Assembly (NCBI GenBank): GCA_045567855.1
Contig: JBJLCC010000037.1
Location: 34,625 to 98,624, forward strand
Length of the DNA stretch: 64,000 nucleotides
Origin: Candidatus Poseidoniales archaeon
GTDB taxonomy: Archaea > Thermoplasmatota > Poseidoniia > MGIII > CG-Epi1
Reading direction: 5' to 3'
Shown: piece by piece, positions 1-64,000 of the stretch
How positions within the stretch are numbered: position 1 is the stretch's first letter
Layout: each line of letters opens with the position of its first letter
Made by a program: the position numbers and the translations under genes
Notes under the pieces: generated by a model
Told to the model about the DNA's origin: nothing
The model's database searches: none
What the model saw: only the letters and a program-made list of their open reading frames with translations

Positions 1-2623
1 TTTATTAATTTCATTTTCATTAACATAAGCCTTAATCACGAATTCATGATAATTCGCAGTGGATACCCATTCAAATGTGAAACTTTCACTTTTCTCAGGT
101 TCTATACTGAAAGAAGAAGTATGAACTAATTCCGAATCAATATAAAGTTCATAGTATCCAATTGCAATATGGCCATTGTAGTTATTTGTATTGTTGTATG
201 TTTCATTGTAATTCTTCAATACAGTCTTAATCTCATGTTTAGTTCCTCTTTCTTTTGATCCACTTATTTCTATTTCATTGATGAATATATCTGCCCAGCC
301 AGTGATATCAACGCTACTACTACTTTCGTTACGGTTTCCATTTTCATCAATTAACGAATATTCTAAAATTATTACGCCTGCATACTCCATTTCAAATATT
401 AAATTAAAGTTAGATCCTTGATCTACGTAATCAAATTCAGCCCTTTGATTTTCTTTATTATCTATGATTTTAATTTTAAGGTATTCGATATTTGCCTCAC
501 TTTCAACATCAAATGCATTTAAGTATATTTCAAAATCTTCACCAACACGAGGAGCGGAAGGGGCAGTTTGCAGAATGCCCGTGGGCTTAGAGTTAAGATA
601 GATTTCATGTTCGTAATAGGCCGTGCCAACTGGGGTTTGCTGAACGGTCAAATTCATGAGATGGTAACCCCCTGAGCTGATGTATGTGGAGATAATTTCA
701 TTATTGCTGTCTAAAATTTCGCCATCTAGCGTCCAAATGTAGTTTAATCCCAGTCCAGTGGACTGACTTCCATTAAAATCAACCCATGTTCCTTCATTTA
801 TTTGATTATTAAATTCAAAATAAGCAGTAGGTTTGTCGTAAACAGTAATGTCTAGTTCAAATTTATTTGTCCACAAATTACTTTCTGAATCTCTTCCAGT
901 GGCAATCAATTTGTAATTACCTTTTTCATTGAAGGCGATAGTTTTGGACAAATTAATAGTTGATTCATCATTAAGTAATAACAAATTAGATGAATTTATT
1001 TGATATACTTTCCAATTATAGAGGTTAATTTCTCCAAGAGTAGAAACAATTATTTCAGCATCTTGATTAACAACAAGATTGATTTCTTCATAATTTAAGG
1101 AGATTATAGGTAAATTTGTTCCAGACAGAATAAATGTTTCAGTTGTATTTCCTCCTCGCGGATCACTTACAGTTAATTCAATATTATGATTTCCTTCCAC
1201 AAACGATAAATCTAGATATTGTCCATAGGAAATGCTTGAATCATAATTCCATTGATATGTGAGTACTGTATTATCGTTGTCTGTTGATGCACCTGCATCG
1301 ATTCGTATTTCTCTATTTGTAGGTATTATCCATTGATTAGTCCCGGTCAAGAGCCCTTCATCAATATTGATATCAGGATTTGGGGGTGAATTTTTAACAT
1401 ATATCATTATAGTTGATTCGCTTACTCCATTTTGATCATCAGTCAGCCTTAAAGTTATGTTATAGTAACCAGGAAATGAAAAATAATGAGTAGGGTTTAT
1501 TTCATTTGATGTGGTTCCATCTCCAAAATTCCACAGCCATTCCTCAATTTCCCCGTCCGAATCTGTAGAACTATCTGTAAATTCAAATGGCGTTAAGGTG
1601 TTTCCACTGCCTGGTGCAATTGTGAAGACTACATTAGGTAGTGAATTGATAACTTCTATAGTGTAATATGTAGTGCTTATATCATTTAGATTATCAGTTA
1701 ATTTTAGAGAAACATCAAAGATTCCTGAATCTGTATATGTATGCTCCTTAACCATCTGATTAGAAGTTCTTCCATCATCAAAATTCCAGTAATAAAAGTC
1801 AATTTCCCCGTCCAAGTCATAAGAATCTGTTGCGTCAAATGTTATGCTCTCACCAAGCATAATTGTCATGCTTGAGATGCTTACACTAGCAATTGGTGCC
1901 TTGTTGACGAATATATTGAGAATATAGGTGTCTTCCAGTCCATGATTATCTCTTACAGTTAGCGTTACATTGTATTCACCGTTTTCAGTAAATACGTGTA
2001 CTGGGTTGTCAGTATAGTTGTATTTTCCGTCTCCAAAGTCCCATGTGTAGTTTACTATCTGGCCGTCTTCATCCCTTGATTCGTTTCCGTAGAATTGCAA
2101 GGCCTCTCCTTCAGTTACTACTGCTTCATCAGCGTCTGCGTTGGCAATGTGGTTTTGAGAGAAAGCTGATGTCCAGACTATAATATTTAATCGCCATCTG
2201 ACTTCAATATTCTCTATTTTCCATCCAGATTCAGTTATCCGTTGTATGCTAAAGAGTTTGGGTATGTGTCTTTAGCTAAAATGATCCCTGCTCTGTAAGG
2301 GTCTCCGCTGTCCCCTCTGTTTGTCTCCAGAGTCCAAGTCATCATTCGCCATCAGCTTCCTCCAAATCCATTCCTTTATGCTCTTCATCGTTGTTAACTG
2401 TGTTTGAGCTCCATTTCGAAAGCATTATTTCTTCGTCGATGTGCCAGATTAAGAGCCCTTCTCCAGGGAGATAAGTATCATATTTTGTTTGCTGCCGATT
2501 TTCTAGTAGGAAATATTGCTCCTGAGGCAGTCCAGTTGCCCAGGTATCGGTAGTTTGTAAATATTTACCACCTTCCGATACCGGTTCGATGACAAGATTT
2601 GCGATATCGTCATCTTCGCACTG
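1..2623 (-). pseudogene. C-terminal continuation of the M6 protease in shifted frames: M6-like LLIWHIDEE and NRGDSGDPY motifs followed by at least 5 PKD (WxFGDG) domains; runs off the window start; disrupted by at least 3 frameshifts (or sequencing indels)
   Basis: Frame B (2623 down to stop at 2342-2344) reads ..YFLLENRQQTKYDTYLPGEGLLIWHIDEEIMLSKW..DEEHKGMDLEEADGE*; frame C (2351 down to 2235) reads ETNRGDSGDPYRAGII..; frame D (2271 down to 1) is one open frame with WDFGDG/WNFDDG/WNFGDG PKD repeats. Confidence 0.7.
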
Positions 2624-3357
2624 CTAATCGGTTCATCCCAACCTAACCAGTATCGTGAATACGCACTAAAGTATACGGGTGTTTCACCGTTGTTTCCCCA
2701 CGATCCCGCAGCCATTACAGCCCAATTACCTACGCCCTCTGAACTTCCATCAGTATCATAGTAGTCTGGTAGGCCTAACTCGTGACCAAACTCGTGGCAC
2801 CAAACTCCCAAGGGATTTTTCTCTCCATTTGATAACTGATATTCAGGAACTTGACTTATTCCATCAACAAAGTGATCATTGCCGTCCTCATCTTCGTCAT
2901 CAGTACTAATTCTTAAAGTTGGCCAATGTGCTGACCAAATATCATTACTGTCACCAGAAGATTCACCCCCCGGGCCAGAGTGTATTGCTACAACAGCATC
3001 GTAGTCGGGAAAATAAATATCGTTGTCAGCAATCTCTACACTATCTTTAACAAAGTCTGGGCCGCTAGAGTAATTAGCAGCGCTTCCATTGAGTGTGTAT
3101 GGGCCATAAACATTACCTTCAATATTTAGAGCTCCTTTAGAAACTTCATCGAAATAGTCCCACATTGAGTTTGTACTTGCGAAGGCAGTATCTTCAAAAT
3201 AATCCTGATCATATTCCTCTTGAAAATCTTGGTCTTCAAATTCAGCCATGATGAAAGCAACATTTATGTTGCCACTGGTTGGAGCAGCACTTACTGAGTT
3301 AACTGCCATTATGGCCAAAAATAAAATTCCGATTACCGATAAATACCTCACATTCAC
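2503..3357 (-). CDS. M6-family (immune inhibitor A-like) zinc metalloprotease, signal peptide plus catalytic part; ORF ends prematurely because of a frameshift
   Basis: N-terminal signal peptide MNVRYLSVIGILFLAIMAVNSVSA; HEFGHELGLPDYYD (HExxH zincin motif, M6-like context); conserved downstream motifs continue in a different frame (see next feature). Confidence 0.75.
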   Translation of the reverse strand: MNVRYLSVIGILFLAIMAVNSVSAAPTSGNINVAFIMAEFEDQDFQEEYDQDYFEDTAFASTNSMWDYFDEVSKGALNIEGNVYGPYTLNGSAANYSSGPDFVKDSVEIADNDIYFPDYDAVVAIHSGPGGESSGDSNDIWSAHWPTLRISTDDEDEDGNDHFVDGISQVPEYQLSNGEKNPLGVWCHEFGHELGLPDYYDTDGSSEGVGNWAVMAAGSWGNNGETPVYFSAYSRYWLGWDEPISSAKMTISQILSSNRYRKVVNIYKLPIPGQLDCLRSNISY

Positions 3358-3388
3358 ATCTCATCAATAATGGCTTAGATATTAAACT

Positions 3389-4405
3389 TCAGTTTGACAC
3401 AAAACCTAAAGGATCTGAAATGATATTATCTCTAGACTCATGAGAGATTTTAACCGGTTTATCTCCATAGAAAACTTTGTTGTTACTTCTCATGGTATCT
3501 AAAGTTGCTACTCCCATAGCGAAATTAACTGCTGCACCTGCACGGAAACCGGCATATTCATCAGGTATTGAGTTCAGATAGGCTTTAACGGGCTCAATAT
3601 GTTTACATGCGTTATCTAGCATATATTCAAGTATTTCCATTGACTTCTCTTTGTTGGCTTCGTCAAGTAATTTCTCAGGTTTCACCTGATATTTTTCAAA
3701 GAGGAATCCCGGCCAGAATATTTTTTCATTGTCCAGAATATCTTCTCTGAAATCTCTAATAATGTTAACTTTTTGAAGGAATAATCCAAAATCTCTTTCA
3801 TTCTCTTTTAGAATAGATGAATCTTCCTCAGATAAATCTTTTGATCTTTTCCTAATGAGTTCAGTCAAAAATCCGGATGGAGTTCCAGCAACATAGTAAC
3901 AATATTCATCTAAATCATCAAAAGAATATACTTCTTGTTTAAGAAATTTTTGCATTCCGAAATTCATCTCTTTTAGCCATCTAACCATGCATTCTTTTGT
4001 GGCCTCATCAAAACTACTGTGAACGGCTAAGACACTTTTCATATTTTTAACTAAATCTCTATATTTTGGATTTTGGACCATTTCGTCAGCAGAACCGGTT
4101 AAAATATCAATCTTTTCTTTTGTGCTTTCGGAGTTAGGATTTTCTAAAATTTCCATCAACATATTCATAGCTTCGATTCTTTCTTCCAATGTGATTTCTC
4201 TTCTTCCAATATCGTCTTCAAAGGTGTCTAAAATTCTAGCTTCTAAGTAGCCTACCATTATTGGGCCAAGAATATTTTCCTCAACTAATGGGATTGTTAA
4301 AGCAAATGATCTGGAGACAGATTGTAATGCACCTTTACAGTATTCCATGCTATCTTGTAAAAGCTCTCCAGTTTTGCTTTTGACTGCTCCGTATAGTGAT
4401 GGCAT
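3389..4405 (-). CDS. squalene/phytoene synthase family (head-to-head trans-isoprenyl diphosphate synthase)
   Basis: SRSFALTIPLV, ARILDTFEDD (first Asp-rich motif), YCYYVAGT, NIIRDFREDILD (second Asp-rich region). Confidence 0.75.
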   Translation of the reverse strand: MPSLYGAVKSKTGELLQDSMEYCKGALQSVSRSFALTIPLVEENILGPIMVGYLEARILDTFEDDIGRREITLEERIEAMNMLMEILENPNSESTKEKIDILTGSADEMVQNPKYRDLVKNMKSVLAVHSSFDEATKECMVRWLKEMNFGMQKFLKQEVYSFDDLDEYCYYVAGTPSGFLTELIRKRSKDLSEEDSSILKENERDFGLFLQKVNIIRDFREDILDNEKIFWPGFLFEKYQVKPEKLLDEANKEKSMEILEYMLDNACKHIEPVKAYLNSIPDEYAGFRAGAAVNFAMGVATLDTMRSNNKVFYGDKPVKISHESRDNIISDPLGFVSN

Positions 4406-4469
4406 GTTAACCTTTTTCGGAGTTTGTAACTTGCCGAAGCGTATTTAAAATTAGGTTTTTTAGAGTTTT

Positions 4470-5240
4470 ATGAAACCACTGTCGGAAATAAATAAGAAAC
4501 GTTTAGAGAAAATTAAAGTTTTAATGTTCGATCTAGATGGGACATTTATAAGTAATGATACTCTTAAATCTTCAACATATAGATGTTTAGAAAAGTTGAA
4601 GGATAATCAAATCAAAACAGTGGTTGTGACTGGTAGACCTGCAGGTTGGTGCGACTTAATTGCCAGATGGTGGCCAGTTAATTCAGTAATAGGCGAAAAT
4701 GGTGCACTGTCTTATTCGATGCTTGATGGGACAATGGATCGACAATTTTTTGATAATACTGTCAATTTAAAGAAATCTAAAGAATTTTTAGATTTTCTTT
4801 TCGATGAGATCAAAGCAAACTTTGGAGATATTCATTTAGCTTCAGATCAATCCTTCAGGCAATGGGATTTAGCTTTAGATATATCTGAAGAGAATAATCT
4901 ATCTTTAAAGAAAGTTCGAGAAATTTATGATTTTTGTATTAGTAAAGGTGCCAATGCAGCTATCTCCAATATACATTTAAATATCTGGTACGGTAACTAT
5001 ACAAAGTGCGATATGGCATTAAAAATTCTGCATAATTGGAATATAAAAATTGATGAATGTGTGTATGTAGGTGACTCACCAAATGATTCGCCAATGTTCA
5101 AAAAGTTCCCATTTTCCGTTGGCGTTAAATCAGTTTTAAGGTATTCTGATTTCATGCAGGATTACCCCTCATATGTGACCGAGAGAGATGGTAATCAAGG
5201 CTTTGAAGATTTAGTGGATTCTATTCTTTCGACCAAGTAA
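4470..5240 (+). CDS. HAD-IIB (Cof-type) sugar-phosphate phosphatase
   Basis: MFDLDGTFI (DxDGT), VVVTGRP, C-terminal GDSPND motif. Confidence 0.7.
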   Translation: MKPLSEINKKRLEKIKVLMFDLDGTFISNDTLKSSTYRCLEKLKDNQIKTVVVTGRPAGWCDLIARWWPVNSVIGENGALSYSMLDGTMDRQFFDNTVNLKKSKEFLDFLFDEIKANFGDIHLASDQSFRQWDLALDISEENNLSLKKVREIYDFCISKGANAAISNIHLNIWYGNYTKCDMALKILHNWNIKIDECVYVGDSPNDSPMFKKFPFSVGVKSVLRYSDFMQDYPSYVTERDGNQGFEDLVDSILSTK

Positions 5241-5700
5241 TGCCTTTTTGGTTTTGATAATTTCCGCTTCTATCTGAATATAACTCATCGGCAGGCGTGG
5301 ATAGTTTTTCAAAGACAATTTGTGCAAAAGTATTTCCAACTTCAATAGTTACCTCATCATTACTTGAATTTAGTCCTAGAAGAGTTAAATTCCCTTTGAA
5401 ACCAGAATCTATCTTTCCGAAGCTGCAAATGATTCCTTTCCGAGCCCAACTTGTCCTTAGCCATAATTGCCCACAATGATTTTCTCCACAAGAAATAATT
5501 TCCTCTGTTGAAATCGCAAATCTATTGTTAGGAGGTATACAAAGAGGACCTTCGGAGATTTTTTTTTCGTCGGGTATCTCAATCTCACTGACAGTTAAGT
5601 CATACCCATTTGGAGTGAGATTATCTTCTTTAAATGGCTCAATAACAATTTGTTTATCTGCAATTAATTTGATAATGCTTTTATCGGAGAGAACAGTCAT
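5221..5700 (-). CDS. dcd: dCTP deaminase
   Basis: MTVLSDKSIIKLI..IEPFKEDNLTPNGYDLTV and C-terminal FEKLSTPADELYSDRSGNYQNQKG resemble archaeal dCTP deaminase/dUTPase family. Confidence 0.7.
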   Translation of the reverse strand: MTVLSDKSIIKLIADKQIVIEPFKEDNLTPNGYDLTVSEIEIPDEKKISEGPLCIPPNNRFAISTEEIISCGENHCGQLWLRTSWARKGIICSFGKIDSGFKGNLTLLGLNSSNDEVTIEVGNTFAQIVFEKLSTPADELYSDRSGNYQNQKGITWSKE

Positions 5701-6975
5701 TTATTTTCTTATTTCAGTTAATAATTTTTCAGCTATATCGGCTCTTACTTTTCCGGATTGCTTTAATTTCTCCGCAAGTACATCAATTTCCTTTCCTTTA
5801 GCGCCGGCTTGCACTGCTAAGTTTCTTGCATGTAATCCCATGTGCCCTCTTTGAATTCCTTCGGATGCAAGAGCCCTAAGTGCGCCCAAGTTTTGACATA
5901 ATCCTACTGCACAGATTACCTGAGATAACTCAGCGGCACCTCCAGGAATCTTAACATCTAATATTTTTACGCAAGTTTTAGCCGTTGGATGCGTTGCAGT
6001 TGCTCCTCCAACTAGTCCAATAGCCATAGGAATCTCGATTGTTCCCATCAAGTCTCCATCCACTGTTTTTACCCATTCTGTAAAAGAGGAATGCCCTTCT
6101 TTCCAGTTAGAGTATGTGTGTGCACCTGCCTCGATAGCTCTCCAATCGTTCCCAGTAGCAATTACAACAGGATCAATTCCATTCATTATACCTTTATTGT
6201 GAGTAGCTACACGGAATGGATCTGCGCAAGCGAACGCAAAAGCTTCGATAATCCCATCGACAATTTCTTCTCCCCCTAAAAACTCAGCAGGCCAAACAGC
6301 AGTGGCCTTAGTCTTACGGTGTATAGCTAAGTTCGAAATAATTCGTAAGTACACTCTTCCACCAGTTATGGTTTCTAACCTAGGGGCAACAGCTTCAGCC
6401 ATTGTATTTACCGCATTAGCACCCATTGCATCTCTACAATCAACTAGCAAATGTGTTATGACCATAGGTCCTGTTTGTGAATCTAAAACTCTTACTTCGA
6501 TTCCCTTGCATCCTCCGCCAAATTTTACTAAAATAGGATCTTGTTCGTTTGCAAGTTTGACGATTTCATCCTTTTTATTTAGTATATCTTCTTTGGCCTT
6601 GAAAGGATCTTTAAGATTTACAAGTTGAATTTGGCCAATCATTACAGGTTCATCAGAACTTGCAGATATTCCTCCCATTTTACGTGCACCTTTTGCCATA
6701 TGTGTAGCAGCAGCTACAACTGATGGCTCTTCAACTGCCATTGGTACAATGTAATCTTTACCATTTATCTGAAAATTTGGAGCAAATCCTAGAGGAAGAG
6801 GAAATGTGCCGACTACATTTTCGATCATTCGATTTGCAGTTTCTTTTCCAAGAGCTCCGTATCCGCTAATTGTTTTCATTTCTTCTTCAGTCAATTTTGC
6901 AAAATTCTTAACAAAATCTAATCTTTCAGACGGGTTTTTTTTGTAAAAACCCGGAGCTTCTGAGCTTTTAGTCAT
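5701..6975 (-). CDS. hmgA: 3-hydroxy-3-methylglutaryl-CoA reductase (class I)
   Basis: DAMGANAVNTMAE, ENVVGTFPLPLG, 424 aa. Confidence 0.9.
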   Translation of the reverse strand: MTKSSEAPGFYKKNPSERLDFVKNFAKLTEEEMKTISGYGALGKETANRMIENVVGTFPLPLGFAPNFQINGKDYIVPMAVEEPSVVAAATHMAKGARKMGGISASSDEPVMIGQIQLVNLKDPFKAKEDILNKKDEIVKLANEQDPILVKFGGGCKGIEVRVLDSQTGPMVITHLLVDCRDAMGANAVNTMAEAVAPRLETITGGRVYLRIISNLAIHRKTKATAVWPAEFLGGEEIVDGIIEAFAFACADPFRVATHNKGIMNGIDPVVIATGNDWRAIEAGAHTYSNWKEGHSSFTEWVKTVDGDLMGTIEIPMAIGLVGGATATHPTAKTCVKILDVKIPGGAAELSQVICAVGLCQNLGALRALASEGIQRGHMGLHARNLAVQAGAKGKEIDVLAEKLKQSGKVRADIAEKLLTEIRK

Positions 6976-7012
6976 GTTAGGCCAAGGAAGTATAAATTAA
7001 AGATAATTGGTT

Positions 7013-10000
7013 CTAAAGTGGAGAGTCTCCAATCAATCCACAATGTGGGCACATGACTTCGCTTTCATCCCCAGCAAGATTCTCAAATTCCTTTTGACAT
7101 CCTCCCTCACAAACGAAAACTACGGTACGAGAGAATTGGCTTCCTTGAAGGACACTAAATGAAGGCTTTTCTTCAATAACAGAGTCTATCTCTTCCTTGG
7201 CTAGAATCTCGACCGGAACTAATATACTCGAGTTTTCAACATCAATAGGAACTTCTTCAACTTTATTCTTGAAGATATACGCACCTGAAGCAACGGCAGT
7301 TAAGATTAGCAATACTGCAACAATCATGTAGTTATCTATCTGAGTTGAATCTTTGTTACCGCTAGCTGCACTGTTAATGTTTTCATATTCTACAAATATT
7401 TCAAGCATCTCACCTTCCATATTGGCATTTAGGTACCCCATTCGATCTACTGAAATTATTCGGTAATAGTGGAAGCCTCCGCTCAAATTATAAATTTCAT
7501 AACTCATTTTAGTTTTCGTAAACTGAATATTTTCAATAGTCTCCCAAGGCCGAGAAAAATTATTTCTACTCTCGATAATATATGATATGGCGTCTTCAGC
7601 CTCAATCCATTTAATAGTTAAATTATTTTGCCCAGTAATTTCATACTCGACAGATTGAACTGGCATCGGTAACCTATTATCTATGGTTGTAGCTAAATCA
7701 TATCCTGAATAGGATATAGAAATAGATGAGTTTTCAGGTGGAAGGTATCCTATATCGCCATTTCCAAAAACTAGCTTTCCAAATTCATAATCTATCCAAT
7801 ATTGATTTGCTTTCATACCTGATAAATCATTTCCATTGTATTCTTGTAAAACTTTATCGTAAATTCCGTTTCGGTTTTCGTCAACTATAATCTCAACGTT
7901 CTTTAGCTTTCCTGTCATCACAGGTTTTAATGGAATTGTTGGTAGTTCAATTTCATTGGTCATATTTTCATAGTCAAATATAAATTCAAATTCTTCTCGT
8001 GAATATTCATTACCTGCGTAATCGATTGGTTTAATTCTGAAATAGTATGTGTATCCATCAACTAGATTTCTAATTGTGTAATCATCATTAATCCATTCCT
8101 CATCAAATGGTTTCCATTCTAGTATATCTTCATTGTTCTCATTAAGCCTAGAATATTCTATTTCTAGTTCTGACAATTCTTCAGACTTATATTCAACAGA
8201 CAAGACTAAGTCATCTGTATTTCTTAATAAATCAATTTGGTTTAATTTAACTGAGGGCTTCACTCTGTCAAATGTGATAGTAACATCAGGTATTAGTTTG
8301 AGCTCTTTATTTCCAGAGTAATCGATACTTCTTGATCTAACTAAGTATGTCCCATCCGCTCCCGGATTAAACCAATATTCTCCTATTCCAGTAAAGAGGC
8401 CATAGCTTGACCATTCAGTATCATTGATTTCTTTGTATTCTATAACGTACGCAGATATGTCAAATGTCCCATTTTCTTTCCAGTTAAGAGTAACACCATT
8501 AAGATTTGTATATTGTAAATTCCCTTCACTAAGCCACAATTCAGATCTAGGTAAATCCATGTCAATTCTAACTTCGGTGTCATATACTCCTTTGAATTCT
8601 TTGTTTCCGTTAATATCTACCCCTATTGTACGGAATCGGTATATCATTCCATTTTCTACAGAAAAATTAGTTGAGAATATATTTGTATAATAGTCGTAAA
8701 GTATCCAATCACCTATCGAGCTTCCGTCTTTAATTTGATAATATAAGTAAAACCCCACAAGATCACCTTCATTTGATATTTCTTTCCATGTTAATGGTAT
8801 TATTGTAGAATTTTTGTAAAAACCATTTTCGTCAACTTTTGTTATTGGAGCAGTAGTATCCAGCATAATTGGAATCTTATAAGTGGCATCTTTGTAATTC
8901 CACAAATTTGCTTGTGGAAAGGTTACAAAAATTTCTTGATCAAACCACTGTGTGTTTTGAGGATTACCTACAACGCTGGCGATGACGTTTTCACCCTGCA
9001 GTAGATAGTTAGTGAAAATTTGCACTTCGTCATTCCAATATTCAGCTCCATGTCCACTCCCTTCGTCTAAATCTCCAAAAACAAATATTCCATTAATGTA
9101 ATGATCTCCATAGTTGTTACTTGCAACATTAATGTTCATAACACCATTTTCATAAATTCCGAGATTTGTTATGTTAAAGACATGTCTGAAATAGGCATAA
9201 TTATCATCATCCCACTCAGTTTTGTAATTTACACCCTCAATTGAGCTGTCACCAAATGGAGAGTAAGCACTTGCCCAATCGGTATCATTAAATGACGATG
9301 TGGTCCAGTTTGTATTTCCATAAAGTTCTTCATAGTCACTTGATTCTATCCACTTCCATGTGACATCAGCATCTCTTCCGCTGTTAAGGAGGTTTTGTTG
9401 AACAGTATAATCATGTTCAGTATTTACTGTGAAAGAAAGATTATGGTACCCATCTTCAATTGATGAAGGTAATACCGCATTAATAGTTACATCTATAGAT
9501 TCTCCTGGCTGAAGTATAAACTCATTTGGAGTAAATGTTATTTGTGAATTTATTTCTCCAGATGAGGGAATCAAAGTAACATTATCAGTAATCCCTCCAT
9601 TATTTGTAATTGTAATAATTTTTGTTAGTATTCTGGTTTGATTAATATGCTCAAGATTCTCGTCAATTTCCGTTTTCAGGCGATATATCTTTGCACTAAC
9701 GTTCAAGTGTAAGTCATTATTTGATAAAATGGTATCGTTGCAGTTACAAGTAATGTTTATGTTAAGTGTATTTTCACCGATATATTTGGGGGTCCAAGTA
9801 AAAAATATTAAATCTTCATATTCTTGAGGCATACTCGAGAAAGACACTAAGCTAATATTCGTTTCGTTAGTGTATGATCTTATATTTACATCGTTAGAAA
9901 TCTCATCACCATTATTTCCTCCATTAACTGCAACTGTAATAGTATCTCCAAAAATTATAGATTCATTAGTTGGTTCAAAAACGCTAGCAGTTATTTGTAA

Positions 10001-10633
10001 GTCGAGCCATTGTCTATTCTGGTTTCCGCTACCCCAAACGTAATCTCTTCCATAAACTGCAAGAACATTCTGCCCTCTCAAAAAGTCTTCAGGTTCGATT
10101 GAACTGGTTCCGTCATCATTCCAATAATCAGCTCCGTGGGAATTTCCGCCAGATTCTTCGTAGATTAAATTACCATTAATGTAAGGTGTACAATAATTTG
10201 CAAAAGCCACATTAATCTCAGCTTCAGTTACTATACCATTAAGTTGAAACTTGTGACGGATTAAAATAATATCATCATTATAAGGCGAGCTTCCCGACGT
10301 GTCCCAATCTGTATTTGGATCTACATTATTGTCACTTCTATCTCCAAATGGTGCAGCTCCGAAGACCCATGACGTGTCATTGAAATCAGGTTTTGACCAA
10401 TTCAATGGAGCCTCTGAATAATCATCAATAATCAAATATTTGTAATATGTTGCGTTATCTCTTCCACTTTGGACAATGGTCAAGCTTTCAGCATTATCTT
10501 TAGAATACATCACTTCATTAATATACGGTTCTTGTTGAGCTCCAGAAGTAGGCATAAATGCAATGGTAATTAAGGTCAAAATCACCAAAATCATCATTAA
10601 AGCATATGATTTCACGATATTAAAATTGTACAT
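7013..10633 (-). CDS. giant cell-surface protein: signal peptide, duplicated ~200-aa beta-rich module, FN3-like domains, many N-x-S/T sequons, C-terminal TM anchor plus cytoplasmic Zn-ribbon tail
   Basis: 1206-aa ORF; N-terminal hydrophobic signal; two homologous segments (NWSKPDFNDTSWVFGAAPFGD../SGGNSHGADYWND and NWTTSSFNDTDWASAYSPFGD../SGHGAEYWND); TM MIVAVLLILTAVASGAYIF; tail CEGGCQ..(18)..CPHCG. Confidence 0.8.
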   Translation of the reverse strand: MYNFNIVKSYALMMILVILTLITIAFMPTSGAQQEPYINEVMYSKDNAESLTIVQSGRDNATYYKYLIIDDYSEAPLNWSKPDFNDTSWVFGAAPFGDRSDNNVDPNTDWDTSGSSPYNDDIILIRHKFQLNGIVTEAEINVAFANYCTPYINGNLIYEESGGNSHGADYWNDDGTSSIEPEDFLRGQNVLAVYGRDYVWGSGNQNRQWLDLQITASVFEPTNESIIFGDTITVAVNGGNNGDEISNDVNIRSYTNETNISLVSFSSMPQEYEDLIFFTWTPKYIGENTLNINITCNCNDTILSNNDLHLNVSAKIYRLKTEIDENLEHINQTRILTKIITITNNGGITDNVTLIPSSGEINSQITFTPNEFILQPGESIDVTINAVLPSSIEDGYHNLSFTVNTEHDYTVQQNLLNSGRDADVTWKWIESSDYEELYGNTNWTTSSFNDTDWASAYSPFGDSSIEGVNYKTEWDDDNYAYFRHVFNITNLGIYENGVMNINVASNNYGDHYINGIFVFGDLDEGSGHGAEYWNDEVQIFTNYLLQGENVIASVVGNPQNTQWFDQEIFVTFPQANLWNYKDATYKIPIMLDTTAPITKVDENGFYKNSTIIPLTWKEISNEGDLVGFYLYYQIKDGSSIGDWILYDYYTNIFSTNFSVENGMIYRFRTIGVDINGNKEFKGVYDTEVRIDMDLPRSELWLSEGNLQYTNLNGVTLNWKENGTFDISAYVIEYKEINDTEWSSYGLFTGIGEYWFNPGADGTYLVRSRSIDYSGNKELKLIPDVTITFDRVKPSVKLNQIDLLRNTDDLVLSVEYKSEELSELEIEYSRLNENNEDILEWKPFDEEWINDDYTIRNLVDGYTYYFRIKPIDYAGNEYSREEFEFIFDYENMTNEIELPTIPLKPVMTGKLKNVEIIVDENRNGIYDKVLQEYNGNDLSGMKANQYWIDYEFGKLVFGNGDIGYLPPENSSISISYSGYDLATTIDNRLPMPVQSVEYEITGQNNLTIKWIEAEDAISYIIESRNNFSRPWETIENIQFTKTKMSYEIYNLSGGFHYYRIISVDRMGYLNANMEGEMLEIFVEYENINSAASGNKDSTQIDNYMIVAVLLILTAVASGAYIFKNKVEEVPIDVENSSILVPVEILAKEEIDSVIEEKPSFSVLQGSQFSRTVVFVCEGGCQKEFENLAGDESEVMCPHCGLIGDSPL

Positions 10634-10708
10634 ATCTATTAAAAAGGTTTTGCATTTTAATACGAGAAGAACTATTTATTATCACCTCTCTAGTATATCA
10701 TAGATACG

Positions 10709-14844
<4,136 letters not shown>

Positions 14845-14846
14845 AA

Positions 14847-15161
14847 TTATTTCTCTTCTTTATCATCATCAAAATAAGACTGCACTCTATCTATTTCCTT
14901 TTCAACTCTTTCATTCAAAGTTACTGCAAATTTCGCTAATGCCATTACTAATATTGTTACAGCAATTGCACTGATATACATACCTTGTAGTGTTCCGTCA
15001 TCGGTGTTGGGTAGCATATACTCAACTGTAGCAATAATTGTGTCTTTCCACACTAGAGCCACAACAAGACCAAAAGCAGTCATTACAGAGGATAATACTA
15101 TGCCTCTTACATTTAATTTTTCAACATTTTCTTTAAAGTCACTCATTTTTTTCCTCAACAA
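14847..15161 (-). CDS. small 2-TM membrane protein, unknown function
   Basis: 104-aa ORF with two hydrophobic helices and an acidic C-terminus; tightly packed after purA. Confidence 0.45.
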   Translation of the reverse strand: MLRKKMSDFKENVEKLNVRGIVLSSVMTAFGLVVALVWKDTIIATVEYMLPNTDDGTLQGMYISAIAVTILVMALAKFAVTLNERVEKEIDRVQSYFDDDKEEK

Positions 15162-15393
15162 TATTTCTCTCTTTAAGCTTTATATTATAAACTGAGAAAA
15201 TGAATAAATCTGGATTTTCTTTTATCCTATCAACACATGAACCGCACATAGGTTGTATGAAACCTTGGTTCTCATCATGTTTATGTCTCAAGTCTCCTTC
15301 ATAACAATGTGAAACTAAGTATTCAGCTTCTGAAGGTTGATTTAACTTTGTTGGAGTTATTCCATGAACATCGATACACATTCTGCAATACAT
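15139..15393 (-). CDS. small Cys/His-rich protein (putative zinc-binding), unknown function
   Basis: Internal Met start MYCRMCIDVHG..; pattern C-x2-C..HC..H-x-H..C-x2-C; N-terminal extension of the tracked ORF is hydrophobic junk. Confidence 0.4.
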   Translation of the reverse strand: MYCRMCIDVHGITPTKLNQPSEAEYLVSHCYEGDLRHKHDENQGFIQPMCGSCVDRIKENPDLFIFSVYNIKLKERNIVEEKNE

Positions 15394-15474
15394 AATATAC
15401 CATTTGAAATAGTAGAAATGCGGTATTATAGTTATGCCGATTAATTTTATATAAGAGTGGCGAGTCGAAAAACT

Positions 15475-15720
15475 ATGGCAAAAGAAAAGAAGACACAAGG
15501 TTTTCAGTCAGCAGCAGGACTTATTAGGTATTTTGACGCTGAAGACAGTAATGCCATTCAAATCTCCAGATGGGGTGTAATGTTAGCTTGTATTCTAGCA
15601 ATTGTTGTCGTAGAGCTTTCAGAAGCGCTTGGTAGAGAAACAGGAGTTTATGCTCTCGCAGTTGGAGTAGTTATTTTAATTCTTAATGAAATAAGAAATA
15701 GTCGTTCCGGTTCTGTATAA
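15475..15720 (+). CDS. secG: preprotein translocase subunit Sec61-beta (archaeal SecG)
   Basis: MAKEKKTQGFQSAAGLIRYFDAEDSNAIQISRWGVMLACILAIVVV matches the Sec61-beta signature (SAGLxRYF[DE]E followed by a single TM). Confidence 0.7.
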   Translation: MAKEKKTQGFQSAAGLIRYFDAEDSNAIQISRWGVMLACILAIVVVELSEALGRETGVYALAVGVVILILNEIRNSRSGSV

Positions 15721-15741
15721 TTTTATTAACGTTTTTCTAAA

Positions 15742-16971
15742 TTGGATATTATGAAGCTTTGCGATTATTGTGGTTTTGTGATAAAGGATAGTGACGCAAA
15801 GTGTTCGAACTGCAGTATGACGGTTGCAGGCCGGGAATCTATGCAGGTACAGCCCAATTTAGTTTCTTCTCCAAAGAAAGTACAATCGCAGATACCATCA
15901 CGTACAATTTCTAGCTATATTCCTAAGAAGTTTATAGCAATTTTACTAGTTATAGGTCTATTTTCTTCACCTCAAGCTCAAACTTTACTGAATGATGGCT
16001 TAAATTATTGGGATGAATTAAATACTCCATATTACACAATTCCTGAAAAAATTACGTTAACCTATAATCGTAATTTTGAAATATATGTAGAGGAAGGAGA
16101 TGAAGTAGAGTATACCTTAACACTTAGTATTCCAGAGAGTCGTCCATCAGGTTCACAGACAGACATCATTAATTGGCAAACGATAGATAACTTGCAAGTT
16201 TCTCCAGCATATAATCTTACGCCGGAAGGCAGAATGGAATGGCGAAATAATCTTACGGGAGATGATAGAGACTTCATTAGTTTAGAATATACAGCTACGA
16301 TTAGTATTATACGCCCAGAGTTAAAAATATCAGATTCAGGTCTCGTAAGTGACATTCCAGATGATTATGATTTATATCTCCAAGATGAATGGTTAATTGA
16401 GCCCAGTAATGAAGATGTTCAAAGTTTGGCTAATCAATTGTCCAACGGAACAAATGGAAATGTAATTATGATACTGAAAAATATATTTGATTACATAGAG
16501 GAAAACTACAGGTATCAAAAATCTTCAATCCCTAAAAGTTGTCAAGATACGATAGTAGGTAGAGTAGGAGACTGCGATGATTTTTCAATATTATTTAGCT
16601 CAATCGCGAGGGCTGCAGGAATTCCAGCTTGGCTAGAATTAGGTATAATTCCAGCTTTTATTGATACAAGTGAAGCTTGTGATCTACGTGATTGGGGAGG
16701 ACATGCCTGGGTTAACGCTTTTGTTCCTCTAAATGATGGAACTTCAACAGTAGTAAGTATTGATCTAGCAAATTCTTATTTTATGTGGATGCCTCCATAC
16801 AGGATATCAGATTGGGTTGATAATGGAAATGGAGAAGATTTAGATTCTTATTATTATTTATTTAGTAGCAAAGGGATTAACTCCCAAGCCACCTACAAAG
16901 AAAATTCGTATGTATCTGCATGTGAGGTCCAAGGTGAGGTAAAACTTACAGATCTTGAGTTAGATTTATGA
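15742..16971 (+). CDS. membrane-anchored transglutaminase-like cysteine protease with N-terminal cytoplasmic Zn ribbon
   Basis: CDYCGF..(9)..CSNCS ribbon; single TM; GDCDDFSILFSSIARAAGIPAW..HAW..D (TGase-like Cys-His-Asp core). Confidence 0.75.
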   Translation: MDIMKLCDYCGFVIKDSDAKCSNCSMTVAGRESMQVQPNLVSSPKKVQSQIPSRTISSYIPKKFIAILLVIGLFSSPQAQTLLNDGLNYWDELNTPYYTIPEKITLTYNRNFEIYVEEGDEVEYTLTLSIPESRPSGSQTDIINWQTIDNLQVSPAYNLTPEGRMEWRNNLTGDDRDFISLEYTATISIIRPELKISDSGLVSDIPDDYDLYLQDEWLIEPSNEDVQSLANQLSNGTNGNVIMILKNIFDYIEENYRYQKSSIPKSCQDTIVGRVGDCDDFSILFSSIARAAGIPAWLELGIIPAFIDTSEACDLRDWGGHAWVNAFVPLNDGTSTVVSIDLANSYFMWMPPYRISDWVDNGNGEDLDSYYYLFSSKGINSQATYKENSYVSACEVQGEVKLTDLELDL

Positions 16972-17399
16972 ATGTAGATAGTTTCATTGAAAAAGATTTG
17001 GATAACTTGATGCTTTTTTTAGATAAGAATGTAACTGAGAATTATGATAAAAAGGTTTTTCTTACAATAAAAAATCGTTGGCCAGAAGGTTTTTTAATTA
17101 TCAAAAAAAATGACGAAATTATTGGAGTTTCTTGTGGAGCCATTCAACCGAATTTAAAACTTAGAATTCTGATAATTGCATTGGATAAAAGCTACAGAAG
17201 AAGAGGTTACGGTAAAAAACTTTTAAATATGATGGTTGAAAGAAGTTTAGTTTACGGAGTAAAAAAAGTAACACTTGAAGTGAGAAAAGATTCTTCAGCC
17301 ATATCTTTTTACCGTAATTTAAATTTTTCCAGCGTGGATGTGCTGCCATGTTATTATCAAGATGGCTGTGATGGAATTGTAATGGAGAAGCTAATTTAG
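16968..17399 (+). CDS. GNAT family N-acetyltransferase (RimI-like)
   Basis: RRRGYGKKLLNMMVERSLVYGVKKVTLEVR; ATGA overlap with the upstream gene. Confidence 0.75.
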   Translation: MNVDSFIEKDLDNLMLFLDKNVTENYDKKVFLTIKNRWPEGFLIIKKNDEIIGVSCGAIQPNLKLRILIIALDKSYRRRGYGKKLLNMMVERSLVYGVKKVTLEVRKDSSAISFYRNLNFSSVDVLPCYYQDGCDGIVMEKLI

Positions 17400-17469
17400 C
17401 TTTAATTCAGTTCAAGGCAATCTTTTTATACACCCCTGAATCCACAAGCTCCCAATTGGGGAAAAAACC

Positions 17470-18405
17470 ATGGCAGACAAAAACGACGACGGTAATGTTG
17501 ATGAAGTGACGGCTTGTCCAGATTGTAAGGGGACGCATTTGAAAAGAGACTATGATCATGCCGAAATTGTTTGCGCAGATTGTGGTTTGGTTTTAGAGGA
17601 TAACATAGTAGATACAGGCCCAGAATGGAGAGCTTTTGATATGCAGCAAGAAAATGCTCTTGCCAGGGCAGGTCCTCCTATGTCGACCACTTTGCCAGAC
17701 AAAGGCTTATCGACTGAAATTTCACCTACTAACAGAGATTATTATGGTAGATCAATCTCCAATAAAAATCAGTCAATGCTGTTTAGAATGAGAAAATGGC
17801 AGAGACGTGCAAGAGCTTCTAAATCAGCCGAAAGAAACATGGCAGTAGCTATGCGCGAAATGCAGGCTGTTGCAACCAATTTAAAATTACCAAGAAGGAT
17901 TCAAGAAACTGCAGCCTTCATTTACAGAAGAGCTATACAAGAGCAATCACTAAGTGGTCGAGCAATTGAGATGGTAGCTTGTGCGGCTCTTTATGCAGCA
18001 TGTAGGCAGGAAGGAGTGCCTCGAACCCTCACTGAGATCAGTAGGCATAGCCGTTATTCAAGAAAAGAGATATCTAGAACTTATCAAGTAATGGTTAAAG
18101 CTCTAAAAATGCATTCTATGCCTCCTTTACCAGAGGATTATTTACCTCGAATTTGTTCTAAGTTAGAGTTGTCTCCTAAGGTAGAAGGTGCTGCGAGAGA
18201 TTTGCTTAGAGCCGCACAAGATGTTCCATTGACTAATTCAGTTCCGATTTCACTTGCAGCTGCAGCAGTTTACATAGCATCTATTGTAAATAACGAAAGA
18301 AGAAAGCAGAAAGATGTTGCAAGAGCTGCAGATTTAACTGAAGTTACAATTAGAAGTAGATACAAGGAAATGGCTCAATTTTTGAACATAGATATACATA
18401 TCTAA
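17470..18405 (+). CDS. tfb: transcription initiation factor IIB (TFB)
   Basis: N-terminal Zn ribbon CPDCKG..CADCG, B-finger/core cyclin repeats, 311 aa. Confidence 0.92.
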   Translation: MADKNDDGNVDEVTACPDCKGTHLKRDYDHAEIVCADCGLVLEDNIVDTGPEWRAFDMQQENALARAGPPMSTTLPDKGLSTEISPTNRDYYGRSISNKNQSMLFRMRKWQRRARASKSAERNMAVAMREMQAVATNLKLPRRIQETAAFIYRRAIQEQSLSGRAIEMVACAALYAACRQEGVPRTLTEISRHSRYSRKEISRTYQVMVKALKMHSMPPLPEDYLPRICSKLELSPKVEGAARDLLRAAQDVPLTNSVPISLAAAAVYIASIVNNERRKQKDVARAADLTEVTIRSRYKEMAQFLNIDIHI

Positions 18406-18409
18406 TTTA

Positions 18410-18997
18410 ATGATAGATCAGGCTATCTACAGACGTTTCAATCATACTGTTGCTTCTTGTTTTGTAATATATTTTCTTTTTCCAGAGTATATACTGGGTG
18501 TTGGTAGATTATATTTTGTTATTGTGTTTTGGCTTAGTATAGTATCAATTGAATATTTTAGACTATCTGGAGTTTTCGCATTAGATGGGATGAGAGAATA
18601 TGAAAGTAACAGGGTTGCCGGTTTTGTCTGGTTTGCATCCGGAACTTGTATAATCTTATTTTTTTATGAAATAGGTGTATTCCCCGAAATATTTGCAGTT
18701 TCAACTATCATAATGGCTTCACTTGTTGACCCTCTAATAGGAGAATGTAACAAAAAGTATGGAGACTTACAGGGTTTTTTTGCAGGATTTATTGCTAGTG
18801 TGTTGATTTATCAACTTATTATTGGATCTTTATTCTATTCGCTAATAGGTGGGCTAGTGGCAGTTTTAGTCGAAAGACCTAAATTCAAATGGTTAGACGA
18901 TGATTTGTTAATGCAAATTTTCCCTATATTAATTATGACAATTTTTTATGTGTCTGGATTAGGTCCAGACTTACCAGTTTCTCTAGGGGGTGATTAA
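18410..18997 (+). CDS. small polytopic membrane protein (possibly CTP-transferase/dolichol-kinase-like superfamily)
   Basis: 195 aa, 5-6 TM; motif ASLVDPLIGE; function not assignable from sequence alone. Confidence 0.4.
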   Translation: MIDQAIYRRFNHTVASCFVIYFLFPEYILGVGRLYFVIVFWLSIVSIEYFRLSGVFALDGMREYESNRVAGFVWFASGTCIILFFYEIGVFPEIFAVSTIIMASLVDPLIGECNKKYGDLQGFFAGFIASVLIYQLIIGSLFYSLIGGLVAVLVERPKFKWLDDDLLMQIFPILIMTIFYVSGLGPDLPVSLGGD

Positions 18998-19154
18998 ATA
19001 GAATTTACTAAATTTTACATTGGAATTTTGTACACAGTACTGATTATTTGCTCAATTGTATTTTACTTAAATAATTATTATATCATAGCTTCCTTATTGG
19101 TTCTCGGTAATATGTTGCCAGGCTATAAATTAGCGTTATCATTGATGGTGAAGC

Positions 19155-20252
19155 ATGAAGATTAATTACAAAAACAGATGGGATAATATTCAAAGTAGTC
19201 TTGGCGAAATGGATGCATTTGTGTCTGCACTACCAGGTAATACAAGATATCTCGCTAACTCTGGTTCTCCTCCAGGGAGCCCTCCAAGTTCAACAATGAA
19301 TTACGTTATTATTCCGAAGAGAGGAGAGCCCATAGCCATAACTTCATCACTTGAAGAACATAGATGTAGACATGAGTCTTCCGTGAAAGATATAAGATGT
19401 TGGACGACTTACCCCGACATTGAATCAGACGGCAAAAGCTCTTTAGATGTTCTTAAATCGACACTTTTTGACATCAAGGCTAAAAAAGTATTTGCAGATA
19501 CCAAGATAAGGCTCGGTAGATCGTTTGGTATTTCTGTTAGTTCAAAAATAAATAAATTAAGATCAATCAAATCTGAAGAAGAGCTTGATAGAATTAAGAA
19601 AGCTATTAAGCATTCAGATTCTGGGCAATCCTTTGCACATAATTTGGTCGAGTCAGGTGAGGGACTTACAGAGAAGGAGGTTCGATCTGAAATAGATTAT
19701 TTTATGGCAAGAAAGGGAATACAGGAGAATTCATTTGGTACTATCGTTGCTTCAGGCCCTAACTCAGCACATTCTCATCATTCAAATACAGATCGGAAAC
19801 TGGAATTGGGAGATCCAGTTATCTGTGACTTTGGAGTTTTCTGGGACGGATATTGTTCCGACATAACTAGGACTTACTTCGTCGGAGGATCTCCATCGGA
19901 AGATTGGAAAAAAATATATAATATTGTTATGGAAGCTAATAAGAGATCGACTGAAGCTTTGATTCAAGGTAGCACATGTCATAAAGTAGATAAAGCAGGA
20001 CGGGACTTCATAAGAAAGAAAGGATATGGTGCTAATTTTGTACATGGCACTGGACATGGCTTTGGATTAGAGATTCACGAATATCCTTCTGTAACTTATA
20101 AATCTAGAGTTAAAGTTGAAAATTCAATGGCAGTTACTATTGAGCCTGGAATTTATATTCCAGGGAAAGGCGGTATCCGTATAGAGGACGATGTTTTGCC
20201 GCACGGTTCTAATCCTATAGTCTTAACTAAGGCTAAAAAGGAGATATATTAG
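19155..20252 (+). CDS. Xaa-Pro aminopeptidase / M24B metallopeptidase
   Basis: HGTGHGFGLEIHEYPS, DVICDFG pita-bread metal ligands. Confidence 0.85.
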   Translation: MKINYKNRWDNIQSSLGEMDAFVSALPGNTRYLANSGSPPGSPPSSTMNYVIIPKRGEPIAITSSLEEHRCRHESSVKDIRCWTTYPDIESDGKSSLDVLKSTLFDIKAKKVFADTKIRLGRSFGISVSSKINKLRSIKSEEELDRIKKAIKHSDSGQSFAHNLVESGEGLTEKEVRSEIDYFMARKGIQENSFGTIVASGPNSAHSHHSNTDRKLELGDPVICDFGVFWDGYCSDITRTYFVGGSPSEDWKKIYNIVMEANKRSTEALIQGSTCHKVDKAGRDFIRKKGYGANFVHGTGHGFGLEIHEYPSVTYKSRVKVENSMAVTIEPGIYIPGKGGIRIEDDVLPHGSNPIVLTKAKKEIY

Positions 20253-21751
20253 TGTCAGCTGCAAGTTTGGTAGTTAAACGACTTCTTGAAAAGAAGCCAA
20301 AGACTAGGCAAGATATACAACTAATTAAGTTAGAAGTTGCAAGAGAAGAGAAATTCGATGCTATTCCTCCAAATAATCAACTTCTAGCTGAAATAGACGC
20401 TAAAGAAGAACCTGAGTTAGCTAAATTATTAAGAGTAAAGCCAATGCGTACAAGCGCGGGAGTCACTCCCGTTGCAATTATGACTTCGCCAGCCCCTTGC
20501 CCACACGGTACGTGTACTTTTTGCCCTGGAGGGCCAAAGAATGACAGCCCTCAATCATATACTGGGCACGAACCTGCAGCAAGGAGAGGTAAAAGGCACA
20601 ACTACAACTCTAAGTCACAGGTTGAATCAAGATTAGAGCAATACATTAGAAACGGGCATCCTACTGATAAAATAGAAATAATAGTAATGGGAGGTACTTT
20701 TACATCAAGAGCCCCTGACTATCAAGATGAATTTTTAAAGGGAGCATTCTCAACACTTAATGGTAAAGAATTACCTCTTGAAGAGGCACTTCAAGTAAAT
20801 GGCAATGCTAAGCATAAATGTGTAGCCCTAACAATTGAAACTAGGCCAACTGAATGTACACCATGGTCTGTTTTTCAAATGCGAAAGCAGGGAGCCACAC
20901 GAGTTGAGATTGGTGTCCAGTGTTTGGATGATGAGGTACACAGCAAGTTAAATCGAAAACAGCTTGTTGAAGACGTAGTTAAGGCTACGAAATTGCTAAA
21001 AGAAGCCGGTTTGAAAGTTGTCTATCATTTAATGCCAGGATTGCCAGGTATGAATCCTGAGAAAGATTTAAGAGATTTTAAAAGATTATTTGAAGAAGAA
21101 GAGTTTCAACCTGATATGCTGAAGTTATATCCTACTCTTTTGGTCAAAGGTTCAGCTTTGGCCCGTGATCCCGGTGACTTCGTTCCCTATAATACTGAGA
21201 CAGCAGCCAGCTTAATTGCAGACCTTAAAGAGATAGTTCCTCCGTATGTTAGAATACAAAGAATTCAAAGAGATATTCCTAAGCCTCAGATTATAGCAGG
21301 GGTTATGAATTCGAATTTACGGCAATATGCTAGAAGAGAGTTGAAAATAAGAGGTAAGAAGTGTAGCTGTATTAATTGTAGAGAATTGTGGAGAGCTCAG
21401 ATAGACCCTTCAACAGCTGAATTAAAAGAGATTAAGTACAAATCTAGCGGAGGTGACGAATATTTCGTGTCTTTTGAGTCAGGTACCAAACTATTGGGAT
21501 ATTTACGTTTGAGGTTAGATGATAACGCTACAGTTCGTGAGTTAAAAGTAACTGGACAGGCGGCAAATATAGGTAAGACAGGAACAGGTGTCCAACACAT
21601 GGGTTTAGGCAGCAAGTTAATGAAGATAGCTGAAGAAAAAGCCGCAGCTTATTCAAAAATCCGAGTGACACATGGGCCAGGCACACGACTTTATTATGAA
21701 AAATTAGGCTATGAATTAGAAGATTATTACATGGTTAAACACTTGCCTTAG
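20252..21751 (+). CDS. elp3: Elp3-like radical SAM/GNAT tRNA uridine(34) carboxymethyl-modification enzyme
   Basis: CPHGTCTFCPGGP..QSYTGHEPAARRG radical-SAM cluster and C-terminal GNAT domain; GTG start overlaps the pepP stop. Confidence 0.85.
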   Translation: MSAASLVVKRLLEKKPKTRQDIQLIKLEVAREEKFDAIPPNNQLLAEIDAKEEPELAKLLRVKPMRTSAGVTPVAIMTSPAPCPHGTCTFCPGGPKNDSPQSYTGHEPAARRGKRHNYNSKSQVESRLEQYIRNGHPTDKIEIIVMGGTFTSRAPDYQDEFLKGAFSTLNGKELPLEEALQVNGNAKHKCVALTIETRPTECTPWSVFQMRKQGATRVEIGVQCLDDEVHSKLNRKQLVEDVVKATKLLKEAGLKVVYHLMPGLPGMNPEKDLRDFKRLFEEEEFQPDMLKLYPTLLVKGSALARDPGDFVPYNTETAASLIADLKEIVPPYVRIQRIQRDIPKPQIIAGVMNSNLRQYARRELKIRGKKCSCINCRELWRAQIDPSTAELKEIKYKSSGGDEYFVSFESGTKLLGYLRLRLDDNATVRELKVTGQAANIGKTGTGVQHMGLGSKLMKIAEEKAAAYSKIRVTHGPGTRLYYEKLGYELEDYYMVKHLP

Positions 21752-21754
21752 TTT

Positions 21755-22675
21755 ATGACCCTATCTAGCTTTAGCCAAGATATTTCCAAAGTTGGTTGGG
21801 ATAGGCACATAGATGTTCTGATTAATAATCACAGAATAGTTCCAACTAAAAAAAACATATATTTATCATTAAAGAAGAAAATTTCTGAAAAGACAGAAGG
21901 TGTTAATTTTGGAGTTCTTTTATCTGGGGGTGTTGATTCGTCTATTATAGCTAAGATATGCAAAGATTTGGGTAGAGAGTTCCGTTGTTTTTGTGTTGGT
22001 ATCAAGGGATCAAAGGATATTTTTTATGCTCGAAAAGTTTCAGACTATTTTAATCTAGATTTAGTTGTTAAAGAATATACTTTAGATGAATTAGAGTTAT
22101 TGTTAAAAGAAGTAATTGATGTTTTACCGATACCAGTTATAGAGGAAGACAATTACATTGAATATATTGTTAAGCTTACAGTTTCAGCAGTCAACTTAGG
22201 TTCTATGAGACTAGGCAGTGAAGAATTATTCTTTACTGGAATTGGCGCTGAAGAACTGTTTGCAGGTTACGAAAGACATTCGAAAGCAATTAAAGGAGGA
22301 GGAACTTGGAGAGGCATAAGAATTGGAGATCTAAAACAGGAGGGTATAAGTGGACTTAAGAGAATGTATAATCTTGTTTTTGAGCGGGATAAATTAATTT
22401 CTTCTTATATTTCAAAATCATTATTAGCTCCTTACTTAGCAGATGAGGTAATTATTCAGGCGATGAATATGAGAGATTCTCAAAAAATTGATTCATTAAG
22501 CAATAAAAAAATTCTTCGCAATATTGCTTTGGACTTAGGGATACCAAAGGAATTTTCTGATCGCAAGAAGAAGGGTGCTCAATACGGAAGTGGGTTCGAT
22601 AAAGCAATATTAAAACTTGCGAAGCTGAACGGTTTTAAGCTTAAAAAAAGATATATTGAAAGCTTGATGAGTTAG
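21755..22675 (+). CDS. PP-loop ATP pyrophosphatase (asparagine synthetase C-domain-like adenine nucleotide alpha-hydrolase)
   Basis: LSGGVDSSIIAKI (SGGxDS PP-loop). Confidence 0.6.
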   Translation: MTLSSFSQDISKVGWDRHIDVLINNHRIVPTKKNIYLSLKKKISEKTEGVNFGVLLSGGVDSSIIAKICKDLGREFRCFCVGIKGSKDIFYARKVSDYFNLDLVVKEYTLDELELLLKEVIDVLPIPVIEEDNYIEYIVKLTVSAVNLGSMRLGSEELFFTGIGAEELFAGYERHSKAIKGGGTWRGIRIGDLKQEGISGLKRMYNLVFERDKLISSYISKSLLAPYLADEVIIQAMNMRDSQKIDSLSNKKILRNIALDLGIPKEFSDRKKKGAQYGSGFDKAILKLAKLNGFKLKKRYIESLMS

Positions 22676-22763
22676 CAAAAAGTTCTTTGTGAATATTTTA
22701 TAAGTAACTATCTTGATAATATATTATGTTACAACACATTTATATCAAAAGAAGTGATGTCTT

Positions 22764-23228
22764 ATGATTGGAGAGTCTGCACCAAATTTTACATTGAAAA
22801 ATACGTCTAAGGAAGATGTATCATTGGCAGATTATGCAGGGAAAAATGTTATTTTAGCATTTTATCCAGGCGCATTTACAGGGGTTTGTGATACTGAGAT
22901 GTGTTCATTTCAAGATAATCTGTCAAAGTTAAATGAATCTAATTCAGATGTAATCGGCATAAGCGTTGATTCTCCATGGGCTAACGCAGAATTTGCATCT
23001 AAGTATAACCTTAATTTTGAATTATTGTCTGACATAGACAGAGAAGTTGTCGATGCATATGATGCAAAATTTGTTGGTCTCGGCGGTATTGAAGGTTACG
23101 AAAGTGCCAATCGAGTAGTTATCGTTATTGATAAAGAAGGTATAGTTAGACACAGGTGGGTTGCTGAAAATCCTGGCGTAGAACCCGATTACGACGAGAT
23201 AGTTTCTTTCGCACAATCACTTAGTTAA
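22764..23228 (+). CDS. bcp: peroxiredoxin, Bcp-type thiol peroxidase
   Basis: PGAFTGVCDTEMC peroxidatic Cys motif, 154 aa. Confidence 0.8.
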   Translation: MIGESAPNFTLKNTSKEDVSLADYAGKNVILAFYPGAFTGVCDTEMCSFQDNLSKLNESNSDVIGISVDSPWANAEFASKYNLNFELLSDIDREVVDAYDAKFVGLGGIEGYESANRVVIVIDKEGIVRHRWVAENPGVEPDYDEIVSFAQSLS

Positions 23229-23243
23229 TCTATAAATCTTATC

Positions 23244-26200
23244 CTAGAATAAGCTTAGACTATCTGAATTGGCCATTCTATCTAGAGTTTCAGTAACTAG
23301 TGAAGTAGGGCCAAGCACTTCTTTAGCATGTAAAAACATGCATCTTATTTCATTTCTTTCCAGACCTTCAAGTGATGGCATAATGTTAGATCTAATAACT
23401 CTGTCCAAAGCCAGTTCAGGTCCATATTTTTTAATTGAATTAAATATAGTGACCATCGAATCAATTAATAATGCAGGTCCAATTTTTCTAAATGTACGTA
23501 CTCCGAGTGGAGCTTCATCGCCACGTTTTGGTGGTTCACTTGGTTTCAAAAAGTTTACTAATTTTTCATGGCAAGCATACATGCTTCCATCTTCATCATA
23601 GAAGTCAAACTTCTTTTGAGGGAAGTGGCGACAAGTTTCTCCAAATTTCCACAAGCCATCGCCTTCGGGCCTGTCAGGCACTAAACCTAATTTCTTTAGT
23701 TTGAAATAAACAAAAACAGGCATACGATTGTATTCATCTTCAGGTAGTGGCAAACCTATTTCAACGAAAGCAAAACGCCTCATTAGAGCGAAACCAACGT
23801 TAAACAAGGTATTCTTATCTTGAGTATTCATTGTTCCAATAATTCTAAATTCTGGAGGCATCATGAACGGAGCGCCCCCGGTTTCTTTATGAGTTAGTAA
23901 CGGTTGTTTATCTCGATATTCAAAAACTGTAAATAATTTACCAAACGCTTCATCAATATTAGCTCTGTTAAACTCATCAATTACTAAGTAGTGGGGCCTA
24001 CCTCTTTCACGGATTGATTTTTCACATAATTTGGCAGCTTCTGCGACATATCCATCTTTGAAGTAATATCCTCCAGAATCATCGGGTGAAATACCGCCAA
24101 TAACGTCGAAATTCGACCATTCGGCATTAGCTGTAACGATAGTGTAATTTGGTGCCATACTTCCGTTTGGCTGCTTTATTTCTCCACATAATTTGGTTAA
24201 CAAAATATTGGATAAAGCAGTCTTACCAGTCCCTGGTTCTCCGAATAGCATAATATTCTTACCTGAAGTTAAATGAGTAATAACTTCGTCCACAGTCTCT
24301 TGCGTTGTTGAATATGCCTCAGCTATTTCATGGAAATCAACCTCATAATCCACTTCTATTGCTTGTCTTATTTCAACAGATTGATCTACAGTATCCATCA
24401 TTGTCTTTTCAACTAACTCAAGATCCGGTGTATGTTCAGTAGTGTGTTTAAGTTCGACTTGAAATTCGTCTCCATATTCATTCATTAAAAATTCCATAGC
24501 TGAGTCTACAGTCCATTCGGGCATCACTTTTTGTTCACCTGGAACAGATGGTGCAAAAGGATCTTGTCGGTTTGGCATAGCTGCATCACTAGCAATAGAT
24601 AATTCACGCAGTTTTTGAGAACCAAATTTGTAGCTTAGCCAAAATCCTACAGCAGTAACCAATGCAGATAATAACAGATTAAACTGTGCTTCACCATCAT
24701 CAGGCCATTCGATATCATTTCCACCTAAGACTACTGGAGCGATGAAAGTTCCAAATAGTGCGAATATTCCAGAGGCAAATATTACGAAGTAAGCAACTCC
24801 CATTGAACCAGATTCTCCTCTTCGTTTTCGATAAAAGGAGACCATTCCGACAGTTGCCACTCCTAGGGCCATTACAGTCAGGGTTGTATCATTTTCATCA
24901 AATACTAATGCACCTTCGTCACTGGTTACAACATTGAAAACTAGAATTGCAAATTGTAAGCCCAGACCGGATAGAATCATTGAGAAGTATTTAGCCTCAT
25001 CAATATCATTAATTTTAGTATTTGATATCAACCAATTTGCAACGCCCAAGAAAAGAAGCGTTGCAGAAAGTAATACCATCATATTACTTCCATTTCCTAA
25101 GTCAAGGGCAACAATTTCTAAATTTTGATACCCTATTTGTTGACATTGTGAAATATCTTCTTCAGCAACATTATTATCTATCAAATTTTGGAGGTAAGAT
25201 TGTGGTAATTGTGTGTTACATATAGTGTAAGGGCCTAAAGAGTAATTGTAGAAAACAGAGGAGAATAAAGATGCGGCAGCGAGTATGAAAATGTAGAATG
25301 TCAAGCTAGGAGGGTCACTTAGTGATCTTCCTAAAGACGTTCGTATTAGTAAAACACTTCCTGAAACAATTAGACCTATAGTGCAAACAAAACCGATAGT
25401 TAGAGGAAGAGCAAATATTACATTGTTGAGCAACCCGCCATATATTGCAAATAGAATAGTTTCGAATATTGCGAATCCCAAAATAGGAAGTACAATTGAT
25501 GTGTTTGGTATTTTATTGTAAATGTAGAACGCCGTCGTAATAAGTAGCAAATTTAAAAGCATAAAAGAGAAAGTACTTATAAATTTCATATCTACAGGAC
25601 ACCCAAATCTCTCGTCGTCGTCTACTTGACGACTTTCGTCTCTGTCTGTAAGTAAAATATCGAAGCCTTGTTCATCAGATTTTACAAAATCGATGTACCT
25701 CTGGCTATCCCATATTTCACAGTTGAACGGCTCCCCAGAAAATGGTTCAGAGGTACCTCTTCCAATAAGCGTACTATTGCCATCTGGTGTTGGTTTGTTG
25801 TAAGGGTCTGATGGCATATATCCATCTAATGATTCTTGAGAAGTAGTAGGGACAGAAGACACTGCAAGGCCAATAACTCCAGATAATAGTAAAATTGAAA
25901 TTACAACTATAGTCAAAGGAGCAATATAGTTAATCTCACCTTTAGACAAGAAAATTCTGTCGAGCTTTTTGCTAATATCTGCAAAGAAAGTTCCTAATTG
26001 GGGAATATTATCAATAAATTTAGATAATGCATTGTCGGTTTTTTCATCGGTCGGATTTGTTTCTGTAGCATTCAAAGTTTCTTCAAGCAGCCTTTCTTCT
26101 TCACTTAATTCTTTTACATCTTCAGAGCCTTTCTCATCAGTTGGTAAACCATCTAATTTCATACCTGCGATATCTTCAGAGATATCGCCTGAATCCTTAG

Positions 26201-26321
26201 TCTCAGCTTTCTTTTCCGGTGTTTCTTTGACGGCCGGTTCAAAATCAGATCCACACATGCTGCATGTAAGAGCGTTATCATCCTCTTCCATTTCACATAC
26301 AGGACAGACCTTCATAGACAT
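23244..26321 (-). CDS. fusion protein: N-terminal Zn ribbon, acidic linker, ~9-TM membrane domain with ~100-aa Cys-containing extracytoplasmic loop, C-terminal McrB-like AAA+ (AAA_5) NTPase
   Basis: CPVCE..(9)..CSMCG; multiple hydrophobic helices aa ~125-570; IMLFGEPGTGKT (Walker A), HYLVIDEFNRANIDEAFGKLF (DExNRA Walker B of the McrB/MoxR clade), IIGTMNTQD (sensor 1). Confidence 0.8.
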   Translation of the reverse strand: MSMKVCPVCEMEEDDNALTCSMCGSDFEPAVKETPEKKAETKDSGDISEDIAGMKLDGLPTDEKGSEDVKELSEEERLLEETLNATETNPTDEKTDNALSKFIDNIPQLGTFFADISKKLDRIFLSKGEINYIAPLTIVVISILLLSGVIGLAVSSVPTTSQESLDGYMPSDPYNKPTPDGNSTLIGRGTSEPFSGEPFNCEIWDSQRYIDFVKSDEQGFDILLTDRDESRQVDDDERFGCPVDMKFISTFSFMLLNLLLITTAFYIYNKIPNTSIVLPILGFAIFETILFAIYGGLLNNVIFALPLTIGFVCTIGLIVSGSVLLIRTSLGRSLSDPPSLTFYIFILAAASLFSSVFYNYSLGPYTICNTQLPQSYLQNLIDNNVAEEDISQCQQIGYQNLEIVALDLGNGSNMMVLLSATLLFLGVANWLISNTKINDIDEAKYFSMILSGLGLQFAILVFNVVTSDEGALVFDENDTTLTVMALGVATVGMVSFYRKRRGESGSMGVAYFVIFASGIFALFGTFIAPVVLGGNDIEWPDDGEAQFNLLLSALVTAVGFWLSYKFGSQKLRELSIASDAAMPNRQDPFAPSVPGEQKVMPEWTVDSAMEFLMNEYGDEFQVELKHTTEHTPDLELVEKTMMDTVDQSVEIRQAIEVDYEVDFHEIAEAYSTTQETVDEVITHLTSGKNIMLFGEPGTGKTALSNILLTKLCGEIKQPNGSMAPNYTIVTANAEWSNFDVIGGISPDDSGGYYFKDGYVAEAAKLCEKSIRERGRPHYLVIDEFNRANIDEAFGKLFTVFEYRDKQPLLTHKETGGAPFMMPPEFRIIGTMNTQDKNTLFNVGFALMRRFAFVEIGLPLPEDEYNRMPVFVYFKLKKLGLVPDRPEGDGLWKFGETCRHFPQKKFDFYDEDGSMYACHEKLVNFLKPSEPPKRGDEAPLGVRTFRKIGPALLIDSMVTIFNSIKKYGPELALDRVIRSNIMPSLEGLERNEIRCMFLHAKEVLGPTSLVTETLDRMANSDSLSLF

Positions 26322-26391
26322 TCACAGACTACTCCATTAAAATGTTATCTCATGATTTTAAGCATGACTGACTTGAGAGAAAATCAAAAAC

Positions 26392-26399
26392 TTTAAATA
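26392..26399 (+). promoter_or_regulatory. TATA-like box ~25 nt upstream of the 26424 ATG (probably leaderless transcript)
   Basis: TTTAAATA in the divergent intergenic region 26322-26423. Confidence 0.3.
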
Positions 26400-26423
26400 G
26401 GAGGTCTGGTAAAATCAACTCCT

Positions 26424-28796
26424 ATGAAAGAGCAATTACAACAGATACAAGCCGTAGCAGTTGTTACTTTTCTTTGTATTTTAATTTCTGTAAATAGTAC
26501 TGGTGACTACGGGAAATGGTTTGTGATTGATGGTGCTCGTGAAACCGTAGATCCAGAAACTGGCAATGTTACACAATACAATACTTTCCAGTACCATTAT
26601 TATTTGGATTCATATTTACTTACAGATACTACAGGAAACAGTGAATCAGTACCATATGATAGTCAAGATTGCGTTTATTGTCTAAATAAGGTTTCTTCAT
26701 CTGATAACGCGAAAATGACTGCGTATGCAGCAGGACTGTTGGCATTAGTAGTGGCTTACATGGCCAATAATGCAGTTAGTAGTCTTCATCAAAATACACT
26801 TAGAAGTGCACTTAAAAATTTAAAATATTTTGCGATTATAGTACTTATAGTTGGATTTTTGTCTACTTTTTTATTTTACACTACTTGGTCTGAATCGCTC
26901 ATACAAGATGAGGTAGCTCTTACTTCAACAAATGCAGAAGGCTCAGATAGTAACAAAGAATTAGGGTGTATCAAAAATTTACTTACTTTCTTCGGTGAAG
27001 GGACTTGTGAGGAGTATGTTCAATTACAAGCCGGTGAAGCAGATAGAGTAACAGGAAGACTGGGTCCAGTTTCTTGGAGTCCAGGCATTGGATTTTTTAT
27101 TGTTTTGATAGGAACTGCACTTACTGGTGGTGGAACGCTTTACATCTTAGGTAATCTGGACGAAGAATGGCAAGCAATATTGAAAAAACAAGAATTAATA
27201 GAGAGGCAACAGCAAATTCATGACGGCGAATTAGAAAAGAGTAAAGAATTAATGCAAGAGTTTGATGATACCGAAGAAAGATTGAAAGAAGCTGAAAAAA
27301 GAATTGAAGATGTACGAGCTTCTACTAATGACATTGATTATGACGGTATTGAGGATTTGGAGAATGAGCTTGACAGAATAACAGCATTAAATCAAAGTGT
27401 TAATACGCTAAATAATTCTTTAGAGTCGAAATTGAAAACTGCTCGAATTGCTACCTCAGAAGTTGAGAAGAGAGCTAGAATGGCTGAAAAAGAGTTGCAG
27501 GATGACCTTTCAGCAAAAAACAACTTAGAAAAAGAGATAGAGGACTTGAGAACTAAACATGAAAACGATATGCGTCTTAGTGATAGGATGACTAGGGAAA
27601 TTGGGTCTCTAAGGACAATGAGTGATGAAGCAGAGACTAAAGCCGTTGATGCTGAGAGAAAGTTAAAATTAGAAAAACCAGATACAGTTAATGCTTTGGA
27701 ATCTTATGATTCAGTCAAGGCCTCTTATGATAAAACTGTCGGAGAGAAGAATAATTTAGAGAAAGAGATCATGGAATTGGAGCAACATACTTTGGAAGCT
27801 AATGAAAGGGAAAAATCAGCTCTTGCAGAAAGAAACGAGGCAATAAACAGAAGAAAAGAATTGGATAGAGAGGTAAAATTAATGGAAAAGAATAAAAAAA
27901 GAATTAATGATAAGTTTACTACATTAACTACAAATTTGGAAAAGGCTAAGAAAGAGCTCAATGATGCTCGAGAAAAAGCATCTCTTACTATGAACGAGCT
28001 TGATATTGAAAGACAAACTATTATTGAGCTTGAGCAGAATAGTGAGCAATTCAGACAAAAAGAGAATGAAATTCTTGGTATGACTGACTCACTTAAAGAA
28101 TTGCAGGAACAAGTGGATAGTCAAAGAGATTCAAATAAGAAAATCGAGGATGAATTGAAGATTGAGGTAAAAAGTAAGGAAAAGACACAAAAAGATTTGA
28201 CTGCTTTGGAGAATGCATCACAACAAGTAAGTAAAGTAATGCAGACACTCAAGAAACAATTTGAGGATGCAAAAGCTGAATTAAATATTAGCATTGATGA
28301 TCGCAACAAAGCCGAAAGAGTACTTGAAGCTGAAAAAACAGAACATGAGAAGCTAAAAGAGGATCTAGAGTTTCTACAGGGAACTACTATAGGTAGTGAA
28401 GAAGGAACTGAACGTAAAATTAAGGCTATGGAAGTAGAGATTCCAAAAGAAAAAGAGTTAGCTGGTGAAATGAATGCGGAGGCGCAAAAGCTTTCGGATA
28501 GTAATAAGGAGTTAGAAGAAAAAATTAAGGAAGCGCGTATTGAAAGTTTAAGTAAGCCTGAAAATACAACAGATGTAAATAATGCGACCGGAGCTTCGAT
28601 TGGTACTAGCCTTATAGTAAAGAATTTGACAAAAGAAACTGAACATACTTTTGAATTGGTTAATGCAGAAGATGCAAATATTCCGCAAGGTAAAATACCT
28701 TTGTCAAACCCAATAGGTAAGTCTCTTGAGGGTTCAAAAGAAGGCGATGAAGTTAAAGTGGGACCAACGACATTCAAAGTTCTCAAAGTAAATTAA
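26424..28796 (+). CDS. membrane-anchored giant coiled-coil protein with C-terminal GreA/GreB-like (FKBP-fold) domain
   Basis: 4 predicted TM in the first 240 aa; ~450 aa heptad-rich Glu/Lys sequence; C-terminus TFELVNAEDANIPQGKIPLSNPIGKSLEGSKEGDEVKVGPTTFKVLKV aligns with GreA [46 protein letters not shown]. Confidence 0.8.
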   Translation: MKEQLQQIQAVAVVTFLCILISVNSTGDYGKWFVIDGARETVDPETGNVTQYNTFQYHYYLDSYLLTDTTGNSESVPYDSQDCVYCLNKVSSSDNAKMTAYAAGLLALVVAYMANNAVSSLHQNTLRSALKNLKYFAIIVLIVGFLSTFLFYTTWSESLIQDEVALTSTNAEGSDSNKELGCIKNLLTFFGEGTCEEYVQLQAGEADRVTGRLGPVSWSPGIGFFIVLIGTALTGGGTLYILGNLDEEWQAILKKQELIERQQQIHDGELEKSKELMQEFDDTEERLKEAEKRIEDVRASTNDIDYDGIEDLENELDRITALNQSVNTLNNSLESKLKTARIATSEVEKRARMAEKELQDDLSAKNNLEKEIEDLRTKHENDMRLSDRMTREIGSLRTMSDEAETKAVDAERKLKLEKPDTVNALESYDSVKASYDKTVGEKNNLEKEIMELEQHTLEANEREKSALAERNEAINRRKELDREVKLMEKNKKRINDKFTTLTTNLEKAKKELNDAREKASLTMNELDIERQTIIELEQNSEQFRQKENEILGMTDSLKELQEQVDSQRDSNKKIEDELKIEVKSKEKTQKDLTALENASQQVSKVMQTLKKQFEDAKAELNISIDDRNKAERVLEAEKTEHEKLKEDLEFLQGTTIGSEEGTERKIKAMEVEIPKEKELAGEMNAEAQKLSDSNKELEEKIKEARIESLSKPENTTDVNNATGASIGTSLIVKNLTKETEHTFELVNAEDANIPQGKIPLSNPIGKSLEGSKEGDEVKVGPTTFKVLKVN

Positions 28797-28831
28797 AGTG
28801 GTTCTAAAATAGAGCATTCTTTTAGCATGTT

Positions 28832-30535
28832 ATGAACCATACCTTACCAAAAGATAGTAGCCAAATGATGGACTGGTCTTGGGATAAATATATTCCTTTT
28901 TTTGATTTTTTAGAAAACTCAGGTTTAACTACAAAAAACATCTCCGACTGGATGAAGTATTGGTCCGACTTATCGGAGCTTATAGGTGAAGTTGGAACTT
29001 CGGTATATGTTTCTACTACTGTGGACACTACTGATGAAGAAGCTAAGGTTAGGTACCATAGATTTCTTGAAGATATTAGTGAGAATGTAAGTTCTAGAAA
29101 TCAAATTTTAAAAATTAAATTTTTAGAGTCCAAATTGTCTCCTGATAATTTTGAAATTCCTCTGAGAGGAATGAAAAGCGAGGTTGAGTTATTTTCAACA
29201 GATAATCTTCCTCTTTTGACTTCCGATGCGAAACTATCCAAAGAATATGATGCAATTATAGGTTCCCAAACTGTAAATTGGGAGGATGAAGAGGTCACAC
29301 TTACTCGCTTATCGCCAGTCATGTTAGAAACAAATAGAAATAAGCGTGAGAACGCTTGGAAATTAGCTTCTGCCAGGCGACTTGAAGATAGAAGCGAAAT
29401 AAACGAAATCTGGAAGAAAATTCTTAAGATTCGCATGTCTATTGCAGATAATTCCGGTTATGATGACTATCGAGCCTGGAGATGGGAATATCTTAAAAGA
29501 TTCGATTATACTCCCGATGATTGCTTAATATTTCACGAATCGATTGAGAAGATTATTGTGCCTTTAGCCAATAAATTACTTCAAAAGCGGAAGGAAGCAC
29601 TTGGTCTCGAAAAACTAAAACCATGGGATTTAAGTGTAGATATATTTGGAAGAGATGCTTTAGTTCCTTTTGAGGAAGCTAGTGAATTAGAGGAAAAATG
29701 TCATAATATATTTAGTTCAGTTGATTCTGATTTGGGTAATCATTTTGGAATTATGAGAGAGAAGGGCTTATTAGATTTAGGCAATCGTAAAGGTAAGGCT
29801 CCTGGGGGTTACTGTACTGAATATCCATACCAGCGTCTACCTTTCATTTTTATGAACGCAGTTGGGACACATAGTGATGTTCAGACAATGATTCATGAGG
29901 GCGGGCATGCATTCCATGTATTTGAATCTGCAGATTTACCATACACTAGTCAGAGAGACGTTGGGATGGAATTTGCTGAGGTGGCTTCAATGGCTATGGA
30001 GCTTCTAGCCTCTCCTTTTTTGACTGAGAATGTTGGCGGTTTTTATTCTGAAGAGGAATCTGCAAGGGCAAGAATTGAACATTTGGAAAAAGTTATTATG
30101 TTTTGGCCGTATATGGCAGTTGTAGATGCATTTCAGCATTGGGCCTATACAAATCCTGCAGAGGCGTTGGATCCAAATAACTGTGATGAAGAATGGACTA
30201 AACTTTGGAAAAGATTCCAAATGTCTGATCACATAGATTACACAGGATGTGAAGACATAATAGCTACAGGTTGGCATAATAAATTACATATTTATCATGT
30301 TCCATTCTACTATGTTGAATATGGAATGGCTCAGCTAGGTGCAATACAAATATGGGGCAATTCGTTAAGTGATGAAAAGAAAGCCATTCAAAATTATAAA
30401 TCTGCTTTGGGTCTTGGTGGTAATGCAACACTTCCTGAGTTATATGAAGCTGCAGGCGTTAAATTTAGCTTTGACGATAAGACTCTAGAGTACGCAGCTA
30501 GTTTAATAGAGAAACAAATTAAGGAATTATCATGA
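28832..30535 (+). CDS. pepF: oligoendopeptidase F (M3B)
   Basis: HEGGHAFH zinc motif, 567 aa. Confidence 0.85.
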   Translation: MNHTLPKDSSQMMDWSWDKYIPFFDFLENSGLTTKNISDWMKYWSDLSELIGEVGTSVYVSTTVDTTDEEAKVRYHRFLEDISENVSSRNQILKIKFLESKLSPDNFEIPLRGMKSEVELFSTDNLPLLTSDAKLSKEYDAIIGSQTVNWEDEEVTLTRLSPVMLETNRNKRENAWKLASARRLEDRSEINEIWKKILKIRMSIADNSGYDDYRAWRWEYLKRFDYTPDDCLIFHESIEKIIVPLANKLLQKRKEALGLEKLKPWDLSVDIFGRDALVPFEEASELEEKCHNIFSSVDSDLGNHFGIMREKGLLDLGNRKGKAPGGYCTEYPYQRLPFIFMNAVGTHSDVQTMIHEGGHAFHVFESADLPYTSQRDVGMEFAEVASMAMELLASPFLTENVGGFYSEEESARARIEHLEKVIMFWPYMAVVDAFQHWAYTNPAEALDPNNCDEEWTKLWKRFQMSDHIDYTGCEDIIATGWHNKLHIYHVPFYYVEYGMAQLGAIQIWGNSLSDEKKAIQNYKSALGLGGNATLPELYEAAGVKFSFDDKTLEYAASLIEKQIKELS

Positions 30536-31110
30536 GTAATCATTCTGTTGAGAGTTCATTTTCCTCAGATCACAGCTGCTCTAATTGTAGCCCGTCAGAT
30601 AATTCAGGTATAAAAATCAAGCCAGACAGTAAGAGTCCAATTCTGAAAGGACTTCCAGTTCAAGATGAATTTGCACCAAATTCTATATGTTTTGGATGCG
30701 GCCCTTCAAATGAGGATGGTTTACAGCTTAAGTCTTATCGTTCAGACGGCGGTCTTAATGCAGAATTTGAGTGTGAAGAAAAACACCAAGCTTTTCCGGG
30801 TGTGATAAGTGGTGGTATTATTGGTTCTCTGATTGACTGCCATGGTAATTGGTCTGCAGCCATAGCAATAATGGACAAGAATAATTGGGAAAAACCACGC
30901 TGTACAGTAACTGCTCAGTATGAAATTAAGTTAAAGCGTCCAACACCTTTGGGAATAAAGTTAAATTTGAGCAGTAGAGTATTAGCTTTACAAGAGGATC
31001 GGGCTGAAGTTATAATTGAGTTAAAAGCAGATGGTAAAACATGTGCAACAGGCCGAGGCTTATTCGTTGCTGTAAAGGAAGGCCATCCAGCTTATCATCG
31101 TTGGCATTGA
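30532..31110 (+). CDS. hotdog-fold thioesterase (PaaI/4HBT-like) with N-terminal Cys cluster
   Basis: CFGCGPSNEDGLQL, GGIIGSLIDCHGNWSAAIA. Confidence 0.65.
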   Translation: MSNHSVESSFSSDHSCSNCSPSDNSGIKIKPDSKSPILKGLPVQDEFAPNSICFGCGPSNEDGLQLKSYRSDGGLNAEFECEEKHQAFPGVISGGIIGSLIDCHGNWSAAIAIMDKNNWEKPRCTVTAQYEIKLKRPTPLGIKLNLSSRVLALQEDRAEVIIELKADGKTCATGRGLFVAVKEGHPAYHRWH

Positions 31111-31485
31111 TTGATGTCTGGATTAATAGATAGCCTTTGGAAAAGAGCAATAAAAGAGCATAATAAGGGGGACTATCATGAAGCTCATGAAATATTTGAA
31201 GATATTTGGCTTGAATTAGATAATCGTGATGAGAAAGATACAGTTCAAACATTAGCTCAAGGAGATGCCCTCGCAGTACACATTGAAACAGGAAATTTAG
31301 GAGCTGCTCGAAGATTAATGAGGCAGTTACCAGAATTACTGCATACATTTCCAGGAAATTACAGGAAAATTGATTTAATAGAATTTAGGGAGTGGATTTC
31401 TGAAATGATTTTGAGGATTCCAAATATACTAGATATTTCTGAGATTCCAAATAAAGAGCCTCCTAAATTATTGAGTTGCAGATAG
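31111..31485 (+). CDS. DUF309-like protein
   Basis: GDYHEAHEIFEDIW..QGDALAVHIETGNLGAARRL. Confidence 0.55.
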   Translation: MMSGLIDSLWKRAIKEHNKGDYHEAHEIFEDIWLELDNRDEKDTVQTLAQGDALAVHIETGNLGAARRLMRQLPELLHTFPGNYRKIDLIEFREWISEMILRIPNILDISEIPNKEPPKLLSCR

Positions 31486-32511
31486 TAGGTTTTTGTAGTT
31501 TTCAGGTTCTTCCGCACATGAATCCTGTAATGGCTCTACCAGCTGGAAAAGAGCAGCTGCAGTTCCATTTTTTAAGTCAAGAGGGTGTAATGAGCCAGAC
31601 AGGTAAGCAGACTCTAAGTCAGTATATGATTCAAAACTTAAATTTCCTCCGAATTTTTCAGGTCTCTCAATGGTTGTGTAACCAAGTGCAGGTTCTAGCA
31701 AATATTGCCAGAGGTCGAGAACTGGATTCGCTTCTCTCTCGGGTGGGCAATATGCTTTTGATAACTTTTTAGTCATTTTTTTCTTACTATCATGTATCAG
31801 CAACGTTCCCGTTGGATCTGATTTAGACATTTTAATATCAGTGTCCATTCGCCCGGGTCCAGATAATGATCCAAGTAGAGGGGTGTGTAATGCAACAGGT
31901 TTACGTAGTTTCAATTTATCTGCAGCATCTCTTGCCAACATGTGTGCGTGCCTTTGATCCATTCCACCAAGAGCCAAATCCGCATCTAAAGCATAGATGT
32001 CAGTAGCTTGCATAGCTGGATAGAAAAATTTGGACATGTCTTTATCGCCATCGCTCTCGTCTCTTCCCATGATTGATAGTGCTCTTCGCATCCTTTTCAA
32101 GCTGCTAGCTTTAGAAACTCGTAGGACCATTTCCCAATAACCATCTTCGCTAACAATTTCACTTGCAGTTTTGAATTTAACACCTGGACAAAATGTAGAG
32201 AACATTTGCCTTTGATACTCTACACCTGCATTTAAATTATCCCAACTGCCTCCAAGTTTGTCATTAATGTATCCGTGCCAATCGGCTAAAAGAATCGTAA
32301 CTTCAAAGCCTGCTTCAATAAGTTCTTTACATTTTAGCATCGGGACCAGAGATCCGGCATGTAATAGTCCTGATGGCTCAAATCCAACGTAAGCTTTTGG
32401 AATTTCTTTGTTTTCAAGTAAATTATCTAACTCATACTCCGTAACGCATTCTGCAACTCCTCTCATTACAAGTGATTTACGATCAGGCATATCTGTACTG
32501 AAACAGGGCAT
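31468..32511 (-). CDS. tyrS: tyrosyl-tRNA synthetase (archaeal type)
   Basis: AYVGFEPSGLLHAGS (HIGH-like), KMSKS, 347 aa. Confidence 0.85.
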   Translation of the reverse strand: MPCFSTDMPDRKSLVMRGVAECVTEYELDNLLENKEIPKAYVGFEPSGLLHAGSLVPMLKCKELIEAGFEVTILLADWHGYINDKLGGSWDNLNAGVEYQRQMFSTFCPGVKFKTASEIVSEDGYWEMVLRVSKASSLKRMRRALSIMGRDESDGDKDMSKFFYPAMQATDIYALDADLALGGMDQRHAHMLARDAADKLKLRKPVALHTPLLGSLSGPGRMDTDIKMSKSDPTGTLLIHDSKKKMTKKLSKAYCPPEREANPVLDLWQYLLEPALGYTTIERPEKFGGNLSFESYTDLESAYLSGSLHPLDLKNGTAAALFQLVEPLQDSCAEEPENYKNLLSATQ

Positions 32512-32588
32512 TAATTAACTGCTTTGGTTTCCAACACGCTTACCAAAAAAGTATTTAAACGTGGTTAGACATGTATGCCTGAGTTAAT

Positions 32589-32933
32589 ATGTCTGAATCA
32601 AATCCTGAAGTTCTTAAAGCTGTCCGTCTTCTCGTTGGCGATATTGTAAATAAAGAGAGGTATGTTATGTTGCCTGCAGAGCCTGGAGAGGGTGATCCTG
32701 TTCTCGGTAAATTTAGAACTGTGAGTGATGCAAAAAGATTTGCAAGCCGTAGTGATATTACTGAATTTTCTCTTTGGACCCGGTTAAAAGTTGTTGGTGG
32801 AGGCTCATTGAAAGAAGATTTTAAGGCTTCAGAAGATGAAGAAGAAATTGATGATGATTTAGGCGATTTACTGGATGATGATTCAGACTTGCCAGATCTT
32901 GAGGAAGATGCAGATTTAGATGAACTTCTATGA
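32589..32933 (+). CDS. small protein with poly-acidic C-terminal tail, unknown function
   Basis: 114 aa; C-terminus DDDLGDLLDDDSDLPDLEEDADLDELL; stop overlaps the start of the PAC2 gene (ATGA), which supports this strand over the antisense 32555..32956 ORF. Confidence 0.55.
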   Translation: MSESNPEVLKAVRLLVGDIVNKERYVMLPAEPGEGDPVLGKFRTVSDAKRFASRSDITEFSLWTRLKVVGGGSLKEDFKASEDEEEIDDDLGDLLDDDSDLPDLEEDADLDELL

Positions 32934-33691
32934 GTAGCAATATAATTATACGTCAAAACGTTAAGAAAAATCTTAAGGGTTCAACATTTATTTGTGGATT
33001 TCCAGGTGTTGGTTTGGTAGGTAATATTGTTGCAAATTTTCTGGTTAATAATCTTAAATTGGATCAGATTGGAGTAATTGATAGCGATACTTTCCCATCT
33101 ATTTCCGTAGTTAAAGACGGAATTCCAAACCATCCAATGAGACTTTATGCTGGAGAACAAGTTTGCAATAATGGAAAATGTAATCAGATAGTTATATGTG
33201 TTAGTGACTTTGTTCCTCCCGCATCAGCAACAAAAGATTTGGTCAATACTATTTTTGACTGGGCAAAAGATCAAGGTTTTGCTAGTTTTATCACTGGTGA
33301 AGGGTTTACGACAGCACCTAATGATGATCAGGAAAAAGAGGCCATTGTTTATGGAGTAACATCTACCGAGTCATCAAAGGCATGGATATCTGATGCAAAA
33401 GTTAAACCTTTCGAGTTTGGCACCATTGGAGGCTTTACAGGAGTCATGCTTAGTGAAGGAAGATTGCGTAGTCAGAATGTTTTAGGCCTTCTTGCAGAAG
33501 TTAAAGAAGATGTTCCCGACGCCCGTGCAGCTTCAAAGATTATTGAATCTATAGATAAATTATTATTAGAAATTGATTTAGATCCAAAACCTTTACTCGA
33601 AGAGGCAGCTTCCCTTGAGAAAGAGTTGCAAAAAGTTACGGAGCAAGTCCCAACAGAAAGTAATAATTCGATCCCAAGATATATTGGATAG
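32930..33691 (+). CDS. PAC2-family proteasome assembly chaperone (PbaA/B-like)
   Basis: ICGFPGVGLVGNIVANFL signature. Confidence 0.7.
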   Translation: MSSNIIIRQNVKKNLKGSTFICGFPGVGLVGNIVANFLVNNLKLDQIGVIDSDTFPSISVVKDGIPNHPMRLYAGEQVCNNGKCNQIVICVSDFVPPASATKDLVNTIFDWAKDQGFASFITGEGFTTAPNDDQEKEAIVYGVTSTESSKAWISDAKVKPFEFGTIGGFTGVMLSEGRLRSQNVLGLLAEVKEDVPDARAASKIIESIDKLLLEIDLDPKPLLEEAASLEKELQKVTEQVPTESNNSIPRYIG

Positions 33692-33721
33692 GTTTAAAGC
33701 TACATAGATTTACATACAACA

Positions 33722-35401
33722 GTGAGCCGAAGTTTAAGGAAAGTTAAAGATTCAGTAATTTCGAGTATTAATCAAATATTCAAAGATAGAGAATACCCAA
33801 AACTTCCTATTGATGACAATCCAATCCAGGGTGATTTGTCAATTATTTGTTTTCCTGGCGCTCAAACTTTAAAGAAAAGTCCCGAAGCAGTTGCAAACGA
33901 AGTAGCTGAAATGTTATCAGGTCTTAGGTTTGTTAAGAAAACTTTTATTGTTAAAGCTTTTTGTAACTTAGTGCTGGATTGGGATGGTTTAATGCCTGAT
34001 GTTTTTAGTGATATTATTGACGAGAATTTTGGTAGAGGTTCTCCAAAAAATAAGTCTATTTTAGTTGAACACACCTCCGCAAATGCGACAGGTCCTTTTC
34101 ACATGGGAAGAGCTAGAAATCCTATAATTGGTGATAGTATTTCGAGACTTCTCCGATATAATGGATATAATGTTTCAACAGAGTATTATGTAAATGATAC
34201 TGGCAGACAAGCAGCTACAGTCGCCTTTGGAATTAAGCATTATGAGGCTGGCGAATCTGAAAAGAGTGACCACAAATTAGTGGAATGCTATAGGCAAGCT
34301 TCCGACGATTTAAAAAATGACTCAAGTATAAAATCTAAAATTTATAGTAAAATGGAGCTAATTGAGGGCGGTGACAAAGATGCTCTAACTGAAGTCAAGG
34401 AGGCTGCGGAATTGATGCTTTCAGGCATGCGCTTATCGCTTAAGAGATTAAATGCTGAAGCTGATTCATATTTTCATGAATCAGATTTGATTCGCGATGG
34501 TAGCGTTAATAAGGTAATTAAATCTCTTAAGAAAAGTCATATTTGTGTCGAGGAAAAAGGGGCTTTTTATTTAGATTTAGCAAACAAAAATATAGCTGGA
34601 AGGAATCAAAAATTTTTCTTTACACGGAATAATGGTTTAAGTTTGTACACTACAAGAGATATTGCATATCATATTAATAAATTTGATAGATTTCCAAATG
34701 CTTTGAATGTATTAGGGGAAGATCATAAGCTGCAAAGTAATTTACTTAATCTCGCTCTAGAAGAGTTAAATTCTTCTAAGCCAGATAATTTATTTTATTC
34801 ATTTGTTAATCTTCCAGGAGGTAAAATGTCAACAAGAGCTGGACGTGTAGTTTACTTAGATGACATGATGGATAAAATAGTGAAAGCTTCATTTGCTAGA
34901 TTGGATGAAGCTGATATGTCTAACGATCAAAAACATTTACTCTCTGAAAAAATAGGTATAGGTTCTTTAAGATATAATATTCTTAAAGTACAGGCTGAGA
35001 AAGGTTTTACATTTAGTATAGAAGATGCACTTAGTATACAGGGAGATTCTGCTCCTTTTGCCATGTACTCCCATGCAAGAATGTCTTCAATATTGACTAA
35101 ATATGGTAAAAATCTCCCTCCGTTTACTATCGATTCAGATTTAGTTGAAGCTGAAATTGAATTAGTTCGAGTTATTAGTGAATGGCCTCAAATTGTGAAA
35201 TCTTCAGTAGATAAACTTGCTATTCATATTATTCCAAATTATGTTCATAGATTATCTTCTCAATTCAATAGCTTTTATAGGGATTGTAAAGTAATTGGCG
35301 ACATTAATGAATCCTTCAGGATAAATTTAGTATATTCATCTAAAAGAATTTTGTTTGATGCACTCGATGTTATGGGTATCGAAGCTCCTGAAAGAATGTA
35401 A
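33722..35401 (+). CDS. argS: arginyl-tRNA synthetase
   Basis: HTSANATGPFHMGRARN (HIGH region), KMSTRAG; GTG start. Confidence 0.9.
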   Translation: MSRSLRKVKDSVISSINQIFKDREYPKLPIDDNPIQGDLSIICFPGAQTLKKSPEAVANEVAEMLSGLRFVKKTFIVKAFCNLVLDWDGLMPDVFSDIIDENFGRGSPKNKSILVEHTSANATGPFHMGRARNPIIGDSISRLLRYNGYNVSTEYYVNDTGRQAATVAFGIKHYEAGESEKSDHKLVECYRQASDDLKNDSSIKSKIYSKMELIEGGDKDALTEVKEAAELMLSGMRLSLKRLNAEADSYFHESDLIRDGSVNKVIKSLKKSHICVEEKGAFYLDLANKNIAGRNQKFFFTRNNGLSLYTTRDIAYHINKFDRFPNALNVLGEDHKLQSNLLNLALEELNSSKPDNLFYSFVNLPGGKMSTRAGRVVYLDDMMDKIVKASFARLDEADMSNDQKHLLSEKIGIGSLRYNILKVQAEKGFTFSIEDALSIQGDSAPFAMYSHARMSSILTKYGKNLPPFTIDSDLVEAEIELVRVISEWPQIVKSSVDKLAIHIIPNYVHRLSSQFNSFYRDCKVIGDINESFRINLVYSSKRILFDALDVMGIEAPERM

Positions 35402-35478
35402 TGGTGGTGAGGGAGAGATTCGAACTCCCGTGGTCACGATCTGCAGTCGTGTGCATAGCCGGGCTCTGCCACCTCACC
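35402..35478 (-). tRNA. tRNA-Cys (anticodon GCA), encoded CCA
   Basis: Manual fold: acceptor GGTGAGG/CCTCACC, anticodon arm CACGA-CTGCAGA-TCGTG, T arm GGGAG-TTCGAAT-CTCTC, discriminator A plus CCA; 3' end abuts the argS stop codon. Confidence 0.8.
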
Positions 35479-35513
35479 TACTATTATTGGCAGTAAAGGA
35501 AGTGTATTAATGA

Positions 35514-35738
35514 TTAGTTACTACTTCTTGCGATAGTTCTTGAAATATCTGTAGCATTCATTTTCTTTTTCATATCGCTTAAAAGATTTTTGTAATGAGA
35601 TATTTGTTCGTTAATTCTTTCAATTTCCGTTTTATCTGCATCACCTCTTGAATATCTTTCCTGAACCTTTTCTTTTCTACTTTCCCATTTTTCTAATTCA
35701 TTTAGAACTTCAATGATTTTGTCTTCGACATTTTTCAT
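35514..35738 (-). CDS. small coiled-coil protein, unknown; translationally coupled to fttA
   Basis: 74-aa ORF starting 1 nt after the fttA stop (TAAtATG); heptad-like Glu/Lys/Arg-rich sequence. Confidence 0.5.
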   Translation of the reverse strand: MKNVEDKIIEVLNELEKWESRKEKVQERYSRGDADKTEIERINEQISHYKNLLSDMKKKMNATDISRTIARSSN

Positions 35739-35739
35739 A

Positions 35740-37662
35740 TTACATAAACCTTATTGTTTCTAAATTACTTGGCACTCTGCAATCTAATCTTACCTTTCTC
35801 CTAATATCATTTGCAAATTGCTCACACTTTTGAGGGTCTCCATGATTAAGTAGAACGATTTTAGGTCTTGGTCTTATTGTCCTTAGATATCTCATTAATT
35901 GTCTCTTATCACTATGTCCGGAAAAGCCTTCACACGTTTCAATGTTCATGTTAACTTTTACAGGTATAGTTCCACCTTTCTCACGGTCATGTAGATGTAT
36001 CTCTTTTGCACCTTGTTGTACTCTTTGCCCCATAGTTCCGGCAGCTTGATATCCGACAAACACCATTGTGCTGTTAAAATCAGGAGCCCAGTTTCTAAGA
36101 TATTCCATTACAGGTCCTCCGTTTACCATTCCAGATGTAGCTAAAACAATAGCAGGTTCTTCTCTTCCGCAGATTTCTTGTCTCATCTCCGTACTCTCAA
36201 CTTTATTAAATATTTCAGATCTAAATGGGTTATCTTGATTTTGATAAACCTTGTTTCTTAAATTGTTGTTAAGATACTCAGGATAAGCTGAATGTAACGC
36301 CGTAGCTTCCCATATCATTCCATCAAGATATACTGGCATATCTTTCAATTTCCCTTCGGAATGTAATTTTTCTAAAACTAGCATAACTTCTTGAGATCTA
36401 CCTACTGCAAATACAGGAATCAAAATCTTACCCTTTTTCTCAACAGTTCTATTAATTATATCATACAATGTTCGTGAACCTTCCTCTCTTGCAGGTTGAA
36501 AATCATTGTATCCTCCGTATGTTGATTCCATTATTAATCCTTCTAATCTGGGGAAATGATTTACAGCCCTATCAAAAAGCCAAGTGTTTTCAAATTTAAT
36601 ATCTCCTGAGAAAACGAGATTGTATTGACCATCACCCACGTGAAAGTGGGCGGCAGCAGATCCTAGAATATGTCCGGAATTGTGGAATGTTAATTTTAAA
36701 TCTGGTGAAACGTCAGTTGTATCTCCATAATTTAAAGGGATCGTATTTCTTATTGCTTGCCGTATATGCTCAGTATTATATGGAACTTTTTTACCCTCAG
36801 CATTTTGTATTTTTATGAAATCGTTCTGTAGTAAAGATGCTAGTTCTCGTGTTGGAGGTGTACAATAAATGGGTCCATCAAATCCGTAGACAAAAAGCAT
36901 AGGCAATAACGCTGAATGATCTAAGTGTGCGTGTGTTAGTACCACCGCATCTATTCCTTCGAGTGGAGTTACTTCAGGAGCACTTAGGAAAGGGCTTGGT
37001 TCTTTTTCGTTACCTGGATTAAACCCACAATCTACCAAAACTTTACTATCTTTTGTCATTAAGAGGTGGCAAGATCTTCCAACCTCTTTGTATCCTCCGA
37101 GTGCAGTGACTCTTACATGTTGTTCACCCGGAATAGTATCCCTGAAAATTTTCTTACCTACTCTGGTTAGAAATTTTTTTCTACCTTCAGCCACTTTATC
37201 CTCTAGCATATAATTTCGGATATCTTTCAAAGTTCTGGATTCCATTGGTGAGGATCTTATTACGACAGGATTCCATCCAATCTCTCTCCTAATTTGATTT
37301 AGTACAATTCCATGCTTACCTATAGCTCTTCCCGGGTTACTTGCTTCTAAAATTACATCTCCGTTAATTTCGTCGAATCGAGTATCTACAATTCCAGCTT
37401 CTTCAGGTAATATTTCATTAAGTTTTTGCTTTGCACCCAGTATAGGTTTTCTTACGCTGGAATCTGCCTTAATCACTATTCTTTTTCTAACATTTTGGGC
37501 TAACTTTCTAATTAAATCATTGTTATCTGAAAAAATTTCTAGATTTGGAGTATACAAAACCACATTCGAAGCTTCAACTTTTACGTCAGTGAATGTGATA
37601 TTGTCCGGAATGACTTCTGTTGCGACTTTCTTTACTAGTTTTATTACGTCCTCTACGGCCAT
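35740..37662 (-). CDS. fttA: archaeal CPSF1-like beta-CASP ribonuclease / transcription termination factor FttA (KH-KH-MBL-betaCASP)
   Basis: N-terminal KH domains, HAHLDHSALLP metallo-beta-lactamase motif, 640 aa. Confidence 0.9.
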   Translation of the reverse strand: MAVEDVIKLVKKVATEVIPDNITFTDVKVEASNVVLYTPNLEIFSDNNDLIRKLAQNVRKRIVIKADSSVRKPILGAKQKLNEILPEEAGIVDTRFDEINGDVILEASNPGRAIGKHGIVLNQIRREIGWNPVVIRSSPMESRTLKDIRNYMLEDKVAEGRKKFLTRVGKKIFRDTIPGEQHVRVTALGGYKEVGRSCHLLMTKDSKVLVDCGFNPGNEKEPSPFLSAPEVTPLEGIDAVVLTHAHLDHSALLPMLFVYGFDGPIYCTPPTRELASLLQNDFIKIQNAEGKKVPYNTEHIRQAIRNTIPLNYGDTTDVSPDLKLTFHNSGHILGSAAAHFHVGDGQYNLVFSGDIKFENTWLFDRAVNHFPRLEGLIMESTYGGYNDFQPAREEGSRTLYDIINRTVEKKGKILIPVFAVGRSQEVMLVLEKLHSEGKLKDMPVYLDGMIWEATALHSAYPEYLNNNLRNKVYQNQDNPFRSEIFNKVESTEMRQEICGREEPAIVLATSGMVNGGPVMEYLRNWAPDFNSTMVFVGYQAAGTMGQRVQQGAKEIHLHDREKGGTIPVKVNMNIETCEGFSGHSDKRQLMRYLRTIRPRPKIVLLNHGDPQKCEQFANDIRRKVRLDCRVPSNLETIRFM

Positions 37663-37690
37663 TTGACCTTCCTTAATTGTTGACTTACGT

Positions 37691-38317
37691 CTACAAATTA
37701 GCTTGAATTTTGTCTATCTCTTCTAAAGACACTTTGTGGTATCCTTTTGAATCGATAACACACATTGATATGCCATCACCTGAAGCCGAGTCTCTCTTCA
37801 TTGCTGCAGTTAACGCCCTGACTCCTAGTTCCTTTCCTTCTTTAATAGACATATTTTCCTTAAATCTGTCTTCTAAAACACCATATACGAACGGTGATCC
37901 TGAACCTGTAGTTTGAAATTTATCGGGGATAGATCCTCCTGCAGCATCCAATGAATAAACGTGCCCTCCATCAGAATCAATTCCGCCAAGTAATAATTGT
38001 ACCCAGAATGGCATATATCTTCTTCCATTCATTATATTCGCCATCAATGTTGATGCCGCTTTTAGTGACATGTTTCTTCCGGTTTTAAGCTCATAAAGTT
38101 TAACTTCAGCGGATAACCATCTTGCAAGCATTTGTGCATCTCCTACTAATCCAGCTACCGTCAATCCCATGTTGTCCGATATTCTGAAAAGTTTCTTTGT
38201 AGTCTTGTGTCCAATGAGGTTTCCCATTGTGGCTCTCATTTCCGTAGCCATTACAATACCGTCCTTACAAACTAACCCAATAGTTGTTGTACCTTTTTTT
38301 AAATCTTTTTCTGACAA
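37691..38317 (-). CDS. psmB: proteasome subunit beta (with propeptide)
   Basis: GTTTIGLVCKDGIVMATE (Thr1 active site after propeptide). Confidence 0.9.
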   Translation of the reverse strand: MSEKDLKKGTTTIGLVCKDGIVMATEMRATMGNLIGHKTTKKLFRISDNMGLTVAGLVGDAQMLARWLSAEVKLYELKTGRNMSLKAASTLMANIMNGRRYMPFWVQLLLGGIDSDGGHVYSLDAAGGSIPDKFQTTGSGSPFVYGVLEDRFKENMSIKEGKELGVRALTAAMKRDSASGDGISMCVIDSKGYHKVSLEEIDKIQANL

Positions 38318-38437
38318 AAAACTCCTCCACGAGTAAAACTAATGTTTCATCGGACCCAAGTATATTAGATTAATGGCCATGTCAAAATCATAAACAATAG
38401 TTAAATATCGGCCACCAATCAACACTAGAGGTAAGTA

Positions 38438-39193
38438 GTGTTTAAAGCCAGAATTAAAGCAGATAGCCTGAAAGAATTTATCGGAACCGTTGGTTCATTA
38501 GTCGATGAAGCAAAGATAAATGTTAGTGAAGAAGGTCTTCAAGTTAAAGCAGTAGATCCCTCTCATGTAGCCATGATTGAAGCCAATCTCATGAAATCGG
38601 CATTTGATAGTTTTGAAGTTAAGGATGTTCAGATGGGTCTGGATATTGATAAATTTAAAAGTGTTTTAACTATGGCCGGAAAGGATGAAATGGTTATTCT
38701 AGAAAAGGATGACGAACTTAACAGATTAGTAGTCAACATAGGAAATTTGACAAGAGCTATGCCATTGCTTGATACCTCTGGAATGCCAGATCCCAAAGTT
38801 CCATCATTAGACTTGCCAGCTAATGTTAGCGTAGCTTCTGGAGAAATTGGTCAAGGAATCAAAGCTTCTAAAGCCGTCTCAGATCATATTGCACTTTCAA
38901 CCTCAAAAGACAGTTTTAGGTTAGTTTGTGAAGGCGATAATCAGAATAGGGTTGATTTGTCTCTAGGAAAAGATCAGCTTGAAAAATTAAGTTCATCAGA
39001 AGATTGTACTTCTTTATTTTCATTGGAGTATTTCTCTTTAATGGTAAATTCACTTCCAGCAGATCGCATACTTCACATTATGTTAGGTTCAGACCTTCCA
39101 GTTAAGATAGATGCTGATTTGGCAGTTGATGACGTCACAGGAGCCCAAGGTAATGTTAAATTTCTGTTAGCTCCAAGAATAGATAGAGATTAA
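38438..39193 (+). CDS. pcn: DNA polymerase sliding clamp PCNA
   Basis: MFKARIKADSLKEFIGTVGSLVDEAKINVSEEGLQVKAVDPSHVAMIEANL, 251 aa. Confidence 0.88.
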   Translation: MFKARIKADSLKEFIGTVGSLVDEAKINVSEEGLQVKAVDPSHVAMIEANLMKSAFDSFEVKDVQMGLDIDKFKSVLTMAGKDEMVILEKDDELNRLVVNIGNLTRAMPLLDTSGMPDPKVPSLDLPANVSVASGEIGQGIKASKAVSDHIALSTSKDSFRLVCEGDNQNRVDLSLGKDQLEKLSSSEDCTSLFSLEYFSLMVNSLPADRILHIMLGSDLPVKIDADLAVDDVTGAQGNVKFLLAPRIDRD

Positions 39194-40117
39194 ATGTCAA
39201 ATAAGCATTTTCTCCACATCTCAGACTACAGTAAAGAAGAATTATGGGATATTTTAGAACTATCAAAAGTTGTAAAAGCAAAATTTCATCGTCGTGAGGA
39301 TCACAAAGTATTCCACAATAAATCTTTAGCAATGATATTTGCTAAGCCTTCTGCGCGTACTCGAGTTTCTTTTGAAACTGGCTTTGAGTGGATGGGTGGA
39401 CATGCCTTGTTCCTTGGTCCAAATGATATAGGTATTGGAAAAAGAGAAGCTATCAAAGATATCTCTAGAGTTTTTAGTAGATATAACGACATAGTAATGG
39501 CACGTCTTTTTGATCATGAACATGTAATAGAGCTGGCTAAACATTCTACAGTTCCTATCGTCAATGGTTTGACAGATTACAATCATCCTTGTCAAATAAT
39601 GGCAGATATCTTTACAATTTGGGAGCATCTTGGCAATATTGATAACGCTAAGATAGTTTACATGGGCGATGGAAATAATATTGTTCATTCATGGCTTCAT
39701 TTGTCAATGAGGTTTCCTTTAGATTTTACTTGCTGTTGTCCTAAAGGCTACGAGCCAGACCAAAATTTAGTTGATCAAGCTATAAGTTCAGGTGTTTCAA
39801 ATATTACTATTAGTCAGGATCCCTTTTCAGCCGTGGAAGGTGCTGATGTGATTTACACAGACGTTTGGGCCTCGATGGGCCAGAAAGAAGAAGCCGAAGA
39901 ACGCGAAAGATTATTCAAAGATTTCCAAGTTAATACTAAGTTAATGAGTTCAACTGGAAAAAACACTCTTTTCATGCATTGTTTACCGGCAGAGAGAGAT
40001 AGAGAGGTTACTGATGAAGTTATGGAATCAAAAAATTCAATCGTATTTGATCAAGCTGAAAATAGAATGCACGTTCAAAATGCAATAATGATTATGTTGA
40101 GTGAAAAATGGGAATAG
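39194..40117 (+). CDS. argF: ornithine carbamoyltransferase
   Basis: [10 protein letters not shown] (S[TA]RTR), HPCQ, HCLP motifs. Confidence 0.75.
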
Positions 40118-40956
40118 ACAAAGTAGGAGTTATCGGAGCTGGCCAGATGGGCGCAGGTATTGCCCAAGTTTGCGCATCTATTGGTAAAGTAGTCACTTTG
40201 TGTGATATCAAGCAAGATTTTTTAGATATTGGAATGTCTATAATAAATAGAAATCTAAAGAGAAGTGTTTCTAAGGAGCGTATTACTCAAAAGCAAATGG
40301 ATCAAACTCTTGGTAACGTAGGTATAACTTTAGAAAAAAATGAACTAAAAGACTGCGACATAGTGATCGAAGCAATAGTTGAAGATGTAAACATCAAAAA
40401 AGGTCTATTTTCAGATTTGGGGAATATATGTAGTTCAAATACAATCCTCGCTTCAAATACTTCTAGTATTCCTATAGGTATTTTGGCTGAGGCAAGTGGA
40501 AGGCCAGAGAAAGTTGTTGGGATGCATTTCATGAACCCCGTTCCAGTCATGAAACTGGTAGAAGTAATTAGGGCTACAGATACTTCGGATTATACCTTTA
40601 ACATGACTTTCAATTTGGCGAAAGATTTGCATAAAGTTCCAGTTTTAGTTAATGATTTTCCAGGTTTCGTTAGCAATAGAATCTTATTACCAATGCTCAA
40701 TGAAGCAATGTTTTGTGTTATGGAAGGAGTTGCTGAACCTGAGGCTGTAGATACAGTTATGAAGTTAGGAATGAGTCACCCAATGGGTCCTTTGACATTA
40801 GCTGATTTTATTGGTTTAGATACTTGTTTAGCCATAATGGAAGTACTTCACAAAGACTTAAATGATGATAAATATCGGCCATGTCCACTTCTTGAAGAGA
40901 TGGTCAAAGTGGGTAAATTGGGTAAGAAGTCCGGTGAAGGTTTCTACAAATACTAA
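40108..40956 (+). CDS. hbd: 3-hydroxyacyl-CoA (3-hydroxybutyryl-CoA) dehydrogenase
   Basis: [16 protein letters not shown] Rossmann motif, 282 aa. Confidence 0.85.
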
Positions 40957-40988
40957 TGCTTTAAGTATAAGCACCATTTTAGTATGAT

Positions 40989-41225
40989 ATGTCAGAAAAG
41001 AAAAAAGATGCAATTGAGTCTCTAGGTTTGGATGAAGCACTCGCAGATTTAAAATTCTTAGCTCAGAAAGTTTCCGACATGTCTAAAGATTTAGCAAAAA
41101 AAGCAGTGGATAATGCGGAAGGTGTGACTGACAAAGTTGGAGAGATTGTAGATTCAACTGGGGATGCCTTAATTACTGCAGGGGAAACTATTAAACAGAC
41201 TAAAAAAATGTTTGATAAAGATTAG
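40989..41225 (+). CDS. small hypothetical protein
   Basis: 78-aa ORF, Lys/Asp-rich, no recognisable motif. Confidence 0.35.
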   Translation: MSEKKKDAIESLGLDEALADLKFLAQKVSDMSKDLAKKAVDNAEGVTDKVGEIVDSTGDALITAGETIKQTKKMFDKD

Positions 41226-41788
41226 TTCTTCCACTTGATGTTACAGCCCATTGAAGGTATTTGCACAAATTCTATTTCGTTGCCGCTCAATGTAGCCTCT
41301 ACGGCCATTTTTAATTCTTCACGAGTAACATTTTCTGGCTCTTTCCAGTTGTTATCAAGTCTTCCTCTGTATTTTAATTTTCTATCAGCGTCATAAAGGA
41401 AAATATCTGGAGTGCAAACTGCACTGTATAATTTTGCAATATCTTGAGTTTCATCAAATAGGTATGGAAAGGGATAGTTTTTGGCCTTAGCCTGTTCTGC
41501 CATTTTTTCTGGTGAATCTGCAGGGTAGTTATCAGCGTCGTTTGAACTTATTAGAACGAAATCTACGTTTGAAGAGTAATTATTAGCTAGTTCTATTATT
41601 CGATCTTCTACAGCCTTCGCATATGGGCAGTGATTGCAAGTGAAGATGACTACGAGAACTTTATTTGTAAAATCTTCAATAGATAAATCCTTTCCATCAA
41701 TATTCGGTAAGTTAAAGTAAGGGGCTTTAGAGCCCAGCTTAACCATAGTTGATTCAGTTAATGCCATGATATTGCATCGAGATAGCAT
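41222..41788 (-). CDS. thioredoxin-fold protein (redoxin/TlpA-like, CxxC)
   Basis: VVIFTCNHCPYAKAV CxxC motif in thioredoxin-fold context; true start may be Met8. Confidence 0.6.
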   Translation of the reverse strand: MLSRCNIMALTESTMVKLGSKAPYFNLPNIDGKDLSIEDFTNKVLVVIFTCNHCPYAKAVEDRIIELANNYSSNVDFVLISSNDADNYPADSPEKMAEQAKAKNYPFPYLFDETQDIAKLYSAVCTPDIFLYDADRKLKYRGRLDNNWKEPENVTREELKMAVEATLSGNEIEFVQIPSMGCNIKWKN

Positions 41789-41832
41789 ATTAAGAGTATT
41801 TCTTTTAAACCATGCTAAATACCTGATATAAT

Positions 41833-43224
41833 ATGAAGGCTACCAAAGACATATTTCGTGCATACGATATCCGAGGCGTTTATGGTGAAGAATTGGACGC
41901 AGAAATTGGTGAAAGAGTAGGCTTAGCCTTTGGTAATTTTCTGAGAAATAAGCACAATGGCGGAAAAATCTCTATTGGTTGTGACGCGAGAGTCAGTTCC
42001 CCTGAATTACAAATGGCAGTTTCAGAAGGAGCTTCTAGGGCTGGTTTTGATGTAGACATTATTGGTATGGTTCCAATTCCAGTTGCAAATTATTTTACTT
42101 GGAAATCAAATCTTAATTCAGATGAATATGTCGCGGGTGTTTACATAACTGCAAGCCACAACCCTGCAGAATATAATGGGATAAGGTTTAGACATCCTGA
42201 TGGAACTGGTTTTACTGAAGGAAACGTAGAAATTAAAAGAATATTTTTCGAAGAAAAATTAATTGAGCATAATCAGGGAACAATTAGTAATTTATCATCT
42301 GAAGAAGTTTTAGAGGATTACATGAGGTTTGTTTCAACTAAGGTTGGAAGTTTGAATGGCATGAAGGTTGCTCTAGACCCTGGTAATGGAGTTGGCTGTG
42401 TTGTGGTCGATAAAATATTTGAGCGATTAGGTGCTGAAACACTCAGCATTAACAATACGCCAGATGGTACTTTCCCTAACAGGCCTTCTGAGCCTGCACC
42501 TAAGAATCTAGGGGATCTAATCGAAGTTATGAGCAATGGTGAATTTGATTTTGCAGTTGCCTTCGATGGCGATGCAGACCGTTGTGTGTTTATTGACGAA
42601 GAATCAAACCCAGTTTCAGCAGAGAAAATTGGTATTATAGTTTCGAAAAGCTTGATAACTCCAGATTCAAACAAGGTACTGGCCGGCGTACCTTGTTCGA
42701 TGATTTTAGAAGAAGAAATTCCTAAGATTGGTGGCGAATTGATTTGGATACGAGTAGGAGATGTTTTCGTTTGTGAAGAATTAAAAAAGCATAATGCAGC
42801 AATCGCTATGGAGATTTCAGCTCATTTTTTTGCACCCGGTCTGACGGAATTCATATTCGATGATCCCATTATTTTTAGCTTGAAATTGGCAGAATTTATA
42901 AATAATTCATCTAAAACGCTTGGAGATTTTTCCAAGGAAATTCCATCTTATCCTTATGAAGAATTGAAATTCAAGTGTCCTGATTCTATAAAATTTAATG
43001 TAAATGCGGATCTTGAGAAAACATTCATTGACATGGGATATAAAGTTGAAACAATTGACGGAGTCAAGATTTGGCTGGAAGGTGGTTGGGTTCTGCTGAG
43101 GCCATCAAACACTCAACCAGTAATACGTATGTTTGCAGAGGCTATGGATAATAATAGGTTAAAGGAAATAAAAAGTGAATTTAAAAACTATTTTGATAAA
43201 TCTGTAGAAAAGTTTATTGTTTGA
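41833..43224 (+). CDS. phosphoglucomutase/phosphomannomutase (archaeal GlmM/ManB-like)
   Basis: TASHNPAEYNGIRF phosphoserine loop, GDGDADR metal-binding loop. Confidence 0.85.
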   Translation: MKATKDIFRAYDIRGVYGEELDAEIGERVGLAFGNFLRNKHNGGKISIGCDARVSSPELQMAVSEGASRAGFDVDIIGMVPIPVANYFTWKSNLNSDEYVAGVYITASHNPAEYNGIRFRHPDGTGFTEGNVEIKRIFFEEKLIEHNQGTISNLSSEEVLEDYMRFVSTKVGSLNGMKVALDPGNGVGCVVVDKIFERLGAETLSINNTPDGTFPNRPSEPAPKNLGDLIEVMSNGEFDFAVAFDGDADRCVFIDEESNPVSAEKIGIIVSKSLITPDSNKVLAGVPCSMILEEEIPKIGGELIWIRVGDVFVCEELKKHNAAIAMEISAHFFAPGLTEFIFDDPIIFSLKLAEFINNSSKTLGDFSKEIPSYPYEELKFKCPDSIKFNVNADLEKTFIDMGYKVETIDGVKIWLEGGWVLLRPSNTQPVIRMFAEAMDNNRLKEIKSEFKNYFDKSVEKFIV

Positions 43225-43993
43225 GGACTTAGTTCTTCCAAGCACTTTTACTATTTTGTTTATAGTAATCGTGAGTTTTTCGCTATCTTTTTATGCGAAT
43301 TTTTCTAAAGTTCTTGATAATGGAGGTTCAGTTCTTGCATTTTTAATCTGCTTTGTATCTGGGGTCTTTGGACATTGGAGTTGGCTCTTAATTATTCTAC
43401 TTTTTGTTGGAAGTTCTTTTTTAGCAACAAGATTTGCTATAGTTTACAAAAAAGCTTTGGGTGTGGAAGAAAGCGATGAAGGTACCCGTGGAGGCTCAAA
43501 TGTAATTTCAAATGGAATATTACCACCTCTCATCGCCTTAACATACAGTTTTGGACTTCTCTCGCCTGAACAAGCTTTGGTGGCTTTCACAACTTCCATG
43601 GCGGCTGCAAGTGCAGACACTATGGCTAGTGAAATAGGTGTCCTTTCTCCATCTCCAGTTTTGATTACCAATCCTAGGAAAGTGGTTGAGCCTGGAGTTG
43701 ACGGAGGCATATCTTTTGAAGGCTTAACTGCATCTTTTCTATCGGCGGTGTCAATTTCTATGCTAGCTTATGCTGGTTTTCTTGTGTTAATTGAAGAAAA
43801 GCACGCCTTTTCTGCCTCAATTGAGTTAAATTATCTTTTTATCTCGGTATTTTTTGGTTTTTTGGGCAGTGTAATCGATTCTCTTCTTGGAGCAACGCTT
43901 CAGAATAGAGGGATTTTAACGAACAATGGTGTCAATTTAGTTTCAATTTCAGTCTCAGTAATGTTATCACTGTCTTTTTTAGAAGTTCTTTAG
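43217..43993 (+). CDS. conserved integral membrane protein (DUF92/TMEM19-like?)
   Basis: 258 aa, 6-7 TM, start overlaps PGM stop. Confidence 0.45.
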   Translation: MFEDLVLPSTFTILFIVIVSFSLSFYANFSKVLDNGGSVLAFLICFVSGVFGHWSWLLIILLFVGSSFLATRFAIVYKKALGVEESDEGTRGGSNVISNGILPPLIALTYSFGLLSPEQALVAFTTSMAAASADTMASEIGVLSPSPVLITNPRKVVEPGVDGGISFEGLTASFLSAVSISMLAYAGFLVLIEEKHAFSASIELNYLFISVFFGFLGSVIDSLLGATLQNRGILTNNGVNLVSISVSVMLSLSFLEVL

Positions 43994-44045
43994 TTTTTTT
44001 GAACGTATTTTTATATATTGTCTCTTAACTCGTTTGAAGATATAA

Positions 44046-45692
44046 ATGTTACCAGGAAATTCACCAGTGGTTATTTTGAAAGAAGGAACTCAAAGAGACA
44101 GTGGAAAAAAAGCCACACATAATAATATTGCAGCTGCTAAAGCTATTGCTGAAGCAGTCCGATCTACACTAGGCCCTAAGGGCATGGACAAAATGCTTGT
44201 TGATTCTATGGGAGATGTGATAATAACTAATGATGGAGTCACTATTTTGAAAGAGGTTGAAGTTCAGCACCCTGCTGCTAAAATGATTGTTGAGATTGCT
44301 AAAACACAAGACTCTGAGTGTGGAGATGGAACAACTACCGCAGTTATTCTTGCAGGTGAACTTTTGAAAAACGCTGAAGAATTGATGGATAAGGGAGTTC
44401 ATCCAACGGCTATTTCTAATGGGTATCGAAGAGCCTCAAATGAATCGTTAGAGCTTCTTGACAAAATTTCCAGAAAAGTTAGCCGTTCCGATGTTAAGAC
44501 ATTGAAATCTATTGCTATAACTTCAATGACTGGTAAGTCCTCTGAAGCTAACGCAGAATTCTTGGCAGATTTAACTGTAAACTCTATTAAGGCTGTCGCA
44601 GAGAAAAAAGAAAAGAATAGTTTTGAGGTGGATAGGTCTAATATTAAAATTCAGAAAAAGCAAGGAGGTTCTATTGCAGATACTGAGCAAGTTTCAGGTA
44701 TAATAATGGACAAAGAGCCAGTTCATACAGATATGCCTAGAAATGTTAAGAAAGCAAAAGTAGCTTTAATTGATGCACCTCTCGAAATTAAAAAGACTGA
44801 AATTGAATCTAAAATTCAAATAAACGATCCTTCTCAGATTCAGGCTTTTTTAGATCAGGAAGAATCTACTATTAAGAAAATGGTTGATACTATTTCAAAA
44901 TCAGGCGCAACTGTTTTGATTTGTCAAAAGGGCATTGACGATCTGGCTCAACATTTCCTTGCTAAAAATAATATCATGGCTATTAGACGTGCTAAGAAAT
45001 CTGATATTGATGCATTGTCTAAGGCTACGGGTGGCAGAGTCATATCTAATATTGATTCAATGAGTAAGAAAGATCTCGGTTTTGCAGGTTTGGTTGAAGT
45101 TAGGAAGATTGGTGATGACGATATGACCTTTGTAACTGATTGTAAAAATCCAAAAGCAGTCAGTATTTTGGTTAGAGCAGGAAGCGAGCACGTAGCTGAT
45201 GAAATTGAGAGAAATCTTGACGATGCAATTGGTGTAGTTTCTTTAGTCTTTAAGGACGGCAAAATTGTGACTGGAGGGGGAGCCGCAGAAATTGAGTTGG
45301 CTTTGAAGTTGAGAAAGTTTGCTCCAAGAGTCGGTGGTCGAGAGCAAATGGCTATCGAAGCTTTTGCCAATGCTATTGAGGTTGTTCCAAGTACCTTGGC
45401 TGAAAATGCAGGATTGGACGTAATTGATACATTAATGGGATTGCGAAAATCACATACAAAAAAAGGGCGTAATCAACATGCTGGTCTGGATGCATACTCA
45501 GGAAAAGTTGTCAATATGCAATCAAGAAACGTTGTTGAACCTTTAAGAGTTAAGACACAAGCTGTAAGCAGCGCTACAGATGTAGCTACAATGATTTTGA
45601 GAATTGATGATGTTATTGCGTCAAAGCAACCTGAAGGTCCTGAACCTGATGGTAGCGATGGCATGGGCGGAATGGGCCCAGGCATGATGTAA
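44046..45692 (+). CDS. ths: thermosome subunit (group II chaperonin)
   Basis: [27 protein letters not shown]-terminal [10 protein letters not shown]. Confidence 0.92.
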
Positions 45693-45694
45693 AA

Positions 45695-48364
45695 TTAGTT
45701 ACGTGATGGTTCAGGTGCGTCTGGATTCACATTCAGATTTTTCAAAGCTTTTTCAGCTTTGCTTTTACTTATTTTTCCTTCCCGTAGAAGTGAACTTATT
45801 GCAGCGGCAGCAATATATTGATCATCGATTTCAAAATATTTCCTCAAATTTTCTCTAGTATCGCTTCTTCCAAAACCATCAGTTCCAAGTGTTGTATATT
45901 TTCCAGGAATCCAACTTCTTATCATGTCCGGCACTGCTTTCATGTGGTCAGTAGCTGCAACAGTAGTCATTTCCTTGTTGTTCATAATTTTACTTATGTA
46001 AGGTATTTTAGCCTTTTTCATTGGATTTAAATTATTCCATCTTTCACATTCAATTGCTTCTCTTCGGAGACCTCCAAAACTTGTAGCACTCCATACATCA
46101 CAATTTATTCCTAAATCGTTCAATATTTTCTCAGCTTTCAAAACTTGCATCATAATAGGTCCACTTCCTATCAGCCTTACTTGTGCCCTTGAAGAGCCCT
46201 TAAATTTGTATATTCCTTTCAAAACACCTTCTTCACAATTTTTTGGGATAGCTGGCATCTGGTAATTCTCATTGTAGAGTGTTAAATAGTAAAAAATATC
46301 TTCATTATTATCATACATTCTTCTTAGACCTTCTTTAACTATTATTCCAATCTCGTAAGCGAATGCTGCGTCATATGACAGACAGTTGGGAACTGTGGTG
46401 GATGTTAGAAGACTGTGTCCATCTTGATGCTGAAGTCCCTCACCATTTAGCGTCGTCCTTCCTGCCGTAGCTCCCAATAAAAATCCTTTAGCTCTAGAAT
46501 CTGCAGCACACCATATTTGATCACCAACTCTTTGAAATCCAAACATTGAGTAGTAAATGTAGAATGGTATAGTAGGTTTACCTACTGTTGAATAAGCCAT
46601 ACCTGCGGCAGTAAAGCTACTCATTGCACCAGCTTCAGATATTCCTTCTTCCAAAATTTGGCCGCTTTCAGATTCTTTATAGCTCAATAGTAATTCCGAA
46701 TCAACGGGAGTGTAAATTTGGCCTTGTGCATTGTATATTTTGAATTCTGTAAACAAAGCTTCCATTCCAAATGTTCTGGCCTCGTCAGGTACTATTGGAA
46801 CTATCAGGTTCCCAATCTTGTCATCTTTCATAAGGTTTCTAAGTAACCTTACAAATGCCATCGTGGTAGAAACCTCTTGTTCTTTTGGCGTTCCCTTATC
46901 AAATTCAGTAAAAGCGCTATCTTTCGGCATATGAAATCCACTGTATGTACTTTTTCTTGTTGGTAAATATCCGCCTAGTGCGTTCCGCCTATTTCTGAGG
47001 TATTTAATTTCTTCACTGTCAGAAGATGGTTTGTAGTAAGGCATTTCTTCAAGTTCAGAGTCTGTAAATGGTATCTCTAACAAATCTCTAAAATATGCCC
47101 AGTCAGACTTTTCCAGTGATTTCTTTTGATGTGTCATGTTACGCGCTTCAAATCCTTCCCCCAGAGCCCAACCTTTCACGGTTTTAGCCAAAATTACTGA
47201 AGGCTGTCCAATGTGTTTTGTAGCTTCATTATAAGCTGAGTATAGTTTGACTGAATCGTGGCCTCCTCTTCTTAATTTAGTTAGTGCTTTATCGTCTAAA
47301 TGTTTAACTAAGTTTCTTAAGTCTTCCTCTGGCCCAAAGAATTTTTCTCTTATGTAATCTCCAGTAGATGCGGCTAAATTTTGATAATCTCCATCTACAG
47401 TACTTTCCATTTTGCGCAGTAAATGTCCCATGTCATCTTTCTGCAACAGTTCATCCCAGTCTCTACCCCATAGAACTTTAAGTACATTCCAGCCCGAACC
47501 TCTAAAGATTGCCTCAAGCTCTTGAACAATTTTCCCATTTCCCCTTACGGGACCATCTAATCTTTGTAGGTTACAATTGATTACAAAAGTCAAATTATCT
47601 AATTTCTCTCTGTGAGCTAAATGTAACGCATGTAATGTTTCCGGTTCATCACACTCACCATCACCTAAGAAAGCCCATACTCTACTTTTAGAGGTGTCGG
47701 CAATTCCCCTCTCTTGTAAATAGCGGAGAAATCTTGCATGGTAAATAGCATTTGTAGGTCCAAGGCCCATTGAGACCGTAGGAAATTCCCAAAAGTCAGG
47801 CATCAATCTTGGATGAGGATAACTAGATAATCCCTCAGAAAAGGCTTCTCTTCTAAAGTGATTAAGTTGTGCATTTGTTAGTCTTCCCTCTAAAAAAGCT
47901 CTAGAATATATTCCTGGTGATGAATGGCCTTGATAGTAAATGAAATCTCCAATTCCATTTTCTTTTCCCTTAAAAAAGTGGTTAAATCCTACCTCATACA
48001 AACTTGCGGCAGATGCATACGTAGAGATGTGGCCTCCAAGCCCAGCAAAATTTTTATTGGCTTTTGAAACCATCATTGCTGCGTTCCATCTGATAATTCT
48101 TCTTATTTTCTTCTCAATAGCTTCATCACCAGGATATTCTGATTCGGATTCAGGAGGTATAGTATTAACATATGGACTATTTGTTAACAAAGGTATTGAG
48201 ATATTTCTCGTTCTAGCCTCTCTTATTAATGTTTGTAAAAGATATCTTGCTCTTTCCTCACCTTTGAGGTCAATTATTGCGGCAATGGACTCTACCCATT
48301 CTTCAGTTTCCTGTGGGTCTCTATCCGGTAACTGTTGCCGATATCCTTTTTCCATTATTGTCAC
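45695..48364 (-). CDS. aceE: pyruvate dehydrogenase E1 component, homodimeric bacterial type
   Basis: 889 aa; N-terminus DPQETEEWVESIAAI..ERARYLL parallels E. coli AceE; TPP-binding GDG motif. Confidence 0.85.
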   Translation of the reverse strand: MTIMEKGYRQQLPDRDPQETEEWVESIAAIIDLKGEERARYLLQTLIREARTRNISIPLLTNSPYVNTIPPESESEYPGDEAIEKKIRRIIRWNAAMMVSKANKNFAGLGGHISTYASAASLYEVGFNHFFKGKENGIGDFIYYQGHSSPGIYSRAFLEGRLTNAQLNHFRREAFSEGLSSYPHPRLMPDFWEFPTVSMGLGPTNAIYHARFLRYLQERGIADTSKSRVWAFLGDGECDEPETLHALHLAHREKLDNLTFVINCNLQRLDGPVRGNGKIVQELEAIFRGSGWNVLKVLWGRDWDELLQKDDMGHLLRKMESTVDGDYQNLAASTGDYIREKFFGPEEDLRNLVKHLDDKALTKLRRGGHDSVKLYSAYNEATKHIGQPSVILAKTVKGWALGEGFEARNMTHQKKSLEKSDWAYFRDLLEIPFTDSELEEMPYYKPSSDSEEIKYLRNRRNALGGYLPTRKSTYSGFHMPKDSAFTEFDKGTPKEQEVSTTMAFVRLLRNLMKDDKIGNLIVPIVPDEARTFGMEALFTEFKIYNAQGQIYTPVDSELLLSYKESESGQILEEGISEAGAMSSFTAAGMAYSTVGKPTIPFYIYYSMFGFQRVGDQIWCAADSRAKGFLLGATAGRTTLNGEGLQHQDGHSLLTSTTVPNCLSYDAAFAYEIGIIVKEGLRRMYDNNEDIFYYLTLYNENYQMPAIPKNCEEGVLKGIYKFKGSSRAQVRLIGSGPIMMQVLKAEKILNDLGINCDVWSATSFGGLRREAIECERWNNLNPMKKAKIPYISKIMNNKEMTTVAATDHMKAVPDMIRSWIPGKYTTLGTDGFGRSDTRENLRKYFEIDDQYIAAAAISSLLREGKISKSKAEKALKNLNVNPDAPEPSRN

Positions 48365-49440
48365 TCCTGCAGCATGTTTGTATTGATGTGTTTATTTAAC
48401 TCTTTTTTATCTCTTCCATTTATATTTTGAACATAGGACAGCAATAGTGGAAAATAAACAGAAGCTTCTCCCCAAATCATTACTTCATCCATTTGGCTGT
48501 CATTTTTGCCCCATGATATTGCCTCTTTTAGTGTAGATCCAGACAAACCTCCATCTCTGGAATCTGCAGTACTTATTTGAATTCCAAACTTGTGCTTCCT
48601 AACATTAAAACCAAGCATTTCAGCCATTACAACAGAGTCCTGTGAATAATTTTTAGGTACCCCTCCCCCAACTATAATCAATCCCGAATTTCCAGAAACT
48701 TTTTTCATCATTGCAATCTCTCTCAAATCTTTAATCGAATCAATACTCATACTGTCTTCCTTTTCAACTTGATTCATTGCAAGGCCAATTCCTATCGAGC
48801 AATCATTTAAAGCTGGAATAAATATTGGAACATTCATCTCATATGCCGCTTGCATTACACTGTCTTGTGACTCTTTAGCTTCAGACAACCATTGACCACA
48901 AACATTCATAAATTCTCTACTTGAATAGTTTCCGGGTTGCATTTCTTTTGCAATTTTCTTATAAGTTAAATCTACGTGCTGTAGCTCTAGTTCATCGAGA
49001 ACATGGTCGTATACTCTGTCAATCATTAGATTTTGTAGTGTTTTGTCTTCAACTTCTTCATTTAGAACATAATGTTTGTATCCTAGTGCTTCAAGCATAT
49101 CTTGCTCAAACAAAGCTCCGGTGCAAACTAAGCAATCTACTAAATTATTCCTTACCGAATCAATCACTAGTTGCCGCAATCCAGCACTAAATAGGCTTCC
49201 AGCTAGAGACCATATTATGGTTGTTTTTGTTTCAAGTTCTGTTTTGTAAAGTTTTGCTCCAGTTCCTATTTGGCGTGCTTGAAAACTACTTTTGCTAAAA
49301 GCTTCTATCAATTGCGAAGAATATTTTAAATCGTCGAAAGTAATGTGCTCTACTTCTTTACTTAGTATCCTATTCCTTCGTGATATTTGCTTACTTGTGA
49401 ATTGGTAATTTGGCTTCTCAGGAAAAACGTTCTTTGTCAT
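48361..49440 (-). CDS. dys: deoxyhypusine synthase
   Basis: LIIVGGGVPKNY (NAD/spermidine site), 359 aa; ATGA overlap with aceE. Confidence 0.8.
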   Translation of the reverse strand: MTKNVFPEKPNYQFTSKQISRRNRILSKEVEHITFDDLKYSSQLIEAFSKSSFQARQIGTGAKLYKTELETKTTIIWSLAGSLFSAGLRQLVIDSVRNNLVDCLVCTGALFEQDMLEALGYKHYVLNEEVEDKTLQNLMIDRVYDHVLDELELQHVDLTYKKIAKEMQPGNYSSREFMNVCGQWLSEAKESQDSVMQAAYEMNVPIFIPALNDCSIGIGLAMNQVEKEDSMSIDSIKDLREIAMMKKVSGNSGLIIVGGGVPKNYSQDSVVMAEMLGFNVRKHKFGIQISTADSRDGGLSGSTLKEAISWGKNDSQMDEVMIWGEASVYFPLLLSYVQNINGRDKKELNKHINTNMLQE

Positions 49441-49441
49441 A

Positions 49442-49798
49442 TTAATTCTCCATTACCATTAGTTTATTCTTTTCTCTAATCCTAATTGCATTAATCCCTT
49501 TTGCTTTTAGGCTTAGTAAAATCTCTTTATCATTTGTGGCAATTAAGTATCCTTTTTCTGCAGATTTTACTAGCAAATCATCAGCGTATCCTGTCCCTAT
49601 GTCTATTGTCTTCATTTTTGAGCAAAAGGCTAATGCAGCTGTACTCTTTTTAATCTTCATTTTTTTTAATTCATCAAGGACACATGTTGCTATTCTTATT
49701 TCATGGTTTGGAGCAACGAGAGCAATTGCCTCTCTAAAGTCGACGCCTCCACTAAATGTCCATAAAATTATGTTTGTATCTGGTAAAACTATATTCAT
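49442..49798 (-). CDS. PIN-domain protein (predicted RNase)
   Basis: VLPDTNIIL (Asp1), LDEL (Glu), ATND acidic residues; start overlaps the aIF2-gamma stop (TAATG). Confidence 0.65.
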   Translation of the reverse strand: MNIVLPDTNIILWTFSGGVDFREAIALVAPNHEIRIATCVLDELKKMKIKKSTAALAFCSKMKTIDIGTGYADDLLVKSAEKGYLIATNDKEILLSLKAKGINAIRIREKNKLMVMEN

Positions 49799-51015
49799 TA
49801 TTCAATAATACCATAGCCTATTAGGTGCCATTTACCGTCAGCTCTTCTGCTTAGGGCAATTCTTTGGCCAACAGGTGCACAAACAGGTATTGTTAGTTTG
49901 ATATCTACTATATTATCCTTTACTGTAACAGGGACTCCAACAGTAGTGCGAGTGCCTACGGTAATCATCAGTGGTTCTTTTGTTTTTATTTCATCCATGT
50001 CCTTGACTTTTTTAGTTCCGACAACTCTCTCTAACAAGGTAGTTTTGACATTGAATCTTTCCCAAACAGGAGGTAAAGTTCCAGGCTTACCTATAACATT
50101 GCCAAGTAGTGAATCTGATTTAGTAATCGAGGGGTCAAGGCTGGTTCCGATAGCTACGAGTCCACCGGGTTTGATTTCTTTCCTTGAAGTACCGCTGTGC
50201 AGTGTGGTGATTTTAGTTTTTATGGGTTGCAATCCTTTTTTGGTATTTCTTCCAGGTCTTATTTCTATACTATCTCCTATCTTAATCTTACCTTTTTTAA
50301 TTGTTCCTCCTAAAATCCCACCTTTAATATTTTTAGGGATTGTTCCAGGTTTATTAATATCAAATGAACGTGCAATATCCATTTGAAAGTCTTCGTTTGC
50401 ATTTTTCTCGGGTGTTGGGAACAAATTTTCGATTACTTCAATAAGTAAATCAATATTTTTGTTATGATGTGCAGATACAGGAACTATAGGCGCATCCTGA
50501 AGGCGTGATCCTTCAAGAAAATTCTTAATTTCTTTGTATGATTCAAGGGCCCTTTCTCTTGTGCAAATATCGATTTTACTCTGAACTACTATAAATTTAT
50601 CAAAGCCCATAATCTCTAAGGCAGATAAGTGCTCGCGAGTCTGTGGTTGCGGACATGTTTCATTTGCAGCAATAATCAAGATTGCAGCATCCATTATCGC
50701 AGCTCCGCTAAGCATTACTGCCATCAGGGTTTCATGGCCCGGTGCATCAACGAAACTTACAGTTCTTAGATGCTCATTCTTAGAATCACTGTAGTTTTTT
50801 AGATTCGGCTCAGATGTGAAAGTAGTAATTTTTTTACTAGTTACTTTGTAAAAATCAGCATCAGCGTATCCTAATTTAATAGATATTCCTCTTTTAAGTT
50901 CTTCACTATGTTGGTCAGTCCATTTTCCAGTCAGTGCTTGGGTTAGTGTTGTCTTACCGTGATCTACATGCCCTACCATTCCGATATTAATTTCGGCTTG
51001 GGGGGCAGCACTCAA
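49798..51015 (-). CDS. eif2g: translation initiation factor 2 subunit gamma
   Basis: GHVDHGKTTL, Zn-knuckle region, 405 aa. Confidence 0.92.
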   Translation of the reverse strand: MSAAPQAEINIGMVGHVDHGKTTLTQALTGKWTDQHSEELKRGISIKLGYADADFYKVTSKKITTFTSEPNLKNYSDSKNEHLRTVSFVDAPGHETLMAVMLSGAAIMDAAILIIAANETCPQPQTREHLSALEIMGFDKFIVVQSKIDICTRERALESYKEIKNFLEGSRLQDAPIVPVSAHHNKNIDLLIEVIENLFPTPEKNANEDFQMDIARSFDINKPGTIPKNIKGGILGGTIKKGKIKIGDSIEIRPGRNTKKGLQPIKTKITTLHSGTSRKEIKPGGLVAIGTSLDPSITKSDSLLGNVIGKPGTLPPVWERFNVKTTLLERVVGTKKVKDMDEIKTKEPLMITVGTRTTVGVPVTVKDNIVDIKLTIPVCAPVGQRIALSRRADGKWHLIGYGIIE

Positions 51016-51016
51016 T

Positions 51017-51406
51017 TTAAGCCTCCTCGGGCTTTAGTAACTCCTCTATAGATTTAGGACCATATTCAATAACCTTAAGATTAATCTGTGAAACTTCACT
51101 GCTCAGATTTCTTCCTCTGATTAACTTTCGGCGACGTTGTCCGTCTTTAGATGGATTAAATCCTACGGATTTAGTCATTAGAATTTTCCTTCTCTGGTTT
51201 CCACCTATATCTCCTCTAAGTGGGACGCCGGAATTATCTGATCCTCCGGTTATTTTTAGACGATAACCTGGTAGATCCAAGAATATTCCATCAATTTCTT
51301 CACCAACAGCTTTTCCAACAAGAGCGTTGGATTTATCTTCGGCAAGGACTTTTTGATAAGCTTTCTTTTCTTTCGGGTCGGCTATTACTGTTTTGAATTC
51401 TGCCAT
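51017..51406 (-). CDS. rps6e: 30S ribosomal protein S6e
   Basis: GGSDNSGVPLRGDIGGNQRRKILM. Confidence 0.85.
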   Translation of the reverse strand: MAEFKTVIADPKEKKAYQKVLAEDKSNALVGKAVGEEIDGIFLDLPGYRLKITGGSDNSGVPLRGDIGGNQRRKILMTKSVGFNPSKDGQRRRKLIRGRNLSSEVSQINLKVIEYGPKSIEELLKPEEA

Positions 51407-51496
51407 TTAACTCCTCAGTAGATTGACGCACAAACGCTAATATTTAAAGAATCGTCTCGAAGTAACATTAATATACTAACCAACTGCATACAATTA

Positions 51497-52594
51497 ATGA
51501 GTCTACTCGTTATTGCAATAGATAGAGACAATGATTTGGGTAGAAAAACGGGTATCCGGAGCCCAGTCTTAGGACGTGAAGCTAACATCCGGGCTAGTTT
51601 GGAGTTAGGTCTTTCAGATCCAGAAGAAAGCGACACTAATACGATGCTTGCAGCCATAAAAACATATGATCAATTATTGGAAAAGGGAAAGAAAGTTGAG
51701 GTTGTTACAATATGTGGCGACGTCAGAGTTGGAACTAAATCAGATATGAAAATAGCCAATACACTGGATCAAGTTATCTCGAAAACTGGAGCAACAAGAG
51801 CAATACTTGTTAGTGATGGGGCTGAAGACAGAGAATTGGAGCCAATTATTCGTTCAAGATTGAGAATAGATTCGACAAGGATGGTTGTTGTTCAGCAATC
51901 CAGACCGATTGAAGATACACTTTACACCATAATTCACAAGATGGAAGATCCAAAAATCCAGCGTCAGTTTATTCTTCCTATGGCCTTGATTGCATTAGCT
52001 TGGGGATTGGCAAGTCTTTTGGGCTCATCAGAGATAGCTTCCGGGGCAATATGGGTAATACTTGGTGGTTATTTGTTGGTCAAAGTTGCAGGTTGGGAAG
52101 AAGCTATAAAGAAATTTTATACTGACTTGTTGACGGTTACAAGTGAACGAGTCCCCCTCTATTCTTACGCTTGGTTAATTGCAGCTTTAATGATGATTGT
52201 CGGGCTCACACAGGGTCTTGATCAGATGCAGGAATCTGCTAATTCAGGTGGTGGAATCTTAGGTATGGTTTTGGCCTTTCTTTCCTTGGATGGCATTCTT
52301 TTATTATTTTTATTTGCCTTAGTGATTATTGAAGTCGCACGAACAATTGACACCTATTTGAGAGATGGCATTTTCAATATTAATATTGTGAGATTCATTT
52401 TCACCGTAGCAAGTATGGGTCTTATTTTGGCTGGTATCGTTGAGATTGTTGATGACATTTTTGTTAAAGACAATTTCAATTCTGAAAATGTAACATATAT
52501 TCTTACAGGTATAATATTACAATTCATAGGTTTGTTAGTACACGATAGTATCCGCGGCAGGGTAGATGATAATTCTTCAGCTACTGAAGAATAG
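51497..52594 (+). CDS. conserved archaeal membrane protein (DUF373-like)
   Basis: N-terminal soluble domain MSLLVIAIDRDNDLGRKTGI, C-terminal 5-6 TM. Confidence 0.5.
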   Translation: MSLLVIAIDRDNDLGRKTGIRSPVLGREANIRASLELGLSDPEESDTNTMLAAIKTYDQLLEKGKKVEVVTICGDVRVGTKSDMKIANTLDQVISKTGATRAILVSDGAEDRELEPIIRSRLRIDSTRMVVVQQSRPIEDTLYTIIHKMEDPKIQRQFILPMALIALAWGLASLLGSSEIASGAIWVILGGYLLVKVAGWEEAIKKFYTDLLTVTSERVPLYSYAWLIAALMMIVGLTQGLDQMQESANSGGGILGMVLAFLSLDGILLLFLFALVIIEVARTIDTYLRDGIFNINIVRFIFTVASMGLILAGIVEIVDDIFVKDNFNSENVTYILTGIILQFIGLLVHDSIRGRVDDNSSATEE

Positions 52595-52596
52595 TT

Positions 52597-53112
52597 ATGC
52601 CAAATTACGAAGTATTGAGAATAGGACATAGACCGGAAAGAGATAAGAGAATAACAACGCATGTAGCTTTGACTGCAAGAGCTTTTGGTGCATCAAAGAT
52701 ATATCTTTCAAATCCAGATAGTCGAGTGGTTAGTTCAGTTGAAGAAGTAGTCAAAAAATTTGGAGGAAATTTCTCTATTGTTCCAATCTCTAATCCAAAA
52801 GGTCTTGTTAAGTCTTCTACCTCTCAGATAATTCATTTAACTATGTTTGGTTTACCAATTGATGAAAAAATAAAGGAAATTGGTAACAATGATAAAGATG
52901 TGCTATTCATTGTAGGAGCTGAAAAGGTTCCTGCATGGGTTTTTGAGTATTCAGACTATAATATTTCCATTGGCAATCAGCCCCATTCAGAAGTAGCAGC
53001 CCTAGCAATTGCAATTAATAGCTTAACCTCCGGATCATACAATAAAGAATTTAAGGGTAAACTTTCAGTTGTTCCTTCTGCCACACATAGAGAAATGAAA
53101 GGATCGGGTTAA
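52597..53112 (+). CDS. trm56: tRNA (cytidine56-2'-O)-methyltransferase aTrm56 (SPOUT)
   Basis: VLRIGHRPERDKRITTHVALTARAFGA. Confidence 0.8.
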   Translation: MPNYEVLRIGHRPERDKRITTHVALTARAFGASKIYLSNPDSRVVSSVEEVVKKFGGNFSIVPISNPKGLVKSSTSQIIHLTMFGLPIDEKIKEIGNNDKDVLFIVGAEKVPAWVFEYSDYNISIGNQPHSEVAALAIAINSLTSGSYNKEFKGKLSVVPSATHREMKGSG

Positions 53113-53507
53113 GGTTCGGCTTCTCCTGATTTTAACATAGTTATATCAATAAAAGACATTTTTATTTTTCCCTTACGATCTTTACGAGGAACCTCTTCAG
53201 TCCCGATTTCGACGTTGTGAACGTGGACTTCAACTTCTTGTTTGAAACGGTTTTTAAATTGCTCGGCTACGTTAACTGCATTCGAAATTGATTTTCCTCT
53301 AGCTTTTAGGTGAACACTTTCGATTTCATCTCTACTAAAATATGACAGCATGTCTGGGAAATAGAGGAAAGGATCATCATGGCCTACAAAAATAGTTCCC
53401 GAATTTCCGTCTAGCTTTTTATTTATTCTAAATCTTCTTTTCGGCTTTGAACTCTTATTTCCTTTTTTCATCTTTATATTATTGTTATTATCTTTCTTTT
53501 CAGCCAT
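53109..53507 (-). CDS. alba: Alba-family DNA/RNA-binding protein with Lys-rich N-terminal extension
   Basis: LKARGKSISNAVNVAEQFKNRF..VHVHNVEIGTEEV..MSFIDITML matches the Alba core; ~35-aa KK-rich extension. Confidence 0.6.
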   Translation of the reverse strand: MAEKKDNNNNIKMKKGNKSSKPKRRFRINKKLDGNSGTIFVGHDDPFLYFPDMLSYFSRDEIESVHLKARGKSISNAVNVAEQFKNRFKQEVEVHVHNVEIGTEEVPRKDRKGKIKMSFIDITMLKSGEAEP

Positions 53508-53536
53508 ATAATAATATTTGATGTATCTATATATTG

Positions 53537-54973
53537 CTAATCAAAACTCTCTGCAATCCATTTTGACTCTATTTTTTTATAAAATGCAAGGCTCAGTAGT
53601 GATAAAATTCCGCAGATAAGAGATAGTGCCACAAGGATGGTGGAGGGTCTATGATTAATTGCTAAGCTTAGTATTGTCATTGCAATCATAGGTGGAACAG
53701 ATACCAGGAAGAATTTGATGAAAACAAAAGCATCAAAAAGAGCAGAATTAGTTTTTAATCCAGTAGACATAGCTGTGTAATTTACTATGTAAATTCCAAC
53801 AGTTATCATTACTATCAATCCGATTGGAAGCAAACTTAATTCATTACTCATGTAGGAAATAAGTGTCATAAAAATTAGTGGAATCCACCAAGTGATAGTT
53901 CCAAATAAAAATAGCCTTGCTCTTATTATATCGGAGACTGTTATTGGCAGAGTTGAATAAAACTGTGGAGTATCAATTGAATTTAACCAAGAATAAAGCA
54001 TTGTGCCAAAAAACCCTATCATTACTCCATAAAATATGGTATTAAAATCAATCTGTATCGGCAATCCTCTATCCAAAAACCAGTTCATGAATGTCAGGAA
54101 TCCAAGAGGAAATAGGAATGAAAAAAACATTTTTGTTCCAGTTTTACTTCTTTCCAAATCTATTCTTTCCTTTGCAATAATTCCAGGTATGCCTATTTCT
54201 TTTGCCCAATTATATTTTTGAGTGTATTCTTTGAATCTATTCTTGTATCCTATTATGCTTATGCTGGTAGTATTTTTGTATTCTTTAATATTCATGGTAG
54301 CAACTAGTGATAAAATAATGGGAATTGCTGCACCTAAGAGTAATAGATTTATTTGCCGATTCAAATACCATTCCAGACTTCCTGTTATTTCATAATTGTA
54401 GAATATTACGGAGTAGCTGATGATGAAGATTATGGCAGATGAAATGCCTTGTATTAGCGAAATTCTGTAAAAACTCGATATATAATAGGAGAAAGATATT
54501 CCTGTACAAAATGAAAAATATAAAGTAAGGCTAAATGCCAATAGATTTGTTAGACTTATATCTGTGTAAATAGTCCCAATAATTGCACCTACCAAAGCAG
54601 GTAACATTGTAAATAAGGTATAAAATATAATTTCCTTGCAAAAATATAATAAAGTAATTTTTTTTTGGGTTATAGGCTGTGTAGTTGAGAGCCCCAGTAT
54701 TAATCCGAAGTATCCAAATATTCTTTCAAGAAATTCGTTTCCAAAGAAAGCTAGAGAGCCTGCAAAAAGGCCATAAAAGATTGCTGAAATATGCAGTATT
54801 TGTAAATAATCACGATATCCCATATCTTCTATCATCACGTCTGAAAATAATATAGCTAATAATCCAGAAATCATTACTAATATTGGAAAAGAAAAGAATC
54901 CTTTGCCACTAGCAAAACTAGTGTTTAGGCGAATTTCCTCTTGAAGCATTCTCATCAAAATTAGTCTATTCAT
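53537..54973 (-). CDS. ABC-2 type exporter permease (multi-TM)
   Basis: 478 aa, many TM helices; start overlaps the ATPase stop. Confidence 0.6.
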   Translation of the reverse strand: MNRLILMRMLQEEIRLNTSFASGKGFFSFPILVMISGLLAILFSDVMIEDMGYRDYLQILHISAIFYGLFAGSLAFFGNEFLERIFGYFGLILGLSTTQPITQKKITLLYFCKEIIFYTLFTMLPALVGAIIGTIYTDISLTNLLAFSLTLYFSFCTGISFSYYISSFYRISLIQGISSAIIFIISYSVIFYNYEITGSLEWYLNRQINLLLLGAAIPIILSLVATMNIKEYKNTTSISIIGYKNRFKEYTQKYNWAKEIGIPGIIAKERIDLERSKTGTKMFFSFLFPLGFLTFMNWFLDRGLPIQIDFNTIFYGVMIGFFGTMLYSWLNSIDTPQFYSTLPITVSDIIRARLFLFGTITWWIPLIFMTLISYMSNELSLLPIGLIVMITVGIYIVNYTAMSTGLKTNSALFDAFVFIKFFLVSVPPMIAMTILSLAINHRPSTILVALSLICGILSLLSLAFYKKIESKWIAESFD

Positions 54974-55671
54974 TTGACAATCTCATGGAATAGCTTTTCA
55001 AGCGTAAGATTCTGTTTCTTCAAATCTTTTAAATTAATAAGAGATTGAATTCTACCTTGATGTATAATGGCCGCCCTGTGGCATAATCTTTCAGCGTTTT
55101 CTAGTAAATGTGTATTAATGAATACAGTTCCACCATCATCCACGTATTCTTTCAGCCATTGCCTAACTTTAGACTGAACAAGAGGATCAAGATTTATGAA
55201 TGGCTCATCTAAGAACATTAGTTTTGCATCAGATATGAAGGCTGAGGCCAACATGACCTTTTGCTTCTGACCTCTGGACAGGTTTCGACAAACTCTTCCC
55301 TCCATTAAATCCAGTTCAAAGAAATTTAACCAATAATCTATTTGTTTATCATCAATATTCCTTATATTAACAACTAATTCTAACACTTCTCTAGGTGTCA
55401 GGAAACTGGGCGGAGACTCTTGCTCAGGAACAATTGCTATCCTTGATTTTATATCCTTGAAGTGGTTGAAAGTTTCTAGCCCAAATACATCAGCTTTTCC
55501 CTCGGAAGGTTTTAGCTGACAGGTGAGAATTTTTAGTAGTGTAGTTTTACCAGCTCCGTTAGGCCCTAAGAGTCCAAAGAACTCACCCTCTTTTACTTCT
55601 AGTTCTACATTAGCTAGAGCTTCCACTTCATCATATCTTTTTGAAAGATTTTCACATTTTATTACAGACAT
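54970..55671 (-). CDS. ABC transporter ATP-binding protein
   Basis: GLLGPNGAGKTT Walker A, LSRGQKQKV signature, LDEP Walker B. Confidence 0.9.
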   Translation of the reverse strand: MSVIKCENLSKRYDEVEALANVELEVKEGEFFGLLGPNGAGKTTLLKILTCQLKPSEGKADVFGLETFNHFKDIKSRIAIVPEQESPPSFLTPREVLELVVNIRNIDDKQIDYWLNFFELDLMEGRVCRNLSRGQKQKVMLASAFISDAKLMFLDEPFINLDPLVQSKVRQWLKEYVDDGGTVFINTHLLENAERLCHRAAIIHQGRIQSLINLKDLKKQNLTLEKLFHEIVK

Positions 55672-56067
55672 CTAAGAAAACATTTTTTTAATAGTTCTAG
55701 AGATAATACTCTTATCATTTGAATCCACTTCAGGTTTTTCTTTGTCCTTTCCAAAAATACTCTTTCTTATAAAAAACATGTTATCTTCATAGTTTAGTGT
55801 ATCTTTTCCTACTAGCCTCATAGGCAAAGGTAGAATCTCCCAGGTTTTATCAATTATACTTTGATATTTTTTGTCATTATTAATATATGAAAGACCTTTA
55901 CCGGCAATTCCATTCATAGATGAAATAATAATCTTTGTTGCCAAGCCTAATACTACGGAATCAGCTTTATTCTTTGCCATTTCTGATGCTGCAGATGCGG
56001 AATTGTTAATTTCCTTACTTATTCCCTTTACGTTTTGATTAATTTTATTTTTTATATCTTCAAGCAT
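55672..56067 (-). CDS. hypothetical protein
   Basis: 131-aa ORF contiguous with the ABC ATPase (stop/start adjacent); no recognisable motif. Confidence 0.4.
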   Translation of the reverse strand: MLEDIKNKINQNVKGISKEINNSASAASEMAKNKADSVVLGLATKIIISSMNGIAGKGLSYINNDKKYQSIIDKTWEILPLPMRLVGKDTLNYEDNMFFIRKSIFGKDKEKPEVDSNDKSIISRTIKKMFS

Positions 56068-56087
56068 ATTATGGTATTCTCTTTATG

Positions 56088-56831
56088 TTAATTAAATCTG
56101 TCCTGTTCGACAGCTCTCCAAAGATATGTCCCAAGTAGGGCTAAAGCGTAGGCAAAACATACTTCAGAATATTCGTTGAATTCTTCTAATTCTTCAGTTA
56201 CAAGTGGTGAAAGAACCTCTATAAGTATAAATATTATTCCAACTACAAAAGCAGGAACAATCGATCTTGGAATTTTCAATACCCAGGTGCTTAAATGTGA
56301 AAATTTTGCCGGTATTAATGTTTCACTCCAAGGCCTTCTAAATGCGTGTGGGATTATTGAGGTATAAGTTGAAAATACTATTGCACCAAAGGCAAGAAAA
56401 ATTTCCATATTTTCTCGATGGTGAAGATTCATCGCATCTCCTTTAGTGGCATCTTTAGAAGAATCTGACAATTCATAACCTATAGCTCTCTGGCCAAATT
56501 CTAATTCTTGAAGTGATGCATATAGAGCAACAGAAAAAAAGGCAAGTAATTGTATAGTTACAAATAAACGTTTCAAGTTTGTAACACCCTTGTGCTTTAA
56601 TTCGTTTAGTATATATCTTCCCATTCCTACTATAGCAATAAAAAGGAAGAAGACAGTTAAATTTTCAATGTATCCATCCTCATATTGCAGTCTGTCAAAA
56701 AAATTTGGACTTATTAGGAAAAGAATTATTATAGAGAGTAAGGCGAAAATAGAACTTTTTGCAACAAAACCTCTGTAGATGCCTTCTAGATTTTCAATTT
56801 CTAATTCTGAAAAGTGTTTTTCCGCTTTCAT
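56088..56831 (-). CDS. hypothetical polytopic membrane protein
   Basis: 247 aa, ~6 TM; first gene of the putative 4-gene ABC operon. Confidence 0.45.
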   Translation of the reverse strand: MKAEKHFSELEIENLEGIYRGFVAKSSIFALLSIIILFLISPNFFDRLQYEDGYIENLTVFFLFIAIVGMGRYILNELKHKGVTNLKRLFVTIQLLAFFSVALYASLQELEFGQRAIGYELSDSSKDATKGDAMNLHHRENMEIFLAFGAIVFSTYTSIIPHAFRRPWSETLIPAKFSHLSTWVLKIPRSIVPAFVVGIIFILIEVLSPLVTEELEEFNEYSEVCFAYALALLGTYLWRAVEQDRFN

Positions 56832-56912
56832 ATCCTCTCTTTGTCCTTAATTGAACAGCTAATATTATTTGAACTATGACGTTCTTATTTATAAACTTTG
56901 TAGACCAATTCT

Positions 56913-56922
56913 ATTATTAATT
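56913..56922 (+). promoter_or_regulatory. TATA-like box upstream of tRNA-Leu
   Basis: TATTATTAAT ~25 nt upstream of the tRNA 5' end. Confidence 0.3.
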
Positions 56923-56944
56923 CATGTTTCCAGAGGTATTTCAA

Positions 56945-57031
56945 GCGGGGGTCGCATAGCCAGGCCAATTGCGCTGGGTTTAGGTCCCAGTCCTTAGTGG
57001 TACGAGGGTTCAAATCCCTCCCCCCGCACCA
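56945..57031 (+). tRNA. tRNA-Leu (anticodon TAG), type II with long variable arm, encoded CCA
   Basis: acceptor GCGGGGG/CCCCCGC, anticodon arm CTGGG-TTTAGGT-CCCAG, 13-nt variable arm, T arm GAGGG-TTCAAAT-CCCTC, ACCA end. Confidence 0.85.
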
Positions 57032-57069
57032 TTCATTTGCCGCAATAAACTTTAACCATTTCCTGCATT

Positions 57070-57915
57070 ATGTTAATCATGTTTGGGGGTATAGAGCTCG
57101 GAGGCACAAAGTGCATACTAGCAGTGGCAGAGTCTCCAAGGAATATTATTTCAAAAAAAATTATTAGTACTGGGTACCCTGAAAATACTTTCTCTGAAAT
57201 TTATTCTTTCTTCAGTGATTATTCGATAACGAGGCTTGGTGTAGGTTCTTTTGGACCAATCATTTTAAACCCCGAATCAGAAAAGTTTGGCACAATCGTA
57301 TCCGAAAGTAAGGACTTTTGGGAAGGAGTTAATGTATTTCATTCCTTAGAAAAAATTTGCACGACTATTTCCATAGATACTGATGTAAATGCTGCAGCAA
57401 TTGGTGAATACAAGTATGGATTAGGGGCAAAATGTCAAACACTAGCTTATGTCACCGTAGGGACAGGTATAGGCGTAGGTGTACTTTTAGATGGAAAACC
57501 TTTTAGAGGTAATTTTCATCTAGAAGCTGGACACATGAAGATTCCTAATAAGGAAAATTATACTGGAGTATGCAAACTACATGGAGATTGTTGGGAAGGA
57601 TTGGCAAGTGGCCCATCAATGAAGGCTAGATGGGGAGTTGATCCTGTAGAACTACCTGAGAATCATGAAGCTTGGGCTATTGAAGCGGATTTATTGTCTC
57701 TTGGTCTGATAAATATAATAAGTAATCACTCTCCAGATAAGATTATTTTAGGCGGTGGAGTAATGTCTCAAAGGCATTTGCTTCCAATGATAAGGAACAA
57801 TATAGGTAAATTTTGGAATAACTTCACTCCTTTAGGTAATATTTCAGATTTAATTACTAGCCCCGTTTTGGGAAAAGATTCAGGAATAATTGGCTCATTA
57901 TCTTTAGTATGTTGA
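57070..57915 (+). CDS. ROK-family sugar kinase (glucokinase-like)
   Basis: GIELGGTKCILAV ATPase motif; CKLHGDCWEGLASG Zn motif. Confidence 0.75.
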   Translation: MLIMFGGIELGGTKCILAVAESPRNIISKKIISTGYPENTFSEIYSFFSDYSITRLGVGSFGPIILNPESEKFGTIVSESKDFWEGVNVFHSLEKICTTISIDTDVNAAAIGEYKYGLGAKCQTLAYVTVGTGIGVGVLLDGKPFRGNFHLEAGHMKIPNKENYTGVCKLHGDCWEGLASGPSMKARWGVDPVELPENHEAWAIEADLLSLGLINIISNHSPDKIILGGGVMSQRHLLPMIRNNIGKFWNNFTPLGNISDLITSPVLGKDSGIIGSLSLVC

Positions 57916-57919
57916 TTTA

Positions 57920-57995
57920 TGGTGGTCCCGCCCAGATTTGAACTGGAGTCTATACCACCCCAAGGTACAAGGATGCCAAGCTACCCCACGGGACC
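57920..57995 (-). tRNA. tRNA-Pro (anticodon GGG favoured; TGG alternative), encoded CCA
   Basis: acceptor GGTCCCG/CGGGACC, anticodon arm GTACC-TTGGGGT-GGTAT, T arm TCCAG-TTCAAAT-CTGGG, ACCA end. Confidence 0.75.
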
Positions 57996-58026
57996 CCAAG
58001 AACAATTTTGGACGATAATAAAAAAA

Positions 58027-58218
58027 TTAATCGTAAGGTAGTAACTCATCAATCAAATCTAAATGAGATACATAAATTTTTCTACAGCAGTATCGTTTGA
58101 TTCCCAAATCATCCATTACTTTTGCAGGATCTTCGCCACTTTCTCTTCTTTCAACAAATTCTTCGTAGGTGCCGCCTACAACTTTATTGCAACTGAAACA
58201 TCTTACTGGTACTAACAT
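58027..58218 (-). CDS. rpoN: DNA-directed RNA polymerase subunit N (Rpb10)
   Basis: MLVPVRCFSCNKVVG..CCRK; tracked ORF has a 15-aa spurious N-extension. Confidence 0.85.
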   Translation of the reverse strand: MLVPVRCFSCNKVVGGTYEEFVERRESGEDPAKVMDDLGIKRYCCRKIYVSHLDLIDELLPYD

Positions 58219-58225
58219 ATATTGA

Positions 58226-58627
58226 TCACCTGTATGACTTCTGCCTCTTTTTCCTTGCTCCACGCCCGAGCGGATGCTTAGGTTCTTTACGTCTTGTATC
58301 GTTTACTAAGAGTGCACGATCATAACTTTGAAATAATTTCTGTAAATCTTCATCACCAAACCACTCTATAATGCCTCTAGCAATTGCAGTTCTAGAAGCT
58401 TCAGCTTGCCCCATGACCCCTCCACCTGCAACACTTACATTGATGTCTATACGGTTTTTTTGTTTCCCAGCTAATTCTAAAGGTTCTTGAATTTTAAGCC
58501 TTGCCAATTCGGGTTGGTAAAATTCTACTGGTTTATTATTAATTCTGACTCTTCCTTTGCCGGATTTGAAAGTAGCCCTGGCTATAGCCGTTTTTCTTTT
58601 CCCGCTTGTATGGATGATTTTTGCCAT
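58226..58627 (-). CDS. rps9: 30S ribosomal protein S9 (uS9)
   Basis: [27 protein letters not shown]-terminal ..KKRQKSYR; start at MAKIIH. Confidence 0.88.
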
Positions 58628-58628
58628 T

Positions 58629-59042
58629 TTAGAATTTAGCTCCCAATATTTTGGATATGTCACCAAGTGATACATATTTAGTATTATCATTCATCTGAGC
58701 TTTATCTACAGTTTCTACCTTTGCATCTTCAATGGAGGAAGGCTTTCCAATGTCAACTTTTAATCTTTTAAATGCTTCTCTTCCACGAGGTTTCTGATAA
58801 GGAATCATTCCTCTTACTGCCCTCTTCAGCATAAGATGAGGCATTCTGGGGTAAAATGGACCTTTTCTTGGGTGGTTCAATTGTCTTTTTTCAACATATT
58901 CTCCAACAACGCTATCTCTATTTCCGGAGATCATAGCTTTTTCCGCGTTAATGATATGTATTTCATCACCATTTAACAAACTCTTTGCTGCATGGCTAGC
59001 TAATCTTCCCATGATACACCCACTTGCGTCTAATATTTTCAT
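58629..59042 (-). CDS. rpl13: 50S ribosomal protein L13 (uL13)
   Basis: [16 protein letters not shown].. Confidence 0.85.
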
Positions 59043-59413
59043 TAACCAATCACCATAACATCTTTACCAGTTGGATTCTTTTTAATAAAATCGTTATAAA
59101 TCATGCATTTGCCACCAGCGCTTTCAATTTTTTGGACTGCAGATTTTGTGAAGCTATATGCCGAGACAGTAACCTTCTTACTTAAATTTCCGCTACCCAG
59201 TATCTTTCCCGGAATTAGCACTTTTCCATTTTTAGCAGCATTATATTCAATTTTACTTATGTTAACTACAGGCCAATTTCTACTAGGTCCTTCTAATTTC
59301 TTAGCAATACTTTTCCAGATTGGCGCATCATTCTCTCTTGACGCAGCTCTAAGCTCATTGATAGTCTTGACTAGTTCTGAGTTGCTTTTCTTTGAAATTT
59401 GCTTCTTTGACAT
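59042..59413 (-). CDS. rpl18e: 50S ribosomal protein L18e
   Basis: Lys-rich 123 aa, position in the conserved archaeal L18e-L13-S9-RpoN cluster. Confidence 0.7.
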
Positions 59414-59463
59414 AGTCTTTCTTAAAGTCAGATTGGCGGCCAGACTGTGCCGTATTTAAAGTA

Positions 59464-60072
59464 TTAGTCGGACTTAATTATTACTTTACCCTTGTTTATC
59501 TCCAATTTTCCAGAAGTTAAGAGATGCAGAGCCTTTGGAAAAATGTAATGTTCAAGTGGTAGTATTTTTGAAGCTAATGTGTCTTCATCATCATTTGCAT
59601 CTACAGTTACGGATTGCTGCATTATTATAGGTCCCGTATCAACACCTTCGTCTACAATGTGGACTGTACATCCACTTTCTTTAGCTCCAGCTCTAATGGC
59701 ATCTCTGTGCGCATGAGCTCCAGGGAATGAAGGTAAAAGTGAAGGGTGTATGTTAATTATTTTATTTTTGTACTCTTCGATAAAAGCCTTTGATAGTATC
59801 CTCATAAATCCAGCTAATACAATGATCTCAATATTGTTCTCTCTCAGAACATCTAATACTTCTTGGTCAAATTCTTCTCGTTTCTTATTATATGACTCAA
59901 TAATTTTGTAATTAATTTTGTGTTTTTTCGCCCTTTCGATAGCATACGCTTCTTCTTTATTAGCAATAAGTAGAATAATGTTGCAATTTGGAAGCTCGTC
60001 TCTGCTTGCAGCATCTATGATTGATTGAAAATTACTACCGTTCCCAGACGCTAAAATTGCAACACGCATCAT
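59464..60072 (-). CDS. purN: phosphoribosylglycinamide formyltransferase
   Basis: MRVAILASGNGSNFQSI; formyltransferase SLLP..HP motifs. Confidence 0.85.
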   Translation of the reverse strand: MMRVAILASGNGSNFQSIIDAASRDELPNCNIILLIANKEEAYAIERAKKHKINYKIIESYNKKREEFDQEVLDVLRENNIEIIVLAGFMRILSKAFIEEYKNKIINIHPSLLPSFPGAHAHRDAIRAGAKESGCTVHIVDEGVDTGPIIMQQSVTVDANDDEDTLASKILPLEHYIFPKALHLLTSGKLEINKGKVIIKSD

Positions 60073-60096
60073 TTAATAATTACCAACCCTTTCATA

Positions 60097-60732
60097 TTAT
60101 ATTCTGCAATATTTTAATAATATTCCATTTCCTAACTTTTCTGCACTCTCAAGTGACAGTTTAAGTGTGTCCATCTTTGTTGTAAATCCCTCTCCGCCTG
60201 CTGCAGTAGGAGTTTTCTCTCCACCTACAATTAAACTCGCAACAAAGATATTTATTTCATCGAACAAGTTCTCATTTATGAATGACCAAAGAACAGTTTC
60301 TCCACCTTCCACTAGTATATTTTTGATTCCTTTATCAAATAATTTTTCAATTAATAATTTTATGTTTATTTCCTCTTCTCCGCACTTGATTATTTCAGAA
60401 TCTCCTATACTCCCTCTATTGAAATCGTTTCCTACGGCTATTATTGTTTTAGCATGATTATTCAGTATATTAGAATCTAATGGCGTTCTTCCGTTAGTAT
60501 CAAGAATCACTCTTACCGGGTTATTATCTATATCTTCACTATTTTTTATTGTCAAGTTGGGGTTATCTTCCAGAACTGTTCCGATACCTACCAAAATTGC
60601 GTCAGATTTCCTCCTAAGGTGATTAACTCTCTCCATATCTTCCTCATTTGAAAGCCTTATTTGCTTTCTGTTGGGTAGTGCAATCTTCCCGTCTGCTGAC
60701 ATTGCACAGTTAATGATTATACGATTCTTCAC
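60097..60732 (-). CDS. 2,5-diamino-6-ribosylamino-4(3H)-pyrimidinone 5'-phosphate reductase (RibD C-terminal domain-like)
   Basis: IINCAMSADGKIA..DAILVGIGTVLEDNP..LVEGG. Confidence 0.75.
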   Translation of the reverse strand: MKNRIIINCAMSADGKIALPNRKQIRLSNEEDMERVNHLRRKSDAILVGIGTVLEDNPNLTIKNSEDIDNNPVRVILDTNGRTPLDSNILNNHAKTIIAVGNDFNRGSIGDSEIIKCGEEEINIKLLIEKLFDKGIKNILVEGGETVLWSFINENLFDEINIFVASLIVGGEKTPTAAGGEGFTTKMDTLKLSLESAEKLGNGILLKYCRI

Positions 60733-60786
60733 ACGTTACATAAGAGTGTGGATTAAATAAAGTGAGTAAGTACTTATTTTTGAGTA

Positions 60787-61605
60787 TTAATATTCTTCTT
60801 TCTCATTTGGAAAATCTTGGCTTTTTACATCGCCGATGTAGCTTTTGACAGCCTCGTTAATTTCCTCATACAAATTTAAGTACCTTCTTAGAAATCTTGG
60901 ATTAAATTCGTGTGTCATTCCTAGCATGTCGTGTAAAACGAGTACTTGACCATCTACGCCATTTCCAGCTCCAATGCCTATTACTGGAATGTCTAGCTCT
61001 TCACTTACCTTTTTAGCTAAGTCTGCCGGAATTTTTTCTAGTACAATTGCAAAACATCCGGTCTTTTGTAGTGTTTTTGCATCCTCAATAAGTTTTTTTG
61101 CTTCATCATTTTGCTTAGCTCGAACGGTATACGTTCCAAATTTGTATATTGATTGGGGTGTGAGTCCCAAATGACCCATTACTGGAATTCCTGCTGTTAG
61201 AATCCTCTCGACAGACTCTATGATTTCAGTTCCTCCTTCAAGTTTTACAGCATGAGCACCTGATTCTTTCATAATTCTAATTGATGATCTTAGTGCTTTT
61301 TTTGAATCGCCTTGGTAAGAACCGAACGGTAGGTCAACAACGACTAAAGATCTTTTGGCACCTTTTACCACAGAACTTGCATGGTATATCATGTGATCTA
61401 GAGTTATGGGAAGTGTTGTTTCATGGCCCGCCATTACATTGGAAGCTGAATCTCCGACTAATATAACATCAATTCCTGCATTATCAACAATTTTGGCAAG
61501 AGTATAATCGTATGAGGTAAGCATAGAAATCTTCTCCTTATTTTCTTTCATATCCTGTAAAACATTCGTTGTTATTCTCTTGTATTTCTTAGCCATTTCA
61601 CTCAA
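60787..61605 (-). CDS. panB: 3-methyl-2-oxobutanoate hydroxymethyltransferase
   Basis: [27 protein letters not shown].. Confidence 0.85.
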
Positions 61606-62056
61606 TTATATTGACGTGGCTAGTTATGCTTTTTTATGGCTTTTTTTTTCGGCATTAGTCCGAACGCTTTTAATAGGGTTGTACAGAAGGGGAGATGTGC
61701 TTGGACATGAGTACGTTCCGATAGGTATTTTTGCGCTTATAGCGCTGTCATTTCCTATTTTGACATTCTTTGCTGGGAGATTCTTCCGTCCCAATAATGA
61801 CAATGCTCTAAAAAATTCAACCTATGAGTGTGGTGAAGTACCTGTGGGAGAAGCTCACATTCAGTTCCATTTTCAGTATTACATGTTTGCTATTTTATTC
61901 GTAGTTTTTGATTTGGTAGTAGTATTTTTAATTTTGTGGGTTCAAGTATACATGGTACTCCAGGTGTCTGCAAAAATAATTATGATGCTATTTTTACTTA
62001 TAACTCTTTTAGGTTTGTGGTATGCATTTAGAAAAGAGGATGTGATATGGATATGA
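61580..62056 (+). CDS. nuoA: NADH-quinone oxidoreductase subunit A (start uncertain: ATG 61580 or in-frame GTG 61697)
   Basis: [20 protein letters not shown]; tracked ORF overlaps panB by 26 nt on the opposite strand. Confidence 0.75.
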
Positions 62057-62694
62057 GTGCCAAAGGAATAAGAGGAAATGTGGAACTTAGAAGAGGTCTT
62101 GGCTCTAAGACTACAGACCGCGAAAAGATAATGGAGGATGGTCCTGCAGGTGATTGGTTGGCTTTACGTTCAGATCACTTACTAAAATGGATTGATGATG
62201 CAGTTTACAATGCATCTGAAGCTACTGGCATGAGGGAAGTTGTAAATCGTGTTACAAGGCCAATATTTAATTTCGCTCAGAGATTTTCTCCACATCCGCT
62301 GCATTTTGGTATAATGTGTTGTGCAATTGAAATGGGGCAAGCTTCAGCTCCAGATCATGATATTGATAGATTAGGTCTTGTTTATCGTTCATCGCCTAGG
62401 CAGTGCGATGTTCTTATAGTCAATGGGCCAGTTTGTGAAAAATTACGTCCTAAACTAAAAACATTGTATGAGCAAATGCCAGAGCCCAAGTGGGTTATCG
62501 CAATGGGTGAATGCGCTATATCTGGTGGACCTTACTGGGATTCATACTCCGTAGTTGCAGGAGCAGATACATTTATGCCAGTTGATGTTTATATCCCAGG
62601 CTGTCCTGTGAGGCCTGAAGCATTGATGCATGGTTTTTTAACTTTGCAAAAGAAAATACGTGAGAAAGAACCGGGAATGTTCTTAAGGCGCTAA
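62047..62694 (+). CDS. nuoB: NADH-quinone oxidoreductase subunit B
   Basis: [31 protein letters not shown] Fe-S ligands. Confidence 0.9.
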
Positions 62695-62698
62695 TTCG

Positions 62699-63178
62699 AT
62701 GGATTTTAAGGGATTGCAAAATAAATTAAAAGCAATGAAAGGAGTTTCAAAGCTTTCATTGGTTCGCGCAAATGTCATTAAGTTAGATTTAGATAAATCA
62801 TTGTCTAAAGTTTTTTTTACAAAACTCAAAGAGCAGTTTTATTTTGAACATTGTTCACTCATAACGGCTATTGACAACCAACCGAATTTTGAATTAGTTT
62901 ATCATTTGTCTTGCCTCAGTGGTGAACTAAAAGTTGGAGATACGAAAATGTCAGCTATGGTTGAAGTTCATATTCATCTAGAGAGAGATTCTCCAGCAAT
63001 TGATTCAGTTTCAGATCTTTGGTTTGGAGCTAATTGGCACGAACGTGAGGCTTTTGACTTAATGGGTATTTACTTTATCGGCCATCCGGACCTCCGCAGA
63101 GTTCTTTTGCCAGAGGGTTTCGCAGGACATCCTCTTAGGAAAGATTATGTGTATGAAATACACGAGGAGGAGTGGTAA
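62699..63178 (+). CDS. nuoC: NADH-quinone oxidoreductase subunit C
   Basis: [38 protein letters not shown]. Confidence 0.88.
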
Positions 63179-64000
63179 TGGCTGAAATGTGGATAAGTAT
63201 GGGTCCGCAGCATCCTATGACTCACGGTCTTTGGACTCTTAAAGTTAAAGTGGACGGAGAGACGATTGTCGATGCAGACCCAGAGCTCGGTTATTTACAT
63301 CGATCAGTTGAAAAAATGGGTGAACGAAGGAAATACTTCATGAATACCACTTTAACAGACAGGCTGTGTTATGCTAGTTCAACTACTTGGACCCATAGTT
63401 ATGTTCTTGCTGTGGAAGAATTAATGGAAGTTGAGATTCCTACAAGAGCACAATATATTAGGACAATTATGCTTGAACTACAAAGATTAGCATCTCATCT
63501 AATGTGGGCTGGAGCTTACATGCCTGATCTAGGACACATTACGGGTGCACTTTATTTTTGGAGAGATCGTGAATTATTTTTAAACTTACTTGAGCTTCCT
63601 AGTGGTAGTCGTCTACTTTACAACTATATTAGAATTGGTGGAGTCAAGAGAGATTTACCCGATGGTTTTGAACAGAAAACAGAAAGAATTTTAAAACTGT
63701 TTGAGCAAAGGCTTGATGAATATGCGGATCTTTTTGAAAATTCAAAAATATTCAGAATGAGAACTGAAGATGTCGGTAAATTTACTGGCACTCAAGCTAT
63801 GAATATGGGAATAACTGGCCCTAATTTAAGAGGCTGCGGTGTTAAGCATGATTTGCGTGTGGAAGACACCTATGAGATTTATGATGAAATTGATTGGGAT
63901 GTTTGTACAAGGGAGGCAGGTCCAGGATATAGCGACTGTTTCAGCAGGTATATGGTTAGGATTGATGAGATGAAGGAGTCAGTTCGGATTATACGAGACT
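63178..64000 (+). CDS. nuoD: NADH-quinone oxidoreductase subunit D (5' partial; continues past window end)
   Basis: [36 protein letters not shown]. Confidence 0.88.
   Translation, partial: MAEMWISMGPQHPMTHGLWTLKVKVDGETIVDADPELGYLHRSVEKMGERRKYFMNTTLTDRLCYASSTTWTHSYVLAVEELMEVEIPTRAQYIRTIMLELQRLASHLMWAGAYMPDLGHITGALYFWRDRELFLNLLELPSGSRLLYNYIRIGGVKRDLPDGFEQKTERILKLFEQRLDEYADLFENSKIFRMRTEDVGKFTGTQAMNMGITGPNLRGCGVKHDLRVEDTYEIYDEIDWDVCTREAGPGYSDCFSRYMVRIDEMKESVRIIRD

What the first reader, a model, noticed from the sequence alone, without database searches (positions are those of the whole stretch)
23244..26321. Zn-ribbon + polytopic membrane + McrB-like AAA_5 NTPase fusion without a McrC partner
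The C-terminal ~385 aa (about 23244-24400) carry Walker A GEPGTGKT, the diagnostic DExNRA Walker B (YLVIDEFNRANIDEAFGKLF) and sensor-1 IIGTMNTQD of the McrB/MoxR (AAA_5) clade. The N-terminus has a cytoplasmic C-x2-C..C-x2-C ribbon, an acidic linker, ~9 TM helices and a ~100-aa Cys-containing outside loop. McrB-type GTPases normally partner with McrC nucleases in restriction or defence. Here the motor is welded to a membrane domain and no McrC/PD-(D/E)xK gene is adjacent. This suggests an uncharacterised membrane-embedded NTP-driven machine (transport, secretion, envelope remodelling or membrane-associated defence).
Basis: partly seen in the sequence, partly recalled or inferred. Interest (0 to 1): 0.75.

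Follow-up and report, generated by a model that had tools for sequence, protein, structure and literature searches.

The report
Membrane-embedded McrB-type GTPase with coiled-coil partner
A marine archaeon (Marine Group III) encodes a McrB-type motor protein, normally half of a DNA-restriction enzyme, built into a ten-helix membrane protein; it is paired with a membrane-anchored coiled-coil protein instead of a nuclease and is as conserved as a housekeeping gene, so it is probably an uncharacterised GTP-driven membrane machine.

Summary
Window 23244..26321(-) is a real 1025-aa gene with this order: Zn ribbon, acidic linker, 10 TM helices (not 9), linker, McrB-type AAA+ module (GEPGTGKT, DEFNRAN, NTQD, RR). 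Two outside loops carry four invariant Cys and an EF-hand-like loop.

The fusion is not chimeric. It is full length in about 50 protein clusters and 26 species genomes of Marine Group III/Poseidoniia archaea.

- The gene always sits head-to-head with a 790-aa protein (26424..28796+; 4 TM, ~450-aa coiled coil, GreA C-terminal-like domain). This holds in 27 of 27 loci, including a lineage with different flanks.
- The same genomes carry a paralogue (41-50% identity) that is always followed by a divergent McrC-family, nuclease-like gene. That pair is outside this window.
- The ATPase core is 96-98% identical across lineages, like TFB, and lies in housekeeping synteny. That is unlike mobile defence genes.

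The membrane domain has no relatives outside the family and matches no solved fold.

Best reading: a McrBC-derived, membrane-integral GTPase motor whose McrC was replaced by the coiled-coil partner. Its cellular role is unknown. I rate it a new variant of a known kind, interest about 0.65.

The parts
23244..26321 (-). Whole gene, 1025 aa: Zn ribbon, acidic linker, 10-TM domain, linker, McrB-type AAA+ GTPase, C-terminal helical domain ('paralogue A')
   Evidence: ORF. Full-length homologues at 49-90% identity. 26 species genomes.
26253..26306 (-). N-terminal C4 zinc ribbon (C6, C9, C20, C23), cytoplasmic
   Evidence: Sequence. All four Cys present in >=90% of 30 homologues. In the unfused relative L074 a separate Zn-ribbon protein holds this place.
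25947..26243 (-). Acidic, poorly conserved, disordered linker (residues 27-125)
   Evidence: Mean column identity 0.41. pLDDT<50 over residues 28-109.
24633..25928 (-). 10-TM membrane domain (TM1 132-154; TM2-5 247-358; TM6-10 413-563), N-in/C-in
   Evidence: Hydropathy and positive-inside rule. AF2 helices. The profile finds only family members among 1.84 billion representatives. No solved fold matches.
25584..25859 (-). Outside loop 1 (residues 155-246) with invariant C201 and C241
25611..25646 (-). EF-hand-like 12-residue loop in outside loop 1 (DRDESRQVDDDE; family consensus DxNxNGxVDxDE)
   Evidence: Present at the same position in 29 of 30 homologues.
25086..25247 (-). Outside loop 2 (residues 359-412) with invariant C368 and C393. 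In some lineages it holds 106-238-aa D/N/G-rich Ca-binding-type repeat insertions.
24303..24626 (-). Conserved cytoplasmic linker between TM10 and the ATPase (residues 566-673)
   Evidence: Column identity 0.87.
23754..24302 (-). McrB-type AAA+ large subdomain (residues 674-856)
   Evidence: Column identity 0.97.
24219..24242 (-). Walker A, GEPGTGKT (invariant)
23958..23990 (-). Walker B with the McrB-type DEFNRAN extension (invariant)
23817..23828 (-). NTQD, the NxxD signature of McrB GTPases (E. coli NTAD), invariant; followed by ALMRRF, which aligns to E. coli ALRRRF
   Evidence: Alignment to 6hz4. Motif definition from PMC11090510.
23247..23753 (-). C-terminal helical domain (residues 857-1025) ending in the clade-wide tail ...SLSLF
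   Evidence: Column identity 0.90. The tail is conserved in L070, L071, L074 and paralogue B.
26322..26423 (.). 102-bp divergent intergenic region shared with the partner gene; A/T-rich TATA-like elements face both ways
   Evidence: Sequence. A similarly short spacer of about 80-120 bp is seen in other loci. The promoter reading is inference.
26424..28796 (+). Co-conserved partner gene, 790 aa
   Evidence: Immediately upstream and divergent in 27 of 27 testable paralogue-A loci, including L005/L029/L030 where the flanks differ.
26424..27158 (+). Partner: 4-TM domain with two Cys-containing outside loops (residues 1-245)
   Evidence: Sequence. Alignment A4.
27159..28523 (+). Partner: cytoplasmic coiled-coil stalk of about 450 aa (residues 246-700)
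   Evidence: Coiled-coil-type hits to SMC and Rad50. Only three Pro and high charge between residues 241 and 720.
27555..27614 (+). Partner: most conserved block, KHENDMRLSDRMTREIGSLR (residues 378-397), candidate contact site
   Evidence: 94% column identity across partners that are only 33% identical overall. Its role is inference.
28596..28790 (+). Partner: GreA/GreB C-terminal-like domain
   Evidence: Pfam PF01272, 37.8 bits against a cut-off of 26.9, E=1.8e-9. Precomputed on the partner orthologues in the four contexts fetched for this.

Best explanation
The gene encodes a membrane-integral member of the McrB family of AAA+ GTPases.

Shown:
- It has an intact McrB-type nucleotide site (Walker A, DEFNRAN, NxxD, RR).
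- That site sits on the cytoplasmic side of a family-specific 10-TM domain. The outside loops of the domain are Cys-bridged and carry Ca-binding-type motifs.
- There is a cytoplasmic Zn ribbon on a flexible acidic tether.
- The gene is invariably paired, head-to-head, with a protein of 4 TM helices, a long coiled coil and a GreA_C-like domain.
- The same genomes carry a paralogue with the same architecture, followed by a divergent McrC-family gene.
- Soluble relatives elsewhere sit in restriction-like contexts (EVE domain, DNA methyltransferases).

Inferred:
- The family began as a McrBC-type module that became membrane-anchored.
- After duplication, copy A (this gene) lost its McrC and recruited the coiled-coil protein as the element that engages the GTPase ring.
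- By analogy with McrBC, six subunits form a ring under the membrane. A segment of the partner docks in or on the ring and stimulates GTP hydrolysis. The candidates are the invariant Arg-rich block 378-397 or the GreA_C end.
- Hydrolysis does mechanical work on whatever the Zn ribbons and the partner hold, coupled to the envelope through the two membrane domains.
- Its conservation and fixed chromosomal position point to a lineage-wide core function at the envelope rather than a mobile defence system. The substrate is unknown.
For: - McrB identity. NxxD is the McrB signature (PMC11090510).
- Fusion conserved: about 50 full-length clusters and 26 assemblies.
- Topology.
- Partner co-occurrence is 27/27 and survives a change of flanking genes.
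- Paralogue B with a downstream gene in every testable locus.
- The downstream gene is linked to McrC by three results. The A3 profile hits the partners of restriction-context relatives (E=1e-11 to 1e-5 among 5 sequences). One of those partners passes Pfam McrBC. Their profile aligns to E. coli McrC in the right register (p=0.004).
- Restriction-like relatives: EVE plus tandem AAA_5; methyltransferase neighbours.
- An unfused operon (surface TSP3 protein, Zn-ribbon protein, soluble GTPase, McrC-like gene) supports a multi-part system.
- Core-gene behaviour: the AAA core is 96-98% identical where TFB is 95-96%, Elp3 84-88% and TyrRS 77-81%. Synteny is conserved. It is not found on viral contigs.
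Against: - No result shows that the GTPase and the coiled-coil partner touch. Adjacency is the only link.
- Hexamer formation, GTP specificity and stimulation are extrapolated from E. coli and T. gammatolerans McrBC.
- The ATPase part of the AF2 model is poor (pLDDT about 30-60), because the alignment is nearly invariant.
- The ATPase modules of A and B are almost identical: 178 shared conserved positions and only 17 discriminating ones. The McrC-like partner of B could therefore serve A as well, which would make 'McrC replaced' wrong.
- A fixed, vertically inherited defence system is unusual but not impossible.
- The McrC link for the B partner is transitive and modest. The direct comparison with E. 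coli McrC is negative.
Confidence: 0.5

Rival explanations
1. It is still a restriction or defence enzyme. Copy A joins copy B in mixed rings, or separately borrows B's McrC-like nuclease. Together they form a membrane-tethered type IV restriction-like system that intercepts foreign nucleic acid where it enters the cell. The outside loops and the coiled-coil protein act as sensors or scaffolds.
For: - A nearly always co-occurs with B (24 of 26 assemblies).
- The ATPase cores of A and B differ at only 3 of 80 positions over residues 777-856, with 17 discriminating positions in 470 aa.
- The E/E/K triad of the B partner is kept in all 23 sequences that matched the motif pattern, out of the roughly 34 Poseidoniia paralogue-B loci.
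- Relatives sit beside EVE domains and methyltransferases.
- The Asp of NxxD, which contacts McrC in E. coli (PMC11090510), is invariant in A.
Against: - Both pairs occupy fixed housekeeping synteny and evolve as slowly as TFB. That is unlike known defence islands.
- PADLOC gives no meaningful hit.
- The catalytic Lys of the B partner is replaced (Q, R, I or L) in several lineages.
- A has its own strictly co-conserved partner, which this model leaves without a necessary role.
Confidence: 0.25
2. It is a polymer translocase. The 10-TM domains of a ring form or gate a channel, and the AAA+ ring pushes DNA, protein or polysaccharide through it. It would be built like FtsK/SpoIIIE or the archaeal Ced DNA importer.
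For: - The architecture of an N-terminal polytopic domain, a long linker and a C-terminal ring ATPase parallels FtsK/SpoIIIE (own knowledge).
- A Planctomycetales relative lies between a gene I read as GumC-like (no family hit) and a Poly_export (Wza-like) gene.
- McrBC is classically described as a GTP-dependent DNA translocase (own knowledge).
Against: - In solved McrBC complexes the ring pore is filled by McrC, not by substrate (Niu et al. 2020, as cited in PMC11090510, and own knowledge of the 6hz4 and 6ut6 structures).
- No uptake or secretion genes lie nearby.
Confidence: 0.12
3. It is a MoxR-like chaperone (like NorQ, CbbQ or GvpN) that matures or remodels a membrane protein complex. 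The McrB resemblance would only reflect the shared AAA_5 ancestry.
For: - Pfam places it in AAA_5.
- JGI names some homologues 'MoxR-like ATPase'.
- There is a weak GvpN hit, E=1.2e-3.
- The top Foldseek hits of the full-length model are NorQ and CbbQ, but from a low-confidence region.
Against: - All significant sequence hits are to McrB, none to MoxR, RavA or NorQ.
- The McrB-specific DExNRAN and NxxD motifs are present.
- No VWA-domain partner and no gas-vesicle genes are nearby.
- The paralogue has a McrC-family partner.
Confidence: 0.06
4. It is a chimeric ORF created by a frameshift or an assembly error that joined a membrane gene to an ATPase gene.
For: One relative, from a pilon-polished long-read assembly (L073), shows the gene split into a 536-aa part and a 365-aa part.
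Against: - The uninterrupted fusion is seen in dozens of independent assemblies and single-cell genomes.
- L036 is 96-97% identical to L073 in the adjacent partner gene and has an intact 949-aa ORF. The L073 split is therefore the error.
Confidence: 0.01

Closest known systems
McrB of the McrBC type IV restriction enzyme (E. coli K-12; Thermococcus gammatolerans; PDB 6hz4, 6ut6, 6ut3)
   Same: The AAA+ GTPase core has Walker A, DExNRAN Walker B, the NxxD signature and paired Arg. E=5e-19 over residues 674-856.
   Different: - The N-terminal DNA-reading domain is replaced by a Zn ribbon plus a 10-TM domain.
- The C-terminal domain is about 65 aa longer and has a clade-specific tail.
- There is no McrC in the operon; instead there is a divergent gene for a 4TM / coiled-coil / GreA_C protein.
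- It behaves as a core, syntenic gene.
Its own paralogue B with a downstream McrC-family gene (e.g. L052 3992..8864; not in the window; undescribed as far as my literature searches show)
   Same: The same Zn-ribbon, TM and GTPase architecture, 46% identity. The ATPase core is nearly identical.
   Different: B is always followed by a nuclease-like gene of 683-917 aa. B has no GreA_C partner. Its first outside loop is shorter and lacks the EF-hand-like motif.
CoCoPALM / CoCoNuT McrBC variants (Bell et al., eLife 2024, PMC11090510)
   Same: McrB-family GTPases associated with transmembrane and coiled-coil elements.
   Different: - Those belong to the NxD clade; this is NxxD.
- Their TM part is an FtsB-like single helix fused to the GTPase.
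- They keep McrC.
- They are bacterial, and CoCoNuTs are said to be nearly absent from archaea.
FtsK/SpoIIIE and the crenarchaeal Ced system (membrane-anchored ring NTPases)
   Same: The layout: a polytopic membrane part, a linker and a cytoplasmic ring NTPase (own knowledge).
   Different: The ATPase class is unrelated (RecA/HerA-type against AAA+ McrB-type). No sequence or fold similarity was found.
GreA/GreB/Gfh1/Rnk (for the partner's last ~65-105 aa)
   Same: The C-terminal domain passes the Pfam PF01272 threshold. The GreA alignment covers GreA positions 48-157 of 160.
   Different: - No GreA N-terminal hairpin tip was matched.
- The domain is attached to a membrane-anchored ~450-aa coiled coil.
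- Archaea use TFS rather than GreA (own knowledge).
- Scores fall far below the GreA equivalog cut-offs (41.5 against 145 bits).
MoxR-class AAA_5 chaperones (NorQ, CbbQ, GvpN)
   Same: The same Pfam family, AAA_5.
   Different: No VWA partner. The McrB-specific motifs are present. No significant sequence hit to MoxR-class proteins.

Membership tests
McrB-family AAA+ GTPase (COG1401 / AAA_5 McrB clade) | Significant sequence similarity to the McrB AAA+ domain | tested here: met
   PDB McrB 6hz4 E=4.6e-19. NCBIfam McrB E=2.2e-18, a domain-level match far below the equivalog cut-off. hhalign 99.1% probability.
McrB-family AAA+ GTPase (COG1401 / AAA_5 McrB clade) | Walker A plus Walker B extended to DExNRAN | tested here: met
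   GEPGTGKT and IDEFNRAN are invariant in 30 homologues.
McrB-family AAA+ GTPase (COG1401 / AAA_5 McrB clade) | NxxD signature motif in the sensor-1 position | tested here: met
   N832-T-Q-D835 aligns with E. coli NTAD. Motif definition from PMC11090510.
McrB-family AAA+ GTPase (COG1401 / AAA_5 McrB clade) | GTP-specific hydrolysis and hexameric ring | not testable with these tools
   Needs biochemistry or a multimer model. The monomer model of the ATPase is of low confidence.
McrBC type IV restriction system | McrC gene (DUF2357 / McrBC N-domain plus PD-(D/E)xK nuclease) in the same operon | tested here: not met
   The downstream neighbour is a convergent peroxiredoxin. No McrC-like sequence is found in the window. 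It is met only for paralogue B, in other loci, by transitive profile evidence.
McrBC type IV restriction system | N-terminal nucleic-acid (modified-base) reading domain on McrB | tested here: inconclusive
   There is only a C4 Zn ribbon, whose binding specificity is unknown. A Thermoplasmata relative has EVE in this place.
McrBC type IV restriction system | Patchy, island-like distribution typical of defence genes | tested here: not met
   Conserved housekeeping synteny. TFB-like conservation. No PADLOC system hit.
CoCoNuT / CoCoPALM McrBC branch | NxD (shortened) signature motif | tested here: not met
   The motif is NTQD, which is NxxD.
CoCoNuT / CoCoPALM McrBC branch | Coiled coil fused to the McrB and McrC homologues; FtsB-like TM (CoCoPALM) | tested here: not met
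   The coiled coil is on a separate partner. The TM part is a 10-helix domain with no relatives outside the family.
MoxR-class AAA_5 chaperone | VWA-domain partner and MoxR-type sequence | tested here: not met
   No VWA gene lies within the regions examined, 10 kb or less on each side. No MoxR, RavA or NorQ sequence hit at E<0.01.
GreA/GreB transcript-cleavage factors (partner gene) | GreA_GreB C-terminal domain | tested here: met
   PF01272, 37.8 bits against a cut-off of 26.9. Also on the partner orthologues.
GreA/GreB transcript-cleavage factors (partner gene) | N-terminal coiled-coil hairpin with acidic tip; full-length equivalog score | tested here: not met
   No GreA_GreB_N hit. The alignment starts at GreA position 48. 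41.5 bits against a cut-off of 145.
Known transporter or channel folds (membrane domain) | Structural match over most of the TM domain | tested here: not met

The most novel reading that the evidence does not exclude
A McrBC restriction motor has been exapted in Marine Group III archaea into a core, trans-envelope GTP-driven machine. A ring of membrane-integral McrB-type GTPases would be driven through a membrane-anchored coiled-coil 'shaft' with a GreA-like head. It would link a cytoplasmic nucleic-acid or nucleoprotein target to the cell surface, for example in DNA uptake or segregation or in envelope remodelling. That would be a new functional class for the McrB family and a new type of archaeal membrane machine.
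Probability: 0.3. Interest if true: 0.85.

Novelty: new variant of a known kind. Interest (0 to 1): 0.65.

Why it matters
McrB-family GTPases are known almost only as the motors of cytoplasmic restriction enzymes. Here the same motor is welded to a family-specific 10-helix membrane domain and duplicated. One copy keeps a McrC-like nuclease partner. The other has exchanged it for a membrane-anchored coiled-coil protein with a GreA-like head. Both copies are kept as slowly evolving core genes in an abundant but uncultured group of ocean archaea.

If the inference holds, it shows how a defence motor can be recruited for a cellular function. It also points to an unknown envelope-associated process in planktonic archaea. 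The two paralogous pairs form a natural experiment on how McrB rings choose and drive their partners. The cytoplasmic module and partner fragments are small enough to test in vitro, even though the organism cannot be grown.

Tried and rejected
- Chimeric ORF: rejected, because the fusion is conserved. The one split copy (L073) is an assembly frameshift.
- Homologues truncated at the N or C terminus (P0045, P0047, P0050-52): the one I looked up (P0051/L006) ends 57 nt from a contig end, and P0050 is labelled partial by NCBI. I did not check the others.
- A sequence relative for the membrane domain: a profile search of 1.84 billion representatives found only the family itself. P0226 is a weak hit to a giant TIG-repeat protein and was not informative.
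- The full-length AF2 model was poor in the ATPase part, and its fold search was uninformative.
- Direct tests that the paralogue's downstream gene is McrC were all negative: Pfam, NCBIfam and PADLOC at E<=1, a PDB profile search, hhalign and BLASTP against E. coli McrC. Only the transitive route through restriction-context relatives worked.
- hhalign between the two partner families found no relation.
- Viral origin: only two ordinary, distant McrB hits on viral contigs.
- Defence-library assignment: only weak, partial PADLOC hits.
- Literature: no description of this architecture was found.


Full report
**What is there.** Window 23244..26321 (minus strand) is a 1025-aa ORF. Pfam places residues 689-850 in AAA_5 (E=3.3e-19). 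The more specific evidence all points to McrB:
- The best NCBIfam model is McrB (E=2.2e-18, a partial domain-level match).
- The only solved-structure sequences hit at E<0.01 are McrB chains (6hz4 at 4.6e-19; T. gammatolerans 6ut3 at 1e-14).
- A family profile aligns to E. coli McrB with 99.1% probability.
- The alignment puts NTQD on E. coli's NTAD. [quoted passage not shown] It also puts ALMRRF on ALRRRF.

The neighbouring genes (TFB, Elp3, TyrRS, peroxiredoxin, M3 peptidase) and the best genome matches show that the window comes from a Marine Group III archaeon close to CG-Epi1.

**Anatomy.**
- The N-terminus is a C4 zinc ribbon (C6, C9, C20, C23). It is followed by a poorly conserved, acidic, disordered linker.
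- Hydropathy and two AlphaFold models agree on ten transmembrane helices, not nine. With ten helices, and with basic loops such as RKRRG on the inside, both the Zn ribbon and the ATPase are cytoplasmic.
- Two loops face outside: residues 155-246 and 359-412. Each has two invariant cysteines.
- Loop 1 holds a 12-residue EF-hand-like motif (consensus DxNxNGxVDxDE) at the same position in 29 of 30 homologues.
- In some lineages loop 2 carries 106-238-aa insertions of D/N/G-rich calcium-binding-type repeats. This fits an extracellular location.
- After TM10 come a conserved linker, the AAA+ core and a 169-aa helical C-terminal domain that ends in ...SLSLF.

**Not a chimera.** About 50 protein clusters at 49-90% identity have the full architecture. 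A scan of one genome per species found it in 26 assemblies, including single-cell genomes. The one split copy (L073) comes from a polished long-read assembly. Its near-identical relative L036 has an intact 949-aa ORF.

The gene is transcribed divergently from 26424..28796(+), across a 102-bp spacer. That gene encodes a 790-aa protein with four TM helices, Cys-containing outside loops and a cytoplasmic coiled coil of about 450 aa. Its C-terminal domain passes the Pfam threshold for the GreA/GreB C-terminal domain (37.8 bits against 26.9; GreA positions 48-157). In every orthologous locus with enough upstream sequence, 27 of 27, this gene is the immediate divergent neighbour. That includes the most divergent lineage (L005, L029, L030). 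There the GTPase is 50% identical and the partner 33-34% identical to the window's. In L005 and L030 the flanking genes are different: a histidine kinase, response regulators and an OPT transporter in L005. The partner's most conserved stretch is not the GreA-like domain. It is an Arg-rich block in the coiled coil, KHENDMRLSDRMTREIGSLR, residues 378-397, at 94% column identity.

**A paralogue with a McrC-like gene.** The same genome scan found a second copy at 41-50% identity in 24 of the 26 assemblies that have the first, and alone in 11 more. It has the same Zn-ribbon, TM and GTPase layout. In every testable locus it is followed, within about 90 nt and usually within 8 nt, by a gene of 683-917 aa. 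In most loci a GAPDH-like gene comes next. Neither the paralogue nor its partner lies in this window.

The downstream protein has no hit in Pfam, NCBIfam, PADLOC or PDB sequences. It shows no direct similarity to E. coli McrC. A transitive route gave a link:
- More distant McrB-like relatives lie beside DNA methyltransferases or an EVE protein, and have unannotated downstream genes of 438-489 aa.
- The paralogue-partner profile hits these genes (E=1.2e-11, 2e-10, 7e-8 and 1.5e-5 in a five-sequence search).
- One of them passes the Pfam McrBC threshold (24.2 bits against 23.9).
- A profile of the four aligns to E. coli McrC at p=0.004 in the right register: sirGkidwnkti with GIKGRIEFAKTI, and PD...DaK...YkmLgY...GiLffP with TD...DAK...YQLMNY...GLLIYP.

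The paralogue's partner has the matching PE...ExK...YKVLAY...GGIIYPG. The E/E/K triad is kept in all 23 sequences that matched the motif pattern, but the Lys is replaced in several diverged lineages. I therefore regard it as a divergent McrC-family protein, with moderate confidence.

**Relatives outside the fusion.** The ATPase module, with its special C-terminal domain and tail, also occurs in three other settings:
- In a Thermoplasmata genome as TPR + EVE + two tandem AAA_5 modules, followed by a homologue of the McrC-like gene.
- In an unassigned archaeal contig as a soluble protein inside an operon that also encodes a surface protein with a TSP3 calcium-binding repeat, a separate Zn-ribbon protein, the McrC-like gene and a Cys-rich protein.
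- In a Planctomycetales MAG fused to DUF4340, with a Poly_export (Wza-like) gene downstream.

So the Zn ribbon, a calcium-binding surface component and the GTPase recur as separate genes elsewhere. This supports reading the fusion as a multi-part system.

**Evolutionary behaviour.** I compared the window with lineages in which TFB is 95-96% identical, Elp3 84-88%, TyrRS 77-81% and the M3 peptidase 68-70%. In the same comparisons:

| Part of the gene pair | Identity |
|---|---|
| AAA core | 96-98% |
| C-terminal domain | 81-89% |
| TM domain | 43-60% |
| N-terminus | 31-57% |
| Partner protein (whole) | 63-69% |

In four loci examined in detail (L001, L003, L006 and the window) the gene lies in the same housekeeping neighbourhood. 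PADLOC gives no real hit. Viral contigs carry only two distant, ordinary McrB genes. This is how a core gene behaves, not a mobile defence island. The ATPase modules of the two paralogues are nearly interchangeable: 178 shared conserved positions against 17 discriminating ones, and 3 differences in 80 residues around Walker B and NxxD.

**Interpretation.**
- Shown: this is a membrane-integral McrB-family protein with an intact nucleotide site. It has a strictly co-conserved coiled-coil partner and a paralogue that keeps a McrC-like partner.
- Inferred: the family began as a membrane-anchored McrBC-type pair. After duplication this copy lost its McrC gene, and the coiled-coil protein took over as the element that engages the ring.
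- Inferred by analogy with solved McrBC complexes: six subunits form a ring under the membrane, and a partner segment docks in it and stimulates GTP hydrolysis. The work is then transmitted between a cytoplasmic target, held by the Zn ribbons or the GreA-like head, and the envelope.
- I give this 0.5.
- The main rival (0.25) is that it remains a membrane-tethered restriction system that uses the paralogue's nuclease in trans or in mixed rings. The near identity of the two ATPase cores and the invariant Asp of NxxD fit that rival.
- A polymer translocase (0.12), a MoxR-like chaperone (0.06) and an artefact (0.01) are less likely.

**Novelty.** My literature searches found no description of this architecture. 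The nearest published case is the bacterial CoCoPALM branch: an NxD motif, an FtsB-like single helix, and McrC retained. It is mentioned but not analysed in PMC11090510. The motor is of a known kind. The membrane domain, the GreA-like coiled-coil partner and the core-gene behaviour are new. I rate it a new variant of a known kind, interest 0.65.

Noticed in passing
L052 3992..8864 (Marine Group III CG-Epi1 contig MIZA01000008); likewise L032-L066, L072, L073: A paralogous membrane-anchored McrB-type GTPase (about 890-970 aa), immediately followed by a 683-917-aa divergent McrC-family gene and, in most loci, a GAPDH-like gene. It is present in 35 species genomes and appears undescribed.
   Followed up: yes
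L074 5552..11784 (metagenome contig next to RNA polymerase genes): An unfused version of the system in one operon: a 634-aa surface protein with a TSP3 calcium-binding repeat and one C-terminal TM helix, a 140-aa Zn-ribbon protein, a soluble McrB-type GTPase, a 562-aa McrC-like protein with a degenerate nuclease motif, and a 220-aa Cys-rich CxxCxGxG-repeat protein.
   Followed up: partly
L070 3023..7987 (Thermoplasmata archaeon bin33, CP070751): A 1090-aa protein with TPR repeats, an EVE domain and two tandem AAA_5 modules. The first module has degenerate Walker B and NxxD motifs; the second is intact. It is followed by a homologue of the McrC-like gene.
   Followed up: partly
L071 977..5552 (Planctomycetales MAG): A bacterial relative of the same ATPase clade, fused to DUF4340. 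A Poly_export (Wza-like) gene lies downstream and a coiled-coil gene with no family hit (GumC-like by eye) lies upstream. A fragment similar to the McrC-like gene lies further downstream.
   Followed up: no
P0037-P0041, P0198; loci L022-L028 (insertion after window residue 374): Some lineages carry 106-238-aa Asp/Asn/Gly-rich repeat insertions (DxDGDGNY-type, calcium-binding-like) in the second outside loop of the membrane domain.
   Followed up: partly
window 23247..23261 (last five residues) and the C-termini of the proteins in L052, L070, L071, L074: The extreme C-terminal tail S-(L/V/M)-S-(L/V/I)-F(-G) is conserved from the archaeal fusions to the bacterial relative. It may be a docking peptide.
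   Followed up: no
window 28121..28786 (-): A 221-aa antisense ORF lies wholly inside the partner's coiled-coil and GreA-like region. Its Ser/Phe/Leu-rich translation looks like a mirror-strand artefact of a Glu/Lys-rich gene, not a real gene.
   Followed up: no
window 7013..10633 (-) and 10709..13585 (+): Two large divergent ORFs (1206 and 958 aa) upstream in the window were not examined.
   Followed up: no
L010 and L037 (both from MAG PBPR01): One MAG holds two copies of the window-type gene at different identity (77% and 95%). This suggests a mixed-strain or contaminated bin.
   Followed up: no
NCBI taxid 1888995: NCBI taxonomy files 'Marine Group III euryarchaeote CG-Epi1' under Candidatus Thermoprofundales. 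The titles of closely related genome records say Poseidoniia or Poseidoniales. The naming of this lineage is inconsistent between sources.
   Followed up: no

What the first reader, a model, noticed from the sequence alone, without database searches (positions are those of the whole stretch)
23244..28796. Divergent two-gene module: McrB-like membrane NTPase plus GreA-C/coiled-coil membrane protein sharing a 102-bp promoter region
The two largest non-surface ORFs of the window are transcribed divergently from a short AT-rich intergenic region (26322-26423) with TATA-like elements on both sides. Both proteins are membrane-anchored with very large cytoplasmic domains (AAA+ motor and long coiled coil). 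This recalls motor-plus-stalk pairings in membrane remodelling and segregation systems. The pairing itself is a candidate novel system.
Basis: inference. Interest (0 to 1): 0.7.

Follow-up and report, generated by a model that had tools for sequence, protein, structure and literature searches.

The report
Membrane motor and rod protein pair
Two back-to-back genes, adjacent wherever sequence allowed a check in Marine Group III archaea, encode a membrane-embedded GTP-driven ring motor of the McrB (restriction-enzyme) type and a membrane-anchored, fixed-length rod protein ending in a bacterial GreA-like knob; they probably act together in an unknown housekeeping job at the cell membrane, which would be a new use for this motor family.

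Summary
Gene A (23244-26321, minus strand) encodes a zinc ribbon, about 10 transmembrane helices and a McrB-type AAA+ GTPase with every catalytic motif intact. Gene B (26424-28796, plus strand) encodes a four-helix membrane domain with a predicted claudin-like fold, a roughly 400-residue coiled coil and a GreA-type C-terminal domain. They diverge from two conserved archaeal TATA boxes.

The pair is adjacent and divergent in 25 of 25 related loci that keep upstream DNA, and in 5 of 5 loci reached from B. It survives replacement of both flanks in one deep lineage. The wider region is also syntenic, so adjacency alone is moderate evidence.

New context:
- The same genomes carry a paralogue, A2. 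It is followed by an unannotated partner, C2, in the position McrC holds next to McrB.
- The A2-C2 arrangement recurs in Thermoplasmata next to TPR-EVE-McrB-like proteins. It looks ancestral, and A-B looks like a Marine Group III derivative.

The near-invariant AAA+ core, the housekeeping neighbourhood, and the absence of a nuclease, of defence-library hits and of viral copies all argue against a restriction role. The B coiled coil has no indel across its length.

Best reading, at 0.4 confidence: a lineage-specific, non-defence membrane complex of motor plus rod. The function is unknown. I rate it a new variant of a known kind.

The parts
23244..26321 (-). Gene A: zinc ribbon, acidic linker, about 10 transmembrane helices and a McrB-type AAA+ GTPase (1025 aa; the real start is probably M3 at 26315).
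   Evidence: ORF. Domains. Orthologues begin MKVCPVC.
26253..26306 (-). N-terminal zinc ribbon, CPVC-x10-CSMC (residues 6-23).
   Evidence: The cysteines are at least 90% conserved among the aligned orthologues. Paralogue A2 gives a weak PF13240 hit.
24582..25931 (-). Polytopic membrane domain (residues ~131-580, about 10 helices), with two extracellular loops carrying invariant cysteines and an EPFNCEIWD / TDxNxxGxVDxDERxGCP motif.
   Evidence: Hydropathy. The model gives helices at 133-580 with pLDDT 70-90 over residues 120-400. Invariant columns. No specific fold match.
23742..24329 (-). McrB-type AAA+ GTPase core (residues 665-860): Walker A GEPGTGKT 694-701 (24219-24242), Walker B YLVIDEFNRA 778-787 (23961-23990), signature MNTQDKN 831-837 (23811-23831), ALMRRF 845-850.
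   Evidence: A profile of the orthologues against the PDB matches McrB 6hz4/6ut6/7vsr at E 1e-19, with the motifs aligned. Orthologues average 94% identity here.
23247..23741 (-). C-terminal lid and extension (residues 861-1025) ending in the subfamily tail ...PSLEGLER...SDSLSLF.
   Evidence: This region is shared with A2, with Thermoplasmata TPR-EVE-2xAAA proteins and with a few Planctomycetota proteins.
26336..26343 (-). TATA box serving A (ATTTTAAT on the minus strand), preceded by a conserved CAGTTAACA.
   Evidence: Conserved in 21 aligned loci, about 24 nt upstream of the MKVCPVC start codon.
26392..26399 (+). TATA box serving B (TTTAAATA), preceded by AAAC.
   Evidence: Conserved in 21 aligned loci, 28 nt upstream of the B start codon.
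26424..28796 (+). Gene B: claudin-fold four-helix membrane domain, fixed-length coiled coil and GreA-like C-terminal domain (790 aa).
26424..27173 (+). Four-helix membrane domain with an extracellular beta-sheet built from both loops (residues 1-250). Cys182 and Cys195 are invariant.
   Evidence: Model pLDDT is mostly 80-90. Foldseek against the PDB matches claudin-9, -3, -4 and -19, TARP gamma-5 and gamma-2, and DUOXA1 at E 3e-5 to 1e-3, with TM-score (normalised to target) up to 0.63. No Pfam claudin hit.
27174..28334 (+). Cytoplasmic coiled coil (residues 251-637; helices 222-300, 308-417 and 431-637). It contains the invariant motif HENDMRLSDRMTREIGSLR (residues 379-397, nt 27558-27614) and a helix break at residues 418-430 (27675-27713).
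   Evidence: Model. No indel between residues 256 and 656 in 34 orthologues down to 32% identity. Conservation.
28335..28793 (+). GreA-like module: a flexible stretch plus helix 681-705 (aligning to the GreA coiled coil) and the beta-rich GreA C-terminal domain (residues 721-790).
   Evidence: PF01272. A profile of the orthologues aligns B 642-792 to E. coli GreA residues 13-155 at E 6e-8. Foldseek matches GreA, GreB, Gfh1 and Rnk.

Best explanation
A and B are two subunits of a housekeeping, non-defence membrane complex specific to Marine Group III archaea.

Shown: A is a McrB-clade AAA+ GTPase with all catalytic motifs intact. Its usual N-terminal DNA-reader domain is replaced by a zinc ribbon and a polytopic membrane domain of about 10 helices. 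B is a four-helix membrane protein with a predicted claudin-like fold. Its last helix runs straight into a cytoplasmic coiled coil of about 400 residues and invariant length, which ends in a GreA-type domain. The two genes are transcribed from conserved back-to-back promoters and stay together wherever it can be checked.

Inferred: A assembles, like McrB, into a hexameric ring held under the membrane. B is its lineage-specific partner. McrB rings need a partner that docks into the ring to trigger GTP hydrolysis, and A has no McrC-like gene next to it. I therefore propose that B docks onto or into the A ring, either through its Gre-like terminal finger and knob or through the invariant DRMTREIGSLR patch. 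GTP hydrolysis would then move, position or release the B rods. That would couple events sensed by the extracellular loops of both proteins to a cytoplasmic target held one rod-length from the membrane, such as an envelope, division-site or nucleoid/transcription-machinery anchor.

The complex may also draw on the paralogue A2 and its partner C2, since the A and A2 AAA+ cores are 79% identical.
For: - McrB membership of the motor: the profile hits only McrB structures, with Walker A, Walker B, NxxD and RRF aligned (motifs invariant; role of NxxD from PMC11090510).
- No McrC or nuclease gene flanks A.
- Pair conservation: 25 of 25 loci with upstream DNA, 22 of them from GTDB species-representative genomes, and 5 of 5 starting from B. 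The pair is retained when both flanks are replaced.
- Both families were found only in the same lineage.
- Both promoters are conserved.
- Predicted topology puts the AAA+ domain and the coiled coil with its Gre domain on the cytoplasmic side.
- Housekeeping character: the AAA+ core averages 94% identity while the linker averages 39%. The neighbourhood holds tRNA synthetase, ELP3 and peptidase genes. There are no PADLOC family hits and no copies in viral contigs.
- Ruler-like rod: zero indels across about 400 residues, plus an invariant 19-residue patch inside the coil.
- Precedent for McrB motors recruited to cell-structural roles with a coiled-coil partner: PcdA with DivIVA (PMC10602043).
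Against:
- The surrounding 10-gene block is itself largely syntenic across Marine Group III. The M3 peptidase is almost as constant a neighbour of B as A is, so adjacency is only moderately informative.
- The two core promoters are separate, with a variable spacer and no clear shared operator.
- A could instead use C2, the partner of its paralogue, in trans.
- The GreA-like acidic finger tip is not conserved in B.
- The AAA+ part of the A model is low-confidence.
- Whether Marine Group II or other relatives carry the pair is untested, because the pattern scan was strict.
Confidence: 0.4

Rival explanations
1. A and B are functionally independent neighbours kept together by the general synteny of a narrow clade. 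A works with its paralogue A2 and with C2, the protein in the position McrC holds next to McrB. B is an unrelated membrane-skeleton or tether protein.
For: The whole block TyrRS-DUF309-g192-M3 peptidase-B-A-(peroxiredoxin)-(AsnS-like)-ELP3-M24 is conserved in most loci. The promoters are separate, with a variable spacer. The same genomes carry A2-C2. The C2 family is also the downstream partner of the closest non-Marine-Group-III relatives in Thermoplasmata, so the ancestral partner of this AAA+ subfamily is C2 and not B. The A and A2 AAA+ cores are 79% identical, which fits a shared partner.
Against: The pair stays together in the deep lineage where both flanks were exchanged for two-component-system and OPT transporter genes. 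The junction on the far side of A is variable while the A-B junction never is. Both genes are lineage-specific inventions with the same distribution.
Confidence: 0.3
2. The module is a membrane-anchored anti-virus system derived from McrBC (type IV restriction-like or abortive infection). A senses infection at the envelope, and B or C2 delivers the effect.
For: A belongs to the McrB clade. The closest relatives outside Marine Group III carry an EVE modified-base reader typical of McrBC systems. C2 has a PE...ExK-like motif in Marine Group III.
Against: No nuclease or other effector domain sits in or next to A or B. No PADLOC family hit. The genes lie in a conserved housekeeping context in every genome sampled, not in variable islands. 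The AAA+ core is nearly invariant, unlike fast-evolving defence genes. Neither family appears in viral contigs. The putative ExK of C2 is not conserved in the Thermoplasmata homologues, and C2 has no detectable similarity to McrC or to any PDB chain.
Confidence: 0.12
3. B is a membrane-tethered transcription factor. Its GreA-type domain binds the funnel / secondary-channel rim of the archaeal RNA polymerase and holds transcription at a fixed distance from the membrane. A is a remodeller that loads or releases it.
For: The PF01272 domain scores above its gathering threshold and is the only detectable sequence homology of B. The last 150 residues align to the whole of GreA. All characterised members of this domain family (GreA, GreB, Gfh1, Rnk) bind RNA polymerase (descriptions; established knowledge).
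Against: Archaea have no bacterial RNA polymerase beta-prime subunit and use TFS instead of Gre factors (established knowledge). The acidic finger tip needed for Gre activity is not conserved, and that stretch is modelled as disordered. No transcription genes lie in the neighbourhood of the pair.
Confidence: 0.1

Closest known systems
McrB, the GTPase subunit of McrBC type IV restriction (E. coli 6hz4/6ut6/7vsr; T. gammatolerans 6ut3)
   Same: Same AAA+ clade. Walker A, Walker B, the NxxD signature (NTQD here, NTAD in E. coli) and the RRF motif all align. It is the best and essentially the only solved relative.
   Different: The N-terminal DNA-reader domain is replaced by a zinc ribbon and about 10 transmembrane helices. 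There is no adjacent McrC nuclease. The gene sits in a conserved housekeeping neighbourhood and evolves very slowly, and its conserved neighbour is a coiled-coil membrane protein.
PcdA of Staphylococcus aureus (McrB-family NTPase recruited to division-plane selection, working with coiled-coil DivIVA and FtsZ; PMC10602043)
   Same: A McrB-family motor without a nuclease partner, taken out of defence into a cell-structural role and functionally tied to a coiled-coil protein.
   Different: PcdA is soluble, keeps EVE domains, has degraded Walker motifs and has lost the lid. A is membrane-embedded with fully intact motifs and lid. The partnership with B is only inferred here.
CoCoNuT / CoCoPALM systems (McrB-like GTPases fused to coiled coils or to FtsB-like transmembrane-plus-coiled-coil segments; PMC11090510)
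   Same: They link a McrB-type GTPase with long coiled coils and, in CoCoPALM, with a membrane anchor.
   Different: Those GTPases carry the shortened NxD signature, are bacterial, have McrC homologues and nucleases, and the coiled coil is fused to the GTPase. A has canonical NxxD, is archaeal, has no nuclease, and its coiled coil lies in a separate, divergently transcribed protein.
GreA / GreB / Gfh1 / Rnk (bacterial factors that bind the RNA polymerase secondary channel)
   Same: The C-terminal domain of B is a true PF01272 domain by sequence and by predicted fold. The preceding helices align to the Gre coiled coil.
   Different: B is five times longer, membrane-anchored and archaeal, and it lacks the conserved acidic finger tip. 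No bacterial-type RNA polymerase exists in the host.
Claudin / TARP / PMP22 superfamily (eukaryotic four-helix membrane proteins with an extracellular beta-sheet)
   Same: Same predicted topology and fold: four transmembrane helices, N and C termini inside the cell, and a beta-sheet formed by both extracellular loops.
   Different: No sequence-level membership, no W-GLW-C-C motif, and the conserved disulphide pair is in loop 2 rather than loop 1. B carries a 540-residue cytoplasmic extension. The similarity rests on a predicted model only.
Paralogous module A2-C2 of the same genomes, and the Thermoplasmata TPR-EVE-2xAAA+ plus C2-like operons
   Same: Same AAA+ subfamily, including the C-terminal tail. 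A2 has the same zinc ribbon, membrane domain and AAA+ architecture as A.
   Different: A2 and the Thermoplasmata proteins are followed on the same strand by a C2-family protein, in the position McrC holds next to McrB. A has no such downstream gene and is instead paired divergently with B.

Membership tests
McrB-family AAA+ GTPase (gene A) | Walker A GxxGxGKT and Walker B hhhhDExN | tested here: met
   GEPGTGKT at residues 694-701 and YLVIDEFNRAN at 778-788. Both are invariant in 37 orthologues and align to E. coli McrB.
McrB-family AAA+ GTPase (gene A) | NxxD GTPase signature (MNTADRS in E. coli) followed by the ALRRRF arginine motif | tested here: met
   MNTQDKN at residues 831-837 and ALMRRF at 845-850, invariant. 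The feature is defined in PMC11090510.
McrB-family AAA+ GTPase (gene A) | Closest solved relatives are McrB proteins | tested here: met
   Five of the six PDB profile hits at E <= 0.01 are McrB, with E 1e-19 to 6e-16. NCBIfam matches McrB only partially: 66 bits against an equivalog cut-off of 637.
McrB-family AAA+ GTPase (gene A) | Hexamer formation and partner-stimulated GTP hydrolysis | not testable with these tools
   Needs biochemistry or multimer modelling. The AAA+ part of the monomer model is low-confidence.
McrBC type IV restriction system (the pair as a system) | An adjacent McrC subunit with a PD-(D/E)xK nuclease | tested here: not met
   No such gene flanks A in the window or in the related loci that keep flanking DNA. 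B has no nuclease domain.
McrBC type IV restriction system (the pair as a system) | An N-terminal DNA or modified-base reader domain on McrB | tested here: not met
   It is replaced by a zinc ribbon, an acidic linker and a membrane domain of about 10 helices. The EVE reader is present only in Thermoplasmata relatives.
McrBC type IV restriction system (the pair as a system) | Defence-island or variable genomic context and recognition by defence-system models | tested here: not met
   Conserved housekeeping synteny, no PADLOC family hit and no copies in viral contigs.
GreA/GreB transcript-cleavage factors (gene B) | C-terminal globular domain PF01272 | tested here: met
   37.8 bits against a gathering score of 26.9. 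PDB profile hit to 1grj. Foldseek matches to GreA, GreB, Gfh1 and Rnk.
GreA/GreB transcript-cleavage factors (gene B) | A protein of about 160 residues with a short N-terminal coiled-coil finger bearing the conserved acidic tip (D41/E44 in E. coli GreA) | tested here: not met
   B is 790 aa and membrane-anchored. The stretch aligned to the finger tip (about residues 660-680) is poorly conserved apart from E672 and is modelled as disordered.
GreA/GreB transcript-cleavage factors (gene B) | Binds the bacterial RNA polymerase secondary channel | not testable with these tools
   The host is an archaeon (Marine Group III), and archaea lack the bacterial enzyme (established knowledge).
Claudin / PMP22 / TARP superfamily (N-terminal domain of B) | Four-helix bundle with an extracellular beta-sheet from both loops and termini inside the cell | tested here: met
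   Met at the level of a predicted fold only. Model pLDDT is mostly 80-90. Foldseek matches claudins, TARPs and DUOXA1 at E down to 3e-5, with TM-score (normalised to target) up to 0.63.
Claudin / PMP22 / TARP superfamily (N-terminal domain of B) | Sequence membership (PF00822 / PF13903) and the W-GLW-C-C signature in loop 1 | tested here: not met
   No claudin family hit even at E <= 10. The loop-1 cysteines are not conserved; the invariant pair Cys182/Cys195 is in loop 2.
CoCoNuT / CoCoPALM McrBC-like systems | NxD (shortened) GTPase signature, a coiled coil fused to the GTPase, and associated nucleases | tested here: not met
   A has NxxD. The coiled coil is in a separate protein. No nuclease is present. 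Definition from PMC11090510.
SMC / Rad50-like proteins (gene B) | ABC-type ATPase head domains at both ends of the coiled coil | tested here: not met
   Only weak hits to the coiled-coil regions of the SMC and Rad50 models (35 bits against a cut-off of 567). No head domains.

The most novel reading that the evidence does not exclude
A McrB-type GTPase ring has been rebuilt into a membrane-embedded machine. Its activating 'plunger' is no longer a McrC nuclease. It is the GreA-like finger and knob at the end of a claudin-fold, ruler-length rod protein. GTP hydrolysis at the membrane would then mechanically couple the cell surface to a cytoplasmic target a fixed distance away. That would be a previously unknown kind of archaeal membrane-cytoskeleton or positioning system, and the first claudin-fold protein assigned a role in an archaeon.
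Probability: 0.15. Interest if true: 0.85.

Novelty: new variant of a known kind. Interest (0 to 1): 0.62.

Why it matters
McrB-type GTPases are known almost only as restriction motors, and PcdA is the single well-studied case of one recruited to cell biology. This is a second, independent and much more radical case. The motor has intact catalytic motifs, is embedded in the membrane, and is found in nearly all sampled genomes of an abundant, uncultured ocean archaeal lineage. It is tied to a protein that combines three modules never seen together: a claudin-like fold, a coiled coil of invariant length, and a bacterial Gre domain. If the two act together, the pair would give a concrete molecular handle on how these wall-poor planktonic archaea organise their membrane and cytoplasm. 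It would also show how a McrB ring can be driven by something other than McrC. The paralogue and the Thermoplasmata relatives give a testable evolutionary series, from an EVE-reader restriction-like module to a membrane machine.

Tried and rejected
- The afdb50 library was not available, so I could not look for other prokaryotic claudin-fold proteins.
- C2 could not be identified as McrC. It has no Pfam hit, no PADLOC hit and no PDB hit at E <= 10. I noticed a PE...ExK motif and then set it aside, because the Thermoplasmata homologues have D..I at those positions.
- PADLOC gave only weak matches (best E 4e-6, to LmuB models), all lying on P-loop, coiled-coil or low-complexity stretches, for A and B.
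- The sigma-70 promoter scan was at chance level and is irrelevant for an archaeon. I used conservation of the archaeal TATA boxes instead.
- Scans of viral contigs for A and B found nothing. A metagenome scan with the divergent A2-like protein P0200 also found nothing.
- Literature searches for claudin-like proteins in archaea and for descriptions of these genes in Marine Group II/III papers found nothing relevant.
- I could not decide whether the B rod is an extended coiled coil or a GreA/SMC-like antiparallel hairpin with its tip at residues 418-430.
- I considered SMC/Rad50-like and MoxR-like labels (the JGI annotation reads 'MoxR-like ATPase') and rejected both. The motifs are McrB-type and B has no ATPase heads.

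Full report
**1. The observation**

The window carries two long ORFs at exactly the reported coordinates: A at 23244-26321 on the minus strand (1025 aa) and B at 26424-28796 on the plus strand (790 aa). They are 102 bp apart and transcribed divergently. Neither can be a chance ORF. The protein search returned 52 relatives of A (49-90% identity) and 109 of B (26-100% coverage), the closest with E = 0. All come from marine metagenomes or from MAGs named Marine Group III, Poseidoniales or Poseidoniia.

The spacer has 32.4% GC against 36.5% for the window, so it is only mildly AT-rich. The sigma-70 scan was at chance level and does not apply to an archaeon. An alignment of the intergenic regions of 21 orthologous loci shows two conserved archaeal TATA boxes:
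- CAGTTAACATTTTAA serves A. In the window its TATA box lies at 26336-26343 on the minus strand.
- AAACTTTAAATAG serves B, with the TATA box at 26392-26399.

Each lies about 24-28 nt upstream of its start codon, which implies leaderless transcripts. The DNA between the boxes varies in sequence, and the intergenic distance ranges from 82 to 124 bp. These are therefore two back-to-back core promoters, not one shared regulatory element. Orthologues of A begin MKVCPVC, so the true start is probably M3 at 26315.

**2. Protein A**

- Pfam finds AAA_5 at residues 689-850 (E 3e-19). NCBIfam's best match is the McrB equivalog, but only partially (66 bits against a cut-off of 637).
- A profile of 37 orthologues searched against all PDB sequences finds essentially only McrB: E. 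coli 6hz4/6ut6/7vsr at E 1e-19 and T. gammatolerans 6ut3.
- Walker A (GEPGTGKT), Walker B (YLVIDEFNRAN), the McrB signature (MNTQDKN here, MNTADRS in E. coli) and ALMRRF (ALRRRF in E. coli) are all in register.
- The signature is the canonical NxxD form. [quoted passage not shown]
- In place of a DNA-reader domain, the N-terminal 580 residues hold a zinc ribbon (C6..C23), an acidic disordered linker and about ten transmembrane helices. Two loops carry invariant cysteines and a DxNxxGxVDxDE-like motif. In some orthologues one loop has a 130-250 residue D/N/G-rich insertion, which marks it as extracellular.
- With an even number of helices, the zinc ribbon and the AAA+ domain both lie in the cytoplasm.
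- The membrane domain has no informative structural match.
- Among orthologues the AAA+ core averages 94% identity (minimum 80%). The membrane domain averages 64% and the linker 39%.

**3. Protein B**

- The only sequence-level domain is GreA_GreB C-terminal (PF01272, residues 725-789, above the gathering score).
- A profile of 34 orthologues aligns B residues 642-792 to essentially the whole of E. coli GreA (residues 13-155, E 6e-8).
- The AlphaFold model has mean pLDDT 70, mostly 80-90 over the first 250 residues. It shows four transmembrane helices with a beta-sheet made from both extracellular loops. The fourth helix continues unbroken into the cytoplasm. Then come helices 222-300, 308-417 and 431-637, a disordered stretch at 638-680, helix 681-705 and a beta domain at 729-789.
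- Foldseek against the PDB splits the matches cleanly. The C-terminus matches GreA, GreB, Gfh1 and Rnk (E down to 1e-5). The N-terminal domain matches claudin-9, -3, -4 and -19, TARP gamma-5 and gamma-2, DUOXA1 and a de novo 'claudin fold' design (E 3e-5 to 1e-3; TM-score normalised to target up to 0.63).
- No Pfam claudin hit appears even at E <= 10, and the claudin loop-1 signature is absent. The invariant cysteine pair (C182/C195) is in loop 2. The claudin likeness is thus a fold-level prediction, not family membership.
- Two features of the coiled coil stand out. There is not one indel between residues 256 and 656 in 34 sequences down to 32% identity. The most conserved part of the whole protein lies inside the coil: the motif HE(N/E)DMxLSDRMTREIGSLR at 379-397, followed by a conserved helix break at 418-430.
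- The acidic finger tip that defines active Gre factors is not conserved.

**4. Conservation of the pair**

A scan of one genome per GTDB species returned 60 loci, all from Marine Group III / Poseidoniia MAGs or single-cell genomes. Every locus with an A orthologue and upstream DNA carries B directly upstream on the opposite strand. That is 25 of 25 loci, of which 22 come from the GTDB species-representative scan and 3 from metagenome or read-assembly contigs. The five loci without B are cut at the contig end. Starting from B homologues instead, including the 32%-identity group, A is again the divergent neighbour in 5 of 5 loci.

There is a caveat. The block TyrRS-DUF309-g192-M3 peptidase-B-A-(peroxiredoxin)-(AsnS-like)-ELP3-M24 is largely syntenic across the clade, so part of the adjacency is background. 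Two observations go beyond background:
- The junction on the far side of A is variable while the A-B junction never is.
- In a deep, higher-GC lineage both flanks are replaced, yet the pair stays intact. Downstream of A lie a CheY-like regulator and an OPT transporter; downstream of B lie a response regulator and a histidine kinase. A sister genome of that lineage keeps the old flank on the B side.

Neither family occurs in viral contigs.

**5.

The same genomes carry a paralogue, A2, with a zinc ribbon, a membrane domain and a McrB-like AAA+ domain. It is 41-50% identical to A overall, 79% in the AAA+ core and 30% in the membrane domain. A2 is never next to B. It is followed 4 bp downstream by C2, a conserved protein of about 690 residues with no Pfam, PADLOC or PDB match.

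An exhaustive HMM search of 1.84 billion representative proteins shows the next relatives of this AAA+ subfamily. They share the lid and the distinctive C-terminal tail. They are Thermoplasmata proteins with TPR repeats, an EVE domain and two tandem AAA_5 modules, plus a few Planctomycetota proteins. In Thermoplasmata these genes are again followed on the same strand by a homologue of C2 (hhalign probability 100, E 1e-54; BLASTP 6e-75).

The likely history follows:
- An EVE-reader McrB-like gene with a C2 partner, occupying the position McrC holds next to McrB, was ancestral in Thermoplasmatota.
- A further duplicate, A, lost the adjacent C2 and became paired with the lineage-specific B.

The window itself contains neither A2 nor C2.

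**6. How it most likely works**

Shown: the motor's family and intact active site; the membrane topology by prediction; the architecture of B; the conserved back-to-back promoters; and the persistent pairing.

Inferred: A forms a McrB-like hexamer under the membrane. Such rings need a partner docking into the ring for GTP hydrolysis, and A has none adjacent. B is therefore the best candidate, through either its Gre-like finger and knob or the invariant coil patch. The invariant rod length suggests a spacer or ruler role.

The near-invariant AAA+ core, the housekeeping neighbourhood, and the lack of any nuclease or defence signature argue for a cell-structural or positioning role, not restriction. 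PcdA with DivIVA is a precedent for a McrB motor recruited to such a role.

I put this at 0.4. The rivals are:
- Independent neighbours, with A using C2 in trans: 0.3.
- A membrane-anchored defence system: 0.12.
- A membrane-tethered RNA-polymerase-binding factor: 0.1.

**7. Comparison and verdict**

A passes every sequence test for the McrB family. The pair fails the tests that define a McrBC restriction system: no McrC, no reader domain and no island context. B contains a true Gre C-terminal domain but is not a Gre factor. It has a predicted claudin-like fold but is not a claudin family member. The system differs from CoCoNuT and CoCoPALM in its signature (NxxD against NxD), its host domain, its lack of nucleases and its separate coiled-coil protein.

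I found no description of these genes in the searchable literature. Public annotations read 'AAA family ATPase', 'MoxR-like ATPase', 'GreA/GreB family elongation factor' or 'hypothetical'.

I classify it as a new variant of a known kind. It is of real but unproven interest, because the functional link and the function itself rest on genomic inference only.

Noticed in passing
L029-L063 (e.g. L036:7001-9841 and L036:9843-11936): The same Marine Group III genomes carry a paralogous two-gene operon. A2 has a zinc ribbon, a membrane domain and a McrB-like AAA+ domain. C2 follows 4 bp downstream: about 690 aa, highly conserved, with no Pfam, PADLOC or PDB match.
   Followed up: partly
L064:7001-11974, L065:7001-11965, L066:973-5937: Thermoplasmata encode TPR + EVE + two tandem McrB-like AAA+ modules, followed by a C2 homologue of 532-546 aa (hhalign probability 100). 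This looks like the ancestral form of the module. An Arf/Ras-like small GTPase and a NosD/beta-helix protein of 1600-1800 aa lie just upstream.
   Followed up: partly
L019-L025 (A orthologues; proteins P0037-P0041), equivalent to window A residues ~370-380 (about 25180-25215): Some orthologues of A carry a 130-250 residue insertion rich in D/N/G/E, with repeated DxDxDG-like (calcium-binding-like) motifs. It sits in the loop between the fifth and sixth transmembrane helices, which marks that loop as extracellular.
   Followed up: no
L003, L027, L067, L068, L071: In a deep, higher-GC Marine Group III lineage the A-B pair is framed by two-component-system genes. A CheY-like response regulator lies directly downstream of A on the same strand. 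A response regulator plus a histidine kinase lie downstream of B on its strand.
   Followed up: partly
window 26315-26321: The first ATG of A (26321) is probably not the real start. Orthologues begin at the equivalent of M3 (MKVCPVC), and the conserved TATA box sits about 24 nt upstream of that codon.
   Followed up: yes
window 27189-28391 (B residues 256-656): The coiled coil of B has no insertion or deletion in 34 orthologues down to 32% identity. It also contains the most conserved stretch of the protein (DRMTREIGSLR). Whether the rod is extended or an antiparallel hairpin could not be resolved.
   Followed up: partly
window 28121-28786 (-), 23269-23601 (+), 25969-26340 (+): These antisense ORFs of 110-221 aa lie entirely (25969-26340 all but its last 19 nt) inside genes A and B. 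They were not searched for homologues; I read them as by-products of the skewed codon composition of the coiled-coil and acidic regions.
   Followed up: no
window 30532-31110 (+): A 192-aa ORF with no Pfam match is conserved in synteny (69-88% identity) between the M3 peptidase and a DUF309 gene across Marine Group III loci.
   Followed up: no
The word-indexed protein search with A did not list the A2 paralogues, although tblastn finds them at 41-50% identity. This is probably an effect of the candidate cap, and it is a reminder that absence from that search is weak evidence.
   Followed up: no

Follow-up and report, generated by a model that had tools for sequence, protein, structure and literature searches.

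The window analysed here, a 64,000-nucleotide stretch of a contig from a Candidatus Poseidoniales archaeon, encodes TFB, FttA/aCPSF1, ELP3, PAC2 and a thermosome, indicating its archaeal origin, and is syntenic with Marine Group III/Poseidoniia MAGs and single-cell genomes (identity of up to 94%). It contains two divergently oriented genes for membrane proteins (Table 1). The first encodes a polytopic membrane protein of 790 aa, in which a claudin-like tetraspan anchor is followed by a long cytoplasmic helical stalk, a linker and a homologue of the C-terminal domain (CTD) of Gre factors. The second encodes a membrane-bound McrB-like NTPase. The strict head-to-head pairing with the McrB-like gene is an addition to an earlier note, which was made from the sequence alone. 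That note had described a Gre C-terminal domain tipping a ~450-aa coiled coil on a membrane anchor in an archaeal host, and this layout proved to be correct. The combination of a Gre-headed protein and a membrane McrB-like NTPase has no earlier description: our literature search found no paper describing the 790-aa protein, as the earlier note had surmised, and none on archaeal Gre-like proteins, the membrane form of McrB or prokaryotic claudin-like proteins.

Table 1. Positions in the window of the Gre-headed protein gene, its divergent partner and their features
Feature	Position	Strand	Description or basis
Whole gene, 790 aa	26424..28796	+	ATG start; claudin-like anchor, coiled-coil stalk and Gre-derived head (ORF listing)
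N-terminal membrane domain, aa 1-243	26424..27152	+	Four TM helices, two outside loops
Cytoplasmic coiled-coil stalk, aa 244-655	27153..28388	+	Composition, heptad register
Conserved stalk core, aa 300-450	27321..27773	+	Highest conservation in the protein
Invariant DMxLSDRMTREIxSLRxM motif, aa 382-399	27567-27620	+	In stalk core
K418-P419	27675-27680	+	In stalk core
Break, aa 656-658, and terminal helix, aa 659-710	28389..28553	+	AlphaFold: single helix 659-710, pLDDT 78-90
Possible vestige of GreA N-terminal helix 1 and tip region, aa 669-688	28428-28487	+	hhalign, BLASTP
Flexible linker, aa 711-728	28554..28607	+	pLDDT <50 at aa 711-721; length and sequence vary in the family
Gre-factor C-terminal (FKBP-like) domain, aa 729-790	28608..28793	+	Pfam, NCBIfam GreA models, hhalign, Foldseek
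Divergent partner, 1025 aa	23244..26321	-	N-terminal Zn ribbon, acidic disordered segment, ~10 TM, McrB-type AAA+ NTPase
Cytoplasmic McrB-type AAA+ NTPase of partner, aa ~674-856	23754-24302	-	Walker A GEPGTGKT, Walker B DEFNRAN, GTMNTQD as NxxD motif
Shared divergent intergenic region, 102 bp	26322..26423	.	Read directly from sequence
TTTAAATA	26392-26399		~28 nt upstream of the ATG at 26424
ATTTTAAT-type box	26337-26344	-	Upstream of partner gene

Membrane anchor and coiled-coil stalk

The earlier note had proposed about four TM helices and a Cys-containing outside loop; we found four helices (TM1, aa ~10-27; TM2, aa 98-118; TM3, aa 134-155; TM4, aa 221-243) and two such loops. Outside loop 1 (aa 28-97) is acidic, comprises four beta-strands and carries W32, F33, C82 and C85, the latter two of which are missing as a pair from the distant clade of the family. 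Outside loop 2 (aa 157-220) is also acidic and contains two strands and the invariant residues C182, C195, W218 and P220. The inside loop (aa 119-133) is short and basic, which puts the coiled coil and the Gre domain on the cytoplasmic side. TM4 holds an invariant GGGT motif, and its helix is prolonged beyond the TM segment to aa 267.

The fold of the anchor is of the claudin/TARP type rather than a generic four-TM bundle: at the fold level, the four-TM bundle is combined with the extracellular ECL1/ECL2 beta-sheet that defines the claudin/PMP22/TARP group. Identities to the structural matches in the claudin superfamily are 8-16%, and the claudin and PMP22 Pfam models gave no match at E<=1 in a search of the 790-aa protein. 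Neither the anchor nor the conserved stalk core showed sequence similarity to solved structures, and the core (aa 300-450) also showed none to Pfam entries. The claudin-like fold may be a product of convergence.

The stalk is rich in Glu (18%), Lys (12%) and Leu (10%) and keeps a heptad register across long stretches; no internal repeats were found in it. The E/K/L-rich helical region as a whole extends over aa ~244-710, which compares with 75 aa for the GreA N-terminal domain (NTD) and agrees with the roughly 6-fold excess in coiled-coil length estimated in the earlier note. P419 is the sole invariant proline, or helix breaker, of this region, and aa 602-655 are predicted to be helical by AlphaFold. 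If fully extended, the stalk would measure ~60 nm; at a pTM of 0.36, its geometry and oligomeric state are not fixed by the AlphaFold model. When conservation was calculated per 30-aa block in 96 sequences, the stalk core scored 0.77-0.86 versus 0.75-0.77 for the Gre CTD. With the stalk centre conserved better than the head, the main functional element of the protein may lie elsewhere than in the head.

Among the NCBIfam models, SMC_prok_B scored 34.8 bits (cutoff, 567) and Rad50 19 bits, in the coiled-coil region alone, and the 790-aa protein contains no ATPase motifs or ABC-type heads of the SMC/Rad50 kind. An antisense ORF at 28121-28786(-) was discounted as a by-product of the E/K-rich sequence on the coding strand.

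The Gre-type head and the terminal helix

The last ~65 aa of the protein were confirmed to be a genuine GreA/GreB C-terminal domain. The by-eye alignment from which this domain was first proposed involves the peptide TFELVNAEDANIPQGKIPLSNPIGKSLEGSKEGDEVKVGPTTFKVLKV (aa 742-789), which phmmer aligns to E. coli GreA (1grj) just as it had been drawn. The Pfam model PF01272 (GreA_GreB) matched aa 725-789 of the whole protein with 37.8 bits (E=1.8e-9; gathering score, 26.9) and the C-terminal 100 aa alone with 43.3 bits (E=3.8e-11), and an hhalign comparison of the family CTD with the bacterial GreA CTD yielded a probability of 98.9% (E=1.5e-17). The AlphaFold model of the domain has a pLDDT of ~90 and matches Gre-family structures in the PDB: the best 14 Foldseek matches are all GreA, GreB, Gfh1 or Rnk-like proteins (E=1e-6 to 6e-4), and generic FKBPs appeared only at E>0.08. 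The closest relatives of the head outside the family are bacterial GreA proteins, one of which is encoded next to a bacterial nuo operon.

The Gre signature loop S/N-P-I-G-K-x-L-x-G-x-x-E-G-D-E, which reads N762-P-I-G-K-x-L-x-G-x-K-E-G-D-E in the conserved head loop of this protein, has been kept nearly unchanged over a divergence to 33% identity, a retention that points to selective pressure on a binding surface of the Gre kind or on the scaffold of that surface. Several substitutions are present in this region. P759 and N762 are aligned to S121 and S124 of E. coli GreA, respectively, and in the main clade a Glu (E769) takes the place of the hydrophobic residue that the signature loop of Gre factors contains. 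The S121P substitution lowers the RNAP affinity of E. coli GreA (PMC7527559), and the main archaeal clade natively has Pro at this position. P759 and E769 count against RNAP binding by the head.

Upstream of the linker, the break at aa 656-658 lies inside a conserved xGSEEDTERK motif, of which E659 is invariant. No match to PF03449 (GreA_GreB_N) was obtained at E<=1 in a Pfam search of the 790-aa protein. BLASTP to the 156-aa GreA P0148 covers residues 7-149 of GreA, with the GDLxE segment deleted in that register, and hhalign pairs aa 669-789 with GreA 19-148. In addition, a segment of ~18 residues upstream of the CTD (aa 669-686) bears a weak resemblance to helix 1 of GreA and is correctly spaced, which suggests that the fusion may have begun as a whole GreA. 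When the helical part alone was compared with the GreA NTD by hhalign, the similarity was marginal (18 columns, P=0.005, 7% probability). Retention of a whole GreA was considered, because BLASTP, phmmer and hhalign all reach into the NTD, but they do so in three different registers. Given these conflicting registers and the marginal isolated signal, we downgraded the NTD likeness to a 'possible vestige'.

Residues D41 and E44 are needed for Gre catalysis, and the invariant acidic tip coordinates the catalytic Mg2+ (PMC7527559, PMC4598747). In the hhalign register, their equivalents in the window protein are A685 and Q688, and the GDLxENAEY motif is absent. The pair also varies across the 96 sequences (E60/A30/other 6 at position 685 and D52/E26/Q16/S2 at position 688), so that the acidic tip, whose conservation had been left as a question by the earlier note, is not conserved. 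The heptad register is unbroken over aa 647-689, including the tip-equivalent position; a hairpin at the position of the GreA tip was rejected, as neither the AlphaFold model, which shows a continuous helix, nor the heptad analysis supports it. The Gre catalytic apparatus, namely the N-terminal antiparallel hairpin and the invariant acidic tip, is thus absent. With no GDLxENAEY motif, A685/Q688 and a variable pair, it appears very unlikely from the sequence that the 790-aa protein is a transcript-cleavage factor. The name 'GreA/GreB family elongation factor', which automated NCBI and JGI pipelines give to some members, is probably misleading or functionally wrong for this family and should not serve to infer Gre-type proofreading in archaea.

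The divergent partner and the inheritance of the pair

The partner contains the Walker A, Walker B and NxxD motifs of McrB-type NTPases and matched Pfam AAA_5 (E=3e-19) and, locally, the NCBIfam McrB model NF008457 (66 bits, below the equivalog cutoff of 637). Two Cys-bearing outside loops are formed between its ~10 TM helices; both members of the pair thus have outside loops with Cys pairs and soluble domains in the cytoplasm. The N-terminus of the partner lacks a DNA-reader domain and carries the Zn ribbon and ~10 TM helices instead. No McrC or nuclease gene was found in any examined locus, where the partner is flanked by the Gre-like gene and by housekeeping genes, and PADLOC returned only noise-level LmuB/IetA matches to coiled-coil or P-loop regions. 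As for the shared intergenic region, we infer that the TTTAAATA and ATTTTAAT-type boxes may be archaeal TATA boxes that would direct leaderless transcripts.

Homologues of the Gre-headed protein cover its full length (787-818 aa, 32-93% identity) and contain PF01272 in all 109 protein clusters. The fusion is present in 28 archaeal species genomes of GTDB, so that the profiling across genomes suggested in the earlier note bore out the recurrence of the full-length architecture. A profile search run exhaustively over 1.84 billion representatives detected the family in this lineage only, as two known clades and fragments; further matches were three archaeal relatives consisting of the four TM helices only and one spurious repeat protein. 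The partner family has the same narrow phyletic range, and its next-best matches are bacterial McrB proteins. The partner is adjacent on the opposite strand in 29 of the 29 loci with upstream sequence, including the clade with 33% identity, and it stays in place while the gene downstream of the Gre-headed protein changes between loci.

The pair occupies a fixed site among housekeeping genes (TFB, ELP3, aminoacyl-tRNA synthetases and FttA), and the GC content of the gene is the same as that of its surroundings. Our analysis showed that, within Marine Group III archaea and a sister clade, the gene has been passed on vertically in this housekeeping setting. A motif scan of the window and the examined loci found no TFS or RNAP genes, a result that says nothing about the whole genome, and no division or cytoskeletal genes are conserved beside the pair in the examined loci.

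Possible roles and relation to known systems

The reading that we favour, at somewhat less than an even chance, is a membrane machine of two proteins with a housekeeping function, in which a non-catalytic Gre head serves as a docking module, with RNAP as the leading candidate target. The Gre-headed protein and the McrB-like NTPase would form one membrane-embedded apparatus, in which the Gre-derived head, placed on a long tether, would serve for docking and would not stimulate transcript cleavage. Gre factors bind RNAP through the CTD, which touches the beta' rim helices (PMC4598747; PMC7527559). Because the only known class of Gre-CTD ligand is the helical hairpin at the secondary-channel rim, the likeliest single target would be the funnel/rim of archaeal RNAP, and the apparatus may tether or sequester RNAP, and hence transcribed DNA, at the membrane. 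Contact with the McrB-like partner may be made by the strongly conserved centre of the stalk, and the partner would supply nucleotide-driven remodelling or release. A precedent for the co-option of McrB-family NTPases is PcdA of S. aureus, which functions in non-defence cell biology with the coiled-coil protein DivIVA. On the other hand, bacterial secondary-channel factors are deemed unrelated to their archaeal counterparts, and binding of a Gre factor to archaeal RNAP is not known (PMC4598747). Specific RNAP binding in E. coli seems to need both the NTD and the CTD of Gre (PMC7527559), which weakens the case for RNAP docking because the NTD is at best vestigial here. Unlikely as a whole is the bolder version, in which a captured bacterial greA became the head of a ~60-nm tether on the archaeal RNAP rim and couples transcription or the nucleoid to the membrane, with the McrB-type GTPase loading, releasing or remodelling it.

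A possible, though rather doubtful, alternative is reuse of the fold: the Gre-type head would be unrelated to RNAP and would bind the McrB-like ring, another helical hairpin or the stalk, with a role in cell shape, division-site selection, envelope organization or chromosome positioning. Membrane anchoring combined with a long coiled coil is typical of proteins that organize division or the envelope, and the McrB-family PcdA and CTTNBP2 have been repurposed for FtsZ or microtubule biology. Such reuse is also consistent with the stalk centre, not the head, being the best-conserved part of the protein and with the location of P759, N762 and E769 at positions important for the function or binding of E. 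coli GreA. Furthermore, the claudin-like anchor and the Cys-bearing outside loops of both proteins suggest an envelope-facing role. However, the signature loop is nearly intact despite the divergence to 33% identity, Gre CTDs are known to bind RNAP only (PMC4598747; PMC7527559), and no conserved division or cytoskeletal genes adjoin the pair.

An origin of the pair in McrBC systems, as a membrane-bound defence or abortive-infection device with an NTPase motor and a Gre-like head that blocks or senses viral or host RNAP, is improbable. The absence of McrC and nuclease genes, the lack of meaningful PADLOC matches, the unremarkable GC content, the fixed housekeeping site and a divergence pattern of vertical inheritance, unlike that of a mobile defence island, all speak against it, even though the closest outside relatives of the partner are bacterial McrB restriction subunits and the McrB census reports many McrB systems that carry coiled-coil fusions and have RNA as their predicted target. 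Inhibition of RNAP by the non-catalytic Gre homologues Gfh1 and Rv3788 (PMC4598747) would also be in line with such a role.

Less probable still is that the protein is a genuine, membrane-localized Gre-type cleavage or anti-backtracking factor for archaeal RNAP, as the pipeline names and the PF01272 match imply. Many members have E and D at the D41/E44 equivalents in the ungapped hhalign register, but the window protein does not, and approximately one-third and one-fifth of the family lack the first and second acidic residues, respectively. The invariant E659 in the conserved acidic break (GSEEDTE) could form a hairpin tip; the tip region is nevertheless predicted to be an unbroken helix, no GreA_GreB_N match was obtained, the helical part bears no more than a marginal likeness to the GreA NTD, and the head is carried by a membrane-fixed stalk of ~400 residues. 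Finally, a chimera in which a membrane or coiled-coil gene had been joined to a piece of bacterial greA, whether by assembly or by gene calling, would account for the closeness of the head to bacterial GreA and is rejected, because the architecture recurs across independent samples and assemblers, single-cell genomes and the 33%-identity clade and because the frame runs through without a break and shows a uniform composition.

Gre factors have been treated as a bacterial invention that is unrelated to the TFS/TFIIS factors of archaea and eukaryotes. A Gre-derived domain conserved in abundant ocean archaea represents a clear instance of cross-domain capture followed by the loss of catalytic function. 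If the head recognizes RNAP, the secondary-channel rim would be a docking site usable across the domains of life, and the pair would provide a membrane-transcription tether in archaea, where the spatial organization of transcription is almost unknown. As an RNAP-docking tether, the protein would be the first factor of the Gre type to act on RNAP of the archaeal/eukaryotic kind and a new device for coupling transcription to the membrane, and its anchor would be the first with a claudin fold to be described in a prokaryote. Should the head not bind RNAP, it would represent the first use of the Gre fold known outside RNAP binding. In both cases, the membrane-embedded McrB-like NTPase as obligate partner and the claudin-like anchor make up a two-protein apparatus with no described counterpart.

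The individual parts of this apparatus can be related to known systems. The anchor shares its fold with the eukaryotic claudin/PMP22/TARP/MP20 tetraspan superfamily but differs from it in lacking sequence similarity and the W-GLW-C-C signature of ECL1 and in being fused to a cytoplasmic stalk. The CTD is homologous to that of bacterial GreA/GreB (PF03449 plus PF01272), with 36% identity to the 156-aa GreA; the signature loop SPIGKxLxGxxEGDE is kept, and a helix enters the domain via a linker, as in GreA. In contrast to the bacterial proteins, which have ~160 aa, the archaeal protein is a membrane-anchored one of 790 aa with no Pfam-detectable N-terminal hairpin and no D41/E44 tip motif, and its CTD has a 4-residue deletion in the last beta-hairpin.

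Gfh1, Rv3788 and Rnk, which account for Foldseek matches 3-9, likewise combine a Gre-type CTD with the lack of transcript cleavage. In Rnk, the shortened coiled coil cannot reach the active site, and RNAP binding is retained (PMC4598747). These are, however, small soluble bacterial proteins with no anchor, long stalk or NTPase partner; Gfh1 and Rv3788 keep the acidic tip residues, unlike the window protein, and the NCBIfam Rnk model NF004396 scored only 13.8-17.5 bits against the window protein (cutoff, 109), with only the CTD fold in common.

Long bacterial GreA fusions (NF011309/PRK14720, ~906 aa) also bear the Gre module at the extreme C-terminus. Positions 809-886 of the NF011309 model align weakly to the head of the window protein, in the Gre domain only (21 bits versus a cutoff of 714). 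Their N-terminal parts are unrelated to the window protein, and they keep a complete GreA.

The partner, in turn, resembles McrB-family NTPases in its Walker A, Walker B and NxxD motifs and in its matches to McrB models, and its membrane form is not described in the McrB census. It differs from them in that McrC and a DNA-reader domain are missing; its NTPase is instead joined to a Zn ribbon and ~10 TM helices and is paired with a Gre-headed coiled coil.

A Gre-type head on a membrane-anchored stalk

The earlier note had described one ORF of the window as a membrane-anchored coiled coil ending in a GreA/GreB C-terminal domain (CTD). The ORF placement is correct according to the ORF listing, and the peptide quoted there lies at aa 742-789, with a phmmer alignment to E. 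coli GreA (PDB 1grj) as drawn. The CTD is real as judged by Pfam, NCBIfam, profile-profile and Foldseek results. Pfam GreA_GreB (PF01272; gathering score, 26.9) matched aa 725-789 of the full protein with 37.8 bits, rising to 43.3 bits when the last 100 aa were searched alone, and several NCBIfam GreA models matched the same region. Comparison of the family-CTD profile with a bacterial GreA CTD profile gave 98.9% probability (E=1.5e-17). In the AlphaFold model of aa 601-790 (like our other structure models, a monomer built on a shallow alignment of 13-26 sequences), pLDDT is ~90 across the beta-domain. Each of the best 14 Foldseek matches of the CTD model among PDB chains belongs to the Gre family (GreA, GreB, Gfh1, a Nitrosomonas GreA/GreB-like protein and Rnk), and generic FKBPs appear only at E>0.08. 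Therefore, the domain is specifically Gre-type, beyond a mere FKBP-like fold.

The CTD signature loop is nearly identical to that of GreA (N762-P-I-G-K-S-L-E-G-S-K-E-G-D-E versus S-P-I-G-K-S-L-M-G-R-E-E-G-D-E), and the region differs from GreA at three points. The main clade has Pro at the position of E. coli GreA S121, where S121P lowers RNAP affinity (PMC7527559), Asn at that of S124, where S124L abolishes antipause activity (PMC7527559), and Glu in the loop where Gre factors have a hydrophobic residue.

As judged from sequence and models, the protein is almost certainly not a Gre cleavage factor, because the Pfam search of the protein yielded no GreA_GreB_N domain, the acidic residues are not conserved, and a continuous helix occupies the position of the GreA hairpin turn (AlphaFold and heptad analysis agree). 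Gre catalysis is defined by two acidic residues, E. coli D41 and E44 (PMC7527559, PMC4598747). In the ungapped hhalign alignment, these positions, which the earlier note had singled out for checking, are occupied by A685 and Q688; the BLASTP alignment has a deletion in place of the GDLxE segment. Among 96 full-length relatives, the D41 position holds E in 60, A in 30 and other residues in 6, and the E44 position D in 52, E in 26, Q in 16 and S in 2. BLASTP, phmmer and hhalign matches all run upstream of the CTD into the GreA N-terminal domain (NTD), and an 18-residue stretch (MEVEIPKEKELAGEMNAE versus LQTELPKALELALEMGDL in GreA) is correctly spaced relative to the CTD. Since this stretch scored by itself gives P=0.005 and 7% probability, a vestigial Gre NTD is no more than plausible. 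A conserved break, GSEEDTERK, with an invariant E659, precedes the terminal helix.

The membrane anchor and the coiled-coil stalk of the earlier note were also borne out. In the two long acidic loops of the anchor (aa 28-97 and 157-220), which lie outside, aromatic and Cys positions are conserved, C182 and C195 invariantly so. TM2 and TM3 are connected by a short basic loop (aa 119-133), and the positive-inside rule predicts that both anchor termini are cytoplasmic. In the confident AlphaFold anchor model (pTM 0.75), both outside loops form a six-stranded sheet, and Foldseek found a likeness to the claudin fold (claudins -3, -4, -9 and -19, TARP gamma-5, DUOXA1 and a de novo designed claudin fold); the Pfam search gave no claudin-superfamily membership by sequence. 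The stalk, which has no internal repeats and, apart from P419, no invariant helix breaker, would be ~60 nm long if it is a simple coiled coil. Its centre (aa 300-450, window 27321-27773), which includes K418-P419, is conserved more strongly than any other part of the protein: DMxLSDRMTREIxSLRxM is invariant between clades only 33% identical overall. The centre resembles nothing in Pfam or the PDB and is presumably a partner-binding site, because a mere spacer would not show such conservation.

Features of the Gre-like protein (aa) and of the window (nucleotides)
Feature	Position	Strand	Remarks
Gre-like gene	26424-28796	+	790 aa, ATG start
Membrane anchor	aa 1-243		four hydrophobic helices
Stalk	aa 244-655		E/K/L-rich; long stretches of constant heptad register
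Terminal helix	aa 659-710		52 residues, after GSEEDTERK break (AlphaFold)
Disordered linker	aa 711-728		between terminal helix and Gre CTD (AlphaFold)
Partner gene	23244-26321	-	1025 aa; directly upstream, divergent, 102-bp spacer
M3-family oligopeptidase gene	28832-30535	+
Antisense ORF	28121-28786	-	221 aa, inside Gre-like gene; Ser/Leu/Phe-rich
Large ORF	7013-10633	-	1206 aa
Large ORF	53537-54973	-	478 aa
889-aa ORF	45695-48364	-	Pfam PDH_E1_M, transketolase N- and C-terminal domains
tRNA-Pro(GGG)	57920-57995	-	ARAGORN call

The divergent McrB-type partner

The partner consists of an N-terminal Zn ribbon, an acidic disordered segment, approximately ten TM helices with two Cys-bearing outside loops, and a cytoplasmic McrB-type AAA+ domain (Pfam AAA_5, E=3e-19; NCBIfam McrB, 66 bits) with the motifs GEPGTGKT, DEFNRAN and GTMNTQD (the NxxD signature). 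It adjoins the Gre-like gene on the opposite strand in all 29 loci with upstream sequence, also in the 33%-identity clade, which has a different downstream gene. Its homologues are as narrowly distributed as the Gre-like family, the next-best being bacterial McrB, in the NTPase domain only. The spacer contains TATA-like boxes suitably distant from both start codons, which we infer to be putative promoters. Since tblastn alignments open at residue 3, and given the TATA-like box at 26337-26344, the partner probably starts at M3. Longer orthologues of 1137-1269 aa, which carry an insertion, also occur (P0198-P0202).

An M3-family oligopeptidase gene lies directly 3' of the Gre-like gene in most Marine Group III loci. 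It probably does not belong to the module, since the 33%-identity clade (loci L001, L029 and L030) lacks it or has it elsewhere. The antisense ORF is almost certainly a shadow ORF, its composition mirroring the E/K-rich coding strand.

Host, distribution and origin

The window encodes TFB, the FttA/aCPSF1 termination factor, ELP3, PAC2 and a thermosome, in agreement with the archaeal host given previously. It is collinear with long metagenomic contigs. Among genomes, MAGs labelled Marine Group III euryarchaeote CG-Epi1, Methanobacteriota, Thermoplasmatota or uncultured archaeon come closest to it, at 92-94% identity; Poseidoniia/Poseidoniales MAGs and single-cell genomes of Marine Group III are among the remoter matches (60-68%). 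The host organisms are uncultured. The full-length architecture is present in 109 protein clusters (32-93% identity, PF01272 in all) and in 28 GTDB species genomes, and the GC content near the gene (0.36) equals that of the rest of the window, which excludes an assembly chimera.

Searched with a profile of aa 1-450, a set of 1.84 billion representative proteins yielded only two full-length clusters, corresponding to the two clades, plus fragments and three weak relatives that have the 4 TM helices alone; two of the three carry Zn ribbons. One such relative is archaeal, because its contig carries Topo VI, PPS_PS and UPF0179. These sequence matches indicate that the claudin-like module occurs by itself in other archaea and that the fusion of stalk and Gre domain is specific to this archaeal lineage. 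The nearest outside relatives of the head are ordinary bacterial GreA proteins of 156-160 aa (31-36% identity), one of which adjoins a nuo operon, consistent with capture of a bacterial greA. The 889-aa ORF looks like a bacterial homodimeric pyruvate dehydrogenase E1 and is likely another bacterial acquisition by this archaeal genome. The two large ORFs had no Pfam match at E<=1e-5. The tRNA-Pro(GGG), not reported by the Rfam tRNA model at its gathering score, may be atypical or divergent.

Proposed function and relation to known systems

Sequence and model analyses reveal two strictly co-inherited proteins: a membrane-anchored stalk, predicted to face the cytoplasm, whose Gre-derived head is catalytically dead, and an McrB-type NTPase embedded in the membrane. 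This architecture is nearly certain. In the best explanation, which we hold tentatively and at somewhat below even chances, the two proteins would form one apparatus, the head would serve as a docking module, the protein would tether RNAP to the membrane or sequester it, and the NTPase would supply remodelling. RNAP is the leading single candidate target, because the helical rim of its secondary channel is the only known ligand of the Gre CTD (PMC4598747, PMC7527559); by this analogy, RNAP as the actual ligand is possible but doubtful.

Reuse of the Gre fold in a division, envelope or cytoskeletal machine, on present evidence a rather unlikely reading, has a precedent in PcdA, an McrB-family protein co-opted for division-plane selection, and agrees with the finding that conservation is higher in the stalk centre than in the head. 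A defence system derived from McrBC is improbable: the pair occupies a fixed syntenic position amid housekeeping genes, no McrC or nuclease gene lies near it in the loci, and PADLOC gave no meaningful defence matches on the locus. A true cleavage factor is very improbable, and an assembly artefact is practically negligible.

The domain match is not new to databases, since annotation pipelines already label some members 'GreA/GreB family elongation factor'; the novelty lies in how the match is interpreted and in the system. The searchable literature yielded no account of archaeal Gre-like proteins, of the McrB form of the partner or of prokaryotic claudin-fold proteins. For a Gre-family domain, the architecture, the domain of life and the genomic partner are all new, and the two genes together may turn out to form a system of a new kind.
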